The notes under the pieces are model-generated. The model was not told the DNA's origin. It was given only the letters and a program-made list of their open reading frames with translations, and did not search any database. A stretch of 64,000 nt of DNA from an uncultured Candidatus Saccharibacteria bacterium (lineage in GTDB: Bacteria > Patescibacteriota > Saccharimonadia > Saccharimonadales > Saccharimonadaceae). A program made the position numbers and the translations under genes. Each line of letters starts with the position of its first letter. Positions within the stretch are counted from its first letter, which is position 1. Positions 1 through 64,000 of this stretch are shown here, in pieces. The stretch is from positions 5,962 to 69,961 of the forward strand of contig CAYSAK010000003.1 in NCBI GenBank assembly GCA_964429055.1, written 5' to 3'.

Positions 1-4
1 TATT

Positions 5-2779
5 TTGCCAGCCGATAAGAATGAGAATCTTGAAGAAGAAAAGAAAGATTCTCCAGTAGAAAATTCCCCAGAAAATACATCTGAAACAAAGGAAGAAGAA
101 GAAATGGCTAAAGCTAAAAAAAGCAAGAAAAAAACAACCAAAAAGAACGGTGGTTTTTTCGCCAATTGGAGTGACAGACGTAAGGCCAAAAAAGAAAAAG
201 AATCTCGTCGCAAGGCCGAAGATTTGGCAACTTTGCCGAAGGATCCAGTCAAGAGATTTTTTGCTCGCCTTCATCCGAAACGTGTTTTTAAATGGTGGTT
301 TTCTTGGCGTGGGCAAAAAGCCATCCTGAAGTTTATTGGTGTTTGTTTCTTGCTCTTAGTGATTTTTATTGGCGGTTTGTTCTTATATTATAAAAAAGAT
401 CTTGACGAAATCCGTCTTGAAGAAATGACCATTTCCGAAACGGTCAACACGTATTTAGATCGTAATGGTGTGGTACTCTGGAAGGATACCGGTAATGAAA
501 ACTATCGATTAGTAATTAGCGAAGAAGATATTCCGGACAATATTAAATGGGCGACTATCGCTATTGAGGATAAGAATTTTTATAACCATATTGGTGTAGA
601 TATTCTTGGCTTAGCTCGTGCAACCTTTATGACTTTGACTGGTAAGCAAGTCCAGGGTGGTTCTACCCTTACTCAGCAGCTTATCAAGCAGGTGTATTTT
701 GCAGACGAGGCGGCTAGCGCCGATCGTGGTGGTCTTTCACGTAAGATTAAGGAGTTGATTTTAGCTATTGAGCTTGAGCGGATGTATTCCAAGGAAGAGA
801 TTCTGACTATGTATCTTAATCAATCACCTTATGGCGGTCGTCGTAATGGTATTGAATCTGCGGCACGGACTTATTTTGGTAAGCCGGCAAAGGAATTAAC
901 ACTGGCTGAAGCGGCACTTCTTGCGGCCATTCCAAATAACCCTGCCGTTTTAAATCCATATAATACTTACGGAAATGAAAACTTGCTTTGGCGTCAACAA
1001 CACACGCTAGATGTAATGGCGGAGATGGGCGTCATTACCAAGGAAGAAGCTGAAGAAGCAAAAGCCGTGCCAATTCTTGATACGATTAAACCGGAATCTA
1101 GCCAATATGCTGACATGAAAGCTCCGCATTTCGTGCTGGAAGTTAAAAAACAATTGGAAGACAAATATGGTATTTCCGTAATGCGCACTGGTGGTTGGAC
1201 GATTAAAACCACGCTTGATTATCGTGCACAACAAATTGCTGAAGATTCTATCGCTATTGGTCGTGATCATTTGTATAAGAATGGTACGGATAATCTGGCG
1301 ATTGTCTCAATTGATGTTGAAACATCTCAAGTTATTGCGATGGTTGGTTCTTCCGATTTCTTTAATCCAACTTATGGTGAGCTTAATGTGACTACAGACG
1401 GTTTTATTGAGCCAGGTTCATCAATTAAGCCAATTCTTGATTACGCACCATTATTCATGAAACGTGAAGGTATTAATTATGGTCCAGGTACTATTCTAAA
1501 AGATGAGAACATCGATAAGATTTATTGTGCTGGTACTGGCGGAAGATGTACTATGACTAATGCAACTAATACTTTCTACGGCAATGTGACAATTCGCTTC
1601 TCGCTTGGTCACTCACTCAATATTGCGGCAGTAAAGGCACTGTATATTAATGGTATTGAAAATTCTCTTGAAATTGCTCACGCGCTAGGTGATGTGACTT
1701 ATTGTAGGGGTTCTAGTAATTATGGTCTTTCTATCGCGATTGGTTCCGGTTGTGGTGTACGTATGGTGGAGCATGCTAACGCCTATGCTTCCCTTGCTCG
1801 TGGTGGTTCATATAAAGATTTAACTTACGTGTTAGAGATTAAAAATTCTGCTGGTGACGTAATTGAAACTTGGACCGATTCTCCAGCTAAGAGTGTAGTA
1901 GATCCGCAAGTAGCATATATGATTTCAAATATTCTAAGTGATCGTGGTGCTCGTTGGTCAAATAGCACAGTTGGTTTTAATATCCCTGACGTTTGGACTG
2001 CCACTAAAACTGGTACTACGACTACGGAAAATTCTTCAGTTGTGAAGGACTCGTTAATTGAGAGTTATTCTACAGCACTTTCTACTTTTGTTTGGAACGG
2101 CAATCATGATGGTAGCGGTTTCCGTAATAGCGGTACTGGTTCAGGTGATCCGGTGCGTTATGTGGTGCACAACTATATGGAACGCGTCCACAAGGAAGTT
2201 TATGAACCGGAGGGCAAATGGCATTATGGCGATCAGCCAGTTCAACCAGCAGGCATGCAACGTTTGACCGTTAATGGTCAAACTGATATTTGGCCAAGCT
2301 GGTATAACGAAAAGAAGAACTCAGGTATCTTTAAAGAAGAGTTAGTCTTTAACCGTTATAATCATTTGCTGGCCGCGGCTTGTACGCCGGAAGCTTACAA
2401 GATTAGTATTGAGGTTACTAAAGTCACTGATCCTATGACTAAAGAAGAAAGTTATAACGTGCCAGAGCCATATAATCGTGAAGTAAATGATGATTGTAAG
2501 TATGTTCCACCTTCAGTTTCGGTTTCGGTTAATAGTAGTGGTACAATTTTTGCCACGATTCGTGAAGGAAGTGAGAGTATTTATGGTTATTCGTTATTCA
2601 TTGATGGCGAAGAACAAAGTGGTATTTCGATTAGTGCCAGTGGTATAGTGAGTGGTTACAAAATTGAAGGTTGGGAGTCATCAGTTAAGATAATGGTTAG
2701 TGATAAGGCTGGTTACACAGCAGTTTCAGAAATTACCCTTACTCCAACCAAGCCGAAGATTGACGACAACGGTTCTTAG
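5..2779 (+). CDS. Class A penicillin-binding protein (bifunctional GT51 glycosyltransferase/transpeptidase) with a ~230-aa C-terminal extension
   Basis: 924-aa ORF. Lys-rich N-terminus, one TM helix (ILKFIGVCFLLLVIFIGGLFLYY), GT51 motifs EDKNFYNHIGVD, GGSTLTQQL and RKIKE, and transpeptidase SxxK (GSSIKP). The ORF opens with TTG at the window edge. An in-frame ATG at 104 is an alternative start, and the true 5' end may lie upstream. Confidence 0.9.
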   Translation: MPADKNENLEEEKKDSPVENSPENTSETKEEEEMAKAKKSKKKTTKKNGGFFANWSDRRKAKKEKESRRKAEDLATLPKDPVKRFFARLHPKRVFKWWFSWRGQKAILKFIGVCFLLLVIFIGGLFLYYKKDLDEIRLEEMTISETVNTYLDRNGVVLWKDTGNENYRLVISEEDIPDNIKWATIAIEDKNFYNHIGVDILGLARATFMTLTGKQVQGGSTLTQQLIKQVYFADEAASADRGGLSRKIKELILAIELERMYSKEEILTMYLNQSPYGGRRNGIESAARTYFGKPAKELTLAEAALLAAIPNNPAVLNPYNTYGNENLLWRQQHTLDVMAEMGVITKEEAEEAKAVPILDTIKPESSQYADMKAPHFVLEVKKQLEDKYGISVMRTGGWTIKTTLDYRAQQIAEDSIAIGRDHLYKNGTDNLAIVSIDVETSQVIAMVGSSDFFNPTYGELNVTTDGFIEPGSSIKPILDYAPLFMKREGINYGPGTILKDENIDKIYCAGTGGRCTMTNATNTFYGNVTIRFSLGHSLNIAAVKALYINGIENSLEIAHALGDVTYCRGSSNYGLSIAIGSGCGVRMVEHANAYASLARGGSYKDLTYVLEIKNSAGDVIETWTDSPAKSVVDPQVAYMISNILSDRGARWSNSTVGFNIPDVWTATKTGTTTTENSSVVKDSLIESYSTALSTFVWNGNHDGSGFRNSGTGSGDPVRYVVHNYMERVHKEVYEPEGKWHYGDQPVQPAGMQRLTVNGQTDIWPSWYNEKKNSGIFKEELVFNRYNHLLAAACTPEAYKISIEVTKVTDPMTKEESYNVPEPYNREVNDDCKYVPPSVSVSVNSSGTIFATIREGSESIYGYSLFIDGEEQSGISISASGIVSGYKIEGWESSVKIMVSDKAGYTAVSEITLTPTKPKIDDNGS

Positions 2780-2782
2780 TAA

Positions 2783-3469
2783 TTAATTCTTTTTAAGTAG
2801 TTTTGCAAAAATCATTTTGCCAGCGGAAGTTTCGTAGAATTTGACAAATTCGACGATAACTTCTTTCCCTACTTTGTTAGCAGCATTGTCTACTACCACC
2901 ATAGTGCCATTTGCCAAATGGCCGACGCCCTGCCCACGATTGGAACCTTTTTCAGTAATCTTAATCTTGATTTTTTCGCCTGGCAAAAATTCATTTCTTA
3001 CGGCGAGTGCGAGATCGTTGATGTTTAAGGTTTCGATTTTTTCTGCGGCAGCAACTTTGATTAAATTATAGTCTAGGGTTAGAATTGTACCGCGAGTTTC
3101 TTTGGCAATCTTCAAAAGTTCTTCGTCAACCTTTTTATGACCACTTCCGTTGTCTAGTATTTCGGTATTGATATTAATAACTCGCTCAAGTTCAGATACT
3201 ACTTCAAGTCCAGCTCTTGCGCGGTTTCTTTTGTCGGAATCTTTACCGTCGGCTAAAAGCTGTAGTTCGAGTAGCACGCTTTTTAAAATGATTAAATCGC
3301 CATCTAAAAAGCCACTTCTAGCAATGTTTAGGATCCTTCCGTCGATTAGAACTGAAGTATCAACATAAATTTTGCGTTTGCTATTAAAATTTGGTGTAAG
3401 TTTTTTGAACAACAAAATTGTTGTTTCGGCAAAAATGCCTAGTGTAATAAATAAAATAAATAATTCCAT
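2783..3469 (-). CDS. PIN/TRAM domain protein (YacL-like), membrane anchored
   Basis: 228 aa. N-terminal TM helix, PIN-like VDTSVLIDGRI...LLELQ...D core, and a C-terminal TRAM-like beta domain (GQGVGHLANGTMVVVDNA). Confidence 0.7.
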   Translation of the reverse strand: MELFILFITLGIFAETTILLFKKLTPNFNSKRKIYVDTSVLIDGRILNIARSGFLDGDLIILKSVLLELQLLADGKDSDKRNRARAGLEVVSELERVININTEILDNGSGHKKVDEELLKIAKETRGTILTLDYNLIKVAAAEKIETLNINDLALAVRNEFLPGEKIKIKITEKGSNRGQGVGHLANGTMVVVDNAANKVGKEVIVEFVKFYETSAGKMIFAKLLKKN

Positions 3470-3476
3470 GACAAGG

Positions 3477-4649
3477 TTATTTTATCAAATCTTCGCCAAA
3501 TTGCACAGCGTAGTCGTGATTTGCAGTGAGTAGATTGTTGTATTTTGCGACTAACGCGTCTTGCCCAAGTAATTCTGCCACATCGATGGCGATATTGTAG
3601 CGGGAGGCGGCATTTCTTCGAAGCATTTCAAATGGTGTAGTGGTAGAACCTTCTTCGTTGAAACCATGTACGCGCAGTCTTCGTCTTTCAGTATAATTTT
3701 CCAAAATGTTTTCTAAGGTTTCTGGATAGCCGTGGAAGTTAGCGATGATTGGTATATGCTCGTCAAACAATTCGGTAAACTTCTCAGCAGACAGTTTGTT
3801 ATCAGTTGTACCGATGGCACGATAGGACAAAGAATTAATACCAACAAAACGCATTTTGAGTTTTGGTAAATCACTTCGCAAAATTTTGATCGCTTCAATT
3901 GTTTCGTGCGTCACAATATCACCAGCTGCTGTTAGAATAATTTCTGGTTTTTCGTCGGAAATAAACTGATAAATTGAAGCTCCACCATTATCAAAAAGAT
4001 ATTTGGCGTGATGAGAGTCGATATAACGAGGGGACGGGGTTTTATTGAATGTTGTAAGATTTACAACATTCTGCGAATTAAGCATGAATTCAAAGGCCAC
4101 CTCAGCCGCTACGTCATCGACTGGAAAAATGCAGTTGGCTAAGTTTGAAGGCAGTGATAGGAGTGTAGAAATTAGAGCTGGTGATTGGTGTGTGAAACCA
4201 TTATGGTCTTGTCGCCAGCAAGTTGAGGTAGAAAGTAAATTCACAGCTGGCATTGGCTTACGCCAATTGACTGATTTCGATTGCTTAATAAATTTGATTT
4301 GCTGTAATAACTGAGACGTAATGACTGAGAAAAATGCTTCGTAGCTTCCCATCATGGCTGGTTCCCCGTTCATTAGGTGACCGGTCATAGTTGAAAACAA
4401 GACGTTTTCTGATAGCATTTCTATAATTTGACCATCCGGAGCTGATGGTAAGTCCCAAGTTTTAATTGGCAAGTCTCCCCATGCGCGTTTAGCGGTATCA
4501 AAAACCTCAGTGAATTTATTAGAGGTGGTTTCGTCTGGTGAGAAGAAATAAAAATGTTTGTCATTTTTTAATTGTTGCGCTAGAAGGCTTCCGATTTTTT
4601 CGGCTGGTGAATGGTATTCTAGACCGGGGTATTCAACTTTATCAATCAT
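3477..4649 (-). CDS. xfp: Phosphoketolase, C-terminal (PYR + C-terminal domain) subunit
   Basis: 390 aa. Aligns with the middle and C-terminal part of Xfp: FFSPDETTSNK, GSYEAFF, WRQDHNGFTHQSP, HGFNEEGSTTTPFEM. Its ATG overlaps the stop of the upstream half (ATGA at 4646-4649). Confidence 0.85.
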   Translation of the reverse strand: MIDKVEYPGLEYHSPAEKIGSLLAQQLKNDKHFYFFSPDETTSNKFTEVFDTAKRAWGDLPIKTWDLPSAPDGQIIEMLSENVLFSTMTGHLMNGEPAMMGSYEAFFSVITSQLLQQIKFIKQSKSVNWRKPMPAVNLLSTSTCWRQDHNGFTHQSPALISTLLSLPSNLANCIFPVDDVAAEVAFEFMLNSQNVVNLTTFNKTPSPRYIDSHHAKYLFDNGGASIYQFISDEKPEIILTAAGDIVTHETIEAIKILRSDLPKLKMRFVGINSLSYRAIGTTDNKLSAEKFTELFDEHIPIIANFHGYPETLENILENYTERRRLRVHGFNEEGSTTTPFEMLRRNAASRYNIAIDVAELLGQDALVAKYNNLLTANHDYAVQFGEDLIK

Positions 4650-5581
4650 AGAAGGAACCCTTTCTCTTTGTCAAATAGTTTATTAAATTCATAGGACTCT
4701 AACCATTTAGTAAGTTCTTGGAGCTCTTTGACACTGGTGGCTGGTTTCTTCAAAGGGATTTGATGAGCATCGTGGTGTAGATTTGGCCCTGTTTCGCCTT
4801 TGGCGGTTCTTAAAATATAAAATGGCGAGTCAACTTTTTTATTTAAAGCTTTTTGGAAATCTTCAGGATCGCTTCCGTAGATCCAAACTGGCGTAAAGCC
4901 AAATCCGCGAATCAGTTCGTTTAACTCTCTTTCGGATTTTCTAGCGTATAGTGATGGTGCAGAAATCTTATAACCGTTCAAATGAAGGATTGGTAATACG
5001 GTACCGTTTGCTGGACTAGCCATTAGGTTTCTTAGGTTTAAGGAATCTATGGCGGTGGCGGTTTCTAATTCCCCATCACCAATTAATACGGCTAAAGTTT
5101 TTTCTGGATGGCCAAGTGCTACGCCGTAGGCATTAGCTAGAGCATAGCCAAGTTCACCACCTTCAGTAATAACGCCTGGTGTGATTGGACTAGCGTGTGA
5201 CGGAAAGCCGTCTGGCCACGAAAAATGACGACAAATATACTTAATGCCCTCATAATTTGGTTTGGCTTTTTCGTCGATTTCAGCGAGTTTGCCGTCAATG
5301 AATAGATTTGCTTGTAAAGCCGGGAAGCCGTGCCCAGGTCCTAGGATGAAAGTGAATTCTTTTTGGTTATCAAAATAGTATTTTAGGTTCGCATAAGTGA
5401 CATTGATGCCATGGCAAGTGCCCCAATGTCCAAGTAAGCGTGGTTTAATATCGCTGTGTGATAGTCTTCGTTCAAGTAGGAAGTTATTCTGTAAGAAAAT
5501 TTGAGCGACTGATAAATAATCGCATGCCCGAATGCGTTTTCTGATTTTTTCTAAAGTGGCATAATCTACTTGCCCACTCAT
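4646..5581 (-). CDS. xfp: Phosphoketolase, N-terminal (TPP/PP domain) subunit
   Basis: Xfp N-terminal motifs GHWGTCHG, GPGHG, EGGELGYAL, GDGELET...LPILHLNGYKI. The ORF track starts at 5626 but overlaps the uvrB 3' end, so the internal ATG at 5581 (MSGQVDY) is preferred. Confidence 0.85.
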   Translation of the reverse strand: MSGQVDYATLEKIRKRIRACDYLSVAQIFLQNNFLLERRLSHSDIKPRLLGHWGTCHGINVTYANLKYYFDNQKEFTFILGPGHGFPALQANLFIDGKLAEIDEKAKPNYEGIKYICRHFSWPDGFPSHASPITPGVITEGGELGYALANAYGVALGHPEKTLAVLIGDGELETATAIDSLNLRNLMASPANGTVLPILHLNGYKISAPSLYARKSERELNELIRGFGFTPVWIYGSDPEDFQKALNKKVDSPFYILRTAKGETGPNLHHDAHQIPLKKPATSVKELQELTKWLESYEFNKLFDKEKGFLL

Positions 5582-5591
5582 TACATATTTA

Positions 5592-7559
5592 TTATAGCAT
5601 AAACTCTTTGATTTTGGCGATTTCATCGCGAAGTAAAGCAGCTTTTTCGAATTCGAGGTTGGCGGCAGCGAGTTGCATCTCGGACGACAACTGTTTTACT
5701 AGGTTTGGTAGTTCATCTTTTGGAATTTTTTTAATATTTAATTTGCTCTCAACTTCTTTTTCTGGAATAATTGCTCGAAGTCCGAGCGAAACCTCTTTTT
5801 TAATGGAGGTTGGCGTGATATTGTGCTCAGCATTGTATTGTTTTTGGATTTCGCGACGGCGATTAGTTTCGGAAATGGCTTTTTCCATACTTTCGGTGAT
5901 GAAGTTGGCGTACATGATGACTTTACCTTCTACGTGTCTAGCGGCACGACCAATTGTCTGAATGAGAGCTGATTCACTACGTAAGAACCCTTCTTTGTCC
6001 GCATCAAGGATGGCTACCAAGGATACTTCTGGAAGATCTAGGCCCTCACGAAGAAGGTTAATGCCTACTAGTACATCATAGACACCTTCGCGTAAATCTC
6101 TTAGAATATCGCTTCTTTCCAAGGTGTCTACGTCGGAATGAATGTAGGCCGTCTTAACACCGCGTTCTTTCAAATGGTCGGTTAAATCTTCTGCCATTCG
6201 TTTGGTAAGAGTCGTAATTAGCGTGCGTTGACCTTTGGCAATGCGTTTGTCAATTTCCTCCATTAAATCGTCGATTTGCCCGTCTGAACTTCGTACTTCG
6301 ACTTCTGGGTCGAGTAAACCAGTTGGGCGAATGACTTGCTCGGCTGGTTCTGGTGAGTGTTCTAATTCATATTCGCCTGGCGTGGCGGACACATAAATAG
6401 CTTGGTTCACGCGTTTTTGAAACTCGCCATAAGTTAATGGCCGGTTATCTAGTGCTGAAGGTAGTCTAAAGCCATAGTCGACTAGGGTTACTTTTCTGGC
6501 GTGGTCACCATTATACATGCCGCGAACTTGTGGTAAGGTCATGTGCGATTCATCCACGATCAAAAGGTAATCGTCTGGGAAGAAGTCGAGCAGGGTGGAA
6601 GGCGGTTCATCGGCTTTTCTTCCTTCTAGGTGTCTGGAATAGTTTTCAATTCCTTTTACAAAACCGGTGCTTTCGAGCATTTCGAGATCATATTTGGTGC
6701 GTTGGGATAATCTTTCGGCCTCTAGATATTTTTCATGTTCTTTAAAATAAGCCAATCGTTCATTAAATTCTGCGCGAATAGCATCAAGCGCTCTTTTTAG
6801 TTGATCTTTTGGCGTGGCATAATGCGTGTTTGGAAAAATGTGCACTTTTTCTGGTTTTTCGCGCGTTTCAAAAGTCAAAGGATCGACGATTTTGATTTCT
6901 TCTAGAGTATCAAATCCGAATTCAAAGCGGTAGGCAAATTCACCATTGGCTGGATACAGATCAATAGTGTCGCCCATTACGCGAAAATTGCCACGTTCAA
7001 ATGCAAGATCATTGCGGTGGTACTGAATGTTAACTAGTTTGCGAATAAAATCTAGTTGCGAAATGTTTTCGTAGCGTTTTATTTCGAAGGACATTTCTAA
7101 GTAGTTTTCTGGTGAGCCAATACCGTAGATGCAGGATACTGAGGCGACTACGATGACGTCATTTCGCGAAAGTAGGGCTTCCGTGGTGCCATGGCGCAGG
7201 CGGTCGATTTCGTCATTAATAGCAGAATCTTTTTCAATATAAGTGTCGGTTGAGGCGATGTATGCTTCTGGTTGGTAATAATCAAAATAAGATACAAAAT
7301 AATGGACTTCGTTTTCCGGGAAAAACTCTCTAAATTCGGAATATAGTTGAGCGGCTAAAGTTTTGTTGTGAGCGAGGACCAGGGTTGGTTTTTGTACATT
7401 CTTTATAATATTAGCCATAGTAAAAGTTTTACCAGAGCCAGTTACGCCAAGTAAGGTCTGTTCTTTTACACCTGCTAAAACGCCGTCCGTAAGCTGTTTG
7501 ATAGCTCTTGGTTGATCACCAGTCGGTTGGTATTTAGACACTAATTTGAATTTTGTCAT
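5592..7559 (-). CDS. uvrB: Excinuclease ABC subunit B
   Basis: 655 aa. Walker A GVTGSGKTFTMAN, DESH box (VDESHMTLPQ), helicase motifs, and a C-terminal UVR domain (LEFEKAALLRDEI). Confidence 0.97.
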   Translation of the reverse strand: MTKFKLVSKYQPTGDQPRAIKQLTDGVLAGVKEQTLLGVTGSGKTFTMANIIKNVQKPTLVLAHNKTLAAQLYSEFREFFPENEVHYFVSYFDYYQPEAYIASTDTYIEKDSAINDEIDRLRHGTTEALLSRNDVIVVASVSCIYGIGSPENYLEMSFEIKRYENISQLDFIRKLVNIQYHRNDLAFERGNFRVMGDTIDLYPANGEFAYRFEFGFDTLEEIKIVDPLTFETREKPEKVHIFPNTHYATPKDQLKRALDAIRAEFNERLAYFKEHEKYLEAERLSQRTKYDLEMLESTGFVKGIENYSRHLEGRKADEPPSTLLDFFPDDYLLIVDESHMTLPQVRGMYNGDHARKVTLVDYGFRLPSALDNRPLTYGEFQKRVNQAIYVSATPGEYELEHSPEPAEQVIRPTGLLDPEVEVRSSDGQIDDLMEEIDKRIAKGQRTLITTLTKRMAEDLTDHLKERGVKTAYIHSDVDTLERSDILRDLREGVYDVLVGINLLREGLDLPEVSLVAILDADKEGFLRSESALIQTIGRAARHVEGKVIMYANFITESMEKAISETNRRREIQKQYNAEHNITPTSIKKEVSLGLRAIIPEKEVESKLNIKKIPKDELPNLVKQLSSEMQLAAANLEFEKAALLRDEIAKIKEFML

Positions 7560-7561
7560 AT

Positions 7562-10500
7562 CTATGACCCTTCTTCGTCTTTTTTGTTCTTAGCAATGAC
7601 ATAAGAAACTGCTGCTCCAGAAGCAACTGCGGTTGCGGTAACGACGGCTAACTCAGCGGCGGATAATGATTGCGTTTCACTAACACTGAAATCATCTTCG
7701 ATGGATGTTTCATATACGCCAAGGGGTGCAGCGTAACCGTCATTAACACTGGTATCTTTAGAGATCGTTGACTTTTTACTGTCGGAGCTGCTAGGTGTAC
7801 TGAGACTTTGCTGTGGATTATTTGCCGGTGCTGGTGAAGGCGACGAAATCTGAGTGGTCATTGCCGACTTAAATGACGCAATCAATGAAGAACTAGCGTT
7901 TGGATTTTGCATATACCACGCTAAGATATCAGCATTAGTTTTTAAATATCCTAGCATGTAGACGAATTTCAAGTTATTGGAGCTACTCTTTTCCTTATAG
8001 TACCTTGTTCTATCAAATAAACCAGAGAGGTGTGTAAGTGAGTATTCTTGATATCTTTCTTCATCTGGCACACCAAGAAGACCTTCGAGAAGATATGCTA
8101 CGGTGCCAGTCCGGTCAGCGCCTACACGGCAGTGGAAGTAGATATTTTGAGGATTGTTAGCGTTAGTAACGTCCTCCATAATATCTGTCACCACATTCCA
8201 GGCTTTCATATAGTTAGAATTAGGATTATTCTCATCGCCAGAATTATAATTAAAGTTATAATGAATCACTTGGCTATACTCGTAATTTGAAAGATGCGTA
8301 TCACTTGCATATTCGTCACCAACATTGTACTCTTTGGTAATTCCAAGATTGGTTAGTTTTGTCGCAGATTCAGTACCTAGCTTCTCACCACGGAACAATT
8401 TACCATATTTAACATAAGCATCCACCGTTCCATCGCCATCCGTATCGGCTGGCAAACCACCAAGATCACGCACATTTCTGATTGTGCCGGCGTCAACCCA
8501 ACGGGTGCCATAATCCGAGTTATTAGATGTGACTGTAACATAACCATAAACCGTGTTATCGCCATCTTTCACCCATTTGTAAGTATTTCCAGGAATTAGA
8601 TTGCGAATAATACCATCAGAAGCCTCTGCATAAGACACTTGTGCACCCAGAGTTTGGTTGTTATATAAGTATACATTAAGCGGAGCACCGATTAAAGTAT
8701 CATACACATCTGGTTTTGAGCAGTCTACCGAACCATTCGCCCAGGCTGTCGGGTTTGGCGTTGTAGTTGCCGCATCACCATAACTTGGTACTTTACAATC
8801 ATTAGTCTCAAAGTTATTTTTTAAAGTGGTCCAGAATTGCGCCTCAGAAAGCTCGCTCGTATTGCCCCAAGTCGAGTTATTAATTGGCGATGCCGTATTA
8901 AAGGTCGTAATATTCACCGGGCTTTGCACCCATTGATTAATTATTGTCTTATAGCCACGCGTCGCATTATTTGATACATCGAACGGCACCGGCGTGTCCG
9001 AAGAGCTATAAGTCCAATGTGCAGTTAGAACTACATTACCGGTTGGAATATACTGTGTACCATCGCTAACCAAAGTATTCCCATCATACCATCCAGCAAA
9101 GGTATAATTAGCGCTCGGTGCAGTCGGAGTCGGTAAAGCACCTACTGGATCACCAATTGTAATGGTGTAATTACTTTGGGCGTTGGCTGGCAATTCCCCG
9201 CCATCAACTTCAAGATCTACTGTATATTCAGTCGGAGCACCAAGTTTAACATACATGTCAGTTATTTTAGCAATTGACTGCCTTTGTGGAGTCTTATTAG
9301 ATTTAGCCGATGCGCCAAACCAAACTGTATGATCAAAGTTTTGCGCTGTCAAGCTATTGGTATCCTGAAGGGTTATCAAATTGCCACCATTAATACTATA
9401 CTTGATTACTCCGCTTTGTCTAACAACTACAACTCGCTTCACTGATGATGCGAGAATCGAGTGATCAGAAGCTTTCGTCCCGTTCATACTATGCGTAAAC
9501 TCAATATAATTCGTTTCATCATATCTACGTACAGCCAGACCTGGCCAGTTCGTTCCATTTTCGTACTTGTCCTGCATCATCGTCATCTGTCTAATACTGT
9601 CAAAATCAAAGTCTACAATTGTAAAGCCAATTTCATAGTCACTGTTATAGTTCGCAGCCGTATAAAGCGATACACCAGTATCTATATAAGTTTTAGTTTT
9701 ATCAATAGAAGTATTATTAACTTCGTCTTTCAAACAATAGTCACCAGTAATCGCTGAAGTCCCATTAAACTGACAAGCGTTAATTTCGGCAAATACAATT
9801 GGGAAGCTGCTAATATCTTCTACCCACCTTGCATAATAAGTCACATTATTATTTACGACCGTCGACGGATCAACTTCTTCATAGAAAGTCCCATCATCCG
9901 TGTACCAACCGAAGAACCTGTAATTTGTCTTAGAAGCAGTCGGGAGAGATCCTACTGCACTACCACTATCTACATCTCTAGTGCTGGAAGCATTATTGTC
10001 TAAAGTGCCACCATTAGTATTAAATGTTACTCTATACTGCACCACCACTGCTGGTGTTACCTCGACCTCAATCGTCTTGGTTAGATTAGATTGTGAACCA
10101 GTCATAATAATATTTACAGTACCAGCATTTACACCAGTTACGACACCGGTCGAAGCGTCTACGGTCGCAATCGATGTATCGTTAGAACTGAAAGTGTAAG
10201 ACTCTAATGCAGATGAATTAGATATACCAATCGTAACACTTTCGCCAGCTGGAACAGTTAAATCATTATCGGCAATCACTGCCTGAGTCACATCCAACTT
10301 CCATTCTGCATATACGGTCATATTGCCAGTTGGTTCGGTCGCGCTCGTTACGGTGTTACCGGTAGCAGAATCATACCACCTTTGGAATACATGATTTGCC
10401 CAAGTAGGATTATTGACTGGCATTTGTCCACCAATTGTATTACCAACCAGTACATCAGCATAAGATGTGTTCTCGCCATTCTGCGGGTCAAAAGTTATGC

Positions 10501-13500
10501 GATAAACCGAGGAAGGATCCACTACGTTTACAGTTATGATATTGCTATTTGTAGCATGGGAATCCGTACCAGTAATCGAGATGTAAGCTGTGCCTTCGGC
10601 TACACCAGTTACCACGCCAGTCGAAGAATCAACTGTAGCTATACTGGTGTTACTTGATGAGAATGTAAAGGTTTCAAGGTCAGTTGCATTTGCTACCGAA
10701 GCGGTGGTGTTACCACCCTCTACCACCGTAAGGGTATTATTGGAAACTTGAGCAAGTGCTACTGTACCTTTCCATTGAGCATAATAAGTTGTATCGCCAC
10801 TTGGCACTGTTGTACTAGAAATTTGAGTTCCACCAGAAGACGCAGTGTACCAACCTTGGAAAATATGATCGGTATAGGTTGGATCAGTCTGTGGGTAAGC
10901 TGTATTTAACTCACTACCAGGAGTGATTGTTTCCGTAAAGGTCGCTGTTCCGTTTTGGCGATCAAAAGTGATCACATAATTTGCCGGCGGCACAAAGTAT
11001 TTTTCAAGGTATGCTTCAGGAAATACGATTGTCGCACGTGGCGCATTCGCAGAAGTATTACCATGCGTTAAGCCACGACTCCTCGTCTGAATCCGGTTAT
11101 TATAATTAGTCTGTTTTTCGAGCCAAATACCATCGGTAATCGTGGTGTTTGCAAAGGCTGATTTTTCAAACAAGTATAAACTTGACCCATCGGTAGGAGT
11201 TAGACCAGCATTAGTGCCACCCCAAAGACCGTTGGTAATTTCAGGATAGGTCATGAATCGAGCCGCCTTGCCAGCGTAATCACCATCTGAATAAGTCACT
11301 AGGTGTGGGTTATCCCAAACCGGAGTTGAAGGACTCTGTGGGTCTAGCACAGCATTCGGAAGATAAGTGAGTGCATTGTTGTAAGATTGACTTATATTTG
11401 TTAAGTTAGCATAATGGACTAATTTTGCATTTCCATTTTCCATACCGAAATAATAAAATCTTTCAGTCTCAGCATCATATATCCCATCATAGTCTACATC
11501 ACAATCATAAGCAGCACCAGGTTTCAAAGTCAGAGAATTTACTAGATATCCATAGGTAATATTTTGTGAAGCCGAAAAACCTGTGCTACGACAACCGCCA
11601 CCACTGCTGTCAGTAGTTTGCAAACATTGCTCAACATGAAGTTCTTCTGCAGTCCTACAAACAAAGTCGCCAGGAAGCCAATGGGCATGGTATTCAATAG
11701 AAGCCGTAATTTGTGTTGAAGTGTCTAATTTGGTGCCGGTGCCATTAGGCCCAGTATACCAACCTTCTAACACATACCCAGATCTTTCCGTATAAGGGAT
11801 CTCGGTAAGTGTTGCACCACCCCCCACCGAAAGATCACTCACGCTATAACCGCCAGCCGCATCAAACGAAACCGTATAGGAGCTACCAGTTACGGTCACC
11901 TCAATCGTTTGCGTAGTGCTGGACCTTGTGCCCGTCATTGTGATAATAGCAGTACCGGCCGCTACACCAGTTACAAGTCCAGTGGATGGATCAACTGAGG
12001 CAATGGAACTATTATTCGAACTAAATGTATATGGCTCGAGCTCAGCCGAGTTAGTGACAATAATGCTTTCTGTGTCACCTGTATTTATATTAATTGTCGA
12101 ATTTGTAATTTGCGCCAATGTAACTGTTTTTGTCCAATGCGCAGTATACGTTTCGTCAGAATCTGGCACCGTAGCTGCATTTACTAATTGGTTGCTTTCG
12201 TCATACCACCCATCAAATAGCCAATTTGTCCTAGCCGGGGTTTCTAGATTGTTGCCAATCGCATCGCCATCCACTATTAACATAGATGAACCACCCGCTA
12301 GCGTACCACCATTCACATCTAAAGTAATTTCATGCAAGTTTGATTCATCAAAATCACCTAACCTAATATACATATTACTTAATTCACCTTCAAGAATCCG
12401 CTTCCCTGCTGTACAACCTTCGGAACAATTCACATTGTCCGGGTAAGCTCCAAACCAAGCACTAAGTCCAAATTGTTGATTAAACGAAGTATAATCTTGA
12501 AGTTCAATCAACGGGCCATTATCTATGCTTGAATAAATTACGCCGTTGATTCTAAAGATTCGAATGTCAGTGCCAGCGAAAGCGTTAGTCCCAGATTTTG
12601 ATACAATTCTAGCACCATCAGTCGTGGTGGGCGCACCATAGGTCGATTTGATTTCGATCCCGCTACCATTCCGACGAATCACTAAGCCTGGCGATTTACC
12701 ACCCCACGGACTAGCGGTCACGCTAGACGACAATTTATCATTGAAGATAGTCGACTGAGATTCCGGTTGTTCAGTTGGTATATAGCGGTCGACTGTAAAA
12801 TGCACTTCGTAATCTTTGTTATAATTTGACGCACTATAAAGTGCTACTCCAGTATCAATGAATTTATAACTTGAATAATCAGAACATTCTGAACCAGAAA
12901 GATATCCATTATTTGTGTCTTCTGCTCCATCAAATATACATTTTCCCATCTGGCTCCAAACTATCGGGAATGGATCGGTTAGCCAAATTGCGTAAAGTGT
13001 AATATTGGTGCCATCCACGGTCTGATCAATCGGGTAATCGTCACCAGGCTGGTAAATTGTACCTGAGCATTCATCATTACCAGTATTAGAATTATAGGTA
13101 GTTGCGACCGTGCACCAACCACCAAACGATCTTACTGCTGTAGCGTTCATTACTGGTACGGCATTACTGAGTGCGGCATGAGAATCAGCGGCTGGCGTAC
13201 CGCCGTCAATATTTAATGCTTGTGGATTTGGCGAAGGCATACTTGTTACGGTTTCGTTAGTATTATCGTCATAGGTGATGTTATAGACGATTGAATTAGC
13301 CACTGCCATTAAGACGTAAGTATGAGTGTAGGTGTCGGCCGGCAAGCTCATGTCAATTCTGGCGCCGAAGGCAATGGTGTAAGTGTCGGCTACGTTATTT
13401 GCGGCGGTAGTAACTGCCAAAAGACTACCAGTGGTTGGCGCAATTGGTAAGAAGTTTGAATTCTGGATGGTAGTGTTGATGTTGTTACTGGTTGTGACAT

Positions 13501-13906
13501 ATTGACTTGGTTTATATCCCCATTGATTATTGTAGATGCTATTATTTGTGAAAGTTGTTTCGTCAATAGCTGTACTTATAGACGTAATTTCGTCGTCGTT
13601 TCCATTAACTAAACTCGTAGAATTCTCAGCTGCGATAATCAAACTATAGCCAGTGAAATTATCGGTCGTGACACTAATGGTGTTGTTTGCAGTTTTACCA
13701 AAAGTACCACTAGAAGAAGGAAGAATATTGATGCTGAGTAGTGGGGCGCTGTCGCTAATGGTCAAGGTGCTTTGTTTGGCAATTGCACCTGCAGAAGGAG
13801 TGTTGTGAGCGCAAAAAACAATTGTTATAAACGTGCATAGTAGTGCATACAAAATACCTTTATGTTGCACCTGTGAAATACAGTCTACTTGTCTTTTGTT
13901 TTTCAT
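7562..13906 (-). CDS. Giant (2114 aa) multidomain cell-surface protein with a C-terminal tyrosine-phosphatase domain and C-terminal TM anchor
   Basis: N-terminal signal/TM segment. Several Listeria-Bacteroides (Flg_new)-type repeats (YxVTFxxNGG...F.GWY....TLYA.W pattern). Three Big_2-like modules (TFSSN.[ST]SIA[ST]VD.STG.VTGV..GT). Two LamG/ConA-like modules (DYE[VI].FT... / MY[IV][RK]LG). A PTP domain (NVRDLGG ... HCRVGADRTG), a Ser/Pro linker, and a hydrophobic C-terminal helix followed by KNKKDEEGS. Confidence 0.85.
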   Translation of the reverse strand: MKNKRQVDCISQVQHKGILYALLCTFITIVFCAHNTPSAGAIAKQSTLTISDSAPLLSINILPSSSGTFGKTANNTISVTTDNFTGYSLIIAAENSTSLVNGNDDEITSISTAIDETTFTNNSIYNNQWGYKPSQYVTTSNNINTTIQNSNFLPIAPTTGSLLAVTTAANNVADTYTIAFGARIDMSLPADTYTHTYVLMAVANSIVYNITYDDNTNETVTSMPSPNPQALNIDGGTPAADSHAALSNAVPVMNATAVRSFGGWCTVATTYNSNTGNDECSGTIYQPGDDYPIDQTVDGTNITLYAIWLTDPFPIVWSQMGKCIFDGAEDTNNGYLSGSECSDYSSYKFIDTGVALYSASNYNKDYEVHFTVDRYIPTEQPESQSTIFNDKLSSSVTASPWGGKSPGLVIRRNGSGIEIKSTYGAPTTTDGARIVSKSGTNAFAGTDIRIFRINGVIYSSIDNGPLIELQDYTSFNQQFGLSAWFGAYPDNVNCSEGCTAGKRILEGELSNMYIRLGDFDESNLHEITLDVNGGTLAGGSSMLIVDGDAIGNNLETPARTNWLFDGWYDESNQLVNAATVPDSDETYTAHWTKTVTLAQITNSTININTGDTESIIVTNSAELEPYTFSSNNSSIASVDPSTGLVTGVAAGTAIITMTGTRSSTTQTIEVTVTGSSYTVSFDAAGGYSVSDLSVGGGATLTEIPYTERSGYVLEGWYTGPNGTGTKLDTSTQITASIEYHAHWLPGDFVCRTAEELHVEQCLQTTDSSGGGCRSTGFSASQNITYGYLVNSLTLKPGAAYDCDVDYDGIYDAETERFYYFGMENGNAKLVHYANLTNISQSYNNALTYLPNAVLDPQSPSTPVWDNPHLVTYSDGDYAGKAARFMTYPEITNGLWGGTNAGLTPTDGSSLYLFEKSAFANTTITDGIWLEKQTNYNNRIQTRSRGLTHGNTSANAPRATIVFPEAYLEKYFVPPANYVITFDRQNGTATFTETITPGSELNTAYPQTDPTYTDHIFQGWYTASSGGTQISSTTVPSGDTTYYAQWKGTVALAQVSNNTLTVVEGGNTTASVANATDLETFTFSSSNTSIATVDSSTGVVTGVAEGTAYISITGTDSHATNSNIITVNVVDPSSVYRITFDPQNGENTSYADVLVGNTIGGQMPVNNPTWANHVFQRWYDSATGNTVTSATEPTGNMTVYAEWKLDVTQAVIADNDLTVPAGESVTIGISNSSALESYTFSSNDTSIATVDASTGVVTGVNAGTVNIIMTGSQSNLTKTIEVEVTPAVVVQYRVTFNTNGGTLDNNASSTRDVDSGSAVGSLPTASKTNYRFFGWYTDDGTFYEEVDPSTVVNNNVTYYARWVEDISSFPIVFAEINACQFNGTSAITGDYCLKDEVNNTSIDKTKTYIDTGVSLYTAANYNSDYEIGFTIVDFDFDSIRQMTMMQDKYENGTNWPGLAVRRYDETNYIEFTHSMNGTKASDHSILASSVKRVVVVRQSGVIKYSINGGNLITLQDTNSLTAQNFDHTVWFGASAKSNKTPQRQSIAKITDMYVKLGAPTEYTVDLEVDGGELPANAQSNYTITIGDPVGALPTPTAPSANYTFAGWYDGNTLVSDGTQYIPTGNVVLTAHWTYSSSDTPVPFDVSNNATRGYKTIINQWVQSPVNITTFNTASPINNSTWGNTSELSEAQFWTTLKNNFETNDCKVPSYGDAATTTPNPTAWANGSVDCSKPDVYDTLIGAPLNVYLYNNQTLGAQVSYAEASDGIIRNLIPGNTYKWVKDGDNTVYGYVTVTSNNSDYGTRWVDAGTIRNVRDLGGLPADTDGDGTVDAYVKYGKLFRGEKLGTESATKLTNLGITKEYNVGDEYASDTHLSNYEYSQVIHYNFNYNSGDENNPNSNYMKAWNVVTDIMEDVTNANNPQNIYFHCRVGADRTGTVAYLLEGLLGVPDEERYQEYSLTHLSGLFDRTRYYKEKSSSNNLKFVYMLGYLKTNADILAWYMQNPNASSSLIASFKSAMTTQISSPSPAPANNPQQSLSTPSSSDSKKSTISKDTSVNDGYAAPLGVYETSIEDDFSVSETQSLSAAELAVVTATAVASGAAVSYVIAKNKKDEEGS
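7890..8490 (-). other. Protein tyrosine phosphatase domain (Y_phosphatase3-like) inside the giant surface protein
   Basis: The NxRDLGG entry motif (IRNVRDLGGLP) lies 116 aa upstream of the CX5R P-loop FHCRVGADRTGT. The P-loop is encoded at 8105-8134 (revcomp cac tgc cgt gta ggc gct gac cgg act ggc). Confidence 0.75.
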
Positions 13907-14007
13907 TAACTCTCACTCTATGTTTGTATATATAACCATTATAAGTTTATTTATCCTATTGTGCAAGTGTTTATTTTCTTAAAAATATGGTAAAAAATGT
14001 AAAAAAA

Positions 14008-14036
14008 TTGACATTTTAGCATAAGTGTGATATAAT
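14008..14036 (+). promoter_or_regulatory. Sigma70-type promoter (TTGACA-N17-TATAAT) giving a leaderless mRNA for the DUF167 gene
   Basis: TTGACA at 14008-14013, 17-nt spacer, TATAAT at 14031-14036. The ATG at 14043 is 6 nt after the -10 box and there is no SD. Confidence 0.6.
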
Positions 14037-14042
14037 AAATAT

Positions 14043-14261
14043 ATGGCAAAATATCTTGTTTTAGTTAAACCGGGTTCTTCTCAAGAAAAAATCGTCAAAA
14101 CAGGGGAATTTGAACTGATGGTTTATCTTCGGGCAAAAGCTCACGATGGTGAAGCTAATACTGCTCTAATTAAGTTGCTTTCCAAATATTTTGACGTGCC
14201 AAAAACTTCTCTTCATATAACCCAAGGTTTAAAATCTCGGCACAAAACTATAGAATTTTAG
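14043..14261 (+). CDS. DUF167 (YggU) family protein
   Basis: 72 aa. Pattern V.PGSS...I......L.V.L.A.A.DGEAN.ALI..LS..F.V.K.....T.G..SR.K.I is typical of the YggU family. The 3' end overlaps lysS by 4 nt (convergent). Confidence 0.7.
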   Translation: MAKYLVLVKPGSSQEKIVKTGEFELMVYLRAKAHDGEANTALIKLLSKYFDVPKTSLHITQGLKSRHKTIEF

Positions 14262-15709
14262 TCTTCTTTGTTCTTCATTGTTGGGAACGGTACGGCTTCC
14301 CTACCTGGCACACCTTCAAGCAGCCAGAAATTGCGTTCAGAATTACCCCAACCACAGGCTGGTGGCATACCGTATTCTAGCATTTCCACAAAATCCATAT
14401 CGAGCATTTGAGCTTCCTCGTCGCCGGCGTCGCGGGCGGCTTGTTGTTCTTTAAAACGTTCTAGCTGGTCCAAAGGATCGTTGAGCTCGGAAAAGCCATT
14501 GCCCATTTCGGTGCCGGCAATAATTGGGTGGAATCTTTCGGTAACTAATGGATTAGTGGCGGATTTTTTCGCGAGCGGCGACAGTGACAAAGGTTCTTCA
14601 ACTAACCAGTATGGCCCGGCGGAAGTTCTGCGAATCAGTTTCCAGACGTGGTCGATAAGTCTAGCATCCGACACTTCAAAATTCGTTTCTACACCATTTT
14701 CCTTCAAAATTCGAATCAATTGCACGCGATCAGGATGGAATACGTCCACGTTGAACTTTTCGCGGAGCAAATCGGCGTATTTAATGCGTGGCCACTCACA
14801 ATTCAAATCGATTTCAAAACCACCGACGTTGAATTTCAAAGTTCCCCATGTTTCGCGACAAACGTATTTAATCATTTCTTCATAAAATTTCATGCCGTCT
14901 TCGTAATTTTCGTATGCGGCGTAGGATTCAAAAGCGATGTGTTCTGGTAAATGTTCGTCATCGACGCCTTCGTTTCTAAAACGCGGGCCAATGTCGTAGA
15001 CTTTTTCAAAGCCACCGCCAAGAAGACGTTTTAAAGGAAGCTCGTGAGAAATGCGAAGATAAAAATCTTCATCTAGGGCGTTCATGTGAGTGGTAAACGG
15101 CGTAGCGTCAGCACCGCCAGTCGTGTGCTCAAGTACTGGAATGTTGATTTCGATAAAGCCATGTTGGTTCATGAAATCGCGCGTAGCTTGCCAGAATTTA
15201 GATCGGCGCACCAAGCGTTCGCGAACTTCTGGATTGACGTTCATATCAACATAACGACGACGATAGCGCTCTTCCTTGTTGGTAAATTTTTCAGGTAGTG
15301 GTCGGAGAGATTTAGTTAAGAGTCTCACGAAATTAGAAAATACGGAGATTTCGCCAGTTTGTGATTTATCTACGATACCAGTCGTTTCTACGAAATCACC
15401 AATGTCAAGTAAACGAATATCTTTTGCGCCAAATAGACCTTCCGGCGTTTCTTCTGGCACGGCTTTCATAAAAATTTGCACTTCACCCGTATAATCACGC
15501 AATTTCAAAAAAACTAGCTTGCCAAATGACCGAATGGCGGTGACGCGGCCCGCGATACAAACTTCTTGACCTTGTTTTTCATCAAAATGATTGACCACGT
15601 CAAGAATTTTGGTGTTCCGGTGGGCTTTAGCCGGGTACGGATCAATTCCGCGATTTCTGATTTCTTCTAATTTTTTTAATCTTTCGTTGCGATAGTCTTC
15701 GAGTAACAT
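14258..15709 (-). CDS. lysS: Lysine--tRNA ligase (class II)
   Basis: 483 aa. OB-fold N-domain and class II motifs GGFEKVYDIGPRFRNEG and AGTEMGNGFSELNDP. Confidence 0.95.
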   Translation of the reverse strand: MLLEDYRNERLKKLEEIRNRGIDPYPAKAHRNTKILDVVNHFDEKQGQEVCIAGRVTAIRSFGKLVFLKLRDYTGEVQIFMKAVPEETPEGLFGAKDIRLLDIGDFVETTGIVDKSQTGEISVFSNFVRLLTKSLRPLPEKFTNKEERYRRRYVDMNVNPEVRERLVRRSKFWQATRDFMNQHGFIEINIPVLEHTTGGADATPFTTHMNALDEDFYLRISHELPLKRLLGGGFEKVYDIGPRFRNEGVDDEHLPEHIAFESYAAYENYEDGMKFYEEMIKYVCRETWGTLKFNVGGFEIDLNCEWPRIKYADLLREKFNVDVFHPDRVQLIRILKENGVETNFEVSDARLIDHVWKLIRRTSAGPYWLVEEPLSLSPLAKKSATNPLVTERFHPIIAGTEMGNGFSELNDPLDQLERFKEQQAARDAGDEEAQMLDMDFVEMLEYGMPPACGWGNSERNFWLLEGVPGREAVPFPTMKNKED

Positions 15710-15727
15710 AAAATAATTATACTATAA

Positions 15728-16174
15728 TTATTTTATCTCGACAATCTTAACCTTTTTCCCGTTGAAATCAATAGTTTCGCCAGCTTTGTGACCCAAAACA
15801 GCTTTACCAATTGGCGAAGCGTCGGAAATTTTGCCTTCTAATGGATTTGCTTCAGTTGCACCAACCAGGGTGTAAGTTACTTCGTGTCCGCCCATGTCGA
15901 GGACCACTGTGGCGCCGAGCGAAACAGAGCTCTTTTTGCCACCACGAATAATTTTGGCGTTTTTCAAAATGTCTTGAATCTCTAAAATGCGGCCTTCGGC
16001 CATTTTTTGTTCACTTCTAGCGGAGCTATATTCTTCGTTTTCAGATAAATCACCAAAAGCTCTGGCCGTGGCAATCTTTTCAGCAATGGCTGGACGACCT
16101 TTAATTAGCTCTTCGAGCTCTTTTTCTAATTCTTTTTTGCCTTCGGCAGTCAGACTGATACTTTTTTTAATCAT
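15728..16174 (-). CDS. greA: Transcription elongation factor GreA
   Basis: 148 aa. Coiled-coil N-domain with GDLSENEEY and a C-terminal FKBP-like domain (SPIGKA.LG.K.G). Confidence 0.95.
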   Translation of the reverse strand: MIKKSISLTAEGKKELEKELEELIKGRPAIAEKIATARAFGDLSENEEYSSARSEQKMAEGRILEIQDILKNAKIIRGGKKSSVSLGATVVLDMGGHEVTYTLVGATEANPLEGKISDASPIGKAVLGHKAGETIDFNGKKVKIVEIK

Positions 16175-16233
16175 AGGAAAGCTCCAATTTTAAACCGTTA
16201 TAAGTTTATCTTAAATCTATTTCAATGTCAATA

Positions 16234-17451
16234 CTAAATTTCAGATAGTTTGACAAGTTTTGACTCGCCGGTGCGACGATTTGTCACTTCGGCAGAATCC
16301 GAAGCAAGAGTCTTGTCGGAAACTACTACACGGTATGGAATACCCATCAGTTCGGCGTCGGCAAATTTTTCACCCGGACGAGCGTCGCGGTCATCAAATA
16401 ATACTTCGTTTTCGCGCCCTTTGTACCATTCCTCGGCCTTTTTAGTACCTTCTTCGCCAATACCGACTAGATAGTATTTGAACGGAGCAATTGATTCTGG
16501 CCAGCAGAGGCCTTTTTCATCAGCAAATTTTTCGGCAATTACCCCCATCACGCGGGACACACCAAAGCCATAGCAGCCCATGTAGACGGTTTTCATTTCA
16601 TTGTTGTCACTGGAGAATTTTAACCCTAAAGGTTCGGAATATTTGAATTTTAGTTTGAAGATATTTCCTACTTCCGCGGCAGTAGTTTCAGCAAATTCAG
16701 TTCCAGTAACACCAAGATCAGCCAAAACCTCATCGTTATAGACTTCTTTATTTAGTACTACTGAATGGTCCTGATTATAGTAAATCGTGTCTTCGCCTAC
16801 TGGCAACACAGTTTGATATTCATGTGAATATTTGGAGAAAATTCCACCACTCGCGAACGCTTCATAAGTATCTTCTCCGAGCCCAATTCTTTCAAAAATG
16901 CGCGTGTAGGCTTTTTCAACTTCTTTATAAAATCTGTCCAAATCTTCCTCTGAAGTATGGAAACTGTAGAGATCTTTCATTAAAAATTCGCGTCCGCGCA
17001 TCAAACCAGACTTGGCGCGGAGTTCATTTCTAAACTTGGTTTGGAATTGATAAACGTAAAGTGGCAAATCCTTGTAGCTAGCAATATAAGATTTCAACAT
17101 ATTCACAATTGGCTCTTCGTGAGTTGGTGCGAGACCTAATTTACCACCAGAAGAGAGTTCAGTTTTGAACCAAATATCGACTGCTTGGTCGTTAAATCTA
17201 CCGGTCTTTTCCCAAGGTTCTGGATTTTGCAGAGATGACATTAAAACTTCTTGGCAGCCAAGAGCATCTAGTTCTTCACGTACGATGCGCTTGATGTTTT
17301 CAATTACTCGGAGCCCCAAAGGTAGATAATCATACACTCCGGCCATTTCTTTATGCACATAACCTGCGCGGGTTAGTAATACGCCATTTCGCGCGATTTC
17401 GTCTTTTGGCGCTTCGCGCAAAGTTTTCACAAAAGTATTTGAAAGTCTCAT
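16234..17451 (-). CDS. proS: Proline--tRNA ligase, bacterial-type but lacking the INS editing domain
   Basis: 405 aa. N-terminus MRLSNTFVKTLREAPKDE...RAGY, class II motifs (FRNELRAKSGLMRGREF; GCYGFGVSR), and a C-terminal anticodon-binding domain. Only ~40 aa sit where the ~180-aa INS normally lies. Confidence 0.88.
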   Translation of the reverse strand: MRLSNTFVKTLREAPKDEIARNGVLLTRAGYVHKEMAGVYDYLPLGLRVIENIKRIVREELDALGCQEVLMSSLQNPEPWEKTGRFNDQAVDIWFKTELSSGGKLGLAPTHEEPIVNMLKSYIASYKDLPLYVYQFQTKFRNELRAKSGLMRGREFLMKDLYSFHTSEEDLDRFYKEVEKAYTRIFERIGLGEDTYEAFASGGIFSKYSHEYQTVLPVGEDTIYYNQDHSVVLNKEVYNDEVLADLGVTGTEFAETTAAEVGNIFKLKFKYSEPLGLKFSSDNNEMKTVYMGCYGFGVSRVMGVIAEKFADEKGLCWPESIAPFKYYLVGIGEEGTKKAEEWYKGRENEVLFDDRDARPGEKFADAELMGIPYRVVVSDKTLASDSAEVTNRRTGESKLVKLSEI

Positions 17452-17476
17452 AATAAGACTATTATATCACACTAAG

Positions 17477-18262
17477 CTAAGCGCTGAGACCGAGGACATA
17501 TAATAAATAAAACGCTACGCCGTTTTTAATCATATGTGTCAGAATCCCAGCGTAAATTGTGCCAGTAACTTCGCGTAAGACGCATAAAACCACGGAAAGT
17601 GCGAAGACATTAACACCGACATTCCATTGTAAATGGATAATACCAAACAAAACTGATACCACTAAAATTGAAATGGCGATGCCCCATTTTTCTGAGACCT
17701 TTTTATGGAGTAGTTGGCGGATTTTGCCATATAAAAAGCCACGGAAGATGATTTCTTCGGCGATTGGTGCGACAACTACTAGAGTTAAAAACGCAACAAT
17801 ACGATCGGTTCCTGCCATGAAGGCGTTGAAGCCGGTAGCTTGCGCTTCTTCGGCATTGAACCAAGGAAAAATAGTGAAGAGAGCAACTAAAAGTGCCGCA
17901 AGCAACGTGGCAACGATAAAACTAACTGGACCAAGCCCGACGTCTGTCCAAGTTGGCCAGCCGCGAAGACCTAAATCATCGCGTGAGACAAATTCAGCTT
18001 TTTTACTTTTGTGCCATTTTGCGGTGATTGCTGGTGGAACCCAAATGATGAGTGCCATAGCTAGCACATAGGTAATTGCTGAGTAGATAGCCGTCCAGAC
18101 TGGTTGCGCAAGAACATCTTTCGAAAGTAGGCGAACCATTAAAAATCCCACTATAAATTGGACTGCTAGTACCGACACTACCACCCATAAACACATTAAA
18201 ATTATTTTTCTAGCAACTGGCCACCAGTCAAACTTTGGTGCTCTACTCTTCTTCTTTTTCAT
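17477..18262 (-). CDS. CPBP family intramembrane glutamic endopeptidase (CAAX-protease-like)
   Basis: 261 aa, polytopic. Motifs EEIIFRG, FGIIH and THMIKN. Confidence 0.85.
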   Translation of the reverse strand: MKKKKSRAPKFDWWPVARKIILMCLWVVVSVLAVQFIVGFLMVRLLSKDVLAQPVWTAIYSAITYVLAMALIIWVPPAITAKWHKSKKAEFVSRDDLGLRGWPTWTDVGLGPVSFIVATLLAALLVALFTIFPWFNAEEAQATGFNAFMAGTDRIVAFLTLVVVAPIAEEIIFRGFLYGKIRQLLHKKVSEKWGIAISILVVSVLFGIIHLQWNVGVNVFALSVVLCVLREVTGTIYAGILTHMIKNGVAFYLLYVLGLSA

Positions 18263-19576
18263 TTAGAAAAACCTCGTGATATCTAGGATTGTGACGATAA
18301 ACATGATGACTAAAAGTACCACAAATGCACGGGCGACAATACGCTCCTCAGCTTCTTTAGTCAGTTTTTTACGACGTAATTTAAAAATGGCAATAAGGAG
18401 CCAACGTCCACCATCAAGTGCTGGAATCGGCAGAATATTCATACAGGCTAGAGATACTGAAATGAGCGCGGCGAGGAAGGCTAAATTGGCTGGTCCGGCT
18501 GAAGTAAAGGCTGGGAATAAAACTCCAATGATTCCGACTGGACCCGATACCGAATCACCGACTTCCGAAATGGCTTCTTGCCCTTCTTGTCGTACGTTGG
18601 CGTCAAAACTAAATAATGAGCCGACACCACGGACTAAATTCCACAACATGGTGCCAAGACCTTTAAAGGTCTCGCCAGTTAATTGCGCGGTTAAGCCAAT
18701 ACCAACAATTGGTGCGGACCAAGTTGAATAGGATAGTTGCTCGTTACTTTTCAAAGTTACGCCGAGCAAATAATCAGCATCCTCAGGATTTAAGGTGACT
18801 GCAATGTCAGTAGAAACTGTGGTTTTGTCTTCTTCTAGACAAGGACAAGGCTCCATATAACAATCCGGTTGGTTAAGACAAACTGTGGCTATTCGCCGGA
18901 TGGTATAGACGACCGTTTCGCCAGCGTGCGCGCTGTTGTATTCGGTGATGTCGTTAGCAAAAGTCATTGGATTGCCATCTACGGCGAGAATTTTATCATC
19001 GACTTTGAGCCCGGCTTTGCTGGCAGGAGAGTTCTCGGCTACGGAAGTAATTTCGACCGGCGAAGAGGCGGTTTGAGTGTCGGATGCGACGGTAAATTGA
19101 TTGTCTAGGAAAAGTGGCATACCAACCCACGCCAAAATAGTGAAAATTACAAATGCCGTAATCCAGTTCATTAATACGCCACCAAATAAAATTTTGGTTT
19201 TCTTCCAAAAACTGGCAGCGCCAAAAGTTCCTTTTCTAGTATCGGCTGCTGATTCCCCGTCCATTTGGCAAAAGCCACCAATTGGTAGCCAGTTGATGCT
19301 GAAAATCATGCCTTTTTGAGCTAGGCTTTTGTCACTACTGTTTGAATAAACTACTTTAGAGAGCTTCTCTTTTTTCCATTTTGACTTTGGATAACGTTGC
19401 CACTTGCCGGTTTCTGGGTTTTTAATCCAAGCAATTGCACGAGGTGGAAAACCGATGCCAAATTCGAGCACATTGACACCATTTCTTCGCGCTATGATAA
19501 AATGCCCGAATTCGTGCAAAATTACTAGCAGCGTTAACACTAAAAGACCGACAATTATTCCTACAAATATATCCAT
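18263..19576 (-). CDS. rseP: RIP site-2 metalloprotease RseP (M50 family)
   Basis: 437 aa. HEFGHFIIAR zinc motif, a PDZ-like insert, and a NILPIPALDGG motif. Confidence 0.92.
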   Translation of the reverse strand: MDIFVGIIVGLLVLTLLVILHEFGHFIIARRNGVNVLEFGIGFPPRAIAWIKNPETGKWQRYPKSKWKKEKLSKVVYSNSSDKSLAQKGMIFSINWLPIGGFCQMDGESAADTRKGTFGAASFWKKTKILFGGVLMNWITAFVIFTILAWVGMPLFLDNQFTVASDTQTASSPVEITSVAENSPASKAGLKVDDKILAVDGNPMTFANDITEYNSAHAGETVVYTIRRIATVCLNQPDCYMEPCPCLEEDKTTVSTDIAVTLNPEDADYLLGVTLKSNEQLSYSTWSAPIVGIGLTAQLTGETFKGLGTMLWNLVRGVGSLFSFDANVRQEGQEAISEVGDSVSGPVGIIGVLFPAFTSAGPANLAFLAALISVSLACMNILPIPALDGGRWLLIAIFKLRRKKLTKEAEERIVARAFVVLLVIMFIVTILDITRFF

Positions 19577-19592
19577 AAGCTTAATTATATCA

Positions 19593-20261
19593 TTACTTGC
19601 CGAATCTACGGTTGCGTTTTTCGTAAATTTTCAGGATTTCTTTGATATCCTCACCTTCCATTTCGGGGAAGTATTTCTTGATGAACAAAAACTCGGCATA
19701 GGCGGCGCGCCAAAGCATAAACCCGGAAATACGCTCTTCGCCAGAAGTCCTTACTACCATGTCGATATTCGGCACTTCTGGATGATATAAGTGTTTACGG
19801 ATGGTTTCTGGTGTGATTTCGCCTTCTGTTGCGGCGATAGTGGCAGCGTCGGCGATTTCCTGCTCACCACCGTAGTTAAAACAGAAACAAACGGTAATGC
19901 CGGTACAATTTTCTGTGACTTTTTCAGCCTTTTCAATGGTGCTAGCAAGTTTTGGCGAAATTCTGTTTTTAGAACCTAGAATGATCATGCGTGCATTATG
20001 CTCGGCTAATTCTTCCGCATACTTTAGAATGCGGGTTTCAGCGAGTTTCATGATGTAGCTGACTTCGTCGGTTGAGCGTCCCCAGTTTTCAGTAGAAAAA
20101 ACGTAAAAAGTCAGATACTTAATTCCGGCTTTATCTGCGGCGCCGACTAGTTTTTTAATAGCCTCAAGGCCTTTTTTGTGGCCTTCGATGGTCGGTAGAC
20201 CTTGAGCTTTGGCCCAACGCCTATTGCCATCTGCAATAATCCCAAGGTGTTCTAAACTCAT
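19593..20261 (-). CDS. uppS: Isoprenyl transferase (undecaprenyl-diphosphate synthase)
   Basis: 222 aa. IIADGNRRWA, FS.ENW.R, RTSGEERISGFMLW. Confidence 0.95.
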   Translation of the reverse strand: MSLEHLGIIADGNRRWAKAQGLPTIEGHKKGLEAIKKLVGAADKAGIKYLTFYVFSTENWGRSTDEVSYIMKLAETRILKYAEELAEHNARMIILGSKNRISPKLASTIEKAEKVTENCTGITVCFCFNYGGEQEIADAATIAATEGEITPETIRKHLYHPEVPNIDMVVRTSGEERISGFMLWRAAYAEFLFIKKYFPEMEGEDIKEILKIYEKRNRRFGK

Positions 20262-20803
20262 AATTTCATAATCTCGTCTGATTTAGCTTTGAAGGCGGAT
20301 TCGATTTTATCGGTGAACTCTTTGGTTAAATCGTCAATTTCCTTTTCAGCGCGTTTTTTGACGTCTTCACTTAGTTCTGCGGCAGCTTTCAGACCTTTGC
20401 GGGCGTCTTCGCGGACGTTTCTCAAAGCAACTTTAGCCTGCTCAACTTTGGCGGAGGCATTTTTGACAATTTCTTTGCGGCGTTCTTCAGTGAGAGCCGG
20501 AATTGGCACACGCACTACACGGCCATCATCGGCTGGATTCAACCCAAGTGATTGGTCGGCACGAATGGCCGAAGCGATAGCCTGGATAGTAGAAGGATCA
20601 AATGGTGTAATGACGAGTAAAGTTGCATCGGCGGCGGTTACATTGGCGACTTGGTTTAGTGGCATGAATTGGCCATAGGCTTCAACTTTAATAGAAGCCA
20701 GCATATCTGGGTGCGCACGTCCAGTGCGAACCTTTTTCATTTCATCATTAAAACGCGCTACGACTTCGTCCATCGCTTTGCGTTCTTTGCTGGTGTCAAA
20801 CAT
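20258..20803 (-). CDS. frr: Ribosome recycling factor
   Basis: 181 aa with a full-length Frr pattern (RTGRAHP.ML..IKV..YG....L.Q.A......L.I.P.D; RR...K). 4-nt overlap with uppS. Confidence 0.95.
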   Translation of the reverse strand: MFDTSKERKAMDEVVARFNDEMKKVRTGRAHPDMLASIKVEAYGQFMPLNQVANVTAADATLLVITPFDPSTIQAIASAIRADQSLGLNPADDGRVVRVPIPALTEERRKEIVKNASAKVEQAKVALRNVREDARKGLKAAAELSEDVKKRAEKEIDDLTKEFTDKIESAFKAKSDEIMKL

Positions 20804-20861
20804 AATAACTCCTTTTGTTATAAGATATATTATATCATGTGATGATTATATGAAAAAGTCC

Positions 20862-20890
20862 TTGACTTTTAATGAAAAACACGATATAAT
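20862..20890 (+). promoter_or_regulatory. Sigma70-type promoter of the FISUMP/Ig-repeat surface protein gene
   Basis: TTGACT 20862-20867, 17-nt spacer, TATAAT 20885-20890. Followed by a ~40-nt leader with AAGGAAAA before ATG 20930. Confidence 0.6.
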
Positions 20891-20929
20891 CATAAGCGTA
20901 AAAGTCATACACAAACAAGGAAAACCAAT

Positions 20930-23728
20930 ATGAAAATCAAAGTGCACTATCGGAGTAGGGTCAGCTCTGTGGGCTTAAAACTAAATAAAGTCGGTGTAAG
21001 TTCGCTTGCGCTTTTAATTATCGGGTTAGTTGCAGGAGGCCTGGGGATTAAATATTCTTCGGAATTATCTAAAGAAGAGTCTGTTTTTGCGTTGCATCAT
21101 GAATGTAACCAATATGCTACCACTATAAATGATGCTGTTTGTATGCAGGATATGAATGATTCAGTAGCTGGAACTATGGTGGCTGGACGCCAATACCAAC
21201 TATATGATAAAAGAGACGATAAATTATATTACATTGCCAAATTAGCTGATGGAAATGTGTGGATGACACAAAACCTTGATCTAGATTTGAATAAGAATGT
21301 TAAGTTGACCCCAGCGGATTCTGACGTTGTTGCCGATTGGACTCCGGCAGAATCGACAATCGTGTCTGAATGCATAGACGAAGATGAGAATGGAACGTGT
21401 GAAGACTTGGACTTGGCATTTGATGAAGTTGGCACTAAAAATACCACGCCAGAATCATATGACGTAGGTGATTTATATTGGAACGGGATTGTTGGAGATT
21501 GCGATACATGTACACAATATCAGACTTATATCACGAGTGATTCTAGTAATACTCATTATCATTTAGGTAATTTTTACAACTGGAGTGCTGCTACAGCGAA
21601 CAATGATTCAAGTGCGCTTGTGGCTGGTGGTGAAGTGGAACAATCGATTTGTCCTGCTGGGTGGTCTTTGCCAACCGCTCTTGAGTTACCAGAGACTAAC
21701 AGAAGAGCAAGAGATTATATGACTCTTCTTAGTTATTATGCTACTGAAGACGCTTTTGACGAGTTCCCTTTAGTTGGATTCTCGGTTGAGGAGGACTTTA
21801 ATTCGGCGCCATATAGTAGTCCGCTATATTTTGGGTATTTTCGTGAACCTGGATATTATGGTGGATATTGGTCAAGTTTATATGAACGATCTAATGATGA
21901 AAGAACTCCATATCTTGCAACTGATTTAGAAATATCAGTAGAAGAAGAAGGTTATATCGGCATATCTAGTTTCATTGAGAGAAAGATGATCTTAAACGTT
22001 AGATGTGTCGCAAAATCGCGTGAAGCTGTGCCGGAACCACACGCAGAGCCAGTCGAACAAGTAGTTTCGTTTGGTGCGTCGTCCGTTAGTAAGACTTATG
22101 GTGATGCCAAGTTCACTAACGTTGCTTCCACTACTGGCGATGGGGCGATTACCTATTCGTCTAGCAACGCCTCGGTTGCCACAATAAATAGCACTTCTGG
22201 CGAAGTCACTATTGTTGGTGTTGGTTCGGCTACTATTACTGCTAGTGCTGCTGCCACGGATAATTATTTAGCTAGTTCAGCAACATACACATTGACTGTT
22301 AGTAAAGCAAATAGAACCGTTTCGTTTGGTGCGTCGTCCGTTAGTAAGACTTATGGTGGTGCTAAGTTCACCAACGTTGCAACTAGGACTGGCGATGGCA
22401 CGATAGCCTATTCATCTAGTAACACTTCAGTTGCGTCAATTGATAGTGCCTCTGGTGAAGTAACTATCATTGGCGCTGGTTCAGCCATTATCACTGCAAG
22501 TGTAGCTGCTACTTCAAATTACAATGCCGGCTCAGCAACATACACATTGACTGTGAGTAAAGCAAATAGAACCATATCATTTGGGAGTAGCGCAATAACG
22601 AAGACCTATGGTGATGCTAAGTTTACCAATGTTGCAACTAAGACTGGAGACGGAACAATTACTTATTCATCTAGTAACGCCTCGGTTGCCGAAGTGGCTG
22701 CTAATGGTGAAGTGACTATCAAGGCCGCTGGTTCGGCTACTATTACTGCAAGCGTAGCTGCTACTTCAAACTATAATGCTGGCTCTGCTTTTTATACGCT
22801 TACTGTGAATAAAGCAAATAGAAGAGTTTCATTTGGAGGGAGCGAAGTGGTTAAAGTATACGGTGATGATAAGTTTACTAATGTTGCAACTAAGACTGGC
22901 GATGGTGTAATTGTCTATTCCTCTAGCGATGGGTCAGTCGCTATGGTAGATAGTTCTACTGGTGAGATAACTATTAATAGTGCTGGTTCGGCTACTATTA
23001 CTGCAAGCGTAGCTGCTACTTCAAACTACAATGCTGGTTCAGCAACATACGTATTGACTGTGAATAAGAAAGAATCTGTAAAACCTGAGGAAGTATCTGA
23101 AGTCAAAGAAGGTTACGTTACTGATAAACTATCCACTATTGAACTTGAGACCAAAGGTTTGGTTTGGGATGATGAAAACGAACAAATTGAAGAAGGTAAA
23201 AATAGCTACGTCGTAAACTACACGGAAAACGCGGATAGCGCTAACTATACTACCGAGTCATTCGAAATTGAAGTCGATGGAAAGCACAGAAAATATGAAG
23301 TAGTAGAAGGTGACAAACAAACTTACATTCTAGGTAGTGAAGAATATATGAGTTTCACGTTTGATGCAGATTACACTCTATTTGAAGAAGGTGGTGAAGT
23401 CTACATCAATGAAGATCTACTCGATGAAGAAGATTATGTTTCTGAATCCGGTAGCACCGTGATTAAAGTAGCCGATGAATACCTAAATACTTTAGATGAA
23501 GGTAAATATACTTTGGCAGTGTACTTTAATGATGGTGGTATTGCTACTACTTCCTTCACGCTCGAAGAACCGGAAGTGGCAGTACCAGATACCGGTGCTC
23601 ATACGAAGTCAAACGACAAAACTACTTCCGTTGGAGCCTATATCCTGCCATTCTCAGCGTTTGTCTTATTCTCCGTGTTTAGCGTCATCGCTAGAAAAAA
23701 GCAAAAAGTTTGTTTTGACAGAAAATAG
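20930..23728 (+). CDS. Surface protein: FISUMP-like domain, four Ig-like tandem repeats, and a VPDTG sorting signal
   Basis: 932 aa. N-terminal TM/signal. Fibrobacter-succinogenes-major-paralogous-like motifs (GNVWMTQNLDLD, NFYNWSAA, CPAGWSLPT). Four 84-85-aa repeats (SFG.S...KTYGDAKFTNVA..TGDG.I.YSSSN.SVA...GEVTI...GSATITASVAATSNYNAGSATYTLTV.KANR). C-terminal VPDTG, then a hydrophobic helix, then RKKQK. Confidence 0.8.
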   Translation: MKIKVHYRSRVSSVGLKLNKVGVSSLALLIIGLVAGGLGIKYSSELSKEESVFALHHECNQYATTINDAVCMQDMNDSVAGTMVAGRQYQLYDKRDDKLYYIAKLADGNVWMTQNLDLDLNKNVKLTPADSDVVADWTPAESTIVSECIDEDENGTCEDLDLAFDEVGTKNTTPESYDVGDLYWNGIVGDCDTCTQYQTYITSDSSNTHYHLGNFYNWSAATANNDSSALVAGGEVEQSICPAGWSLPTALELPETNRRARDYMTLLSYYATEDAFDEFPLVGFSVEEDFNSAPYSSPLYFGYFREPGYYGGYWSSLYERSNDERTPYLATDLEISVEEEGYIGISSFIERKMILNVRCVAKSREAVPEPHAEPVEQVVSFGASSVSKTYGDAKFTNVASTTGDGAITYSSSNASVATINSTSGEVTIVGVGSATITASAAATDNYLASSATYTLTVSKANRTVSFGASSVSKTYGGAKFTNVATRTGDGTIAYSSSNTSVASIDSASGEVTIIGAGSAIITASVAATSNYNAGSATYTLTVSKANRTISFGSSAITKTYGDAKFTNVATKTGDGTITYSSSNASVAEVAANGEVTIKAAGSATITASVAATSNYNAGSAFYTLTVNKANRRVSFGGSEVVKVYGDDKFTNVATKTGDGVIVYSSSDGSVAMVDSSTGEITINSAGSATITASVAATSNYNAGSATYVLTVNKKESVKPEEVSEVKEGYVTDKLSTIELETKGLVWDDENEQIEEGKNSYVVNYTENADSANYTTESFEIEVDGKHRKYEVVEGDKQTYILGSEEYMSFTFDADYTLFEEGGEVYINEDLLDEEDYVSESGSTVIKVADEYLNTLDEGKYTLAVYFNDGGIATTSFTLEEPEVAVPDTGAHTKSNDKTTSVGAYILPFSAFVLFSVFSVIARKKQKVCFDRK
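22064..23080 (+). repeat. Four in-frame tandem repeats of 255/255/252/255 nt
   Basis: Units start at 22064, 22319, 22574 and 22826. The first 40 nt of units 1 and 2 are identical (gtttcgtttggtgcgtcgtccgttagtaagacttatggtg). Confidence 0.9.
23582..23596 (+). other. Sortase-type sorting motif VPDTG
   Basis: gta cca gat acc ggt is in frame. It is followed by ~15 polar residues, a hydrophobic helix (VGAYILPFSAFVLFSVFSVIA) and an RKKQK tail. Confidence 0.65.
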
Positions 23729-23733
23729 CATAT

Positions 23734-23847
23734 AACAAAAAAATATCTTCACGGAGGCTGCGTCCGGCCGTACGAAAGCCACGGGCGGCCGGCGCTCGTC
23801 CTCCGATGGACGCGCTCCGGAGGCCTCCTTTGAAGATATTATTTGTT
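23734..23847. repeat. GC-rich palindromic element, intergenic copy (114 nt)
   Basis: Arms AACAAAAAAATATCTTCA / TGAAGATATTATTTGTT. Core GCGTCCGGCCG...GCCACGGGCGGCCGGCGCTCGTCCTC...CGCGCTCCGGAGG. Shares 19 identical nt with the trmD copy and 13 with the uvrC copy. Lies between the convergent 932-aa gene and tsf. Confidence 0.85.
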
Positions 23848-23849
23848 AT

Positions 23850-24440
23850 CTATTCAGTTACGCCAAGTTCGATGCGTTTGAATTGACGAATAGTAATGTT
23901 TTCACCGGTTTTAGCAATGGCTTCTTTAACGAATTGCTCGACAGTTTTAGTATCATCCAAGATGTATGGTTGATTCATTAAAACCTTGTCTGAAAAAGCC
24001 TTCTTGACTTGGCCAGAAAGGATTTGCTCCTTCATATTGGCTGGGCCTTTGAAGTTTTCTTCAAGTTCTTTCATCTTCGCTTCGCGAACTTTTTCTGGGA
24101 TATCCTCTTCAGATACGTAAAGTGGGTTCATGGAAGCAACTTGCATAGCAATTTGGTGAGCTAAAGTCTTGAATTCATCAGTTTTAGCTACGAAAGAAGT
24201 TTCGCAGTTAACTTCGACGATAGCACCAAGACGACCATCGTGGATGTAAGCTTCAACGAGGCCTTCACGAGTTTCGCGGTCGCCACGTTTCTCAGCTTTG
24301 GTGAGACCTTTTTTGCGCATAGCTTCGAGTGCTTTATCAAAGTCACCTTTGGCTTCAACCAAAGCTTGCTTAGCATCAGTTAAACCAGCGCCTGAAAGTT
24401 CTTTTAATTTTTTGATTTGTTCTACGGAAATTTCCGTCAT
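23850..24440 (-). CDS. tsf: Translation elongation factor Ts (short form)
   Basis: 196 aa. N-terminal UBA-like IKKLKELSGAGLTDAKQALVEAKGDFDKALEAMRKKG, then the EF-Ts core. Confidence 0.93.
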   Translation of the reverse strand: MTEISVEQIKKLKELSGAGLTDAKQALVEAKGDFDKALEAMRKKGLTKAEKRGDRETREGLVEAYIHDGRLGAIVEVNCETSFVAKTDEFKTLAHQIAMQVASMNPLYVSEEDIPEKVREAKMKELEENFKGPANMKEQILSGQVKKAFSDKVLMNQPYILDDTKTVEQFVKEAIAKTGENITIRQFKRIELGVTE

Positions 24441-24454
24441 AATAGCCTCCTAAA

Positions 24455-25141
24455 TTATTTTTTACCTTCTTTGATTGCTTCGACAAAGTAACCGAGTGCC
24501 AATTTGACTGCCTTGATTGAATCGTCGTTCATCGGAATGACGTAGTCGATATTGGTTGGGTCAACATTGGTGTCCACGAAGGCGATAACTGGAATATGTA
24601 AGCCGTTAGCCTCTTTAATAGCGTTCTTGTCTTCGAGGGCATCAACTACGATAATAGCAGCTGGTTGTTCGCTCATTTCCTTGATACCGCCATAGCGTTC
24701 GTTTAAGAGATTGATTTCCTCTTGGAATCTTTGAACTTCAAGCTTAGAATAGCGATTTTCGAGTTCGCCAGAAGCCATACGGCGTTCTAGATCTTTTAGT
24801 TTCTTGATTTGGCGGTTGACCGTCTCGACGTTAGTAAGAGTACCACCAACCCAACGTACGGTGACGTATGGCATATCTACAGACTCGGCGGCTTCTTTTA
24901 CTGCTTCTTTCATTTGTTTCTTAGTACCAACAAACATCACCTTCTTGCCGTTTTTAATAAGGTCGGTAACTTTTGGTAAAGCTACTTCGAGACCTTCGAC
25001 GGTCTTTTCTAGGTTGATAATGTGGCCATCCTGGCGTTTGCTATGGATGTATGGCGCCATTTTAGGGTGCCAGCGGCTCGTTTTGTGCCCAAAATGAGCA
25101 CCAGCTTCGAGCAGAGCTTTCATATCGACAGCTACTGTCAT
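24455..25141 (-). CDS. rpsB: 30S ribosomal protein S2
   Basis: 228 aa. LLEAGAHFGH.TSRW.PKM..YI motif and full-length similarity to the S2 pattern. Confidence 0.97.
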   Translation of the reverse strand: MTVAVDMKALLEAGAHFGHKTSRWHPKMAPYIHSKRQDGHIINLEKTVEGLEVALPKVTDLIKNGKKVMFVGTKKQMKEAVKEAAESVDMPYVTVRWVGGTLTNVETVNRQIKKLKDLERRMASGELENRYSKLEVQRFQEEINLLNERYGGIKEMSEQPAAIIVVDALEDKNAIKEANGLHIPVIAFVDTNVDPTNIDYVIPMNDDSIKAVKLALGYFVEAIKEGKK

Positions 25142-25162
25142 ATATGATTTCCTTTCCCTTCA

Positions 25163-25200
25163 CTCTGGGACCCTCGCAATCGCAGGAAATCCTCCCAGAG
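25163..25200 (-). promoter_or_regulatory. Structured 5' leader hairpin upstream of rpsB (possible S2 autoregulatory leader)
   Basis: On the minus strand, CTCTGGGA...(22 nt)...TCCCAGAG forms an 8-bp stem ~20 nt upstream of the rpsB ATG. It is GC-rich relative to its surroundings. Confidence 0.3.
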
Positions 25201-25326
25201 TTGTTTCGTTAATTAATATATATTTCCATTATACCACACATGCTTGTAAAAATCAAGTTCTCTTGGTAGAATGACTTTACGCTCGCCTTTAAATAGGGGG
25301 GTAGTATCTTAAAAGGAGGTGACGTT

Positions 25327-25971
25327 ATGTCACGTGCTGTTCCCGAAGAGATGATGCGTATAAACTGTGGCATCGAAGAATATCAAAACCAGAAAGAACG
25401 CCAAGAAAGGAGACTCTACCTTACGCGTGAGATCTCGTCGCTAGACTATGACGAGGATAACTATTTCGAGTTCAATTCTGCGGTTGGTCAGATAATCTTA
25501 GATATTATTGAGTTCAACCGTGAAGACGTGGGTAAACCCATAAAGGATCGAAAGCCGATTAAGCTTTACATTAACTCTCCCGGTGGCGAAGTGACCGAGG
25601 GATTCCCTCTGATTTCTACTATTGAACTCAGCGAGACTCCGGTTTATACGATCAATATTGGCCAGTGGAGTTCGATGTCCTTTTTAATTGGCATCGCCGG
25701 TCATAAGCGTTTTGCGCTTCCGTATACCACGTTCCTGCTCCACGATGGTTCTACGGTAAACTATGGCACTACAAGTAAGGCCTTAGATAAGGCCAAGTTT
25801 GATGGCCGTTTTGAGCAAGAAGTTATCAAGCCACATGTGTTGAAGCATAGTAATATGACCTCTGCTGAATACGATGGTCTTCTCAGAGTGGAATACTACA
25901 TGTTACCACAAGACGCTAGAGAGCATCACTTTATCGATTACATTGTTGATGACATTAGGGATCTACTATAA
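25327..25971 (+). CDS. Divergent ClpP-family serine protease-like protein
   Basis: 214 aa. LYINSPGGEVTEG, the GQWSSMSF (Ser) and FLLHDG (His) blocks align with ClpP GQAASMG and MIHQP. The third catalytic Asp position is ambiguous (RVEYYM versus RDRFL). Strong SD AAGGAGGTG. Confidence 0.6.
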   Translation: MSRAVPEEMMRINCGIEEYQNQKERQERRLYLTREISSLDYDEDNYFEFNSAVGQIILDIIEFNREDVGKPIKDRKPIKLYINSPGGEVTEGFPLISTIELSETPVYTINIGQWSSMSFLIGIAGHKRFALPYTTFLLHDGSTVNYGTTSKALDKAKFDGRFEQEVIKPHVLKHSNMTSAEYDGLLRVEYYMLPQDAREHHFIDYIVDDIRDLL

Positions 25972-25982
25972 TCACCTCCTGA

Positions 25983-26008
25983 AGCGGGCTAATCTAGCCC
26001 GCTTTTTC
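25983..26008 (+). terminator. Rho-independent terminator of the ClpP-like gene
   Basis: AGCGGGCT-aatct-AGCCCGCT followed by TTTTT. Confidence 0.7.
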
Positions 26009-26048
26009 TTTACTTTTTTTCGATTCTCTGATATAATAGACGCTAATT

Positions 26049-26393
26049 ATGAGTAAAACACAGTTACACCCTAAAGATTATCGTGCTGTCGTCTTCATGG
26101 ACGAGGCTGCGAATTTTTCGTTCCTCACGAAGTCTACCGCGAAGAGCGAAGAGACCATCAAATGGGAAGATGGTAAGGAATATCCATTAGTTAAGGTTCA
26201 GATTTCTTCTAAAAGCCATCCATTCTTCACTGGCGAAGAGAAGATTATCGATACCGAAGGTCGCGTGGATCGCTTCAAGGCTCGTGCTGCAAAAGCCGCC
26301 AAGATGAAGGAAGCTCTCGAAGCTAAGGCTAAAAAAGCTAAAAAAGAAGCTGAGAAAAAAGCCAAGGCCAAAGATTCTGCAATTTCTGCCTAA
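26049..26393 (+). CDS. rpmE: 50S ribosomal protein L31, type B (no zinc ribbon cysteines) with a Lys/Ala-rich tail
   Basis: 114 aa. [12 protein letters not shown]......F...ST......[23 protein letters not shown]......TEGRVDRF. Confidence 0.88.
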
Positions 26394-26400
26394 AAGATTT

Positions 26401-26432
26401 AAAAACGAGCTCTTAAAAAAGCTCGTTTTTTT
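26401..26432 (+). terminator. Rho-independent terminator after rpmE (A-tract/T-tract flanked, potentially bidirectional)
   Basis: AAAAACGAGCT-cttaaaaa-AGCTCGTTTTTTT. Confidence 0.75.
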
Positions 26433-26441
26433 AATGCAAAC

Positions 26442-26477
26442 TTTTGGGCGCCCCTCGCAGTTATTGGGCGCCCAAAA
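26442..26477. terminator. GC-rich hairpin between convergent genes
   Basis: TTTTGGGCGCCC-(12 nt)-GGGCGCCCAAAA, downstream of the 309-aa minus-strand gene. Confidence 0.4.
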
Positions 26478-26511
26478 TCGTAGAGTATGTAATTTTTAAG
26501 AGTAAATGCTA

Positions 26512-27441
26512 TTATTTACGCTTGTGTGTTTTTCTCTTATTGTCCTTTAAAATAATGCCAAGTGCTACTACGCCAACTATAAAGAATACTAGAAGTCCCG
26601 TTATTAAATAATCTTCCTTCGAAATGTTCAGTTCTCTAAAGAATCCACCAGTATTTGGGACTACAATTGCTTCGTAGTCGAGCGTTTGTATGTATGGTTT
26701 ATAAAGTTTGTTGTTGTTTCTATCGTAAGGTGTAAAGGCAATAGTGTATTTACCAGAAGGAACATTATATTTCTCAAATGGTAATTCAACTTTGGTGGTT
26801 GGTGATGTCACCTCGATTGGCGATAGACCTTCCACAAGATTGCCGTCTTTATCATAAACATTAATAATAATTGTTGCTACATCGCCATCACTATCGTCCG
26901 TGCCATCATCCGCGTTATATTCCATGTCTGCATAAATTTTACCGGTATCCTCGTCCTCTTCTAAATCCGCTACAAGTGGAATATATATAAACGATACTAA
27001 GTCTTCGTCGTAAACCCCGTCCTCATTTGTTCCCTTCACGTTAATAACATAATCACCATATCCAAATTCCGTGCCTAGTAAACCAGCGTCTGCGCCAAAA
27101 AGATCATAGGCTTTTGTACTATGAGCTGGACTCGACGGAAAACTATCAATGACCTTAGAGATAGTAATGCCGTCTGCGTTGGTATATTTAACCGAGACCA
27201 CTACATTATTAACGTTTTCATAGGAGACGGTAACTGCTTCAGGTTCTAAAGTTACCTCTCCATTCGTGATACCACTTACATTAACGTCTGGGACGGAACC
27301 CACTACCGTTACGACTATGGTATCTGTTACGCTTGATATTGCTGAGGCTATTGGGGCTGGAATTTTCGCAGCGATAATCGTCGTGACTATCACGAAAATC
27401 AGCCCAAGAAAGCCAAAGATTTTCTTTTGTGCTCTTTTCAT
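26512..27441 (-). CDS. Surface protein with signal peptide and VPNTG sorting signal
   Basis: 309 aa. N-terminal signal-like helix and beta-rich, acidic Ig-like body. C-terminal VPNTG (26647-26661), then a hydrophobic helix and KDNKRKTHKRK. Confidence 0.7.
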   Translation of the reverse strand: MKRAQKKIFGFLGLIFVIVTTIIAAKIPAPIASAISSVTDTIVVTVVGSVPDVNVSGITNGEVTLEPEAVTVSYENVNNVVVSVKYTNADGITISKVIDSFPSSPAHSTKAYDLFGADAGLLGTEFGYGDYVINVKGTNEDGVYDEDLVSFIYIPLVADLEEDEDTGKIYADMEYNADDGTDDSDGDVATIIINVYDKDGNLVEGLSPIEVTSPTTKVELPFEKYNVPSGKYTIAFTPYDRNNNKLYKPYIQTLDYEAIVVPNTGGFFRELNISKEDYLITGLLVFFIVGVVALGIILKDNKRKTHKRK

Positions 27442-27508
27442 ACTCTACACTCTTGTTTATGTTTAATGTTTATTTTGGTTAGTAAAGATATCCGTCTCGC
27501 ACGGGCCG

Positions 27509-28510
27509 CTAGACAGTAAATCTAGAACGGCGTTCTTTACGTCTCCTTACCGTGATTATAATCCATATGGTTAAAATTGTCAAGAGCAAAATTATGGTGA
27601 TGATAATTGGGGCTGGGAGTAACATCACAATTTTCGAAATTGTCTCAGTTTTATCAGCAGCTGATACGGTCCAGGTAACTTTGAAAATACCAAAGTATGG
27701 GGTTTCTTCCCATTTATCTGTTACGGATAATTCAACTTCCGGAATGATTGAGACTAAACCTTGATTAGACGGTGTTTCATAATAGGTTATGCCGAAAATA
27801 CCTTCAACTTTCAATTTGCCATAGGCCATAAAATCTACGTTACCATTGTTTTTGACGCGGGCATAACCATTAATGATAGTTTGTTCTTCTTCATCGACTT
27901 TCAGGCCTTGACCAATTTTTAGATCTTTGACTTCTGATTCTAGAGTAGCTTCGCCACTTGCTCGTCCGTATAAGACTAGACCTGGGCTGGCTTCGGTTTT
28001 AATACCGCTAGAAGTGGTAGAACTCGACAGGGTGTGCGCAAATAATACGGCGTATTGTCCACCGCCTGGAATGTCGGATGGAGTGGTGACGCGGTAGGTG
28101 ACCTTGACGCTTTCATTTGGACCTGCTTTAAAATGAGGGTTTTTGACGTAGTTGCCAGATTTATCTTTGAAGGTGACCCATCTGACGATCTGGGTAAAAG
28201 AGTTTTCTTTACTAAAGCCAAGTTTATATTCACCCTCTTCTTCGGAATAAGTATAGGAATATGGGGAGGCATAAACTTCAAATTCCATTTCGTTTTCACC
28301 ATTGTTGGTGACAGTGAAAGAATCTTCATAGACTTTGCTTGCTTCAAGTTTCAAAACTTTGTTGACCGGACTAATACTGATACTGGTCGCCGCTTTAATG
28401 ATTTCAGCTGTCTCGTCATTCTCTTCTTTAGCTAGGACATTACCTGAAAAACAAAAAACCGAACCAATTAAGATTGATACGGTAATCCAGAAATACTTTA
28501 AACTCTTCAT
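27509..28510 (-). CDS. Cell-surface protein, DUF916/DUF3324 (CscA)-like, with signal peptide and C-terminal TM anchor
   Basis: 333 aa. Signal peptide ending VLAKE, two beta-sandwich-like halves (…VTTPSDIPGGGQYAVLF… resembles the DUF916 signature), and a C-terminal helix followed by RRRKERRSR. The family assignment is by pattern only. Confidence 0.45.
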   Translation of the reverse strand: MKSLKYFWITVSILIGSVFCFSGNVLAKEENDETAEIIKAATSISISPVNKVLKLEASKVYEDSFTVTNNGENEMEFEVYASPYSYTYSEEEGEYKLGFSKENSFTQIVRWVTFKDKSGNYVKNPHFKAGPNESVKVTYRVTTPSDIPGGGQYAVLFAHTLSSSTTSSGIKTEASPGLVLYGRASGEATLESEVKDLKIGQGLKVDEEEQTIINGYARVKNNGNVDFMAYGKLKVEGIFGITYYETPSNQGLVSIIPEVELSVTDKWEETPYFGIFKVTWTVSAADKTETISKIVMLLPAPIIITIILLLTILTIWIIITVRRRKERRSRFTV

Positions 28511-28528
28511 CTACCTCCTTATAAGTTA

Positions 28529-28549
28529 TGGTGCGCCTGACTAGACTCG
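28529..28549 (-). repeat. 21-nt direct duplicate of the tRNA-Leu(GAG) 3' end (T-loop to CCA)
   Basis: tggtgcgcctgactagactcg at 28529-28549 is identical to 28597-28617. The two copies are separated by 47 nt. Confidence 0.9.
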
Positions 28550-28596
28550 CTTGCGAAGCAACGATGTCTTGCTTTTGAAGCGTGTCCTTAGACACG

Positions 28597-28687
28597 TGGT
28601 GCGCCTGACTAGACTCGAACTAGCACAGCCGTAGGTCTGGCCACTACCACCTCAAGGTAGCGTGTCTACCAATTCCACCACAGGCGC
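28597..28687 (-). tRNA. tRNA-Leu (anticodon GAG), class II with long variable arm, CCA encoded
   Basis: Revcomp GCGCCTGTGGTGGAATTGGTAGACACGCTACCTTGAGGTGGTAGTGGCCAGACCTACGGCTGTGCTAGTTCGAGTCTAGTCAGGCGCACCA. The 7-bp acceptor stem pairs, the anticodon stem is CTACC/GGTAG with loop TTGAGGT, and the T-loop is TTCGAGT. Confidence 0.9.
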
Positions 28688-28709
28688 ATATAGTTATTAT
28701 ATCATATTA

Positions 28710-29231
28710 TTATCTAGATTGAAACATATTAATGATTACGGTCGTGAGCCATTGGTTTAAAAAGAAGATACCAATCGTGATTCCCGCCGAGATTAGAATG
28801 TGCAAAACTTTCTTTTTGGTTTTATGGTAGTAATAAACCGCTGAGGCGATGGCGGCAATGGCAAAAATAGGTGCGGCTAGAGACATGGTATTAAAGATAC
28901 TATGTACGAGACTGATGGCTCGCAGTGCAGCCTCATTTTGTGCCAAAGTGGTGCTACTTCTGTTGGCGGTTGCAACAGAGTATTGTAAGTAGAGGAACAT
29001 TTTTTCGCCAACTAGGCCGAGAATGCCAAGAAGAATGCCAGCGTTGGCCGATCTTTCCCCGCCAGCCAGAAAGGCAGCGGGGTCTTTAGTAAAGCCTTTT
29101 CTTGTTGTGAAAGTTGTCGGGTCAATGTAGGCTAAATTACCCTTGGATTCCTGAAGAGAATCTCGGCTGGCTTTTTCTTTTTCCGCTTTGATGCGTTCCC
29201 ATTTTTGCCAATCTTCTGCTTTGTCGTCCAT
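28710..29231 (-). CDS. Hypothetical membrane protein
   Basis: 173 aa. Charged N-terminal region and 3-4 predicted TM helices. No recognisable motif. Confidence 0.5.
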   Translation of the reverse strand: MDDKAEDWQKWERIKAEKEKASRDSLQESKGNLAYIDPTTFTTRKGFTKDPAAFLAGGERSANAGILLGILGLVGEKMFLYLQYSVATANRSSTTLAQNEAALRAISLVHSIFNTMSLAAPIFAIAAIASAVYYYHKTKKKVLHILISAGITIGIFFLNQWLTTVIINMFQSR

Positions 29232-29240
29232 TGTGCCACC

Positions 29241-30977
29241 CTATGGAGTTTTATTGCGCGAACCTTTCACGGTTGCAAAGTTTAGAATGTCTGAAAAACG
29301 ATCAATTGGAGCAGCTAACCTCACATCGTTGCCGTAGGCACGGGAGTTTTTATTATAAAAGTAAGTTAGATTGGCTTGATAAAGCCCGATTGCTGGAACA
29401 TCTGCCACCCAGTGTTGGAGGAATGATTCGTATTTTTTGGCTCGGAGTTTGATATCCAAAGTTTCCCTTGCTCCGACTAGTAAATCATCTACCAGGGCGT
29501 TACGGTAATTGGAAAAGTTTAATCCTGCCGTGGAGATTTGTGAGGAATGATAATATGGCAATGGATCCGGATCGGCACCAAGCTCAATTTCATAAACTAG
29601 AATATCGTAATCGCGTTTTGCGATAATATTAGTGATAAACTCCTGAGTTTCTTCATGAACGGTAACATCCGCATTAATTCCTAGTGCTGTAAGCTCATTT
29701 TTTAAGGCCTCACTTATGGCTGGTAAATACCCAGAATTGACGGTGACAATTTTGAGATTGATTTCGTTGTCTTCTTTTATGGCGTTGATTTTTTGCTCGG
29801 CTTGCTCGTAATCATATTGTGGTATTTCAGAATAATTTGAAAGTTCAATTTGTGAACTGACTAATGGATAATTCAGTGGCGTGGCGTTTTTGGCGACGGC
29901 TCTTAAATTGTCAAGATTAATGCCTTGACGCATAGCTACGCGGAAATCCTTATTCTTGACCCATTCTTTGTTGGTATTGAAGAAAATGAACGCGCCAACA
30001 TTAATACTGGAATCTTTTTGATAGAATGATTTTGAAGTGATTTTTTCGGCATCAACATCAGAGAGTTCGGCAGTGGCGGTGACTTTTCGGCTATTAATGG
30101 CATTAATAATACTAGTTTTGTCTGCATAAGTATGCACAGCAAAGCTATTTAGCATTGGTTTGCCGAGATAATAATTTGGATTGGCGGAGAGATAGATAAC
30201 TTCTTCGTTATCTGACCGAGTGGTCTGCAAAGCGTTGAAGCTAAACGGTCCGGAAGTTACTGGCGCATTTGAAAAATCGTCTTCAATTAAAGTTTTTGGT
30301 GAGGCATCTTCTAGTTCATGCTTTGGTACTACAGGAATTTCTAGGGCGGTAGCAAAATCTGCATAGGCGTTTGGTAAGGTGAAAACAATTTCACCAGTTT
30401 CTTTTTCTTCGACTTTCACACCTTGCAAATTAGACCAGTAAATAGAGTTAACGGCAGGGTTTTGAATCAGATTAATGGTAAACATGACGTCTTCGTTAGT
30501 CAAAGGTTCCCCATCTGACCATTTGAGATTATCGCGAAGTTTGATGGTCCAGATTTTGCCATTTTCATTGGCACGAAGCGACTGGATTAGTCCTAGGCCA
30601 GGATTGCCGGAATAATCCACTTCGACTAAAGTGGCAAACATGAGTTTACTCAAAACTTTCTCACTATTAGTGGTAGCAAAAAACGGATTTAATGAATTAA
30701 TTCGTCCAATTGTAGCTTCCGAATAAGTGCCACCTTCCACAAAAACATCATTGGCGTAGGAACTGTTTGACCAAAATGCCTGCGTGATGGCAAGCATTAC
30801 GAGAGCCGTTACGAGTAGTGACCACTCCAAAATCAAGAGTTTAACGTCTTGGATATGCGAAACTCGCCCAATTAAGTTTTCCTTAATGTGCTCCTTGCCT
30901 TCTTCACTGGCCTTCATAGACGCACGAGAAAACTTTCTTAAGAATTTTTGCCCACGCTTTTTAATATTTTCTATCAT
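29241..30977 (-). CDS. ABC transporter substrate-binding protein, family 5 (peptide/nickel type), TM-anchored
   Basis: 578 aa. N-terminal TM helix and the SBP_bac_5-like block KLRDNLKWSDGEPLTNEDVMFT. No permease or ATPase genes are adjacent. Confidence 0.7.
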   Translation of the reverse strand: MIENIKKRGQKFLRKFSRASMKASEEGKEHIKENLIGRVSHIQDVKLLILEWSLLVTALVMLAITQAFWSNSSYANDVFVEGGTYSEATIGRINSLNPFFATTNSEKVLSKLMFATLVEVDYSGNPGLGLIQSLRANENGKIWTIKLRDNLKWSDGEPLTNEDVMFTINLIQNPAVNSIYWSNLQGVKVEEKETGEIVFTLPNAYADFATALEIPVVPKHELEDASPKTLIEDDFSNAPVTSGPFSFNALQTTRSDNEEVIYLSANPNYYLGKPMLNSFAVHTYADKTSIINAINSRKVTATAELSDVDAEKITSKSFYQKDSSINVGAFIFFNTNKEWVKNKDFRVAMRQGINLDNLRAVAKNATPLNYPLVSSQIELSNYSEIPQYDYEQAEQKINAIKEDNEINLKIVTVNSGYLPAISEALKNELTALGINADVTVHEETQEFITNIIAKRDYDILVYEIELGADPDPLPYYHSSQISTAGLNFSNYRNALVDDLLVGARETLDIKLRAKKYESFLQHWVADVPAIGLYQANLTYFYNKNSRAYGNDVRLAAPIDRFSDILNFATVKGSRNKTP

Positions 30978-30978
30978 A

Positions 30979-31206
30979 TTATGCTGGAATTAATAATAAA
31001 CCTAAGATCGATGAAACGAATATTACTGCAAAAACAATGGTGGTGACAAAAAGTGATTTTTCAAGACCGCGTCTGGTGGTGTAGAGCTCTCCGGAGCTAC
31101 CGAATCCCGCACCAAGTGAAGCGCCACGTTGTTGTAATAAAATTAATAAGATAGTGAGAAATGCTGAAATGAAGATTACTACTTCTAGAAAATTTCCTAA
31201 TTGCAT
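30979..31206 (-). CDS. secG: Preprotein translocase subunit SecG
   Basis: 75 aa, two TM helices, LLQQRGASLGAGFG motif. Confidence 0.8.
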   Translation of the reverse strand: MQLGNFLEVVIFISAFLTILLILLQQRGASLGAGFGSSGELYTTRRGLEKSLFVTTIVFAVIFVSSILGLLLIPA

Positions 31207-31224
31207 AAAATAACTCCTCTTACT

Positions 31225-32571
31225 CTACTTTAGCATATTTTTTCTTTTCAGTAAAGAATGATACGTGATGGCAAACCGGTGTGACTCTTCGTCGATGCGG
31301 GCGATTAAGCGTGCAACGTGTGAACCGGAAGATAATTCCAAATGGTTCCATTCTCGGGGCGCGTCCAAAACCCCTGTCGCCACAGGGGTTTTGGCGCTCG
31401 TCCTCGCCTTGCCAGGCTCCGGATCCCCTCGAAATGGAACATTTGGAATTGCTAGTTTTACACGGGCGTTATGTGAATGGTCACCGGATTTGTCGCGACC
31501 GATTACTAGTATATTGTATGGCTCGACTAATGGCAAAATGGCGTTGACTTGATTGATGCCGCCGTCTAGAATAATTAGGTCCGGGAAATCCCATTCGGTG
31601 TGTTTAAGCCGTCTTGTGATCACCTCGATCATGCTTTTGAGGTCGTCATTGGTTGAAGTGCGGATTTTGAACTTGCGGTACTCGCTGCGGGCGGCGACAC
31701 CATTGATAAATACCACCATGCTTGCCACCGTATTGGTGCCAGATTGGTGCGAAATGTCGTATCCTTCGATTCGGCGCGGTGGTTTTTCTAGCCCGAGCAT
31801 TTTTTGTAAGTCAGATAAGGCCTGATCTGAAGAGATATCTAGAAACTCTTTGTCGGAAAAGACGATTTTCTTCTTGAGCTCTTTCAAACCAAACAATTGG
31901 TTACGGGCTTCGGCTGCTAGTTCATAATTCCCTTTGGAGGCCTCATCATACATGGTTTTTTCAAGCTCTTTTAAGAGTTTTTCGCGATCACCTTCTAAGT
32001 ATCTAATGAGTTTTCTTAAGTTTCTTTTGTAATCTTTAGGAGTGCATTTTCCGACTTCAATTCCTGGCGTGAGATTTAGGTCGGTATTTAAGGTCTTTTT
32101 GCCAGTGTATGGCTTATCATAATACGGAAAGATTCGCCGAAGGGTTCGGAGAGCCTTTTCGACCACCAATTTGCCATAAAATGGCCCAACATAGACTGCT
32201 TTATCATCCATTGGTGTGCGTGTGAAAGAAATATACGGCACTTCATCTTGCATCGAAATTCGGACATATGACACGGTTTTATCGTCGCGAAGCAGAATAT
32301 TCCACTTTGGCATGTAGCGTTTGATCATTTCGGATTCTAAAAACAATGCGTCCATTTCGGTATCGACGACAATCCAGTCGGTGTCATAGATTTCTGCTAC
32401 CAAGGCTTCAGTTTTGGTGTCTTTATGAGATTTTTGGAAGTATTGGCGTACCCGGTTTTTAAGAACCGCCGCTTTGCCTACATAGATAATCTCCCCGGTT
32501 TTGTTTTTATGAAAATAAACTCCCGGTGAGACCGGAAGTTTATTTAGTTTTTGTCTTAACCTCTCGTCCAT
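31225..32571 (-). CDS. uvrC: Excinuclease ABC subunit C, short form without C-terminal (HhH)2, carrying a 39-codon palindromic-element insert
   Basis: 448 aa. GIY-YIG (GVYFHKNKTGEIIYVGKA...NRV..Y), a UVR-like helix pair, the endonuclease domain (GYDISH...ILDGG), and it ends at EESHRFAITYH. Confidence 0.9.
   Translation of the reverse strand: MDERLRQKLNKLPVSPGVYFHKNKTGEIIYVGKAAVLKNRVRQYFQKSHKDTKTEALVAEIYDTDWIVVDTEMDALFLESEMIKRYMPKWNILLRDDKTVSYVRISMQDEVPYISFTRTPMDDKAVYVGPFYGKLVVEKALRTLRRIFPYYDKPYTGKKTLNTDLNLTPGIEVGKCTPKDYKRNLRKLIRYLEGDREKLLKELEKTMYDEASKGNYELAAEARNQLFGLKELKKKIVFSDKEFLDISSDQALSDLQKMLGLEKPPRRIEGYDISHQSGTNTVASMVVFINGVAARSEYRKFKIRTSTNDDLKSMIEVITRRLKHTEWDFPDLIILDGGINQVNAILPLVEPYNILVIGRDKSGDHSHNARVKLAIPNVPFRGDPEPGKARTSAKTPVATGVLDAPREWNHLELSSGSHVARLIARIDEESHRFAITYHSLLKRKNMLK
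31334..31450. repeat. GC-rich palindromic element, in-frame copy in uvrC (117 nt)
   Basis: Arms AATTCCAAATGGTTCCATTCTCGGGG / CCCCTCGAAATGGAACATTTGGAATT. Perfect inner hairpin CCAAAACCCCT-GTCGCCAC-AGGGGTTTTGG, followed by GCGCTCGTCCTC. Confidence 0.85.
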
Positions 32572-32577
32572 CTTCTT

Positions 32578-32586
32578 ATTATATCA
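32578..32586 (-). promoter_or_regulatory. Extended -10 promoter (TGaTATAAT) 6 nt upstream of the uvrC ATG (leaderless)
   Basis: The minus strand reads TGTGATATAAT-aagaag-ATG. No SD. Confidence 0.5.
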
Positions 32587-32614
32587 CAAAATGCTTAAAA
32601 AGTAAAGAGGATGG

Positions 32615-33931
32615 TTAATCTATAGAGAAAATTGAGTCTTCGTTGTCGCCGCCATAAAGCTCGGACATGATTTTCGTCATAGCTTCGTTTACATCAATAT
32701 ATTCGGTTGGCTCATTGATGGTGATCTGAGAAGGATAGGCAAGCGAAAGGTCGACCGTGACGGTTATTTTGTTTTCATCTTGACTAATTGCGAAGTATAC
32801 TCTTGTGAAATTATCATTATTGTCGATTTCGACATAGAGATCTGGGAAATCTTTAATTATTTCTTGGGCTTCTTCCGTGGTAAGATCTTCCCCGCTAGTT
32901 GTTTTTATGCCCATACAGGAACTGATTTCTTTAACAAAACTAGAATCACGTAGTGCATTGATGAAACTAGCGGTTTTTTCAGCATCAAGACTCAAGAGAT
33001 AAAGAGCGTCTTTCTTTTGAGAGATTTTAAGATTCTCAGTAGTGTAATTGATGAATGGATATTGTTGATAGACTCCGGTTAATTCTTCGCCGTATTTGCT
33101 CATATTGCTAGCCGCATCGGTAAGACATTGAGTTGGCGAAGTGTTTGTTGAAGTGGTACCGGTGATTTCGCTGACGTCGCTACTTTGAATTCTGATCCAT
33201 TCTTCGTCAATTAGTTTAAGTACGCTAAGGATGCTTAAAATTGAATCGGATGAGCTTGGTTCTCCAATACAGTCTTCAAGCTCCGATTCGTCGTCTGACG
33301 CACAATCGGTGACTTCTTGTGGTAGTGGTTCGTAATTATTGATGGCTTCGGCAATTTTTGATAGCCTGACATAGTATTCGCCTTTTGAATTGCCAACTTC
33401 GTCGACATTGAAGGAGAGTTTGCCACCGTCTGTAAGAGTGGTAGAAATTACAGCATTGGCGTAGTTTTCTTTATGAATACCGTTGAGAGAAGCTTGGAAT
33501 TTGACGTTAAAATCGGAAAACGGCATTGACTCTTCGGACGTGGTGACACTTACGCTACCATCTAGTGCGACCATTCTTGGTGCGTCGCCACTCATGAGTT
33601 TGGCAAGTGCGGCCGGAACGGCATCTTTTTTCGCGGCAAATGGATTGATGAAAATTAATGCTGCTGCTACACCGGCTGCGATGGCTACAACACAAAGAAT
33701 GATCGCCACAATAAGACCGGCTTTTTTAGGTTTCGCAACTTTTGGCTGTGCCATTTCGGTAGGCTGTGCTACTGGTTGTGCAGGTTGTGTTACTGCTGGT
33801 TGCTCCGCTACAGCTGGCTCAGCTACAGGTGCTACTGGCGTTGGCTCCGCGGCAACCGGTTCCGGAGCAGTTGGCGCCACTTCTGGATTGGGATTGAGAG
33901 GATTTGGCGTCCCCTCCGGGTTTTCGTTCAT
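32615..33931 (-). CDS. Hypothetical membrane-anchored protein with a Pro/Ala-rich N-terminus
   Basis: 438 aa. N-terminal PEVAPTAPEPVAAEPTPVAP low-complexity region, one TM helix (LIVAIILCVVAIAAGVAAALIFI), and a large extracytoplasmic domain of unknown family. Confidence 0.55.
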   Translation of the reverse strand: MNENPEGTPNPLNPNPEVAPTAPEPVAAEPTPVAPVAEPAVAEQPAVTQPAQPVAQPTEMAQPKVAKPKKAGLIVAIILCVVAIAAGVAAALIFINPFAAKKDAVPAALAKLMSGDAPRMVALDGSVSVTTSEESMPFSDFNVKFQASLNGIHKENYANAVISTTLTDGGKLSFNVDEVGNSKGEYYVRLSKIAEAINNYEPLPQEVTDCASDDESELEDCIGEPSSSDSILSILSVLKLIDEEWIRIQSSDVSEITGTTSTNTSPTQCLTDAASNMSKYGEELTGVYQQYPFINYTTENLKISQKKDALYLLSLDAEKTASFINALRDSSFVKEISSCMGIKTTSGEDLTTEEAQEIIKDFPDLYVEIDNNDNFTRVYFAISQDENKITVTVDLSLAYPSQITINEPTEYIDVNEAMTKIMSELYGGDNEDSIFSID

Positions 33932-33966
33932 AAAATAACTCCTTAGTTAATAATGCTTATGTTTAA

Positions 33967-35971
<2,005 letters not shown>

Positions 35972-35982
35972 AATAACCTTTC

Positions 35983-36951
35983 TTAAATTTTTTGTATCGG
36001 CATGAGGTGAAGTTCTTCTTCGCCGGTTAGTATCCCTTGATTAGCGCCAATTTTGGAAACTACGGATGTCGAATTAGCTGAGGCAAAAATTAAGGATTTT
36101 TTGAATGATTTGCCGTTGGCAAAGGCCGCTAAGAATCCAGAACCAAAAGCGTCACCAGCGCCGGTGGCATCTTTCATTTTAATATCTTCATAGATTCCAA
36201 AACGGTAGGCTTCGTTGGTTTGGCGATTTCCGGCGATGCCGCCCATCGCCCCGTCAGTAATAATTACAATTGGTACATAATTATTCAAATGATATAGAAG
36301 TTCAGTCAAAAGTACGCCTGGTACAATTTTTGAGGCTTCAGATTTGTTAACTAATAAAATATCCACATATTCAAACAACCTAGTGATTTCTTTCTGCTTA
36401 GATAGTTCTTTTACTCCTGGATTAAAGACAATTTTGACGTCTAGCTCACGGGCCTTTTTGAAGAACTTAGTAAGTGTGTCTAGATCTCCTCTCAGACTCG
36501 TGACATATAAATAGTCTGGATGAATTAACTCAAGGTCGTCGGCATCAAAATTATCAAAACTTTCACTTGCGCCGCGATGAGTCAAGATGGTTCTTTCGCC
36601 ACCTTTGGAATCGAGCAGAATGACTGAAGTACCGGTGGCTTTTTTGCTAACAAAATTCACATAGCTAGTGTCAATTTCTTCACGATCAAGTACGCGAATG
36701 ATTGCCTCGCCGGCTGAATCGCGAGCGATGTTACTAATTAGAATGGCTTCGTGACCATTTCTGGCGAAGGTAATAGCTGAATTGACGCCGCCACCACCAA
36801 CTTCGTAGCTTAGTTTATCGATATCAACTTTGGAGCCAACGAGGACATTACCAAAAATTGCCCCACTGCCAATCACGGTTGGCGAAAGGTCGTCATGGTC
36901 AATCAAATAAATATCCTGCAGGGCCGAGCCGAGCGAAACGATTCGCGCCAT
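35983..36951 (-). CDS. PfkB-family carbohydrate kinase (ribokinase-like)
   Basis: 322 aa. GGGGVNSA and DATGAGDAFGSGF motifs. Confidence 0.8.
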   Translation of the reverse strand: MARIVSLGSALQDIYLIDHDDLSPTVIGSGAIFGNVLVGSKVDIDKLSYEVGGGGVNSAITFARNGHEAILISNIARDSAGEAIIRVLDREEIDTSYVNFVSKKATGTSVILLDSKGGERTILTHRGASESFDNFDADDLELIHPDYLYVTSLRGDLDTLTKFFKKARELDVKIVFNPGVKELSKQKEITRLFEYVDILLVNKSEASKIVPGVLLTELLYHLNNYVPIVIITDGAMGGIAGNRQTNEAYRFGIYEDIKMKDATGAGDAFGSGFLAAFANGKSFKKSLIFASANSTSVVSKIGANQGILTGEEELHLMPIQKI

Positions 36952-37607
36952 TAAATCACTACTCCGTTTTTATCGATTTCAGCAACTAGTTGAGCGTACA
37001 TTTCAGCTGGATTGTCGGCTGTGGAAAGAGCTGAACCGACATCAATAACATCAACATCTGCGTGCGCCAAAGCGCGAATATTGGTCATATTGGCTCCGCC
37101 ATCCCAACCTATTTCAAGTTCTGGCTTGATGTTGCGAACAAGAGCGATTTTTTCCATTTGGAGTAAATCGGCTTGACCGCCTTGGGCGCCAAGTTGACCA
37201 GCAAAGATTAAGACGTGATCGGCCGCTTCAATGTATGATTTGACGTGGCCAGGATAGGTTGATGGAAGCAGTGCTACACCAGTTTTGATTTCGTGTTTTT
37301 TTAGCTCTTCAAATACCGGTAGCAGGTTTTCATTGGTTTCAGCATGGAAGATACAAAGCGAAGGAGAAAGTTTAAAAATGGTTTCTAATTGTTCGGATGG
37401 GCGAGAGACCATCAAGTGTAAATCAGTTTCCCAACCTTTTGGCCACCAAATGTTGGTAATATCGAGTGTTTCGGTTGGTGCAAAGACTCCGTCAGTGATA
37501 TCAATTTGCACACGTCGAGTAAAGGCGTTGATGGTTTCAACTTGTGTCCTAAAATCCTTTTTATTATTCACTAAAATTGTTGGAACAATTGATACTTCCC
37601 TAATCAT
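36951..37607 (-). CDS. rpe: Ribulose-phosphate 3-epimerase-like TIM-barrel protein
   Basis: 218 aa. The pattern V.PTIL...........I......RVQIDITDG.F....T....... HLMV, the size, and its position next to rpiB fit Rpe. The sequence is divergent. Confidence 0.6.
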   Translation of the reverse strand: MIREVSIVPTILVNNKKDFRTQVETINAFTRRVQIDITDGVFAPTETLDITNIWWPKGWETDLHLMVSRPSEQLETIFKLSPSLCIFHAETNENLLPVFEELKKHEIKTGVALLPSTYPGHVKSYIEAADHVLIFAGQLGAQGGQADLLQMEKIALVRNIKPELEIGWDGGANMTNIRALAHADVDVIDVGSALSTADNPAEMYAQLVAEIDKNGVVI

Positions 37608-38049
37608 AATCTTCCCTTTCGTCTAAACGATTGACACGACGAACTCGTCGTTCTAAATTAACAAAGTTTGTTTCTAGAAAAGTTTTGACGATGTTTCGCA
37701 TTTTTTCTTCGTCTATAAAATGCGCGGATAAGCAGAGGATGTTGGCATCATCATGTTCGCGGGCTAACTTGGCTGATTCTTCTGAGTCACAATGTGCCGC
37801 ACGGATACCTTTGAAGCGATTAGCTTGAATGGTGACACCGTGTGCGGAATCGCAAATTAGAATACCAAGTGCGCCAGGGTTTTCTCGGACTGACATGGCA
37901 ACTTTGACAGCCGGGTCATTATAGTCATCGCCCTCATTGTATTCATAGGCGCCTTCATCGGTTGCGGAATGATTGTTCTCTACCAAAAAGTTCAGAAGCT
38001 TATTTTTGAGTTCAAACCCGCGGTAATCTGCTCCGACAAATACTTCCAT
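37600..38049 (-). CDS. rpiB: Ribose-5-phosphate isomerase B
   Basis: 149 aa. GADYRGFELKN, ILICDSAHGVTIQANRFKGIRAA. Confidence 0.88.
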   Translation of the reverse strand: MEVFVGADYRGFELKNKLLNFLVENNHSATDEGAYEYNEGDDYNDPAVKVAMSVRENPGALGILICDSAHGVTIQANRFKGIRAAHCDSEESAKLAREHDDANILCLSAHFIDEEKMRNIVKTFLETNFVNLERRVRRVNRLDEREDYD

Positions 38050-39053
38050 TAGTTGTCCCCACCAAAATCTACGGTTAATTCAACTAGACGATTGGAATAG
38101 CCCCATTCGTTGTCATACCAAGCAACGACTTTAATCATGTTGCCACCTACGACATCGAGTAAAGGTAGGTCTACGATACAGGAATGTGGATCGCCAATAA
38201 AGTCTGAAGAAACTAGTTCTTCTTCTGTGACGCCAATAATGCCCTTGTAGTAAGGCTCTTTAGCAGCATTTTTAAACAACTCAGCTAGTTCTTCTTTAGT
38301 GGTGTCTTGTTTGATGATGGCTGTGATATCTGAAAGTGAAACTACTGGTGTCGGCACGCGTACGGATAAACCATTGAACTTGCCAGTTAAACTTGGAATA
38401 GTTAGTGCAGCAGCTTTGGAGGCGCCGGTGGTAGTTGGTACAATGTTAGTAGCAGCGTTTCTAGCTTCACGTAAATCTTTGGCTGGAGCATCAAGTAGCT
38501 TTTGAGAACCGGTATAGGAGTGAACCGTGGTCATCATAGCTTTTTCGATGCCAAATTTGTCTTCTAAGACTTTCATAATCGGGGCGATACAGTTAGTAGT
38601 GCAGGAGGCATTTGAAATAATTTCGTCGCCGTTTTCAACAATGTCTTCATTAACGCCGAGCACGACAGTTTTGGCGCCTTCGCCTTTGGCTGGGGCCGAA
38701 ATTACTACGCGCTTCGCACCAGCTTCAATGTGTGCTTTGGCGTCTTCTGGCTTAGTGAAGAGCCCAGTGGATTCAATTACGACATCTACGCCTAAATCTT
38801 TCCAAGGAAGAGCTTTCGGATCTTTTTCGGCATAGACTGGCACTTCTTTACCATCTACTACGATGGCTTTTTCTTTGGCTTCAACTTTAGCATCGTAAGT
38901 GCCATAGGAAGAGTCATATTTTAAAAGGTGAGCTAAGGTCTTAGCGTCAGTAATATCATTGATGGCTACAACTTCTGCGTCTTTTCTGCCCATCAGAATT
39001 TTGAACGCATTGCGTCCAATCCTGCCAAAACCATTAATTGCTACTTTTACCAT
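38049..39053 (-). CDS. gap: Glyceraldehyde-3-phosphate dehydrogenase (type I)
   Basis: 334 aa. INGFGRIGR, SNASCTTNC, WYDNEWGYS. Confidence 0.97.
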   Translation of the reverse strand: MVKVAINGFGRIGRNAFKILMGRKDAEVVAINDITDAKTLAHLLKYDSSYGTYDAKVEAKEKAIVVDGKEVPVYAEKDPKALPWKDLGVDVVIESTGLFTKPEDAKAHIEAGAKRVVISAPAKGEGAKTVVLGVNEDIVENGDEIISNASCTTNCIAPIMKVLEDKFGIEKAMMTTVHSYTGSQKLLDAPAKDLREARNAATNIVPTTTGASKAAALTIPSLTGKFNGLSVRVPTPVVSLSDITAIIKQDTTKEELAELFKNAAKEPYYKGIIGVTEEELVSSDFIGDPHSCIVDLPLLDVVGGNMIKVVAWYDNEWGYSNRLVELTVDFGGDN

Positions 39054-39086
39054 AAGCCTCCTATTCTTCTTATGTTAATTATACAA

Positions 39087-39117
39087 CAAAAAATCTCTTC
39101 GTGGAAGAGATTTTTTT
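39087..39117. terminator. Bidirectional rho-independent terminator after rpsG
   Basis: AAAAAATCTCTTC-gtg-GAAGAGATTTTTTT. Followed on the minus strand by a TATAAT (39078-39083) and SD AGGAGG for gap. Confidence 0.7.
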
Positions 39118-39126
39118 GTTAGTTTC

Positions 39127-39603
39127 TTATCTTGCAAAGTGTGCAAAAGCGCGGTTGGCTTCGGCCATGCGGTGACAATCTTCTTTCTTTTTGAAGGCAG
39201 CACCGGTTTGGTTGTAAGCATCAACGATTTCTGCTTCTAGACGCTTGGCATATGGCATACCACCACGTGCGCGAGCCGATTGCACAAGCCAAGTAAAGGC
39301 AAAGTGCATTTGGCGGTGTCCAGAAATTGGAAATGGAATTTGGTAGTTAGCGCCACCAACACGGCGAGACTTTACTTCAAAGTCTGGTGAGGCGTTGGCG
39401 ATAGCTTTTTCCAAAACTTCCACTGGATTTTCTGATTTCAATTTTTTAGCAGCACCTTCGATGGCTGAATAAACAGCACGTTCGGCAGCTTGCTTTTTAC
39501 CATCAAGCATTGACTTGTTGATGAGTCTTTGTACCATGATGGATTGATATTTGCGGTCTGGAGAAACTTTGCGTTCCAATGACTTAGTAGTTTTACGTGG
39601 CAT
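39127..39603 (-). CDS. rpsG: 30S ribosomal protein S7
   Basis: 158 aa with a full-length S7 pattern (VSPD.KY.S..V.R.IN..M.DGKK..AE..VY.A; EVKSRRVGGANYQIP). Confidence 0.97.
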   Translation of the reverse strand: MPRKTTKSLERKVSPDRKYQSIMVQRLINKSMLDGKKQAAERAVYSAIEGAAKKLKSENPVEVLEKAIANASPDFEVKSRRVGGANYQIPFPISGHRQMHFAFTWLVQSARARGGMPYAKRLEAEIVDAYNQTGAAFKKKEDCHRMAEANRAFAHFAR

Positions 39604-39605
39604 AA

Positions 39606-40019
39606 TTAGTTGCCCTCCTTCTTCGCGCCGTATTTGCTGCGGCCTTGCTTTCTACCTTGTACGCCTTGGAGATCCAAAGTACCACGGACGACATGATAAC
39701 GCACACCAGGAAGATCTGGCACACGACCACCACGTACTAATACCACGGCGTGTTCCTGCAAGTTGTGGCCTTCGCCACCAATGTAGGCCCAAACTTCTTG
39801 GCCGTTAGTGAGACGCACACGAGCAACTTTACGCATAGCGGAGTTTGGCTTTTTTGGCGTCTTGGTAGTAACTTTGATACATACACCACGTTTCAAAGGT
39901 GCAGCTTTCTCATAACGCTTGGTTTTCAATGTGTTGATAATTGAACCAAGAGCTGGAGATTTGGATTTTCGTACAGCCTTTTTGCGAGGCTTACGAATCA
40001 ACTGATTAATAGTTGGCAT
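39606..40019 (-). CDS. rpsL: 30S ribosomal protein S12
   Basis: 137 aa. [43 protein letters not shown]. Confidence 0.97.
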
Positions 40020-40152
40020 TCAAAATTCCTTATATATTATTATATATATTATATTATTGCCCCACCTGCAGGATACAGCAATAGCAAGTGAGATGAAACT
40101 CTTTATCAAATTATACCATATCTATTTTTAAAAGTCCATATTAAAGCTAAAG

Positions 40153-40179
40153 AAAATCGCCCTTCGAAAGGACGATTTT
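40153..40179 (-). terminator. Terminator-like hairpin after the 132-aa gene
   Basis: AAAATCGCCCTT-cgaa-AGGACGATTTT (one mismatch), flanked by A and T tracts. Confidence 0.55.
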
Positions 40180-40183
40180 AAAT

Positions 40184-40582
40184 TTAGCCAATCCAGGAAG
40201 GTTTTATTAAGAGATTTAATATTCTTTGGATGACTGCCGAGTCTTCATTCCGGACATGAACTTGAGATAGTTTTCCAGAGACTTGATTTGCGAAAAACAC
40301 TAGATAGCTCCTGTTATACTCGTCAGAGATTTCGAAACGAACATTACCTTTGCCTACGATTATTGCTCCAATATCGTAATAAGAATGACGATTCCCAAAA
40401 TACCTAAGGACAAGTTCCGACATCGCATCATTACGAGTTTTTAGCCTAGAGATTTCGGCCCTATCTCGAAACCACTCAAAATCATTCTCCAGAAACGCGT
40501 TAAGCTTTCTGCTGATACTATACTTTGTGGATCGAGAAATTGGCACACCGACAAAAATGCAAGATGTTTCTCTCTCTACCAT
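40184..40582 (-). CDS. Hypothetical protein (132 aa), monocistronic cassette
   Basis: No recognisable motif. It has its own TTGACT-N17-TATAAT promoter, a ~55-nt leader with AGGGGGTT SD, and its own terminator. Confidence 0.5.
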   Translation of the reverse strand: MVERETSCIFVGVPISRSTKYSISRKLNAFLENDFEWFRDRAEISRLKTRNDAMSELVLRYFGNRHSYYDIGAIIVGKGNVRFEISDEYNRSYLVFFANQVSGKLSQVHVRNEDSAVIQRILNLLIKPSWIG

Positions 40583-40637
40583 TCCTATAACCCCCTAATG
40601 TAGAATTTTTGGCTGCAAAAGTACAACAACTATCTTA

Positions 40638-40666
40638 ATTATAGCATATAATTCTAAAAAAGTCAA
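40638..40666 (-). promoter_or_regulatory. Sigma70-type promoter of the 132-aa gene
   Basis: The minus strand reads TTGACT (40661-40666) - 17 nt - TATAAT (40638-43), with TGc directly upstream of the -10. Confidence 0.6.
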
Positions 40667-40678
40667 TAGGGGCCAAGT

Positions 40679-41959
40679 TTACTTCGAATTTGCTTCCACC
40701 AAGAAATCGATAGTTTTTTCAACAATCATCCGGTTTTTGATATCCATTTTGACGTTTGGATCTTTAAGTGATTTCAAGGCTTCTGGCGATTTTTGATAAA
40801 CATCGCGGAGTTCGGCAATTTTGGCTGCGACTAGTTCGTCGGAAACAGTGATTTTTTGCTCTACGGCAATGGTTTGGAGAGCGAGAGAAGCCTTAACGCG
40901 TTCTTCAGCGATTTTGCGAGCTTCTTTTTCCCATTTTTCTTCGGTTTCACTGGCACGTTTCAAATACTCTTCAAAAGTAATTCCCTGGGAAGTCGCATTC
41001 CTTGTAATATCGTCCTTGATCATCCGCATTTGATCGCTGATTAAAATTTCTGGTGCTGGAATTTTGGATTTGGCAACTAAAGCCTTAATCAAAGCATCTT
41101 TGTATTTTTCGCCTTCGCGTTGTTCAGTTTGAAGAGTTAGGTTTTTCTTGATGTCATCCTTTAGAGCAGCTAAATCTTTGAATGGTCCAACTTTTTTAGC
41201 TAATTCATCATTGATTTCTGGAGTTTTAACTTCATTAACTTGCTTTAAGAGAACTTCAAAAATGGTTTTGACGCCAGCTAAATCTTTCATACCATAATCT
41301 TTAGGGAAAGTGAGTTTTAATTCAAATTTGTCACCCGATTCGTGGCCGACGATGCCATCTTCAAAACCTGGGATGAGGCTCATGGAGCCAAGCACTAAAT
41401 GAAAATCTTTGGCTGAACCGCCTGGGAAAGCGACACCATCTCTTTTGCCAACAAAATCAATAATCACTTCATCGGTTAGTTTAGCGGCACGTTTGACGGC
41501 TTTTTTCTCAGCAAATGATTTGGCGATATTGTCTAACACTCCCTGGATGTCTTTAGCTAGAATCTTGACCGGCTCTTTTTTGACGCCGAGTTTTTTGTAA
41601 TCACCAAGTTTGATATCTGGAATGATGTCTGCCGTGGCGGTATATTCCATCATTTCACCTGGGACATATTTGGTGACGTTGACGTTTGGCACCACGAGTG
41701 GTGATTTTTCGTTTTCGGCAAAAGCGGCGATGACGGTAGTACGTACAGCGATATCAGCGGTTTCGGCATTCAAATCATTTTCTGGGATAAATTTCTTGGC
41801 CACTTCCGTCGGGACTTTACCTTTTCTAAAACCTTCTACACGGACTTCTTTAGCTAGTTTTTCGACAGCTTTTTCACCTGCGGTTTTTAAATCTTTCGCG
41901 TCCAAAGTGACAGTTAGTTCCACGCGAGAATCAGATAGCTTTTTCAGCTTTGTTTTCAT
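40679..41959 (-). CDS. tig: Trigger factor
   Basis: 426 aa. N-terminal ribosome-binding domain (GFRKGKVP), FKBP-type PPIase (IDFVGKRDGVAFPGGSA) and a C-terminal arm domain. Confidence 0.93.
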   Translation of the reverse strand: MKTKLKKLSDSRVELTVTLDAKDLKTAGEKAVEKLAKEVRVEGFRKGKVPTEVAKKFIPENDLNAETADIAVRTTVIAAFAENEKSPLVVPNVNVTKYVPGEMMEYTATADIIPDIKLGDYKKLGVKKEPVKILAKDIQGVLDNIAKSFAEKKAVKRAAKLTDEVIIDFVGKRDGVAFPGGSAKDFHLVLGSMSLIPGFEDGIVGHESGDKFELKLTFPKDYGMKDLAGVKTIFEVLLKQVNEVKTPEINDELAKKVGPFKDLAALKDDIKKNLTLQTEQREGEKYKDALIKALVAKSKIPAPEILISDQMRMIKDDITRNATSQGITFEEYLKRASETEEKWEKEARKIAEERVKASLALQTIAVEQKITVSDELVAAKIAELRDVYQKSPEALKSLKDPNVKMDIKNRMIVEKTIDFLVEANSK

Positions 41960-41986
41960 AGTTACTCCTCTAAAATTTAATATATA

Positions 41987-43552
41987 TTATAACACAGTTT
42001 TAATCGAGTTAGTAGTACGGAAGTGTTTAACGGTAAATTTGGCGTCGGCGCCGAGCTTGATATCAGGATTTAGAATTTCCCTAGCGTCAAAAATCTTTTT
42101 GATTTCTAAATAAAGGTTTTTCTCGCCTTCAGATAAATCGTTGTTAGTGACAATGGCCTTGATTCTACCTTCTGGTGTGCCACCAGTTAAAGAACCTTTT
42201 TGGCGATTGATAATAAAGTTGCTAGCTCGGAGGAAGGCTAAAATCTTCTTGGCGGTTTCTTCGTCTTCCAAATCGAATTTTGGTCTCAAGCTGTAAATTG
42301 ACGAAGAGTACGAACCGAATAATTTCAAATCCATTTTGAGACTTCTTTCGACAACGGCCAAATCATCTAAGAAGCGGACCATGTTTTCGGCTGGCACGTA
42401 AAAATTCGTGACAATTGGCACTCTTTCACCGACGCGGACTTGGTTTAAGAAGCTGGTGAGTGAGTTTTCAAATTCGTCAAGCACCGGTTTATTTTTGTCC
42501 GATTCGGTCATAAATTGAATGGTGCGTGGCAAGGATTTTTTGAAATGATTGACTTTCCTTAAGCAACTTTTAGTGCGATGGTCGAATTTGGCAAACACTA
42601 CAAAGCCATCTTCAATGCGGTCGTTTACGGCACTAATTTTTTTGCCGGTGTTTTTAGCAGCCTGGATGATGGCGAGATCGTAGATTTCTAGTCGGGATGG
42701 TTTTAATGAATTTGCCATGTCTAAGAAATTTTGTGCCACGGCAAAGTCTCTAAACGCTGCAACTACACGGACAGATTTATTCTTGATTGGTGTGGCTTTT
42801 AGTATCACTTCCGTGATAACACCCAAAGTGCCTTGTGCGCCGAAGAAAAGTGGCATCAAATCAAGCGAATTATTGTGGCTGATTTTGGCAATCATTGGAT
42901 AGCCGGCTAGTCCGTGCTTTTCTTGTTTGATTTTGTCGATTAATTCCTGATGATTTTTTAATAAGTTGGAAATTTTGCGATAGATTTTGCCTTCAGAAGA
43001 CCTTTCTTTACTGAGTCTTTCTATGGTTTTGAGATTTAGTGGATTGGTCTGCAAAATGTCACCGTTCGACAACACAACTTCGATTCGTTCGACATATTTT
43101 AGTAATTTCTCGGACGGGCAGTTTGAAATTAATCCGCCGATGGTTTCGTTTTCGTGCCCATGGATTGGAATGGTTAGCCCATACATTGAAAGGGCGGTGT
43201 TTAGTTCTTTTAATGTAATTCCCGCTTGCACACGTACCAAACGTTCGCGTTTGTCGGCTTCTAATAAACGATTTAATTTTTCGGTCGAAACAATAATTCC
43301 CTCGCCGAGGTCGGCACCCATTTCGTCGAGGCCGGAGCCCCAAATTGTAACAGGGACTTTGATGTTTTTAATTGCTAGTTGATTACAAAAACGCATTAGC
43401 TTGCTGACGTCTTCAGTTGATTCTGGCAGAGCTACAGCTTTTGGTTTAATTTGCGCGATAGAACGGTCGGTGGAATAATAATCGAGAATTTCTGGGGCAT
43501 CAAAAACGTTGCCAACAATTAATTCATTAAAATACCTCGCAATTTTGCCCAT
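41987..43552 (-). CDS. FAD-linked oxidase (GlcD/FAD_binding_4 family)
   Basis: FAD-binding domain pattern (VPVTIWGSGLDEMGADLGEGIIVSTEKLNR...VRVQAGITLKELN...L). The ORF track starts at 43576. The ATG at 43552 (MGKIARY) lies 10 nt downstream of TGcTATAAT (43563-43568) and is preferred. Confidence 0.75.
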   Translation of the reverse strand: MGKIARYFNELIVGNVFDAPEILDYYSTDRSIAQIKPKAVALPESTEDVSKLMRFCNQLAIKNIKVPVTIWGSGLDEMGADLGEGIIVSTEKLNRLLEADKRERLVRVQAGITLKELNTALSMYGLTIPIHGHENETIGGLISNCPSEKLLKYVERIEVVLSNGDILQTNPLNLKTIERLSKERSSEGKIYRKISNLLKNHQELIDKIKQEKHGLAGYPMIAKISHNNSLDLMPLFFGAQGTLGVITEVILKATPIKNKSVRVVAAFRDFAVAQNFLDMANSLKPSRLEIYDLAIIQAAKNTGKKISAVNDRIEDGFVVFAKFDHRTKSCLRKVNHFKKSLPRTIQFMTESDKNKPVLDEFENSLTSFLNQVRVGERVPIVTNFYVPAENMVRFLDDLAVVERSLKMDLKLFGSYSSSIYSLRPKFDLEDEETAKKILAFLRASNFIINRQKGSLTGGTPEGRIKAIVTNNDLSEGEKNLYLEIKKIFDAREILNPDIKLGADAKFTVKHFRTTNSIKTVL

Positions 43553-43593
43553 CCTGCTTACGATTATAGCACACATTTTTTAAAATAATAAAT

Positions 43594-43618
43594 AAAAAAT
43601 ACCCTCCCTAAGGAGGGT
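43594..43618 (-). terminator. Rho-independent terminator after the 140-aa gene
   Basis: On the minus strand CCCTCC-ttag-GGAGGG is followed by TATTTTTT. A second hairpin GCCAC-agag-GTGGC lies at 43625-43638. Confidence 0.65.
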
Positions 43619-43647
43619 TAATTTGCCACAGAGGTGGCACCAGAGTT

Positions 43648-44061
43648 TTAATTTGCCTTGTTTTTGGCGTCGTTTAGTTTACGTTTTAGTTTGCGTCTTA
43701 ATGTCAACTGACGACGGACCAGAAACGAGATTTTGTCGTTGATGGAACCACAAGGTATGGCCTGAGGTTTGATCAATTTGGACAAATCCAAATGGCCTTC
43801 CAGACTCACAATTTCTTCCATCAATCTCGAGCATTCTTGATTCAAGTCCTCTAGCAGAATGCAAGGTTCGTGCCAGTTAATTCCGACGTAATGAATGTCA
43901 CGCAATCTTTCACGTTCACCAAGGTTAACTTTCCCAGCCAACAGTCTTTCTAAACGGTGTGTCATCAGTTCGCCTTCTTTATTGACGATTGGGAAAGCAT
44001 ACCGCCTGAATCTGCCATTATCGGTAAATTCTACTATCACGCTTTTTTCTCTGGTTTTCAT
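43648..44061 (-). CDS. Hypothetical protein (137 aa from ATG 44061), basic C-terminus
   Basis: No recognisable motif. SD AAGGGGGTT lies 10 nt upstream of ATG 44061 (the track start at 44070 is a TTG). The C-terminal tail is RRKLKRKLNDAKNKAN. Confidence 0.5.
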   Translation of the reverse strand: MKTREKSVIVEFTDNGRFRRYAFPIVNKEGELMTHRLERLLAGKVNLGERERLRDIHYVGINWHEPCILLEDLNQECSRLMEEIVSLEGHLDLSKLIKPQAIPCGSINDKISFLVRRQLTLRRKLKRKLNDAKNKAN

Positions 44062-44155
44062 AAAGAACAACCCCCTTATTTTTATTGCAAAAGGTAAGCG
44101 TCACCTAGTGCGTTATCAATTTTAGCACTGGTGATCATAAAATACAAGATTAGTA

Positions 44156-44184
44156 TTGACTTTTTTAAGCATATGTGGTATAAT
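44156..44184 (+). promoter_or_regulatory. Sigma70-type promoter of the 109-aa gene
   Basis: TTGACT 44156-61, 17-nt spacer, TGgTATAAT (-10 at 44179-84). The 57-nt leader contains GCATTTTATGTCGTT and GGGAGGGTATCTTAAAAG. Confidence 0.6.
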
Positions 44185-44241
44185 GATAATTAGGACGGCA
44201 TTTTATGTCGTTACTTCGTACCTGGGAGGGTATCTTAAAAG

Positions 44242-44571
44242 ATGAATAAGGATTTCTTTTATTCCAAGATTTGGATGACGTTTGTCGGTCGTTCACCGTT
44301 CGTGTACAAACTGTCTAACCCTGACTATGTGTTGGCGATCGATAGCGATAAGTCGCATTTCGAAAAAGAGAATGCCCACTGGCATCTCTGCTACAAAGAG
44401 AAGCCAATCGCGCGAATTACAGCCTACGGCTGTTGGACCTCGTTCCCGAAAGTTCCGACCGATATCAGGTTGGAGGCTGAAGTTATCACTTCGGAAAAGA
44501 TGATCGAAATCATTCGTGCCTGTGGCAAAACTCCTATTTCGGAGCCCGCACTTGTATCATTACGTTCCTAA
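44242..44571 (+). CDS. Hypothetical protein (109 aa)
   Basis: Strong SD GGGAGGG. The weak pattern HFEKENAHWHL...I recalls DUF4160-type small proteins, but this is not secure. Confidence 0.5.
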   Translation: MNKDFFYSKIWMTFVGRSPFVYKLSNPDYVLAIDSDKSHFEKENAHWHLCYKEKPIARITAYGCWTSFPKVPTDIRLEAEVITSEKMIEIIRACGKTPISEPALVSLRS

Positions 44572-44595
44572 TCTACCTATCCCCTTTCCCCCTTA

Positions 44596-44622
44596 CCCCG
44601 GTCAAAATAGACCGGGGTTTTT
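44596..44622 (+). terminator. Rho-independent terminator
   Basis: CCCCGGTC-aaaata-GACCGGGG followed by TTTTT. Confidence 0.75.
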
Positions 44623-44645
44623 CTTGCCATTTTTTATATATTAAT

Positions 44646-44651
44646 ATACAA
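44646..44651 (+). promoter_or_regulatory. -10 box (TACAAT) 7 nt upstream of ATG 44659 (leaderless module-1 transcript)
   Basis: tacaat-aagctt-ATGGA has the same start context as the paralog (tataat-gagctt-ATGGA at 47115-47129). Confidence 0.4.
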
Positions 44652-44658
44652 TAAGCTT

Positions 44659-45237
44659 ATGGAAAATTTTTCTGGCTCAGTAGTAGAATCGAGGTCAGTA
44701 GTTCCGCCACTACCGAATATTCCTTCAGAGATGCCACCTAAGAATAAAAAATTGATTTTAATTCTTGTGGTTATCGAGGTAATAGTTGTGCTTGGCTTTT
44801 TGGCTGCATTGCTTATTACGCTTCTTCAAGAGCCAGAGGGTAGTATTACGATGGATGACGTTGTGGAGGATTATTCTTCTAGTGAAAAACCTGCGGAGGT
44901 GGATTTGTATCAGGAAGAAAGTTTAGTATTATCTAGAATTGCTAATACCGGGACCATTACTGCTAGTGATTGTCGTAGTTTTGGTAATATATATAGTAAA
45001 TATGTAGATATCGATATTTTCCCGTTTGAAATATGTAATGGGCCGACGGTTTCTGTTGTTGCACGCGAAGTTTCCATCAATACATATAATGATATTGAAT
45101 TTTATCAAGTTGGTCTTGGTGATGAAAAAAACATTTACACTATCACGACATATGATGGCTTTAAGATGTTTTATGGCGTTAGCTATGGAGCTACTAGTAA
45201 ATATGAACCAAAGAAAGTAGAGGTTATTAATGAATAA
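44659..45237 (+). CDS. Single-pass membrane protein, module-1 accessory (paralog of 47127-47723)
   Basis: 192 aa. Short cytoplasmic N-terminus, TM helix (LILILVVIEVIVVLGFLAALLITLL) and an extracytoplasmic ~135-aa domain. Shares blocks with the 198-aa paralog (GS.VE.R, NKK.ILI, DC..xxNIY, Y.VGLG...Y). Confidence 0.6.
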   Translation: MENFSGSVVESRSVVPPLPNIPSEMPPKNKKLILILVVIEVIVVLGFLAALLITLLQEPEGSITMDDVVEDYSSSEKPAEVDLYQEESLVLSRIANTGTITASDCRSFGNIYSKYVDIDIFPFEICNGPTVSVVAREVSINTYNDIEFYQVGLGDEKNIYTITTYDGFKMFYGVSYGATSKYEPKKVEVINE

Positions 45238-45475
45238 AACTAGCCTAAAAAAGAAAGGAGTTTCCTCGACCATGAAAAAGACCAAACACAAAAAAACGAC
45301 GAGGGTTAGAAAAACTACCTATCGTTATAAATTAAGTAAGCCAGTGCGGGCTCTGTTTACATTTGAAGCGGTAGCTATTCTTGCTTCAATCGTGGTACTT
45401 ACGATTGTGGCGCTAGGGCCAAATGGTAGTGTGGATATTCCAAGCGATGTAAGTTATGTTAAGGAGGACCAATGA
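45230..45475 (+). CDS. Small basic single-pass membrane protein
   Basis: 81 aa. Lys/Arg/Thr-rich N-terminus and one TM helix. Overlaps both neighbours (8 nt and 4 nt), which suggests translational coupling. Confidence 0.45.
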   Translation: MNKTSLKKKGVSSTMKKTKHKKTTRVRKTTYRYKLSKPVRALFTFEAVAILASIVVLTIVALGPNGSVDIPSDVSYVKEDQ

Positions 45476-46704
45476 TGAACGTTCTCACCACCTTTGCCGC
45501 TGATGTCTGTAAGTGTATAGATACTAGTATGTTTGGTAGAGTCTGTAGTACTGGTAATGGTAATGAAATCTACTATGTTCTCAATATAGTCATTAATGTA
45601 TTAACGGCTGGTATTGGTATTTTAGCGGTCATTGGTATAACCTACTTTGGTGTCCAATATCTCACTGCTAAAGACGACCCAGCTCAAGTTAAAAAGGCTA
45701 AATCTAGACTCATGGCTATTATTATCGGTCTAGCAGCTTATGCCACTATTTATGCTGGTTTGTACTTCTTATTGCCAAACTTCACAGCTGAATCTGGTTC
45801 TTTTGACACCTGTACAGAAGCAAGTCAAGGAGATTCACATCCGGTTTCACCAGATAAACCCGATACGCCAGATACTCCGGACACGCCAGACACTCCAGAT
45901 GTACCAGACACGCCAGATCCAGGTGAGGATGAAGATGATCCAGAAGCATGTAGCTTGAACTTGAGTGTTGTAGAAAACAATGCAAGAGCCGAAATTGCCT
46001 CGACTTCGCCAGTGTTTGTCTTGGCCGATACTAAGACTTCAACAGGTAAAGGTCTTTGCGAAAAACCGACCAGTAAAGCTAATAAAATTGCTAATACTGC
46101 AGTAATGATGGCTTGGCCATATTCTGATTCGTCTACCGATGGTAATAAAGTTGGGAAGTGTGTCAATGGTAATGGTAGCTTGATTAGTTATGGCACGACT
46201 CAAGCAAAATGTAATACCAAGAAAAACTATAACAAAAGTACTTGTTGTGCGAACTCGTTGAAACCACAGAACATTACAGTCCTGACCGCCAATGGTATTA
46301 AATCTAGTAGACAACTTGGCTGGGCCAAAGACTGTGCTAAATTTGTTGGTGCTGCCGTTAAGTATGCTGGAGTTGATCCGGATTTTCCAACCTATTATAC
46401 TGGTAATTTAGATAGCTATCTTTCTAAGCAAGCTAAGAAGAGTAATGGCAAATGGGAACAAATTGAGAATAAAGGGAGCACAAGAGGTCTTGAACCGGGA
46501 GATGTGTTTGTCTATCCATCAAAAACTATTAATGGTACTAAGGTTTACGGGCATACGATGATTTTTGTGGGAAGTAAAGGATATAAAAGTTTTAATATGA
46601 CAGAAGCTTCGCTTAATAAGCGTGTGGCAAGAACTACCTCTGCAACCTTTAAGCTAACTTATAACGGAAAGAAAGTTAATTATCATATATATAGGATTAA
46701 ATGA
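45472..46704 (+). CDS. VirB2/TrbC-like (CPR T4SS-pilin-type) two-helix N-module + PDT-repeat linker + papain-fold (NlpC/P60/CHAP-like) hydrolase domain
   Basis: 410 aa. N-module IYYVLNIVINVLTAGIGILAVIGITYFGVQYLTAKDDPAQVKKAKSRLMAIIIGLAAY. Linker PDKPDTPDTPDTPDTPDVPDTPDP. C-terminal Cys...His pattern KDCAKFVGAAV ... GDVFVY......GHTMIFVG....TEAS. SD AAGGAGG. Confidence 0.6.
   Translation: MMNVLTTFAADVCKCIDTSMFGRVCSTGNGNEIYYVLNIVINVLTAGIGILAVIGITYFGVQYLTAKDDPAQVKKAKSRLMAIIIGLAAYATIYAGLYFLLPNFTAESGSFDTCTEASQGDSHPVSPDKPDTPDTPDTPDTPDVPDTPDPGEDEDDPEACSLNLSVVENNARAEIASTSPVFVLADTKTSTGKGLCEKPTSKANKIANTAVMMAWPYSDSSTDGNKVGKCVNGNGSLISYGTTQAKCNTKKNYNKSTCCANSLKPQNITVLTANGIKSSRQLGWAKDCAKFVGAAVKYAGVDPDFPTYYTGNLDSYLSKQAKKSNGKWEQIENKGSTRGLEPGDVFVYPSKTINGTKVYGHTMIFVGSKGYKSFNMTEASLNKRVARTTSATFKLTYNGKKVNYHIYRIK
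45478..45800 (+). repeat. Conserved N-module DNA, copy 1 (paralogous to 47731-48050)
   Basis: By eye about nine of ten positions are identical with copy 2 over >200 nt (for example gaaatctactatgttctcaatatagtcat in both). Differences are mostly at third codon positions. Confidence 0.85.
45851..45921 (+). repeat. In-frame 9-nt (Pro-Asp-Thr) tandem repeat
   Basis: cca gat aaa ccc gat acg cca gat act ccg gac acg cca gac act cca gat gta cca gac acg cca gat cca. Confidence 0.85.
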
Positions 46705-47108
46705 TGAAAGAATCACAAAAGAAGACTTTAATAATTGTAATAATATCAATCATTGCTACTTTATTGATAGTGGGAGGTATTGCTCTTACAATATACTTTA
46801 TTAACGATTACCGGGCTGGAGGTCCTTATAGTGAAGAGGATTTTCTTTACCAAGAAGCGGCTGATGATGAATATGAGGCGATGGTCGAAGAATATCTCGA
46901 AGAGTACCCGATTGCCACGGAGCTTCCAATTATCATGGTGAATTGGCGTATTGACTATGGTCTTTGTGAAACTTCTGATGGAGAGTTTTGTGTGATGATT
47001 ACGGCGGTGAATGATGAATATCGCAATAAAGCACTGGAAGTTTTAAGAGGTCTAGAATATTACGAAGAAGGTAAATACACTATAGAATTTTTTAGCGATT
47101 TAGAATAA
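46701..47108 (+). CDS. Single-pass membrane protein with acidic extracytoplasmic domain (candidate immunity/partner of the upstream hydrolase)
   Basis: 135 aa. TM helix LIIVIISIIATLLIVGGIALTIYFI. 4-nt overlap (ATGA) with the upstream gene. The proposed function is inference from position only. Confidence 0.45.
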   Translation: MMKESQKKTLIIVIISIIATLLIVGGIALTIYFINDYRAGGPYSEEDFLYQEAADDEYEAMVEEYLEEYPIATELPIIMVNWRIDYGLCETSDGEFCVMITAVNDEYRNKALEVLRGLEYYEEGKYTIEFFSDLE

Positions 47109-47111
47109 TCG

Positions 47112-47120
47112 TGCTATAAT
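47112..47120 (+). promoter_or_regulatory. Extended -10 promoter (TGcTATAAT) 6 nt upstream of ATG 47127 (leaderless module-2 transcript)
   Basis: gtgctataat-gagctt-ATGG with no SD. Confidence 0.5.
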
Positions 47121-47126
47121 GAGCTT

Positions 47127-47723
47127 ATGGATAGTATTACATCAGGTTCTATCGTTGAACCACGGGTGGCGTTGGAGCCAAACAAATCATCAAGTAAAAA
47201 TAATAAGATTATTCTTATTATTACTATAATAATTGAGGCGATTATTATTATCTGTCTTAGTATTGCACTTATTCTTACTAATAACGCCTTAAAACAATAT
47301 GAGCCATCTAAAGAAGAAGCAGAATTAAATGAGAATAATTATATGGAGGAAGAGCCTCTATATCAGTTGACCAAAAAGGAAGCCTTAGCCTTAATGTATG
47401 TTTATTCGATGGTGAATGATGAATTAGTTAAAAATAAAACTATGCCCTCGGACTATTGTGCTGTTCTTCAAAACATATATAATTATACCCTTGGCGTTGA
47501 AGATGATATGGAGGATCCATGTGCGAGTGGTGCGATAACTCTTGTTCCAGCTGATAATATGGAAGAGGAGTTGGCGTCGGTTGGCCAGATCTATATTGGT
47601 GTAGGTTTAAATGGGGAAACTTATAATTATTATGTATTCTCAGATTTTAGTGTGATGAGCCATGTTGACATGACTGAGTCCATACCGACTAATTCTATAA
47701 CAATTAATGTATCGGGTTCCTAG
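47127..47723 (+). CDS. Single-pass membrane protein, module-2 accessory (paralog of 44659-45237)
   Basis: 198 aa with the same architecture and conserved blocks as the 192-aa protein. Confidence 0.6.
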   Translation: MDSITSGSIVEPRVALEPNKSSSKNNKIILIITIIIEAIIIICLSIALILTNNALKQYEPSKEEAELNENNYMEEEPLYQLTKKEALALMYVYSMVNDELVKNKTMPSDYCAVLQNIYNYTLGVEDDMEDPCASGAITLVPADNMEEELASVGQIYIGVGLNGETYNYYVFSDFSVMSHVDMTESIPTNSITINVSGS

Positions 47724-47724
47724 T

Positions 47725-49620
47725 ATGTTTTCCCTTTTCACCACCTTCGCCTCAGTCTGTAAATGTGTATCAACTAATTTGTTTGGTGATGTCTGTAGTA
47801 ACGGTGAAGGCCTTGAAATCTACTATGTTCTCAATATAGTCATCAATGTTCTAACAGCTGGTATTGGTATTCTAGCGGTCATTGGTATAGCCTACTTTGG
47901 TGTCCAATATCTCACCGCTAAAGATGATCCAGCTCAAGTAAAGAAAGCAAAATCTAGACTTATGGCTATCATCATTGGTCTAGCAGCTTATGCTACTATT
48001 TATGCAGGTTTAACCTTTTTGCTACCAAACTTTACAATTGAGTCTGGTTCTATTAATAACTGTACGCCAGCTGATCCAGATGATCCACATCCGGTCTCGC
48101 CTGAGCCTGAGCCGGAGCCTGAGCCTGAACCTGAGCCTGAACCTGAGCCTGAACCTGAGCCTGAACCTGAGCCGGAGCCTGAGCCAGGTGAGCGTAGTCC
48201 TTATTGTGGACCTGAAGCCCCAGGAAAATTCGGCAGTTTATCAAGCGTGACTAATAAACAATATCGGGACGGTTCGACTGTAAGTGATCATACTACTAAA
48301 AAGTATACTACCACATTTGGTCGTGTTTATTATGTTTTTAAACAAGCCAATCCTGTTTGGAAGAATGCAAGAGCTGGCAGTCAAGGTGATACTTTGGGAA
48401 ATAATGGATGTCTACGGACATCAACGGCGACAGTTTTACGTTCTTTTGGTGCAGATGTGACTCCTGCAGATTTTGCGTGGGCTGGTGGGTATAGTTTTAC
48501 AAAGGCCGACAAATATATAAAGGATAATAATTTACCAGTCAAGCGTTATGAACTAAAGAAGCCTTATGCAGATAATATTTGGAATGTGTTAAAAAAACAT
48601 GGTGCGGTAATAATATGGACAGAAGCTACATCGGTGTTTACTGAAAGAAAACATAAGTTACCAATCGTAGATTATAAAACTGGAAGTAATAATTCGAGGC
48701 TAGTATATATTGCGGATACGACTGGGAAGAGTAGTAATAATGGTTGGAAGGATTTGGATAATTATGTAATAGCGAAAGGAAATGTGAAGGCGGCGGTGGC
48801 TTTTGAGCCGACTACAACACTTAATTGTGGTGCTACTGGAGGCGGCGACTCGGGTGATTCAGGTGATAGTGGTACGGAAACCCCAGATATCAATTCTATC
48901 GGTAAGGGTGACACTTGTGGTCCAGAAGGCCCAGCCAGATCGGCGGGCGTATCGCTTGTCAGTCCTTATTCCTCTATGGACAAAAGCGTGTATGGTAAAT
49001 TAACTAAAAAATACACCACTACTAAAAATCGGGTTTATTATGTTTACCGACAGGATGATGATCCTTGGAAAGATGCGTCCGCTGGTAGTAGCAGTAAAAT
49101 GAAGGATGAAGGTGAGTCACGTACTCTGATTGCTGATATTATGCGTTCATTCGGTGCTGAAGTTACCCCGCTACACTTTAGTGGTTCTGGTATTTCTGGT
49201 AAGGCCGCTGCAATTAGCCGAGCCGAGTCATTAATCAGTAAACTTAGTTTGCCGCTCGTTGGTGGTGTAACTAAATATACTTCTGATTATGAAAACAAAA
49301 TTAAGACAACTTTGAATAATGGTGGTGCCGTGTTGATAAAGGTTAAAGATGGTATCTTTAACCATAAATCCGGCGCTACACATATTGCGTTGATAGATAT
49401 AAAAGAGGTGAGCGGTAAAACTAAGGTATTCTTAGTGGATTCGTTTGGACGTACTAAAGCTAGTAAGGATTCTTCGGTTCCTGTAAATAGCTGGGTCGAT
49501 CTTGATATTGTTGTTAATACTAGCAAGACTGGCATTCAAGAAATCCATGTTTTTACACCTAAAGCATCGGCAATTACCTGTCCAAAGGCTAACAATGTGC
49601 CAATCGAATATGAACAATAA
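47725..49620 (+). CDS. VirB2/TrbC-like two-helix N-module + (Pro-Glu)n linker + two tandem papain-like (C39-like) domains, the second lacking the catalytic Cys
   Basis: The track ORF starts at 47707. ATG 47725 (MFSLFTTFA) aligns with the paralog's N-terminus and sits 1 nt after the upstream stop. Domain 1: YYVFKQANPVWKN....LGNNGCLRTSTATVLRSFGADVTP ... KHKLPIVDY...LVYIADT. Domain 2: YYVYRQDDDPWKD....KDEGESRTLIADIMRSFGAEVTP ... THIALIDI...VFLVDS. Confidence 0.6.
   Translation: MFSLFTTFASVCKCVSTNLFGDVCSNGEGLEIYYVLNIVINVLTAGIGILAVIGIAYFGVQYLTAKDDPAQVKKAKSRLMAIIIGLAAYATIYAGLTFLLPNFTIESGSINNCTPADPDDPHPVSPEPEPEPEPEPEPEPEPEPEPEPEPEPEPGERSPYCGPEAPGKFGSLSSVTNKQYRDGSTVSDHTTKKYTTTFGRVYYVFKQANPVWKNARAGSQGDTLGNNGCLRTSTATVLRSFGADVTPADFAWAGGYSFTKADKYIKDNNLPVKRYELKKPYADNIWNVLKKHGAVIIWTEATSVFTERKHKLPIVDYKTGSNNSRLVYIADTTGKSSNNGWKDLDNYVIAKGNVKAAVAFEPTTTLNCGATGGGDSGDSGDSGTETPDINSIGKGDTCGPEGPARSAGVSLVSPYSSMDKSVYGKLTKKYTTTKNRVYYVYRQDDDPWKDASAGSSSKMKDEGESRTLIADIMRSFGAEVTPLHFSGSGISGKAAAISRAESLISKLSLPLVGGVTKYTSDYENKIKTTLNNGGAVLIKVKDGIFNHKSGATHIALIDIKEVSGKTKVFLVDSFGRTKASKDSSVPVNSWVDLDIVVNTSKTGIQEIHVFTPKASAITCPKANNVPIEYEQ
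47731..48050 (+). repeat. Conserved N-module DNA, copy 2 (paralogous to 45478-45800)
   Basis: See copy 1. Confidence 0.85.
48100..48186 (+). repeat. In-frame hexanucleotide (Pro-Glu) microsatellite-like repeat
   Basis: cct gag cct gag ccg gag cct gag cct gaa ... gag cca. It encodes an uninterrupted (PE)n run. Confidence 0.9.
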
Positions 49621-49632
49621 TAGGATTTACTT

Positions 49633-50445
49633 ATGACAGGCGAGAAATTATCATCCAATTCAAATACTAGTCCTAATCCATGGGATAGTTTGGTAGACAA
49701 GCCCGAACGACCATTAAGCGGTCCAGAATCTATGGCTAGACGTTTTGCTAAGGAAGTTCACGATATTCAGATTGACTTTGCTGCGCGACTTGAATGTTCT
49801 GCCGAGAAAGGTGAGGAGCAATTGCCTAAAAAGGAGTTTGAACGTTGGGAAGATGATTATCATGATATGTGGCGTGGTATGGAAGGGCAAGTTCGTGAGG
49901 CAAATCGTCAAAATACTGGTGATACTATGGCCAAGGCTGCTGAACTTGAAGACCCCGTAGTTGCTTATGTCAGGGATACCGAACTATATCAGACCGTTGA
50001 AGCTCAAGCTGGTCATTATTACGATGAGCGTAGTGATGCTCTTTTAAAGGCCATTCGTGGTTCATCGAGCCCTGACAAAGAAGGGGATTTAGAATTTGCT
50101 AGAGGTTTTCGTCGCGCCGTGATGGAACACTTGGCTTATAAATACATGGAAGGCAATGGTAGTTGGCAAAGTGGTGATGCTGATTATTATAATCGCTCCC
50201 GTACTAGGGCACATAATGATGTGATTAAGCGTTTGAATGGCCTGAATGCCCTTTCTGAAAAATATGGTACGCGCCGTTTTACACCACGTGATTTTTGGAC
50301 TAGCGAAAACCAAAATCAGACTCCGGAAATGTCTCGTCGGATGCGCTATGATCGTGATATTGTTGAGGAATACTACGCTATTGCTTTTGCTTACGAAGAG
50401 GAAGAGCTAAAGAAAGAACAAGAAAGAAACCGTAAATTCTATTGA
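49633..50445 (+). CDS. Hypothetical soluble protein (270 aa)
   Basis: No TM segment, charged and helical. No recognisable motif. Last large gene of the island. Confidence 0.5.
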   Translation: MTGEKLSSNSNTSPNPWDSLVDKPERPLSGPESMARRFAKEVHDIQIDFAARLECSAEKGEEQLPKKEFERWEDDYHDMWRGMEGQVREANRQNTGDTMAKAAELEDPVVAYVRDTELYQTVEAQAGHYYDERSDALLKAIRGSSSPDKEGDLEFARGFRRAVMEHLAYKYMEGNGSWQSGDADYYNRSRTRAHNDVIKRLNGLNALSEKYGTRRFTPRDFWTSENQNQTPEMSRRMRYDRDIVEEYYAIAFAYEEEELKKEQERNRKFY

Positions 50446-50470
50446 CTTTTTAAGTATTTTGTGCTATAAT
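50442..50470 (+). promoter_or_regulatory. Sigma70-type promoter of the 85-aa gene
   Basis: TTGACT 50442-47 (overlaps the upstream stop codon), 17-nt spacer, TGcTATAAT (-10 at 50465-70). The leader contains GCATTTTATGTAGTT and GGGAGGG. Confidence 0.6.
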
Positions 50471-50515
50471 AGAGTTATATAATACGCATTTTATGTAGTT
50501 GAGGGAGGGACTGTC

Positions 50516-50773
50516 ATGAAATATGTCGATTTATTGACCTTTATTAATGATGTGAAAAAAGAGGAATTCTTGCGGAAATTCGTCCAGGGCGCCGGCTCTA
50601 CCAAGTTGTTCTCGCGTTTTGCGACCGATCCCAAGTGTACCTCTGATGAGGACAAAGAAAAGTTGCGTAAAATGTTAAAAAAAGCCGGGATTCCGGCGGA
50701 ATTAATTTCGACCGACGACGCACTGCTCGCTGCCACTAAATTCATCATGGCACGTGCCGTGAAAGTCCGTTAG
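50516..50773 (+). CDS. Hypothetical protein (85 aa)
   Basis: Strong SD GAGGGAGGG and its own promoter and terminator. No recognisable motif. Confidence 0.5.
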   Translation: MKYVDLLTFINDVKKEEFLRKFVQGAGSTKLFSRFATDPKCTSDEDKEKLRKMLKKAGIPAELISTDDALLAATKFIMARAVKVR

Positions 50774-50791
50774 CTAATTTTGTCCCCCTTT

Positions 50792-50815
50792 GCCCCCGTA
50801 TGGGGGCATTTTTTA
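50792..50815 (+). terminator. Rho-independent terminator
   Basis: GCCCCC-gtat-GGGGGC followed by ATTTTTT. Confidence 0.75.
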
Positions 50816-50828
50816 TGAAATCCCCAAC

Positions 50829-50852
50829 TAAAAATGCCCCACTTAAGGGCAT
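50829..50852 (-). terminator. Rho-independent terminator after tRNA-Leu(UAG)
   Basis: On the minus strand ATGCCC-ttaagtg-GGGCAT is followed by TTTTT. Confidence 0.65.
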
Positions 50853-50861
50853 GAATCTTAC

Positions 50862-50946
50862 TGGTGCCCGAGACAGGACTTGAACCTGCACACCAAATGG
50901 CATATGCTCCTAAGGCATACGTGTATACCAATTTCACCACTCGGGC
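50862..50946 (-). tRNA. tRNA-Leu (anticodon UAG), class II, CCA encoded
   Basis: Revcomp GCCCGAGTGGTGAAATTGGTATACACGTATGCCTTAGGAGCATATGCCATTTGGTGTGCAGGTTCAAGTCCTGTCTCGGGCACCA. The acceptor stem GCCCGAG/CTCGGGC pairs, the anticodon stem is TATGC/GCATA with loop CTTAGGA, and the T-loop is TTCAAGT. TGcTATAAT lies a few nt upstream (50956-50964). Confidence 0.9.
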
Positions 50947-50974
50947 TCGCTTTTAATTATAGCACATTTGCACC

Positions 50975-50996
50975 AAAAATCCAGCTCGGGGCTGGA
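50975..50996 (-). terminator. Rho-independent terminator after the Ser-rich MPNTG protein gene
   Basis: On the minus strand the ATCCAGC/GCTGGAT stem is followed by TTTTT. Confidence 0.6.
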
Positions 50997-51015
50997 TTCT
51001 GGTTTTAAATCAATC

Positions 51016-51501
51016 TTATAAACCGCGTTTTGACATCACAAATGCAGTAACGCTGGTGGTAAGAAGACCTAACACTACAGCAGTGTAAAGGAAGTCTTCT
51101 GGACCGGTGTTTGGCATATTGGAGGTTGTAGCAGCTTTACTGGAGCTAGAGCTTGAGCTAGAACTAGAATTTGAGCTTGAATTTGAACTTGAGGTGTTGT
51201 CAGTCTTGTTGGTTGAAATTTCACCAATCTTTGAGCTCTCTTTCTTCTCTTCGCTTTCTTTGCTTTCGTCAGACTTATTATCGTTTTCTTTTTTGTCGTT
51301 TTCCTCTGACTTCTTGTCGTCGGTTTCAGAAATCACAAATGAAGAATTATTTTCGCCACCGATATTGTTTTTGCGTGACGATTTATTGGTTGCCACCACG
51401 ATAATCGCCGCGATCAAAATCAAAATGAGAACCATCGCCGCAATAATTACAGCGAGAATTTTACGACGTTCCTTCTTATCTAAATCAGTAGCAGTATACA
51501 T
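51016..51501 (-). CDS. Small Ser/Asp/Lys-rich surface protein with N-terminal TM/signal anchor and MPNTG sorting signal
   Basis: 161 aa. TM helix ILAVIIAAMVLILILIAAIIVVA, low-complexity SSSNSSSNSSSSSSSSSSS, and C-terminal MPNTG (51103-51117) followed by a hydrophobic helix and KRGL. Confidence 0.65.
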   Translation of the reverse strand: MYTATDLDKKERRKILAVIIAAMVLILILIAAIIVVATNKSSRKNNIGGENNSSFVISETDDKKSEENDKKENDNKSDESKESEEKKESSKIGEISTNKTDNTSSSNSSSNSSSSSSSSSSKAATTSNMPNTGPEDFLYTAVVLGLLTTSVTAFVMSKRGL

Positions 51502-51569
51502 AAATAAAACTCCTTATAATTCAATTATACCACACTTTTGCTAAAAATACAATACTATTTTATAAAATA

Positions 51570-52088
51570 CTAATGTTTAATGTAGAGCGAGAGGTGGGCT
51601 CCGGCGTATTGGTTGGATTTTAAGAGAGAAAGACCGTTAATTTCTGGGGCTTTTCCTGGATGAGAGAGGACTAAAATGCCGTCTTTTTTTAAAAATGGGG
51701 TTAGTCCGTTGATTGATTCTGGGATGAAGTTGTCGTATGGTGGATCGGCGAGGATGATGTCAAATCGTGCCTCACTTTGAAAGTTTTCCACAGCTCCTTG
51801 AAAAACATCTGCTTTTAGATATAAATTTGCTAGGTTTTGTCTGATGATTTGGGCGGCTTTGGCATTTTTTTCAATAAAAATGACTTCGCTTGCACCTCTG
51901 GAAATGGCCTCGATGCCTAAAGCACCAGAGCCGGCGTAGGCGTCTAATACGGTGGCGTCTTTTAAATACGAAGAAATCATGTTAAATAGTGCTAGTTTTT
52001 CCCTGGCGCCCATTGGATGGGTGTTGCCACCAGGGGTAAATAGGGTTCTTCCGCGTAAGTTTCCAGAGGTGATTTTGACTGTATCCAT
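51570..52088 (-). CDS. rsmD: 16S rRNA (guanine966-N2)-methyltransferase RsmD
   Basis: 172 aa. I.SG..RGR.L..P.....P, LDAYAGSGALGIEAISRGA, ILADPPY. Confidence 0.88.
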   Translation of the reverse strand: MDTVKITSGNLRGRTLFTPGGNTHPMGAREKLALFNMISSYLKDATVLDAYAGSGALGIEAISRGASEVIFIEKNAKAAQIIRQNLANLYLKADVFQGAVENFQSEARFDIILADPPYDNFIPESINGLTPFLKKDGILVLSHPGKAPEINGLSLLKSNQYAGAHLSLYIKH

Positions 52089-52090
52089 AA

Positions 52091-54151
52091 TTAATTCAAA
52101 GTGGTTAATTGTTGATATTTGGCGATGCCGGCCATTAATTCCTTATATTCTACCATATTTTCTGGATTTTGCAAGAAATCTTCGACGTCCATCTGGGCGC
52201 GGGCGATGAGTTTGGTATCTGAGAGAGTGGCGATACGAAGATCCAGGGCGCCGTGTTGTAAGGAGCCATAGATTTCCCCTGGACCACGGAGTTTTAAGTC
52301 TACTTCGGCGAGGTAGAAGCCGTCGCTAGACTTTTCGAGCTCACGAAGACGGCGAGACGGCGGAATGTCGCCAGAGGTGATTAAGAAGCAGTAGGCCTTC
52401 GAAGCGCCACGTCCTACTCTACCGCGCAGTTGGTGAAGCTGGGCCAGGCCGTATGATTCGGCATTTTCGATGACCATTAAAGTGGCATTTGGCACATCGA
52501 CACCGACCTCTACTACGGTGGTAGAAACTAAAATGTCAATTTCGCCGTTAGCAAACTTCTCCATTACGGCATCTTTTTCAGCTGGTTTCATTTTGCCATG
52601 TAAAAACTCGATGGTCTTATCTGGAAATGCTTCGCGAAGCTTGTTAGTGCGAGTTCTGACTGAGGTTGCCTCCGAGATTGGGCCTTTTAGACCATCTTCG
52701 ATGGCCTTACAAATCCAATAAATCTGCTGGCCGTGCATTTTGGTGCCTTTACCTTTGATGTCTGGTTTTTCGGCGAGAATTTCTCGCATCTTTGGATAGA
52801 GTTTTTCGCGCATCTCAACCTCTTCTAGAATTTTGGTTTCAACTGGCTGGCGCCCGGCTGGAAGTTCATCTAGAATTGAGACATCGAGATCGCCAAAAAC
52901 AGTGAGCTGCAGAGAGCGCGGAATTGGCGTGGCGGTCATTGAAAGAAGATGTGGCGCTAAACCGTGCGGTGATTTCAGAACTAGTTTTTGCCTCTGTTCT
53001 ACACCAAAACGATGCTGCTCATCGATGATGGTGAGGGTGAGATTATGAAACTCGGTGTCATCGGTAAGTAAAGCGTGCGTGCCAATAGTGAGATTGATTT
53101 CACCTGATGCAATCTGTTTTTTTAGTGCGGGTTTTTGCTTGGTTGCCCCGATTAACAGAGCGGTTTTAACGCCAAAAGGCTCTAATAATCTTGACAAACT
53201 CTCAAAATGTTGTGTAGCTAAAATAGCGGTAGGGGCGAGTAAAGCCACTTGGCCACCTGACAAAATCGTTTCGTAAGTTGCGAGTGCTGCGACCATGGTT
53301 TTGCCTGAGCCGACATCTCCCTGTAATAAGCGGTTCATTGGCACCTTTTTTTCCATGTTTTGGAAAATTTCCCAGGTGGCTCTTCTCTGCGCGTTGGTTA
53401 GTTTAAATGGCAAGCTTGCAACAAATGCACGGATTTTCTCGGCATCAAATGGCACTGAAATGGATTTTAGTTTCTCATTTTCACGGCGGTTGAGCTTGGC
53501 GGCCAAGATTAGCTCAAATAACTCTTCATAAGCGAGATATTGCCTGGACACTTCAATATCTTTTGAAGAATTAGGAAAATGCGCTCTAAAGAGCATCTCG
53601 CGCCTGGTACCTGGTTTGACGGTCGGTAGTAAATCCGGTATTTCGGCAAATCTTTCCCTTGCGCCATTAAAAAACCGCTTAAAATCGTGAGATTTGAGAC
53701 CGCCATGCGCAACATAAATTGGTGTTAGGCCCGAGGTCGGATCAATATCAGAAACGAGTGCAGCCGAAGGTGAAATAATGCTCCAGCGACCGTTCTTTAG
53801 TTCATAATTCCCTGTAAAATAATACTCTTTTTCTGGCGAAAATTGACGGGCTCGGTAACTTTGGTTGAACCAAACTACTTTGACGCCACCGGTTTCGTCA
53901 CGTATGATTCCTTCGGTGACGGTGAGATTGCGACGCCGAGCTCGCCGAGTGGTTATAGAGTCAATTTTTCCTTTAATTACGACTTTACCAGGGCGGATTT
54001 CGTTAATTGAGGTTGGTGCAGCATAGGTTTCGTAGTCTCTTGGCAGAGTGTAGAAAAAATCCCGCATTGTTTTAATGCCAGCTTTTTTTAACACTTCCGC
54101 CGTCTTCGGCCCCACCCCTTTGATATTTTCGACCGAATCAAATAAATTCAT
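52091..54151 (-). CDS. recG: ATP-dependent DNA helicase RecG
   Basis: Wedge/OB domain, Walker A GDVGSGKT, DEQHRFG, QLRGRVGRG. The start at ATG 54151 (MNLFDSV) gives an ATGA overlap with the trmD stop. The track start at 54178 would overlap trmD by 31 nt. Confidence 0.95.
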   Translation of the reverse strand: MNLFDSVENIKGVGPKTAEVLKKAGIKTMRDFFYTLPRDYETYAAPTSINEIRPGKVVIKGKIDSITTRRARRRNLTVTEGIIRDETGGVKVVWFNQSYRARQFSPEKEYYFTGNYELKNGRWSIISPSAALVSDIDPTSGLTPIYVAHGGLKSHDFKRFFNGARERFAEIPDLLPTVKPGTRREMLFRAHFPNSSKDIEVSRQYLAYEELFELILAAKLNRRENEKLKSISVPFDAEKIRAFVASLPFKLTNAQRRATWEIFQNMEKKVPMNRLLQGDVGSGKTMVAALATYETILSGGQVALLAPTAILATQHFESLSRLLEPFGVKTALLIGATKQKPALKKQIASGEINLTIGTHALLTDDTEFHNLTLTIIDEQHRFGVEQRQKLVLKSPHGLAPHLLSMTATPIPRSLQLTVFGDLDVSILDELPAGRQPVETKILEEVEMREKLYPKMREILAEKPDIKGKGTKMHGQQIYWICKAIEDGLKGPISEATSVRTRTNKLREAFPDKTIEFLHGKMKPAEKDAVMEKFANGEIDILVSTTVVEVGVDVPNATLMVIENAESYGLAQLHQLRGRVGRGASKAYCFLITSGDIPPSRRLRELEKSSDGFYLAEVDLKLRGPGEIYGSLQHGALDLRIATLSDTKLIARAQMDVEDFLQNPENMVEYKELMAGIAKYQQLTTLN

Positions 54152-54888
54152 GCTTTCCCCGAATGTTCTTCGCGCCATTTAGCGATTTCGCCGTGGTTGC
54201 CAGAAAGCAAGACTTCTGGTACTTTCATACCGCGGAAATCTTCTGGTCTGGTGTATTGTGGATATTCCAAATTATCGCCATCGGAAAATGATTCAATTTC
54301 GGCTGAAGTCTCGCCACCGAGTACTCCGGGGATGAGCCTTACCACTGAGTCAATAATAATTAGTGCTGGAAGTTCCCCGCCGGTTAAGATGTATTTTCCT
54401 AGCGAAACCTTGTAATCTACCAGAGACAAAATTCTCTCGTCATAGCCTTCGTAATGTGGACATAGAATGATGTAATGGGAGTTCGCACTCAGTTCGGGGC
54501 CGCGTCCGGCCGGCCTGTCGCCACGGGCGGCCGGCGCTAAATCTCGCGCTGCCGCGCTCCGAAATGCCCCGAACCCGAGTGCAAACTCCCTTGCCAGGCT
54601 CTGGTTCCAGATTTCGCCTACAGGAGTTGGGATAATGACTTTGGCGGATGGATCTTTGGCTTTGACAGATTCAATGGCGTTGAAAACTGGTTCGCAGCGA
54701 AGAAGCATGCCATCGCCACCACCGTATGGTGTATCGTCTACTGAGCGGTGTGGACCTAGGCCAAATTCGCGTAAATTCACAAAATCAAACTCCGCGAGAC
54801 CTTTTCTCAAGGCTTTTTCCATCATTGACGACTGGAGATATGGTTCAATCGCCTCCCTAAACAGTGTGATGATTGTGAATTTAATCAT
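54148..54888 (-). CDS. trmD: tRNA (guanine37-N1)-methyltransferase TrmD carrying a 38-codon palindromic-element insert
   Basis: MIKFTIITLFREAIEPYL..., DDTPYGGG.GM, CPHYEGYDERI, GGELPALIIIDSVVRLIPGVLG. The upstream 25 codons of the track ORF (to 54963) cover a terminator hairpin and the -10 box and are rejected. Confidence 0.93.
   Translation of the reverse strand: MIKFTIITLFREAIEPYLQSSMMEKALRKGLAEFDFVNLREFGLGPHRSVDDTPYGGGDGMLLRCEPVFNAIESVKAKDPSAKVIIPTPVGEIWNQSLAREFALGFGAFRSAAARDLAPAARGDRPAGRGPELSANSHYIILCPHYEGYDERILSLVDYKVSLGKYILTGGELPALIIIDSVVRLIPGVLGGETSAEIESFSDGDNLEYPQYTRPEDFRGMKVPEVLLSGNHGEIAKWREEHSGKA
54477..54590. repeat. GC-rich palindromic element, in-frame copy in trmD (114 nt)
   Basis: Arms GGGAGTTCGCACTCAGTTCGGGGC / GCCCCGAACCCGAGTGCAAACTCCC. 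Core GCGTCCGGCCGGCCTGTCGCCACGGGCGGCCGGCGCT...CGCGCTCCGAAAT. Confidence 0.88.
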
Positions 54889-54895
54889 AAGATAT

Positions 54896-54904
54896 ATTAT
54901 ACCA
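54896..54904 (-). promoter_or_regulatory. Extended -10 promoter (TGgTATAAT) 7 nt upstream of the trmD ATG (leaderless)
   Basis: The minus strand reads TTTTGTGGTATAAT-atatctt-ATGATTAAA. No SD. Confidence 0.5.
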
Positions 54905-54905
54905 C

Positions 54906-54931
54906 AAAAGAACCGGTCTTGCGACCGGTTC
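54906..54931 (-). terminator. Rho-independent terminator ending the candidate sRNA upstream of trmD
   Basis: On the minus strand GAACCGGTC-gcaa-GACCGGTTC is followed by TTTT. Confidence 0.65.
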
Positions 54932-55053
54932 CGCGCTGATGCGCGCCCACCCTTGGGGCACATTGGTTTGTTTTAATCCGCTGTTTTTGTTTTAATGTAA
55001 GTCTCCACACTCCACTAATTAATCAGTGGAACCCCTGTGAAGCGTACCAGCTT
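54906..55053 (-). ncRNA. Candidate ~150-nt structured small RNA or leader (unknown family)
   Basis: Bounded by a TTGACA-N17-TATGCT promoter (55060-55088) and a strong terminator. Contains hairpins CCACT-gattaatt-AGTGG, GCCC-caagggt-GGGC and CGCGC-atca-GCGCG. It has no SRP, tmRNA, 6S or RNase P signature motifs that I can recognise. Confidence 0.25.
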
Positions 55054-55059
55054 AATTTA

Positions 55060-55088
55060 AGCATAAAGCATAAGCGTCTATTTGTCAA
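55060..55088 (-). promoter_or_regulatory. Putative promoter of the candidate sRNA
   Basis: The minus strand reads TTGACA (55083-88) - 17 nt - TATGCT (55060-65). Confidence 0.35.
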
Positions 55089-55099
55089 GCCTATTTTTT

Positions 55100-55155
55100 A
55101 AAAAAGGAAAATCCCCGAGCGAGGTCGGGGATTTCTGCCCCCTATAAGAGGGGCA
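55100..55155 (-). terminator. Tandem terminator hairpins after the 194-aa gene
   Basis: On the minus strand TGCCCC-tcttatag-GGGGCA, then ATCCCCGA-cctcgc-TCGGGGAT followed by TTTCCTTTTTT. Confidence 0.65.
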
Positions 55156-55182
55156 TTTGGAGGGGTAGGGGGCAATCACCAC

Positions 55183-55767
55183 TTATTCAGTGGTAAACTG
55201 GGATATTCTGGGTAGTGTTCCGGGACGCCAGAGTTTTTTAAGTGCTTGCATATATGCTCTGCGCACTTCCGCTTTGGTGGTTTTAAGAGCCAAAGCGATT
55301 TCCTCGACTTCCATTGGCGATATGCCTGGTTTCAAACCGAAATATAGTTTGAGGACTTCAGGCTCTATGCCAGCCAGGTTTTTGTCGAGGGCCGAGAAAA
55401 CGGCGTCTTTTTCTCCTTGAGTGAGATTCCGATATTTTTCGTATCTTTCGTTTGACATCAGGTCGTAGAACCCGCTGACGAATGAAGCGTCAGCGTAGGC
55501 ATGACTGACGGCTTGATAGAGTCGTCCCATTGCAAAAGACTCTGGGTCGAAATCGTGCCGGATAAATCCGTGCAGATCGAGAGCCTCTTTTACCTCTTCC
55601 AACCAATCATGACGATCGGGGTTTTTAGGCGTGCAGTGGTAATGATGCCTCGCCGTGGAGACAAGGCTGTCTATTGGCATGTACCGACAGGTCTGCAGAG
55701 CTTTTTTGCTTAGATGTAACTCATCTAAGGTTTTCAGCTCTTCCACACTTCTTACGACAAAATCCAT
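55183..55767 (-). CDS. Chimeric RNAP-module protein: alpha-CTD-like HhH N-domain + sigma70 region-4-like HTH C-domain
   Basis: 194 aa. N-terminal LDELHLSKKALQTCRYMPIDSLVS....(W)LEEVKEALDLHGF resembles the RpoA C-terminal domain ([25 protein letters not shown]...SLTEIKDVLASRGL). C-terminal LTQGEKDAVFSALDKNLAGIEPEVLKLYFGLKPGISPMEVEEIALALKTTKAEVRRAYMQALKKLW resembles sigma region 4. Confidence 0.55.
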   Translation of the reverse strand: MDFVVRSVEELKTLDELHLSKKALQTCRYMPIDSLVSTARHHYHCTPKNPDRHDWLEEVKEALDLHGFIRHDFDPESFAMGRLYQAVSHAYADASFVSGFYDLMSNERYEKYRNLTQGEKDAVFSALDKNLAGIEPEVLKLYFGLKPGISPMEVEEIALALKTTKAEVRRAYMQALKKLWRPGTLPRISQFTTE

Positions 55768-55829
55768 TTACCTTCCCCTTTCAATGTTCTATAGAGCCCT
55801 CCCAATAAAAAAAGAGCATCTATATTTTC

Positions 55830-55858
55830 ATTATATCACAAAAGTTCAAAAAAGTCAA
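55830..55858 (-). promoter_or_regulatory. Sigma70-type promoter of the 194-aa gene
   Basis: The minus strand reads TTGACT (55853-58) - 17 nt - TATAAT (55830-35). The ~60-nt leader has GGGAGGG and GGGGAAGG. Confidence 0.6.
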
Positions 55859-55887
55859 CTAAAGCACTATGTTGACCTGTAAAAATA

Positions 55888-55896
55888 TGTTATAAT
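55888..55896 (+). promoter_or_regulatory. Extended -10 promoter (TGtTATAAT) 6 nt upstream of the obg ATG (leaderless)
   Basis: tatgttataat-tagttt-ATGTTT with no SD. Confidence 0.5.
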
Positions 55897-55899
55897 TAG

Positions 55900-57255
<1,356 letters not shown>

Positions 57256-57257
57256 AA

Positions 57258-58349
57258 TTACATCCCTGGTGGATAAATGTAGTTGAGGTTGGCGGCAGAA
57301 CTTGCCGGGATGGTTGAGCGAATCGCTACGAATGCGCGGTAGTTGTAGTTCATCTCTGTGGCGACGATAGAACCATCGGCGTTGACGGCTTCAACATAAC
57401 CGACGTGGCCATACCAGCCAGCGCTACTTTGGAAGACAGCACCAGCTACTGGCGTACCATGTTTGACGGTGTAACCAGCATTGGCGGCACGGACTGCCCA
57501 GGTATTGGCGTTACCCAAGTTGGATGGTAAGTCTTGGCGGTTATACCAGGCCCACTGAGTACATTGGCCAGCTACATAAGGACCGCCGAGACCGTAAAAG
57601 GTACCAAGTACTTCAATATTTTGACGGGCTGAGTTGCTACCAAGGTAGGTGTAGTAGTAGGTAGCTCTAACTGGTGGGACGTATTCTGGGCGCTCGGTCT
57701 CTGGTAAAGTACCACCCTTAATTAGGATTCTCATCCCCGTAGAAATACCAGATACCTCAAGGTCGTTTAGGGCGATGATTTCAGCGACCGAGGAGCCATA
57801 TTTAGAGGCAATTTCTTCAACAGTATCGCCAGATTTCACAGTATAAACAATACCGCTGGTACTTGGAATATACAAAACTTCTCCCGCCGAGATATTGGTA
57901 TTTTTCTTGCCGTTAGACCAACGAATTTGGTCGGTGGAAACTTTATAATAGGAAGCAATTGAGGCCAAATCATCACCTTCTTTTACCACATATTCAATCA
58001 CACCACGGGAGACGGCAATATCGGTAATGTTTGGTTTTTCAATTTTACCGGTGGAAGTCTGGCCGGCAGTATACATTGAGGTGGTTACCACATAATTGGA
58101 GGCCACATCTGTGGCACTAGCAAGATTAAAAGTATCAGATACATCAGCCACCACATACATGGCCGATAACTGATCAACTGAAACTTTGTAGTTATCCTCG
58201 GCAAAAGTGTTTAAACTTAGGCTAGTATCGGAGTTATTCTTATCAAGTGAGCCGACAAAAACAATAGTTAGTGTTAAAACACTAGTCACGATATAAGGCA
58301 AAAGGCCTTTTAATCGTTTTAAATCAAATTTTTTCTTCCTTTTCGTCAT
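57258..58349 (-). CDS. Cell-wall hydrolase: N-terminal TM anchor, two LysM domains, C-terminal CHAP domain
   Basis: 363 aa. LysM (YVVKEGDDLASIASYYKVSTDQIRWSN; YTVKSGDTVEEIASKYGSSVAEIIALN). CHAP (GQCTQWAWYN ... GWYGHVGYVEAVNADGSIVATEMN). Confidence 0.85.
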   Translation of the reverse strand: MTKRKKKFDLKRLKGLLPYIVTSVLTLTIVFVGSLDKNNSDTSLSLNTFAEDNYKVSVDQLSAMYVVADVSDTFNLASATDVASNYVVTTSMYTAGQTSTGKIEKPNITDIAVSRGVIEYVVKEGDDLASIASYYKVSTDQIRWSNGKKNTNISAGEVLYIPSTSGIVYTVKSGDTVEEIASKYGSSVAEIIALNDLEVSGISTGMRILIKGGTLPETERPEYVPPVRATYYYTYLGSNSARQNIEVLGTFYGLGGPYVAGQCTQWAWYNRQDLPSNLGNANTWAVRAANAGYTVKHGTPVAGAVFQSSAGWYGHVGYVEAVNADGSIVATEMNYNYRAFVAIRSTIPASSAANLNYIYPPGM

Positions 58350-59809
58350 AATGATACATTACAGAGGACTTTGCAGTGATAGTAAATATTCCGGGCATGC
58401 TCGGCCTCTGTAGTACTATAATACATCAAACCATCGTCTCCTGTCAAGAAATAAAGGTAAGAAGTATCTGATGGATTGGCTACGGCAAGAAGGGCGTTTA
58501 AGCCTGGATTAGAGATGGCTCCACAAGGGAGTCCGGTATGTAATCTAGTATTATAACAGGAGTCAATCTGAAGAGCGGCGGAATTATCTTTATAGATGGT
58601 GCGATCAGGGTCGGTCACGTCTAATGCGTAAGAGACGGTAGCATCTGCGCCTAGAGTCCAGCCGTAGCTGAGTCTAGTCATCAAGACTTGTGCTACGGTA
58701 GCTACATCTGAAGGAGTGGATTCCCTTTGGACGATGGAAGCTATAATAATACCTTCGTGCAGAGATAATCCATGTGTCGCATACTTGGCTTCCAGGTCAT
58801 TTTCAGTGATTACTTTTTCCATTTCGATCAAAAATTTCTTCAAAATATCTTCCACAGTGTCTGTAGAATAAAAGTTTAGTGTTTCAGGGAATAAATATCC
58901 TTCTAGACTTGCTCCTTTCGGGCGGTTTTTTAAGAATTCATAGTCATATTCGGCATTAAATGCGGCTTCAATTTCTTCCTTAGTATAGTTTTCTATAGGT
59001 TCTTCGTCTTCTTCAAGTTCGGCACCGCCACTGCGGTCAACCTTCAAAAGTTCTTTTTTTATTTCGAAAATTGTTTCACCTGGACGAATGGTAAAATCGA
59101 AAGTTTTGGCTTTCATCTTAGCTTCCTGTTCGGCATATTCTTTTTCACGTTGTTCCCGGACATAATCACGATATTTAAGGACAGCCGTTGCACCGAGTAG
59201 ACCTAGCACAATAATAATTGCCGGGATACCAAAAACCGTCCATTTTTTAAGTTTATGCTCGGTTTTTTTAGCATTTAGGGCGACTTTATTCTTCTCTTTT
59301 TTGGCAATAGTCTGGATAGTTTCTATGGTCTCTAGGCTTTCTTTAGGTAGGCGCAAATTAGTTTTTGAGGTTTTAGGTTTGGCTGTGGTAGCTGGTTTCG
59401 CGGCTTCTTCTTTAAAATTTTCGATAAAATCCTGCAAAATAATTGATGCGGCTTCGGCATCAATGTCGCCTTTTTCGTAGTTTTTCTTACGAGATTTTAG
59501 GCGTTTTTCGGCTTCTACCGAGGTTAAAGATTCGTCTTGAAAACGAATTTTGGCTCCGGGCACCATTTTGGCTAGGGTGCGAGCAAAGGCTCGGACGTAC
59601 AAAGTCTGCTTGGTTTCGTTTCCTTCGTTGCTACGAGGAAGTCCTAGAACAAAGAAATTTGTATTGTTTAAGTTAGCAATTTTAGCAATTTCTTGCCATT
59701 CTGAGCCGTCGGCTAAAACAAATCCCACCGGTACGGCAATTTTGGTGCTAGAATCCGCCTTGGCCACACCAATGCGTTTCTCGCCAACGTCGAGACCGAT
59801 AATTTTCAT
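58346..59809 (-). CDS. Fusion protein: RuvX/YqgF-like nuclease (N-terminal) + TM helix + MltG/YceG endolytic transglycosylase (C-terminal)
   Basis: 487 aa. Residues 1-135: MKIIGLDVGEKRIGVAKAD...GLPRSNEGNET...DESLTSVEAE (YqgF). TM helix WTVFGIPAIIIVLGLLGATAVL. YceG motifs EGYLFPETL, ASIVQRES, YNTRLHTGLPCGAISNPG, YLYFL. Confidence 0.85.
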   Translation of the reverse strand: MKIIGLDVGEKRIGVAKADSSTKIAVPVGFVLADGSEWQEIAKIANLNNTNFFVLGLPRSNEGNETKQTLYVRAFARTLAKMVPGAKIRFQDESLTSVEAEKRLKSRKKNYEKGDIDAEAASIILQDFIENFKEEAAKPATTAKPKTSKTNLRLPKESLETIETIQTIAKKEKNKVALNAKKTEHKLKKWTVFGIPAIIIVLGLLGATAVLKYRDYVREQREKEYAEQEAKMKAKTFDFTIRPGETIFEIKKELLKVDRSGGAELEEDEEPIENYTKEEIEAAFNAEYDYEFLKNRPKGASLEGYLFPETLNFYSTDTVEDILKKFLIEMEKVITENDLEAKYATHGLSLHEGIIIASIVQRESTPSDVATVAQVLMTRLSYGWTLGADATVSYALDVTDPDRTIYKDNSAALQIDSCYNTRLHTGLPCGAISNPGLNALLAVANPSDTSYLYFLTGDDGLMYYSTTEAEHARNIYYHCKVLCNVSL

Positions 59810-59812
59810 AGT

Positions 59813-61546
59813 TTATTCCTCAGTTTTAACATCAACATCGATGATGACGGTAATTTTATTCGGGTCGTTTGGAATTGATCTCACCCATGGATATGAAGTA
59901 GTGATATTGATTTTACCCATTCCGGCAATATTGCTCAAGTCATGTTGAGCTGAGCCAACACCTTTTCCTTTGACCACTTCTATAATATCATTTTCGGTGA
60001 CTTCTGGACCAGAAATATAGGAAGTTTTAAGTTTGCCAGTGTAGCCACCTTCAACTTTGATGAAGTTTTCTATAAACGGATCTTCGATGCTGTAGATTTT
60101 GTAGTTTTCGGCAAGTTGAGCCTTTTCTTTGATAAATTCTTCCATCTTGGTCTTATCAATAAAGTAAACCGTGTCGGTAGTAACTACGCTCAAAGTAGCT
60201 TTGGCGCCTTCTTTGACTTCTTCACCAACTTTTGGCGTGGAAACTGCTTCGCCGACTGTTTGTTTGTAGCTCGGTTCAATAATAAACGAAGTGTCGGAGA
60301 TTTCGTCAAATAATTTATCTTTGTTGAACTTGGTCGTATTATTCTCATCGGAATTAAGATCTGAAAGCGCCTTATCGATATCGGATTGTTGAACGATAGT
60401 AATTATTTTGTCAGTACCGCCGGACATTTCCTTGTCGGAATAGGCACCATTGATTCTGGCTGGTGCTCTCCAACCAGTGTCAGACGCAGCAATATTGTAA
60501 CTGGCGCCTGGAGCAACTGCAGTAACAGAAATTCTTCCGTAAATCAAACATCCATTTGAAGTTAAGCTGCTATTATTATCGCCATTGGCATAACCAGTTC
60601 TCAAATCTGGCAGACTGCCGCTCCAAGAAATTGAAGAATCGGCGTCAGCTGCAAAGGCGTAGTCTCCCCATGTGAAGATATCGCCAGCGCTAACGTAAGC
60701 AGTTCCACCAGTGATTGGCAAAAATGCCCAGATAACTAATTCCCCGCCGGCTTTTTCACCAATGTTTTTCTCGCCGGTGGCTTCAAATTTGGTTTCAACC
60801 TTGGTTTCGAGTTTCTTTTGTTCGATATAGAACTTGCCTTCAGTGGCGTTCTCGTCGGTCATAGTTTCAGTAAAGGATACATTTTGAGAGAAAGGACTCT
60901 TGGTGGTGCGTATTTCTACTGACACGATGGCGGCTGGCGCAATGCCAAAGGCCCAAACGAGAACTAGAATCAAGACGATAAGTCCAATGCCACAGCCGAT
61001 GCAGAGTTTTTTGTGCTCTACGATCCACTTTAATACTGGATTAGCGATGTTGCTGATTTTTTTACCAGCTTTTTTGGATTTTTTATCATCCTTTTTATCT
61101 TTTTCGTCGTCATTTTTATCGTTTTCTTCTTCGCCTTTTTCTTCAGTAGCTTCTTCACCTTCCTCGGACGCTTTTTCTTCTTCAATGACAATTTCTTTGT
61201 TGCCCTCTTTGTCAGTTTTCTCAATAATCTCTTCGACTAATTCATCTTCGACTGGCTCGATTTCGTCAAGTTTAGGAATTTTAGGAGCGGTTTGCAAATC
61301 TTCAGTGACCGGGAGCTTGGCGGAGGCGGCTAACTTCAAAATTGAAGGGTCGGTGGTGACCAGTACAATGGATTTAGCAGTATTTTTGCCAGATTTGGCA
61401 ATCAGTTTGATGTTTACGATGCTCCTTAGAATTGCAGCTTTTTTAGGCGGAACCAACGCCACGATTTTTTCCTTGGAACTTTCGATCTTGTTAATGATAT
61501 CAGTAATATCATCCTCGGGTTCGATATAAATGACGTCTTTATTCAT
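59813..61546 (-). CDS. Hypothetical bitopic membrane protein (cytoplasmic N-domain, acidic/Lys-rich linker, TM helix, large extracytoplasmic domain)
   Basis: 577 aa. No recognisable catalytic motif. TGcTAAAAT lies 6 nt upstream of the ATG (leaderless). Confidence 0.5.
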   Translation of the reverse strand: MNKDVIYIEPEDDITDIINKIESSKEKIVALVPPKKAAILRSIVNIKLIAKSGKNTAKSIVLVTTDPSILKLAASAKLPVTEDLQTAPKIPKLDEIEPVEDELVEEIIEKTDKEGNKEIVIEEEKASEEGEEATEEKGEEENDKNDDEKDKKDDKKSKKAGKKISNIANPVLKWIVEHKKLCIGCGIGLIVLILVLVWAFGIAPAAIVSVEIRTTKSPFSQNVSFTETMTDENATEGKFYIEQKKLETKVETKFEATGEKNIGEKAGGELVIWAFLPITGGTAYVSAGDIFTWGDYAFAADADSSISWSGSLPDLRTGYANGDNNSSLTSNGCLIYGRISVTAVAPGASYNIAASDTGWRAPARINGAYSDKEMSGGTDKIITIVQQSDIDKALSDLNSDENNTTKFNKDKLFDEISDTSFIIEPSYKQTVGEAVSTPKVGEEVKEGAKATLSVVTTDTVYFIDKTKMEEFIKEKAQLAENYKIYSIEDPFIENFIKVEGGYTGKLKTSYISGPEVTENDIIEVVKGKGVGSAQHDLSNIAGMGKINITTSYPWVRSIPNDPNKITVIIDVDVKTEE

Positions 61547-61595
61547 ACCACAATTTTAGCACATTTTTTAAAGCTTGTGTTAAAATATATATAAG

Positions 61596-64000: not shown

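Follow-up and report, generated by a model that had tools for sequence, protein, structure and literature searches.

The GC-rich block within trmD of the DNA analysed here (a stretch of 64,000 nucleotides from an uncultured Candidatus Saccharibacteria bacterium, called the window below) is best read as a member of a family of selfish, non-autonomous repeats that form hairpins and reside in gut and rumen Saccharibacteria, and we assign this reading a probability of roughly 75%. The family, carried by Nanosyncoccus-like lineages, is previously undescribed. Full-text literature searches retrieved no such family for Saccharibacteria or other Patescibacteria, and the Rfam 15 covariance models, including those for ribozymes and introns, gave only chance-level matches at gathering thresholds and at E-values of up to 10. 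These results agree with the initial annotation of this DNA, which knew of no comparable family in Saccharibacteria or the CPR.

Four copies in the window and a dispersed family

The trmD gene occupies positions 54148–54888 on the minus strand and encodes 246 amino acids with the insert counted, as judged from its translation and from comparison with homologues. Its true start is the ATG at 54888; an extension of the open reading frame to 54963 is absent from the homologues, which begin MIKF. The block at 54477–54590 has a GC content of 0.73–0.82, compared with a window mean of 0.42, and the only GC islands in the window are four element blocks and one Pro/Ala-rich coding stretch at 62.8–63.4 kb. 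The full hairpin, formed by an outer stem and a core, has a predicted minimum free energy of -72.7 kcal/mol on the plus strand and -78.4 kcal/mol on the minus strand (z ~ -7). Its core (54492–54574) lies on the plus strand as defined by our covariance model (98.3 bits, E = 7e-19) and consists of an inner stem (P1), a long hairpin (P2) with the loop GTCGCCAC, and a short hairpin (P3). The arm of this copy also holds a second, outer CTCGG/CTGAG layer that resembles the end of an older element.

The GC-rich block with paired arms is thus present in sequence and position as initially annotated, but only part of the claim that it is a 114-nucleotide insertion stands. This length is the span of the hairpin. 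In an alignment with the empty allele of a close relative (L081/L082), the DNA that lacks a counterpart is the 102 nucleotides at 54478–54579, which replace 9 nucleotides (AAAGACGCC, encoding Lys-Asp-Ala) for a net gain of 93 nucleotides or 31 codons. Positions 54580–54590, read on the minus strand, are the native trmD codons (A)GG GAG TTT GCA, which are identical in the empty allele (AREFA is kept in empty homologues) and which form the outer part of one arm. The outer part of the other arm (54478–54488, minus strand), TGCGAACTCC, is an inverted copy of the native GGAGTTTGCA and encodes Ala-Asn-Ser.

Read in the trmD frame, the block has no stop codon and yields the peptide originally reported; an example of the peptide predicted from the insert is SAAARDLAPAAR. 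TrmD is continuous at this point elsewhere, as had been proposed from the E. coli protein. In solved TrmD structures the two aligned stretches abut, leaving query residues 100–129 unaligned. An AlphaFold2 model of TrmD with the insert has a low overall confidence (mean pLDDT 52.6), and the insert is its least confident part. The 39-mer encoded by the insert gave only eight matches, short and weak, among 1.8 billion representative proteins.

Three further blocks in the window are related to the trmD copy, and all have their cores on the plus strand. The first (23734–23847, core 23750–23832) is intergenic and fills the spacer between a convergent 932-amino-acid open reading frame and tsf. The second (31334–31450, core 31351–31434) lies in uvrC, a minus-strand gene, and adds about 30 amino acids relative to empty UvrC homologues of 417–421 amino acids. 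The third (56868–56984, core 56886–56967) belongs to a divergent subfamily and lies in the linker region of obg, a plus-strand gene. The predicted fold of each of the four blocks is a long outer stem enclosing a junction from which two inner hairpins extend (z of -5.2 to -7.8 against dinucleotide shuffles). The 19-mer GCCACGGGCGGCCGGCGCT, said to be common to the trmD and intergenic copies, is an exact match at 54520 and 23778, with a chance expectation of 0.00 matches.

A covariance model was built from the four window copies aligned with copies from relatives, because GC-island scanning of related loci gave too much noise for copies to be delimited. Run without filters, the model recovers exactly the four annotated blocks in the window (E = 7e-19 to 4e-11), and the next match has E = 2.4. 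Related Saccharibacteria loci fetched by TrmD (80 loci, 1.39 Mb) add 45 matches to the four in the window, 49 in all. Many of these loci derive from goat, sheep, yak or buffalo gut metagenome-assembled genomes, several labelled Candidatus Nanosyncoccus, and human oral and freshwater lineages are included. A scan of metagenome contigs for the core pattern provided a further set of 80 loci, in which the model finds 52 additional matches. The family is therefore dispersed, with about 95 copies beyond the window in related genomes and metagenome contigs. The model finds no copies in oral Nanosynbacter-like loci (L047–L054). Phage and viral collections gave no blastn match, and a single pattern match in a GC-rich contig is attributable to chance.

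Core conservation, turnover and orientation of the copies

The core of the element measures about 83 nucleotides and forms a three-way junction set inside a long, site-specific stem. The unit that different sites have in common is a GC-rich module of about 80 nucleotides with the typical ends CTCGGGG...CCCCTCG, in which the short stem P1 closes the three-way junction, P2 is a long hairpin with the loop GTCGYYAC, and P3 is a short hairpin. Many cores are surrounded by a conserved 4-nucleotide direct repeat (CTCG...CTCG) that leaves a 2x2 mismatch at the P1 base. In the model-fitted alignment, 84.5% of pairing cells are paired, compared with 65% in shuffles, and 22 of the 24 pairs show double-sided changes; when partners are slid against each other as a control, pairing falls to ~40%. 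Fixed unpaired bases occur before P2 (CGCGTC), in the loop (GTCGYYAC), after P2 (GCGCT) and before the closing stem (CTCCG). Covarying stems and fixed unpaired bases, a structure-type pattern of conservation, are properties of the core.

When the window and three relatives (L028, L022 and L012) are compared, the element cores are 75–88% identical, whereas third codon positions of trmD are only 42–50% identical. The elements of the window and L028 differ at 20 positions, 18 of them in paired bases and 2 unpaired, and these differences are spread evenly over codon positions 1, 2 and 3 (6/6/8). Selection at the protein level is thus not the cause of element conservation. One possible reading of the high core identity is that resident copies are selected at the nucleic-acid level. 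We prefer the reading that copies are young everywhere, with sites repeatedly re-filled, converted or exchanged, because sites are polymorphic for filled and empty states among close relatives. As a separate observation, strong conservation of unpaired bases across species whose synonymous sites are saturated is also expected of a structured RNA that is useful to its host.

Alignment of TrmD, UvrC and Obg orthologs reveals that the insert is lineage-specific and polymorphic, with empty alleles in close relatives. The empty trmD allele is found in two Logan contigs (L081/L082) that have ~92% nucleotide identity to the window over trmD. The site there reads ...GGGAGTTTGCA|AAAGACGCC|CATTAC..., and the flanks GGGAGTTTGCA and CATTAC are identical in the window. 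TrmD homologues at 75–97% identity carry between 0 and 59 extra residues in this loop; among these inserts are the window's element in matching or in reversed orientation, and members of other subfamilies. UvrC alleles are empty (417–421 amino acids), filled (448 amino acids), filled in the opposite orientation, nested, or reduced to arms without a core. Obg has two insertion sites, one in a beta-turn of the N-domain and one in the linker before the C-terminal domain, the latter holding the window copy. The beta-turn reads VKRDGEVIADL in 30 loci and contains inserts or arms-only hairpins in ten. Around the trmD insert the filled and empty alleles diverge more strongly, as they would if the filled allele had arrived on a recombination tract, but similar dips elsewhere make this only suggestive.

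Orientation was compared with third-position GC skew, averaged over plus- and minus-strand genes to cancel transcription effects, in loci of at least 8 kb. The orientation of the element matches the sign of this strand-balanced skew for 55 of 66 copies, and whole-locus GC skew with elements masked agrees in 50 of 63 loci (Mann-Whitney p = 7e-7). Orientation is uniform in 14 of 16 multi-copy loci. All four window copies lie on the plus strand, with host genes on the minus, minus and plus strands, and copies at the trmD site flip relative to trmD along with the sign of the skew in eight of nine loci. Two other candidate determinants were ruled out: host-gene direction agrees with element orientation for only 12 of 48 copies, and the strand that carries most coding sequence for 34 of 66.

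The model strand is the G-rich strand. By the usual convention, the G-rich strand has the leading-strand sequence and is the template for lagging-strand synthesis. Orientation thus tracks the skew of the surrounding DNA, treated here as a proxy for the direction of replication, and not the direction of the host gene, which points to a replication-coupled, single-strand mechanism. Elements that move as single strands in step with replication, IS608 among them, characteristically show such a bias (PMC5027513).

These observations bear on the alternative that the element is a structured RNA or single-stranded DNA useful to the host, with each copy kept by selection; it might terminate transcription, stabilize mRNA, direct RNase processing or bind a protein. 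The covarying stems, the fixed loop and junction bases, and the high core identity despite saturated synonymous sites are all compatible with such a role, as is the position of intergenic copies directly after stop codons. One strand also folds better in 41 of 46 copies, but we do not count this asymmetry as evidence because it may merely be a property of the shared core sequence. A host function is nonetheless unlikely. Copies are present or absent among close relatives, they stand in either orientation relative to transcription while following GC skew instead, and they occupy loops and linkers of unrelated essential genes. Moreover, a simple terminator scan gives no call at the intergenic copy, and Rfam has no match for the element.

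Probable local templating of the arms and residence in essential genes

The outer arms differ between copies but always pair, as initially annotated, and this is seen across sites. The accompanying proposal that structure rather than sequence is conserved in the arms holds for the pairing itself, but selection is not its main reason, since one arm is native sequence and the other a templated inverted copy. In the window trmD copy, the outer 11 nucleotides of one arm are the native Arg-Glu-Phe-Ala codons, unchanged from the empty allele, and the outer part of the other arm is an inverted copy of those codons that replaces the native Lys-Asp-Ala. Changes that single lineages have acquired in the native codons recur in the derived arm, the native/derived pairs being RMFA/ANI in L028 and RGFA/ANP in L012. 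Native codons likewise serve as one arm in the Obg N-domain ([IL]ADL) and in TatD (KLVA or TSEAL).

Near-identical cores in different genes of one population have unrelated arms of 14–22 nucleotides (two copies in L099, and copies in L154, L123, L114 and L144), and these arms start directly outside the shared unit CTCGGGGG...CCCCCCTTCG. The arms were therefore not brought along with the core, and slow, compensatory divergence is ruled out as the source of the arm differences. One locus (L152) has a core without pairing arms, and its ortholog (L144) has a 17-nucleotide inverted copy of the downstream flank at the matching position. The aligned segments differ by 5 nucleotides in length, and the comparison indicates that the flank was overwritten after insertion. 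Near-identical cores with unrelated arms, together with this arm-less copy, show that arms originate during insertion or later. In one pair of copies (L005/L010), similar arms occur at two sites flanking the same gene, so arms may now and then move together with a core. A second, unrelated repeat family (IEQTR...SRDEYE...) in the same genomes also uses native flank in its arms, which favours a process of the host over an enzyme specific to the element.

The same few codons have been hit by several subfamilies in both orientations (the trmD loop, the two Obg sites, UvrC and TatD). Such reuse does not follow easily from random insertion with a selection filter and may reflect targeted re-insertion into old hairpins or swapping of cores, although selection for permissive sites could also produce it. 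Alleles that retain only the arms are present in UvrC (P0160/L204), the Obg N-domain (L019) and TrmD (P0083). The arms-only uvrC allele retains one copy of the CTCG repeat, which fits slippage deletion and precise excision alike.

We considered whether the outer hairpins come first, through local template switching or as footprints of older copies, and whether the core then enters the hairpin tips so that the arms act as landing pads. The arms-only alleles, the presence of different subfamilies in both orientations at the same sites, and the second outer layer in the trmD arm of the window are in keeping with this order of events. However, the L152 core lacks arms, most relatives with empty trmD, Obg and UvrC alleles have no hairpin there, and the arms-only uvrC allele is explained equally well by deletion between CGAGG direct repeats. 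We consider this order distinctly unlikely and retain the reading in which a mobile core arrives first.

About 70 of the ~95 copies lie within long open reading frames, and the frame is open across the element in every one. These genic copies stand in either orientation and use at least three reading frames, with peptides such as FRSAAAR..., PVATG... and SRAAALRN.... Their hosts are about 20 different housekeeping genes. Pfam identifies UvrD/PcrA, TatD, LeuRS (two sites), Val/IleRS, LepA, Der, PriA, DnaX, LigA and TsaD, as well as a class-V aminotransferase, a P-type ATPase, FemAB and rRNA/tRNA methyltransferases, in addition to TrmD, UvrC and Obg. The Pfam domains run on at both sides of the insert. 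Those non-genic copies of the first set that were checked are truly intergenic, mostly right after a stop codon, and none splits a gene. Because all ~70 genic copies keep an open frame in two orientations and several frames, they are predicted to be translated, adding a loop of about 30 amino acids in permissive loops or linkers of essential proteins.

The initial annotation had also raised the possibility that the hairpin is removed or bypassed. In this reading it would be spliced from the mRNA as a mini-intron or skipped by the ribosome, and would never be present in the protein. A very stable hairpin within an essential gene invites this explanation, and the GC-rich bypass elements of Magnusiomyces mitochondria, cited in PMC6649704, offer a precedent. 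However, removal or bypass would lift the constraint on the frame, whereas the genic copies are uniformly in frame and free of stops, and the block matches no intron or ribozyme family. We regard this explanation as highly improbable. An assembly artefact or chimera, or an ordinary lineage-specific insertion conserved at the protein level at the same site in orthologs, is scarcely credible, since only the odd base composition speaks for it, while an identical TrmD protein is found on 13 contigs, the family is present in many independent assemblies (ENA, NCBI, JGI and Logan), substitutions are even over codon positions, and the frame differs between genes.

Possible mobility, relation to known systems and significance

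The preferred reading, a selfish hairpin-forming repeat, can be cast as a series of steps. The module would enter a site by a single-stranded, replication-linked route. Once resident, its hairpin would induce fold-back of the nascent strand, whose own flank would then serve as the template, a template switch at a quasipalindrome, and such copying would extend the palindrome outwards and keep both arms complementary. At the same site the core may later be inverted, replaced or lost, the last of these leaving arms-only hairpins, and nested insertions may occur. Quasipalindrome template switching is a known mechanism (PMC7202029) and has been discussed for coding palindromes (PMC6649704).

Open reading frames adjoining intergenic copies are ordinary and non-recurrent, with no linked transposase, recombinase or reverse transcriptase. 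A tblastn search of 2.09 Mb of partial genomes with IS200 TnpA (Y1) and RAYT sequences as queries, which is a weak test, gave no match. No target duplication is seen at the arm-less copy L152, and no clear target motif is evident across the family. The flanking CTCG...CTCG repeat is identical in all copies and so may be part of the element. Tentatively, these elements might represent a new mode of DNA mobility, in which a small three-way-junction module would be mobilized in single-stranded form at replication forks, with an inverted rather than a direct duplication of the target flank as its signature, arms-only hairpins as preferred landing pads, and an unrecognized structure-specific nuclease or recombinase of Saccharibacteria as the enzyme. 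If arms-only hairpins do act in this way, the recurrent use of the same codons by different subfamilies would follow.

The closest system in behaviour is that of the Rickettsia palindromic elements (RPEs), which are short (~100–150 bp) hairpin-forming repeats without a transposase of their own that reside in a reduced, host-dependent genome, often in frame and translated within essential genes and also between genes (PMC10969869). The analogy to RPEs drawn in the initial annotation holds, given the in-frame copies in UvrD, LeuRS, LepA, PriA, DnaX, LigA, TsaD and Der. In both cases palindromic repeats lie in frame in unrelated essential genes and also occur in intergenic regions, and we propose an analogue rather than a member. 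RPE copies have sequence homology over their whole length and a conserved peptide, whereas the Saccharibacteria copies share only the ~80-nucleotide core, carry site-specific arms, and are read in at least three frames on both strands. The Saccharibacteria family differs further in being GC-rich within a 42% GC genome, in its orientation with GC skew, and in its host phylum (Saccharibacteria/CPR).

Elements of the IS200/IS605 group and their REP/BIME and PATE relatives are hairpins recognized by structure, with an orientation tied to the replication fork and the lagging-strand template (PMC5027513, PMC3333891, PMC6006769). The Saccharibacteria family resembles the IS200/IS605 and REP/RAYT systems in its strand bias, measured through GC skew as a proxy, and in having no classical terminal inverted repeats and no evident target duplication. 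REPs, however, are extragenic and only 20–40 nucleotides long, whereas the present family is largely genic. The IS200/IS605-REP systems also come with a recognizable Y1/HUH transposase and insert at a defined tetranucleotide, neither of which was found here (the enzyme test being weak), and they make no inverted copies of their flanks.

In nematomorph mitochondria, coding palindromes are site-specific inverted repeats with both arms translated, whose complementarity is kept by conversion or template switching and not by function (PMC6649704, PMC7202029). Those quasipalindromes have no shared mobile core, whereas the palindromes described here expand outwards from a conserved module that has inserted. 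Classical bacterial MITEs (Correia, ERIC, Nezha and others) are small, non-autonomous, structured and occasionally intragenic in frame (PMC10969869). They have conserved terminal inverted repeats matching a parent IS together with target-site duplications, and, in line with the original contrast to transposase-dependent MITEs, the Saccharibacteria family has no conserved terminal repeats and no evident target duplication. Homology between its copies stops at CTCGGGG/CCCCTTCG, the paired sequence beyond is site-specific, and no parent element was found. Fungal mitochondria harbour GC clusters, double-hairpin elements and 'byp' elements, which are GC-rich palindromic modules that invade AT-richer genomes, coding regions included. 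All of these are organellar, and the byp elements are bypassed in translation, whereas the Saccharibacteria copies stay in frame. From the RPEs, its closest counterpart, the family is set apart by the sharing of the core only, by locally templated arms, by the use of multiple reading frames, and by an orientation tied to strand asymmetry.

CPR bacteria, Saccharibacteria included, have genomes that are among the smallest known and are believed to contain little selfish DNA. The family described here shows that such minimal genomes are still open to colonization by selfish DNA. There is almost no intergenic space, so the elements survive within essential proteins, among them TrmD, Obg, UvrC, aminoacyl-tRNA synthetases, DnaX, LigA and PriA. 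The patchy inserts inflate and diversify these proteins, which affects the alignment of orthologues, phylogenomics and structure prediction, and they also provide strain-level markers. With its conserved core, its locally templated inverted arms and its skew-following orientation, the family is a natural system for hairpin-induced template switching and for mobility linked to single strands, and it illustrates that stem covariation of a compensatory appearance can arise without structural selection.

Element orientation and local GC skew

Element orientation, taken as the strand matched by the covariance model built from the copies, agrees with the sign of local GC skew in 55 of 66 copies from loci of at least 8 kb, and with host-gene direction in only 12 of 48. 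At the trmD site, orientation and skew sign switch together in eight of nine loci. All four window copies (intergenic, 23750-23832; uvrC, 31351-31434; trmD, 54492-54574; obg linker, 56886-56967) lie on the + strand. The sole other GC island in the window, at 62798-63423, encodes a Pro/Ala-rich low-complexity protein region and is unrelated to this family.

The trmD leader and the filled allele

Upstream of trmD lies a GC-rich leader (54889-54963, - strand) that carries first a terminator-like hairpin (GAACCGGTCGCAAGACCGGTTCTTTT) and then the sequence TATAAT, and for which Rfam yielded sub-threshold matches only. ORF callers run through this leader, which gives many database TrmD entries a spurious 25-amino-acid N-terminal extension (MCPKGG...). 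When window positions 54400-54700 are compared with L081, a close relative whose trmD site is empty, nucleotide identity falls to 0.72-0.90 within about 100 nucleotides of the insert, against 0.95-0.98 farther away in trmD. Such a pattern could be expected if homologous recombination had brought in the filled trmD allele; however, comparable dips in identity occur elsewhere, in recG.

Possible arm formation and core loss

Orthologous copies of the element in a P-type ATPase gene (L152:119-200 versus L144:2970-3052, loci from related genomes or metagenome contigs whose aligned segments differ in length by 5 nucleotides) might represent the states before and after arm formation. One copy is devoid of pairing arms, and the other carries, at the corresponding position, 17 nucleotides of its downstream flank copied in inverted form.

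Core loss may be reflected in a comparison of uvrC alleles (L204:1300-1572, arms-only, versus L206:1300-1647, filled). The filled allele has its core bounded by a CGAGG direct repeat, and in the arms-only allele the 75-nucleotide core is absent and a single CGAGG is left. With just some 80% identity between the two genomes, this event is not recent. The UvrC proteins of the window (31225-32571) and its relatives are themselves short, at 417-448 amino acids, with GIY-YIG, UVR and RNase H-like endonuclease domains. Whereas typical UvrC proteins comprise about 600 amino acids and include a C-terminal helix-hairpin-helix region, these end soon past an RDEAHRFAI-type motif and lack that region.

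Nested insertions and a second insert family

The element can itself carry nested insertions, placed within the loop of its P2 hairpin (L010:14362-14480, L026:10314-10429, L027:8645-8718), and several of these contain the small motif TCCCAAGGGGCG. In UvrC protein P0164, the PVATG loop peptide is interrupted by a nested insert of 25 amino acids.

A second in-frame hairpin-insert family, unrelated to the element and absent from the window, yields the product ...IEQTRxKSEExSRDEYETxISAQSRLxDEDF.... Copies occur in the Obg linker (L003, about 12803, - strand), in the TrmD loop (L027:10306-10500) and at further loci (L009, L024, L007 and L022). The Obg-linker and TrmD hot spots are common to both families, and the outer arms of the second family are also site-specific, being built with native flank codons such as those for Obg ELKQV.
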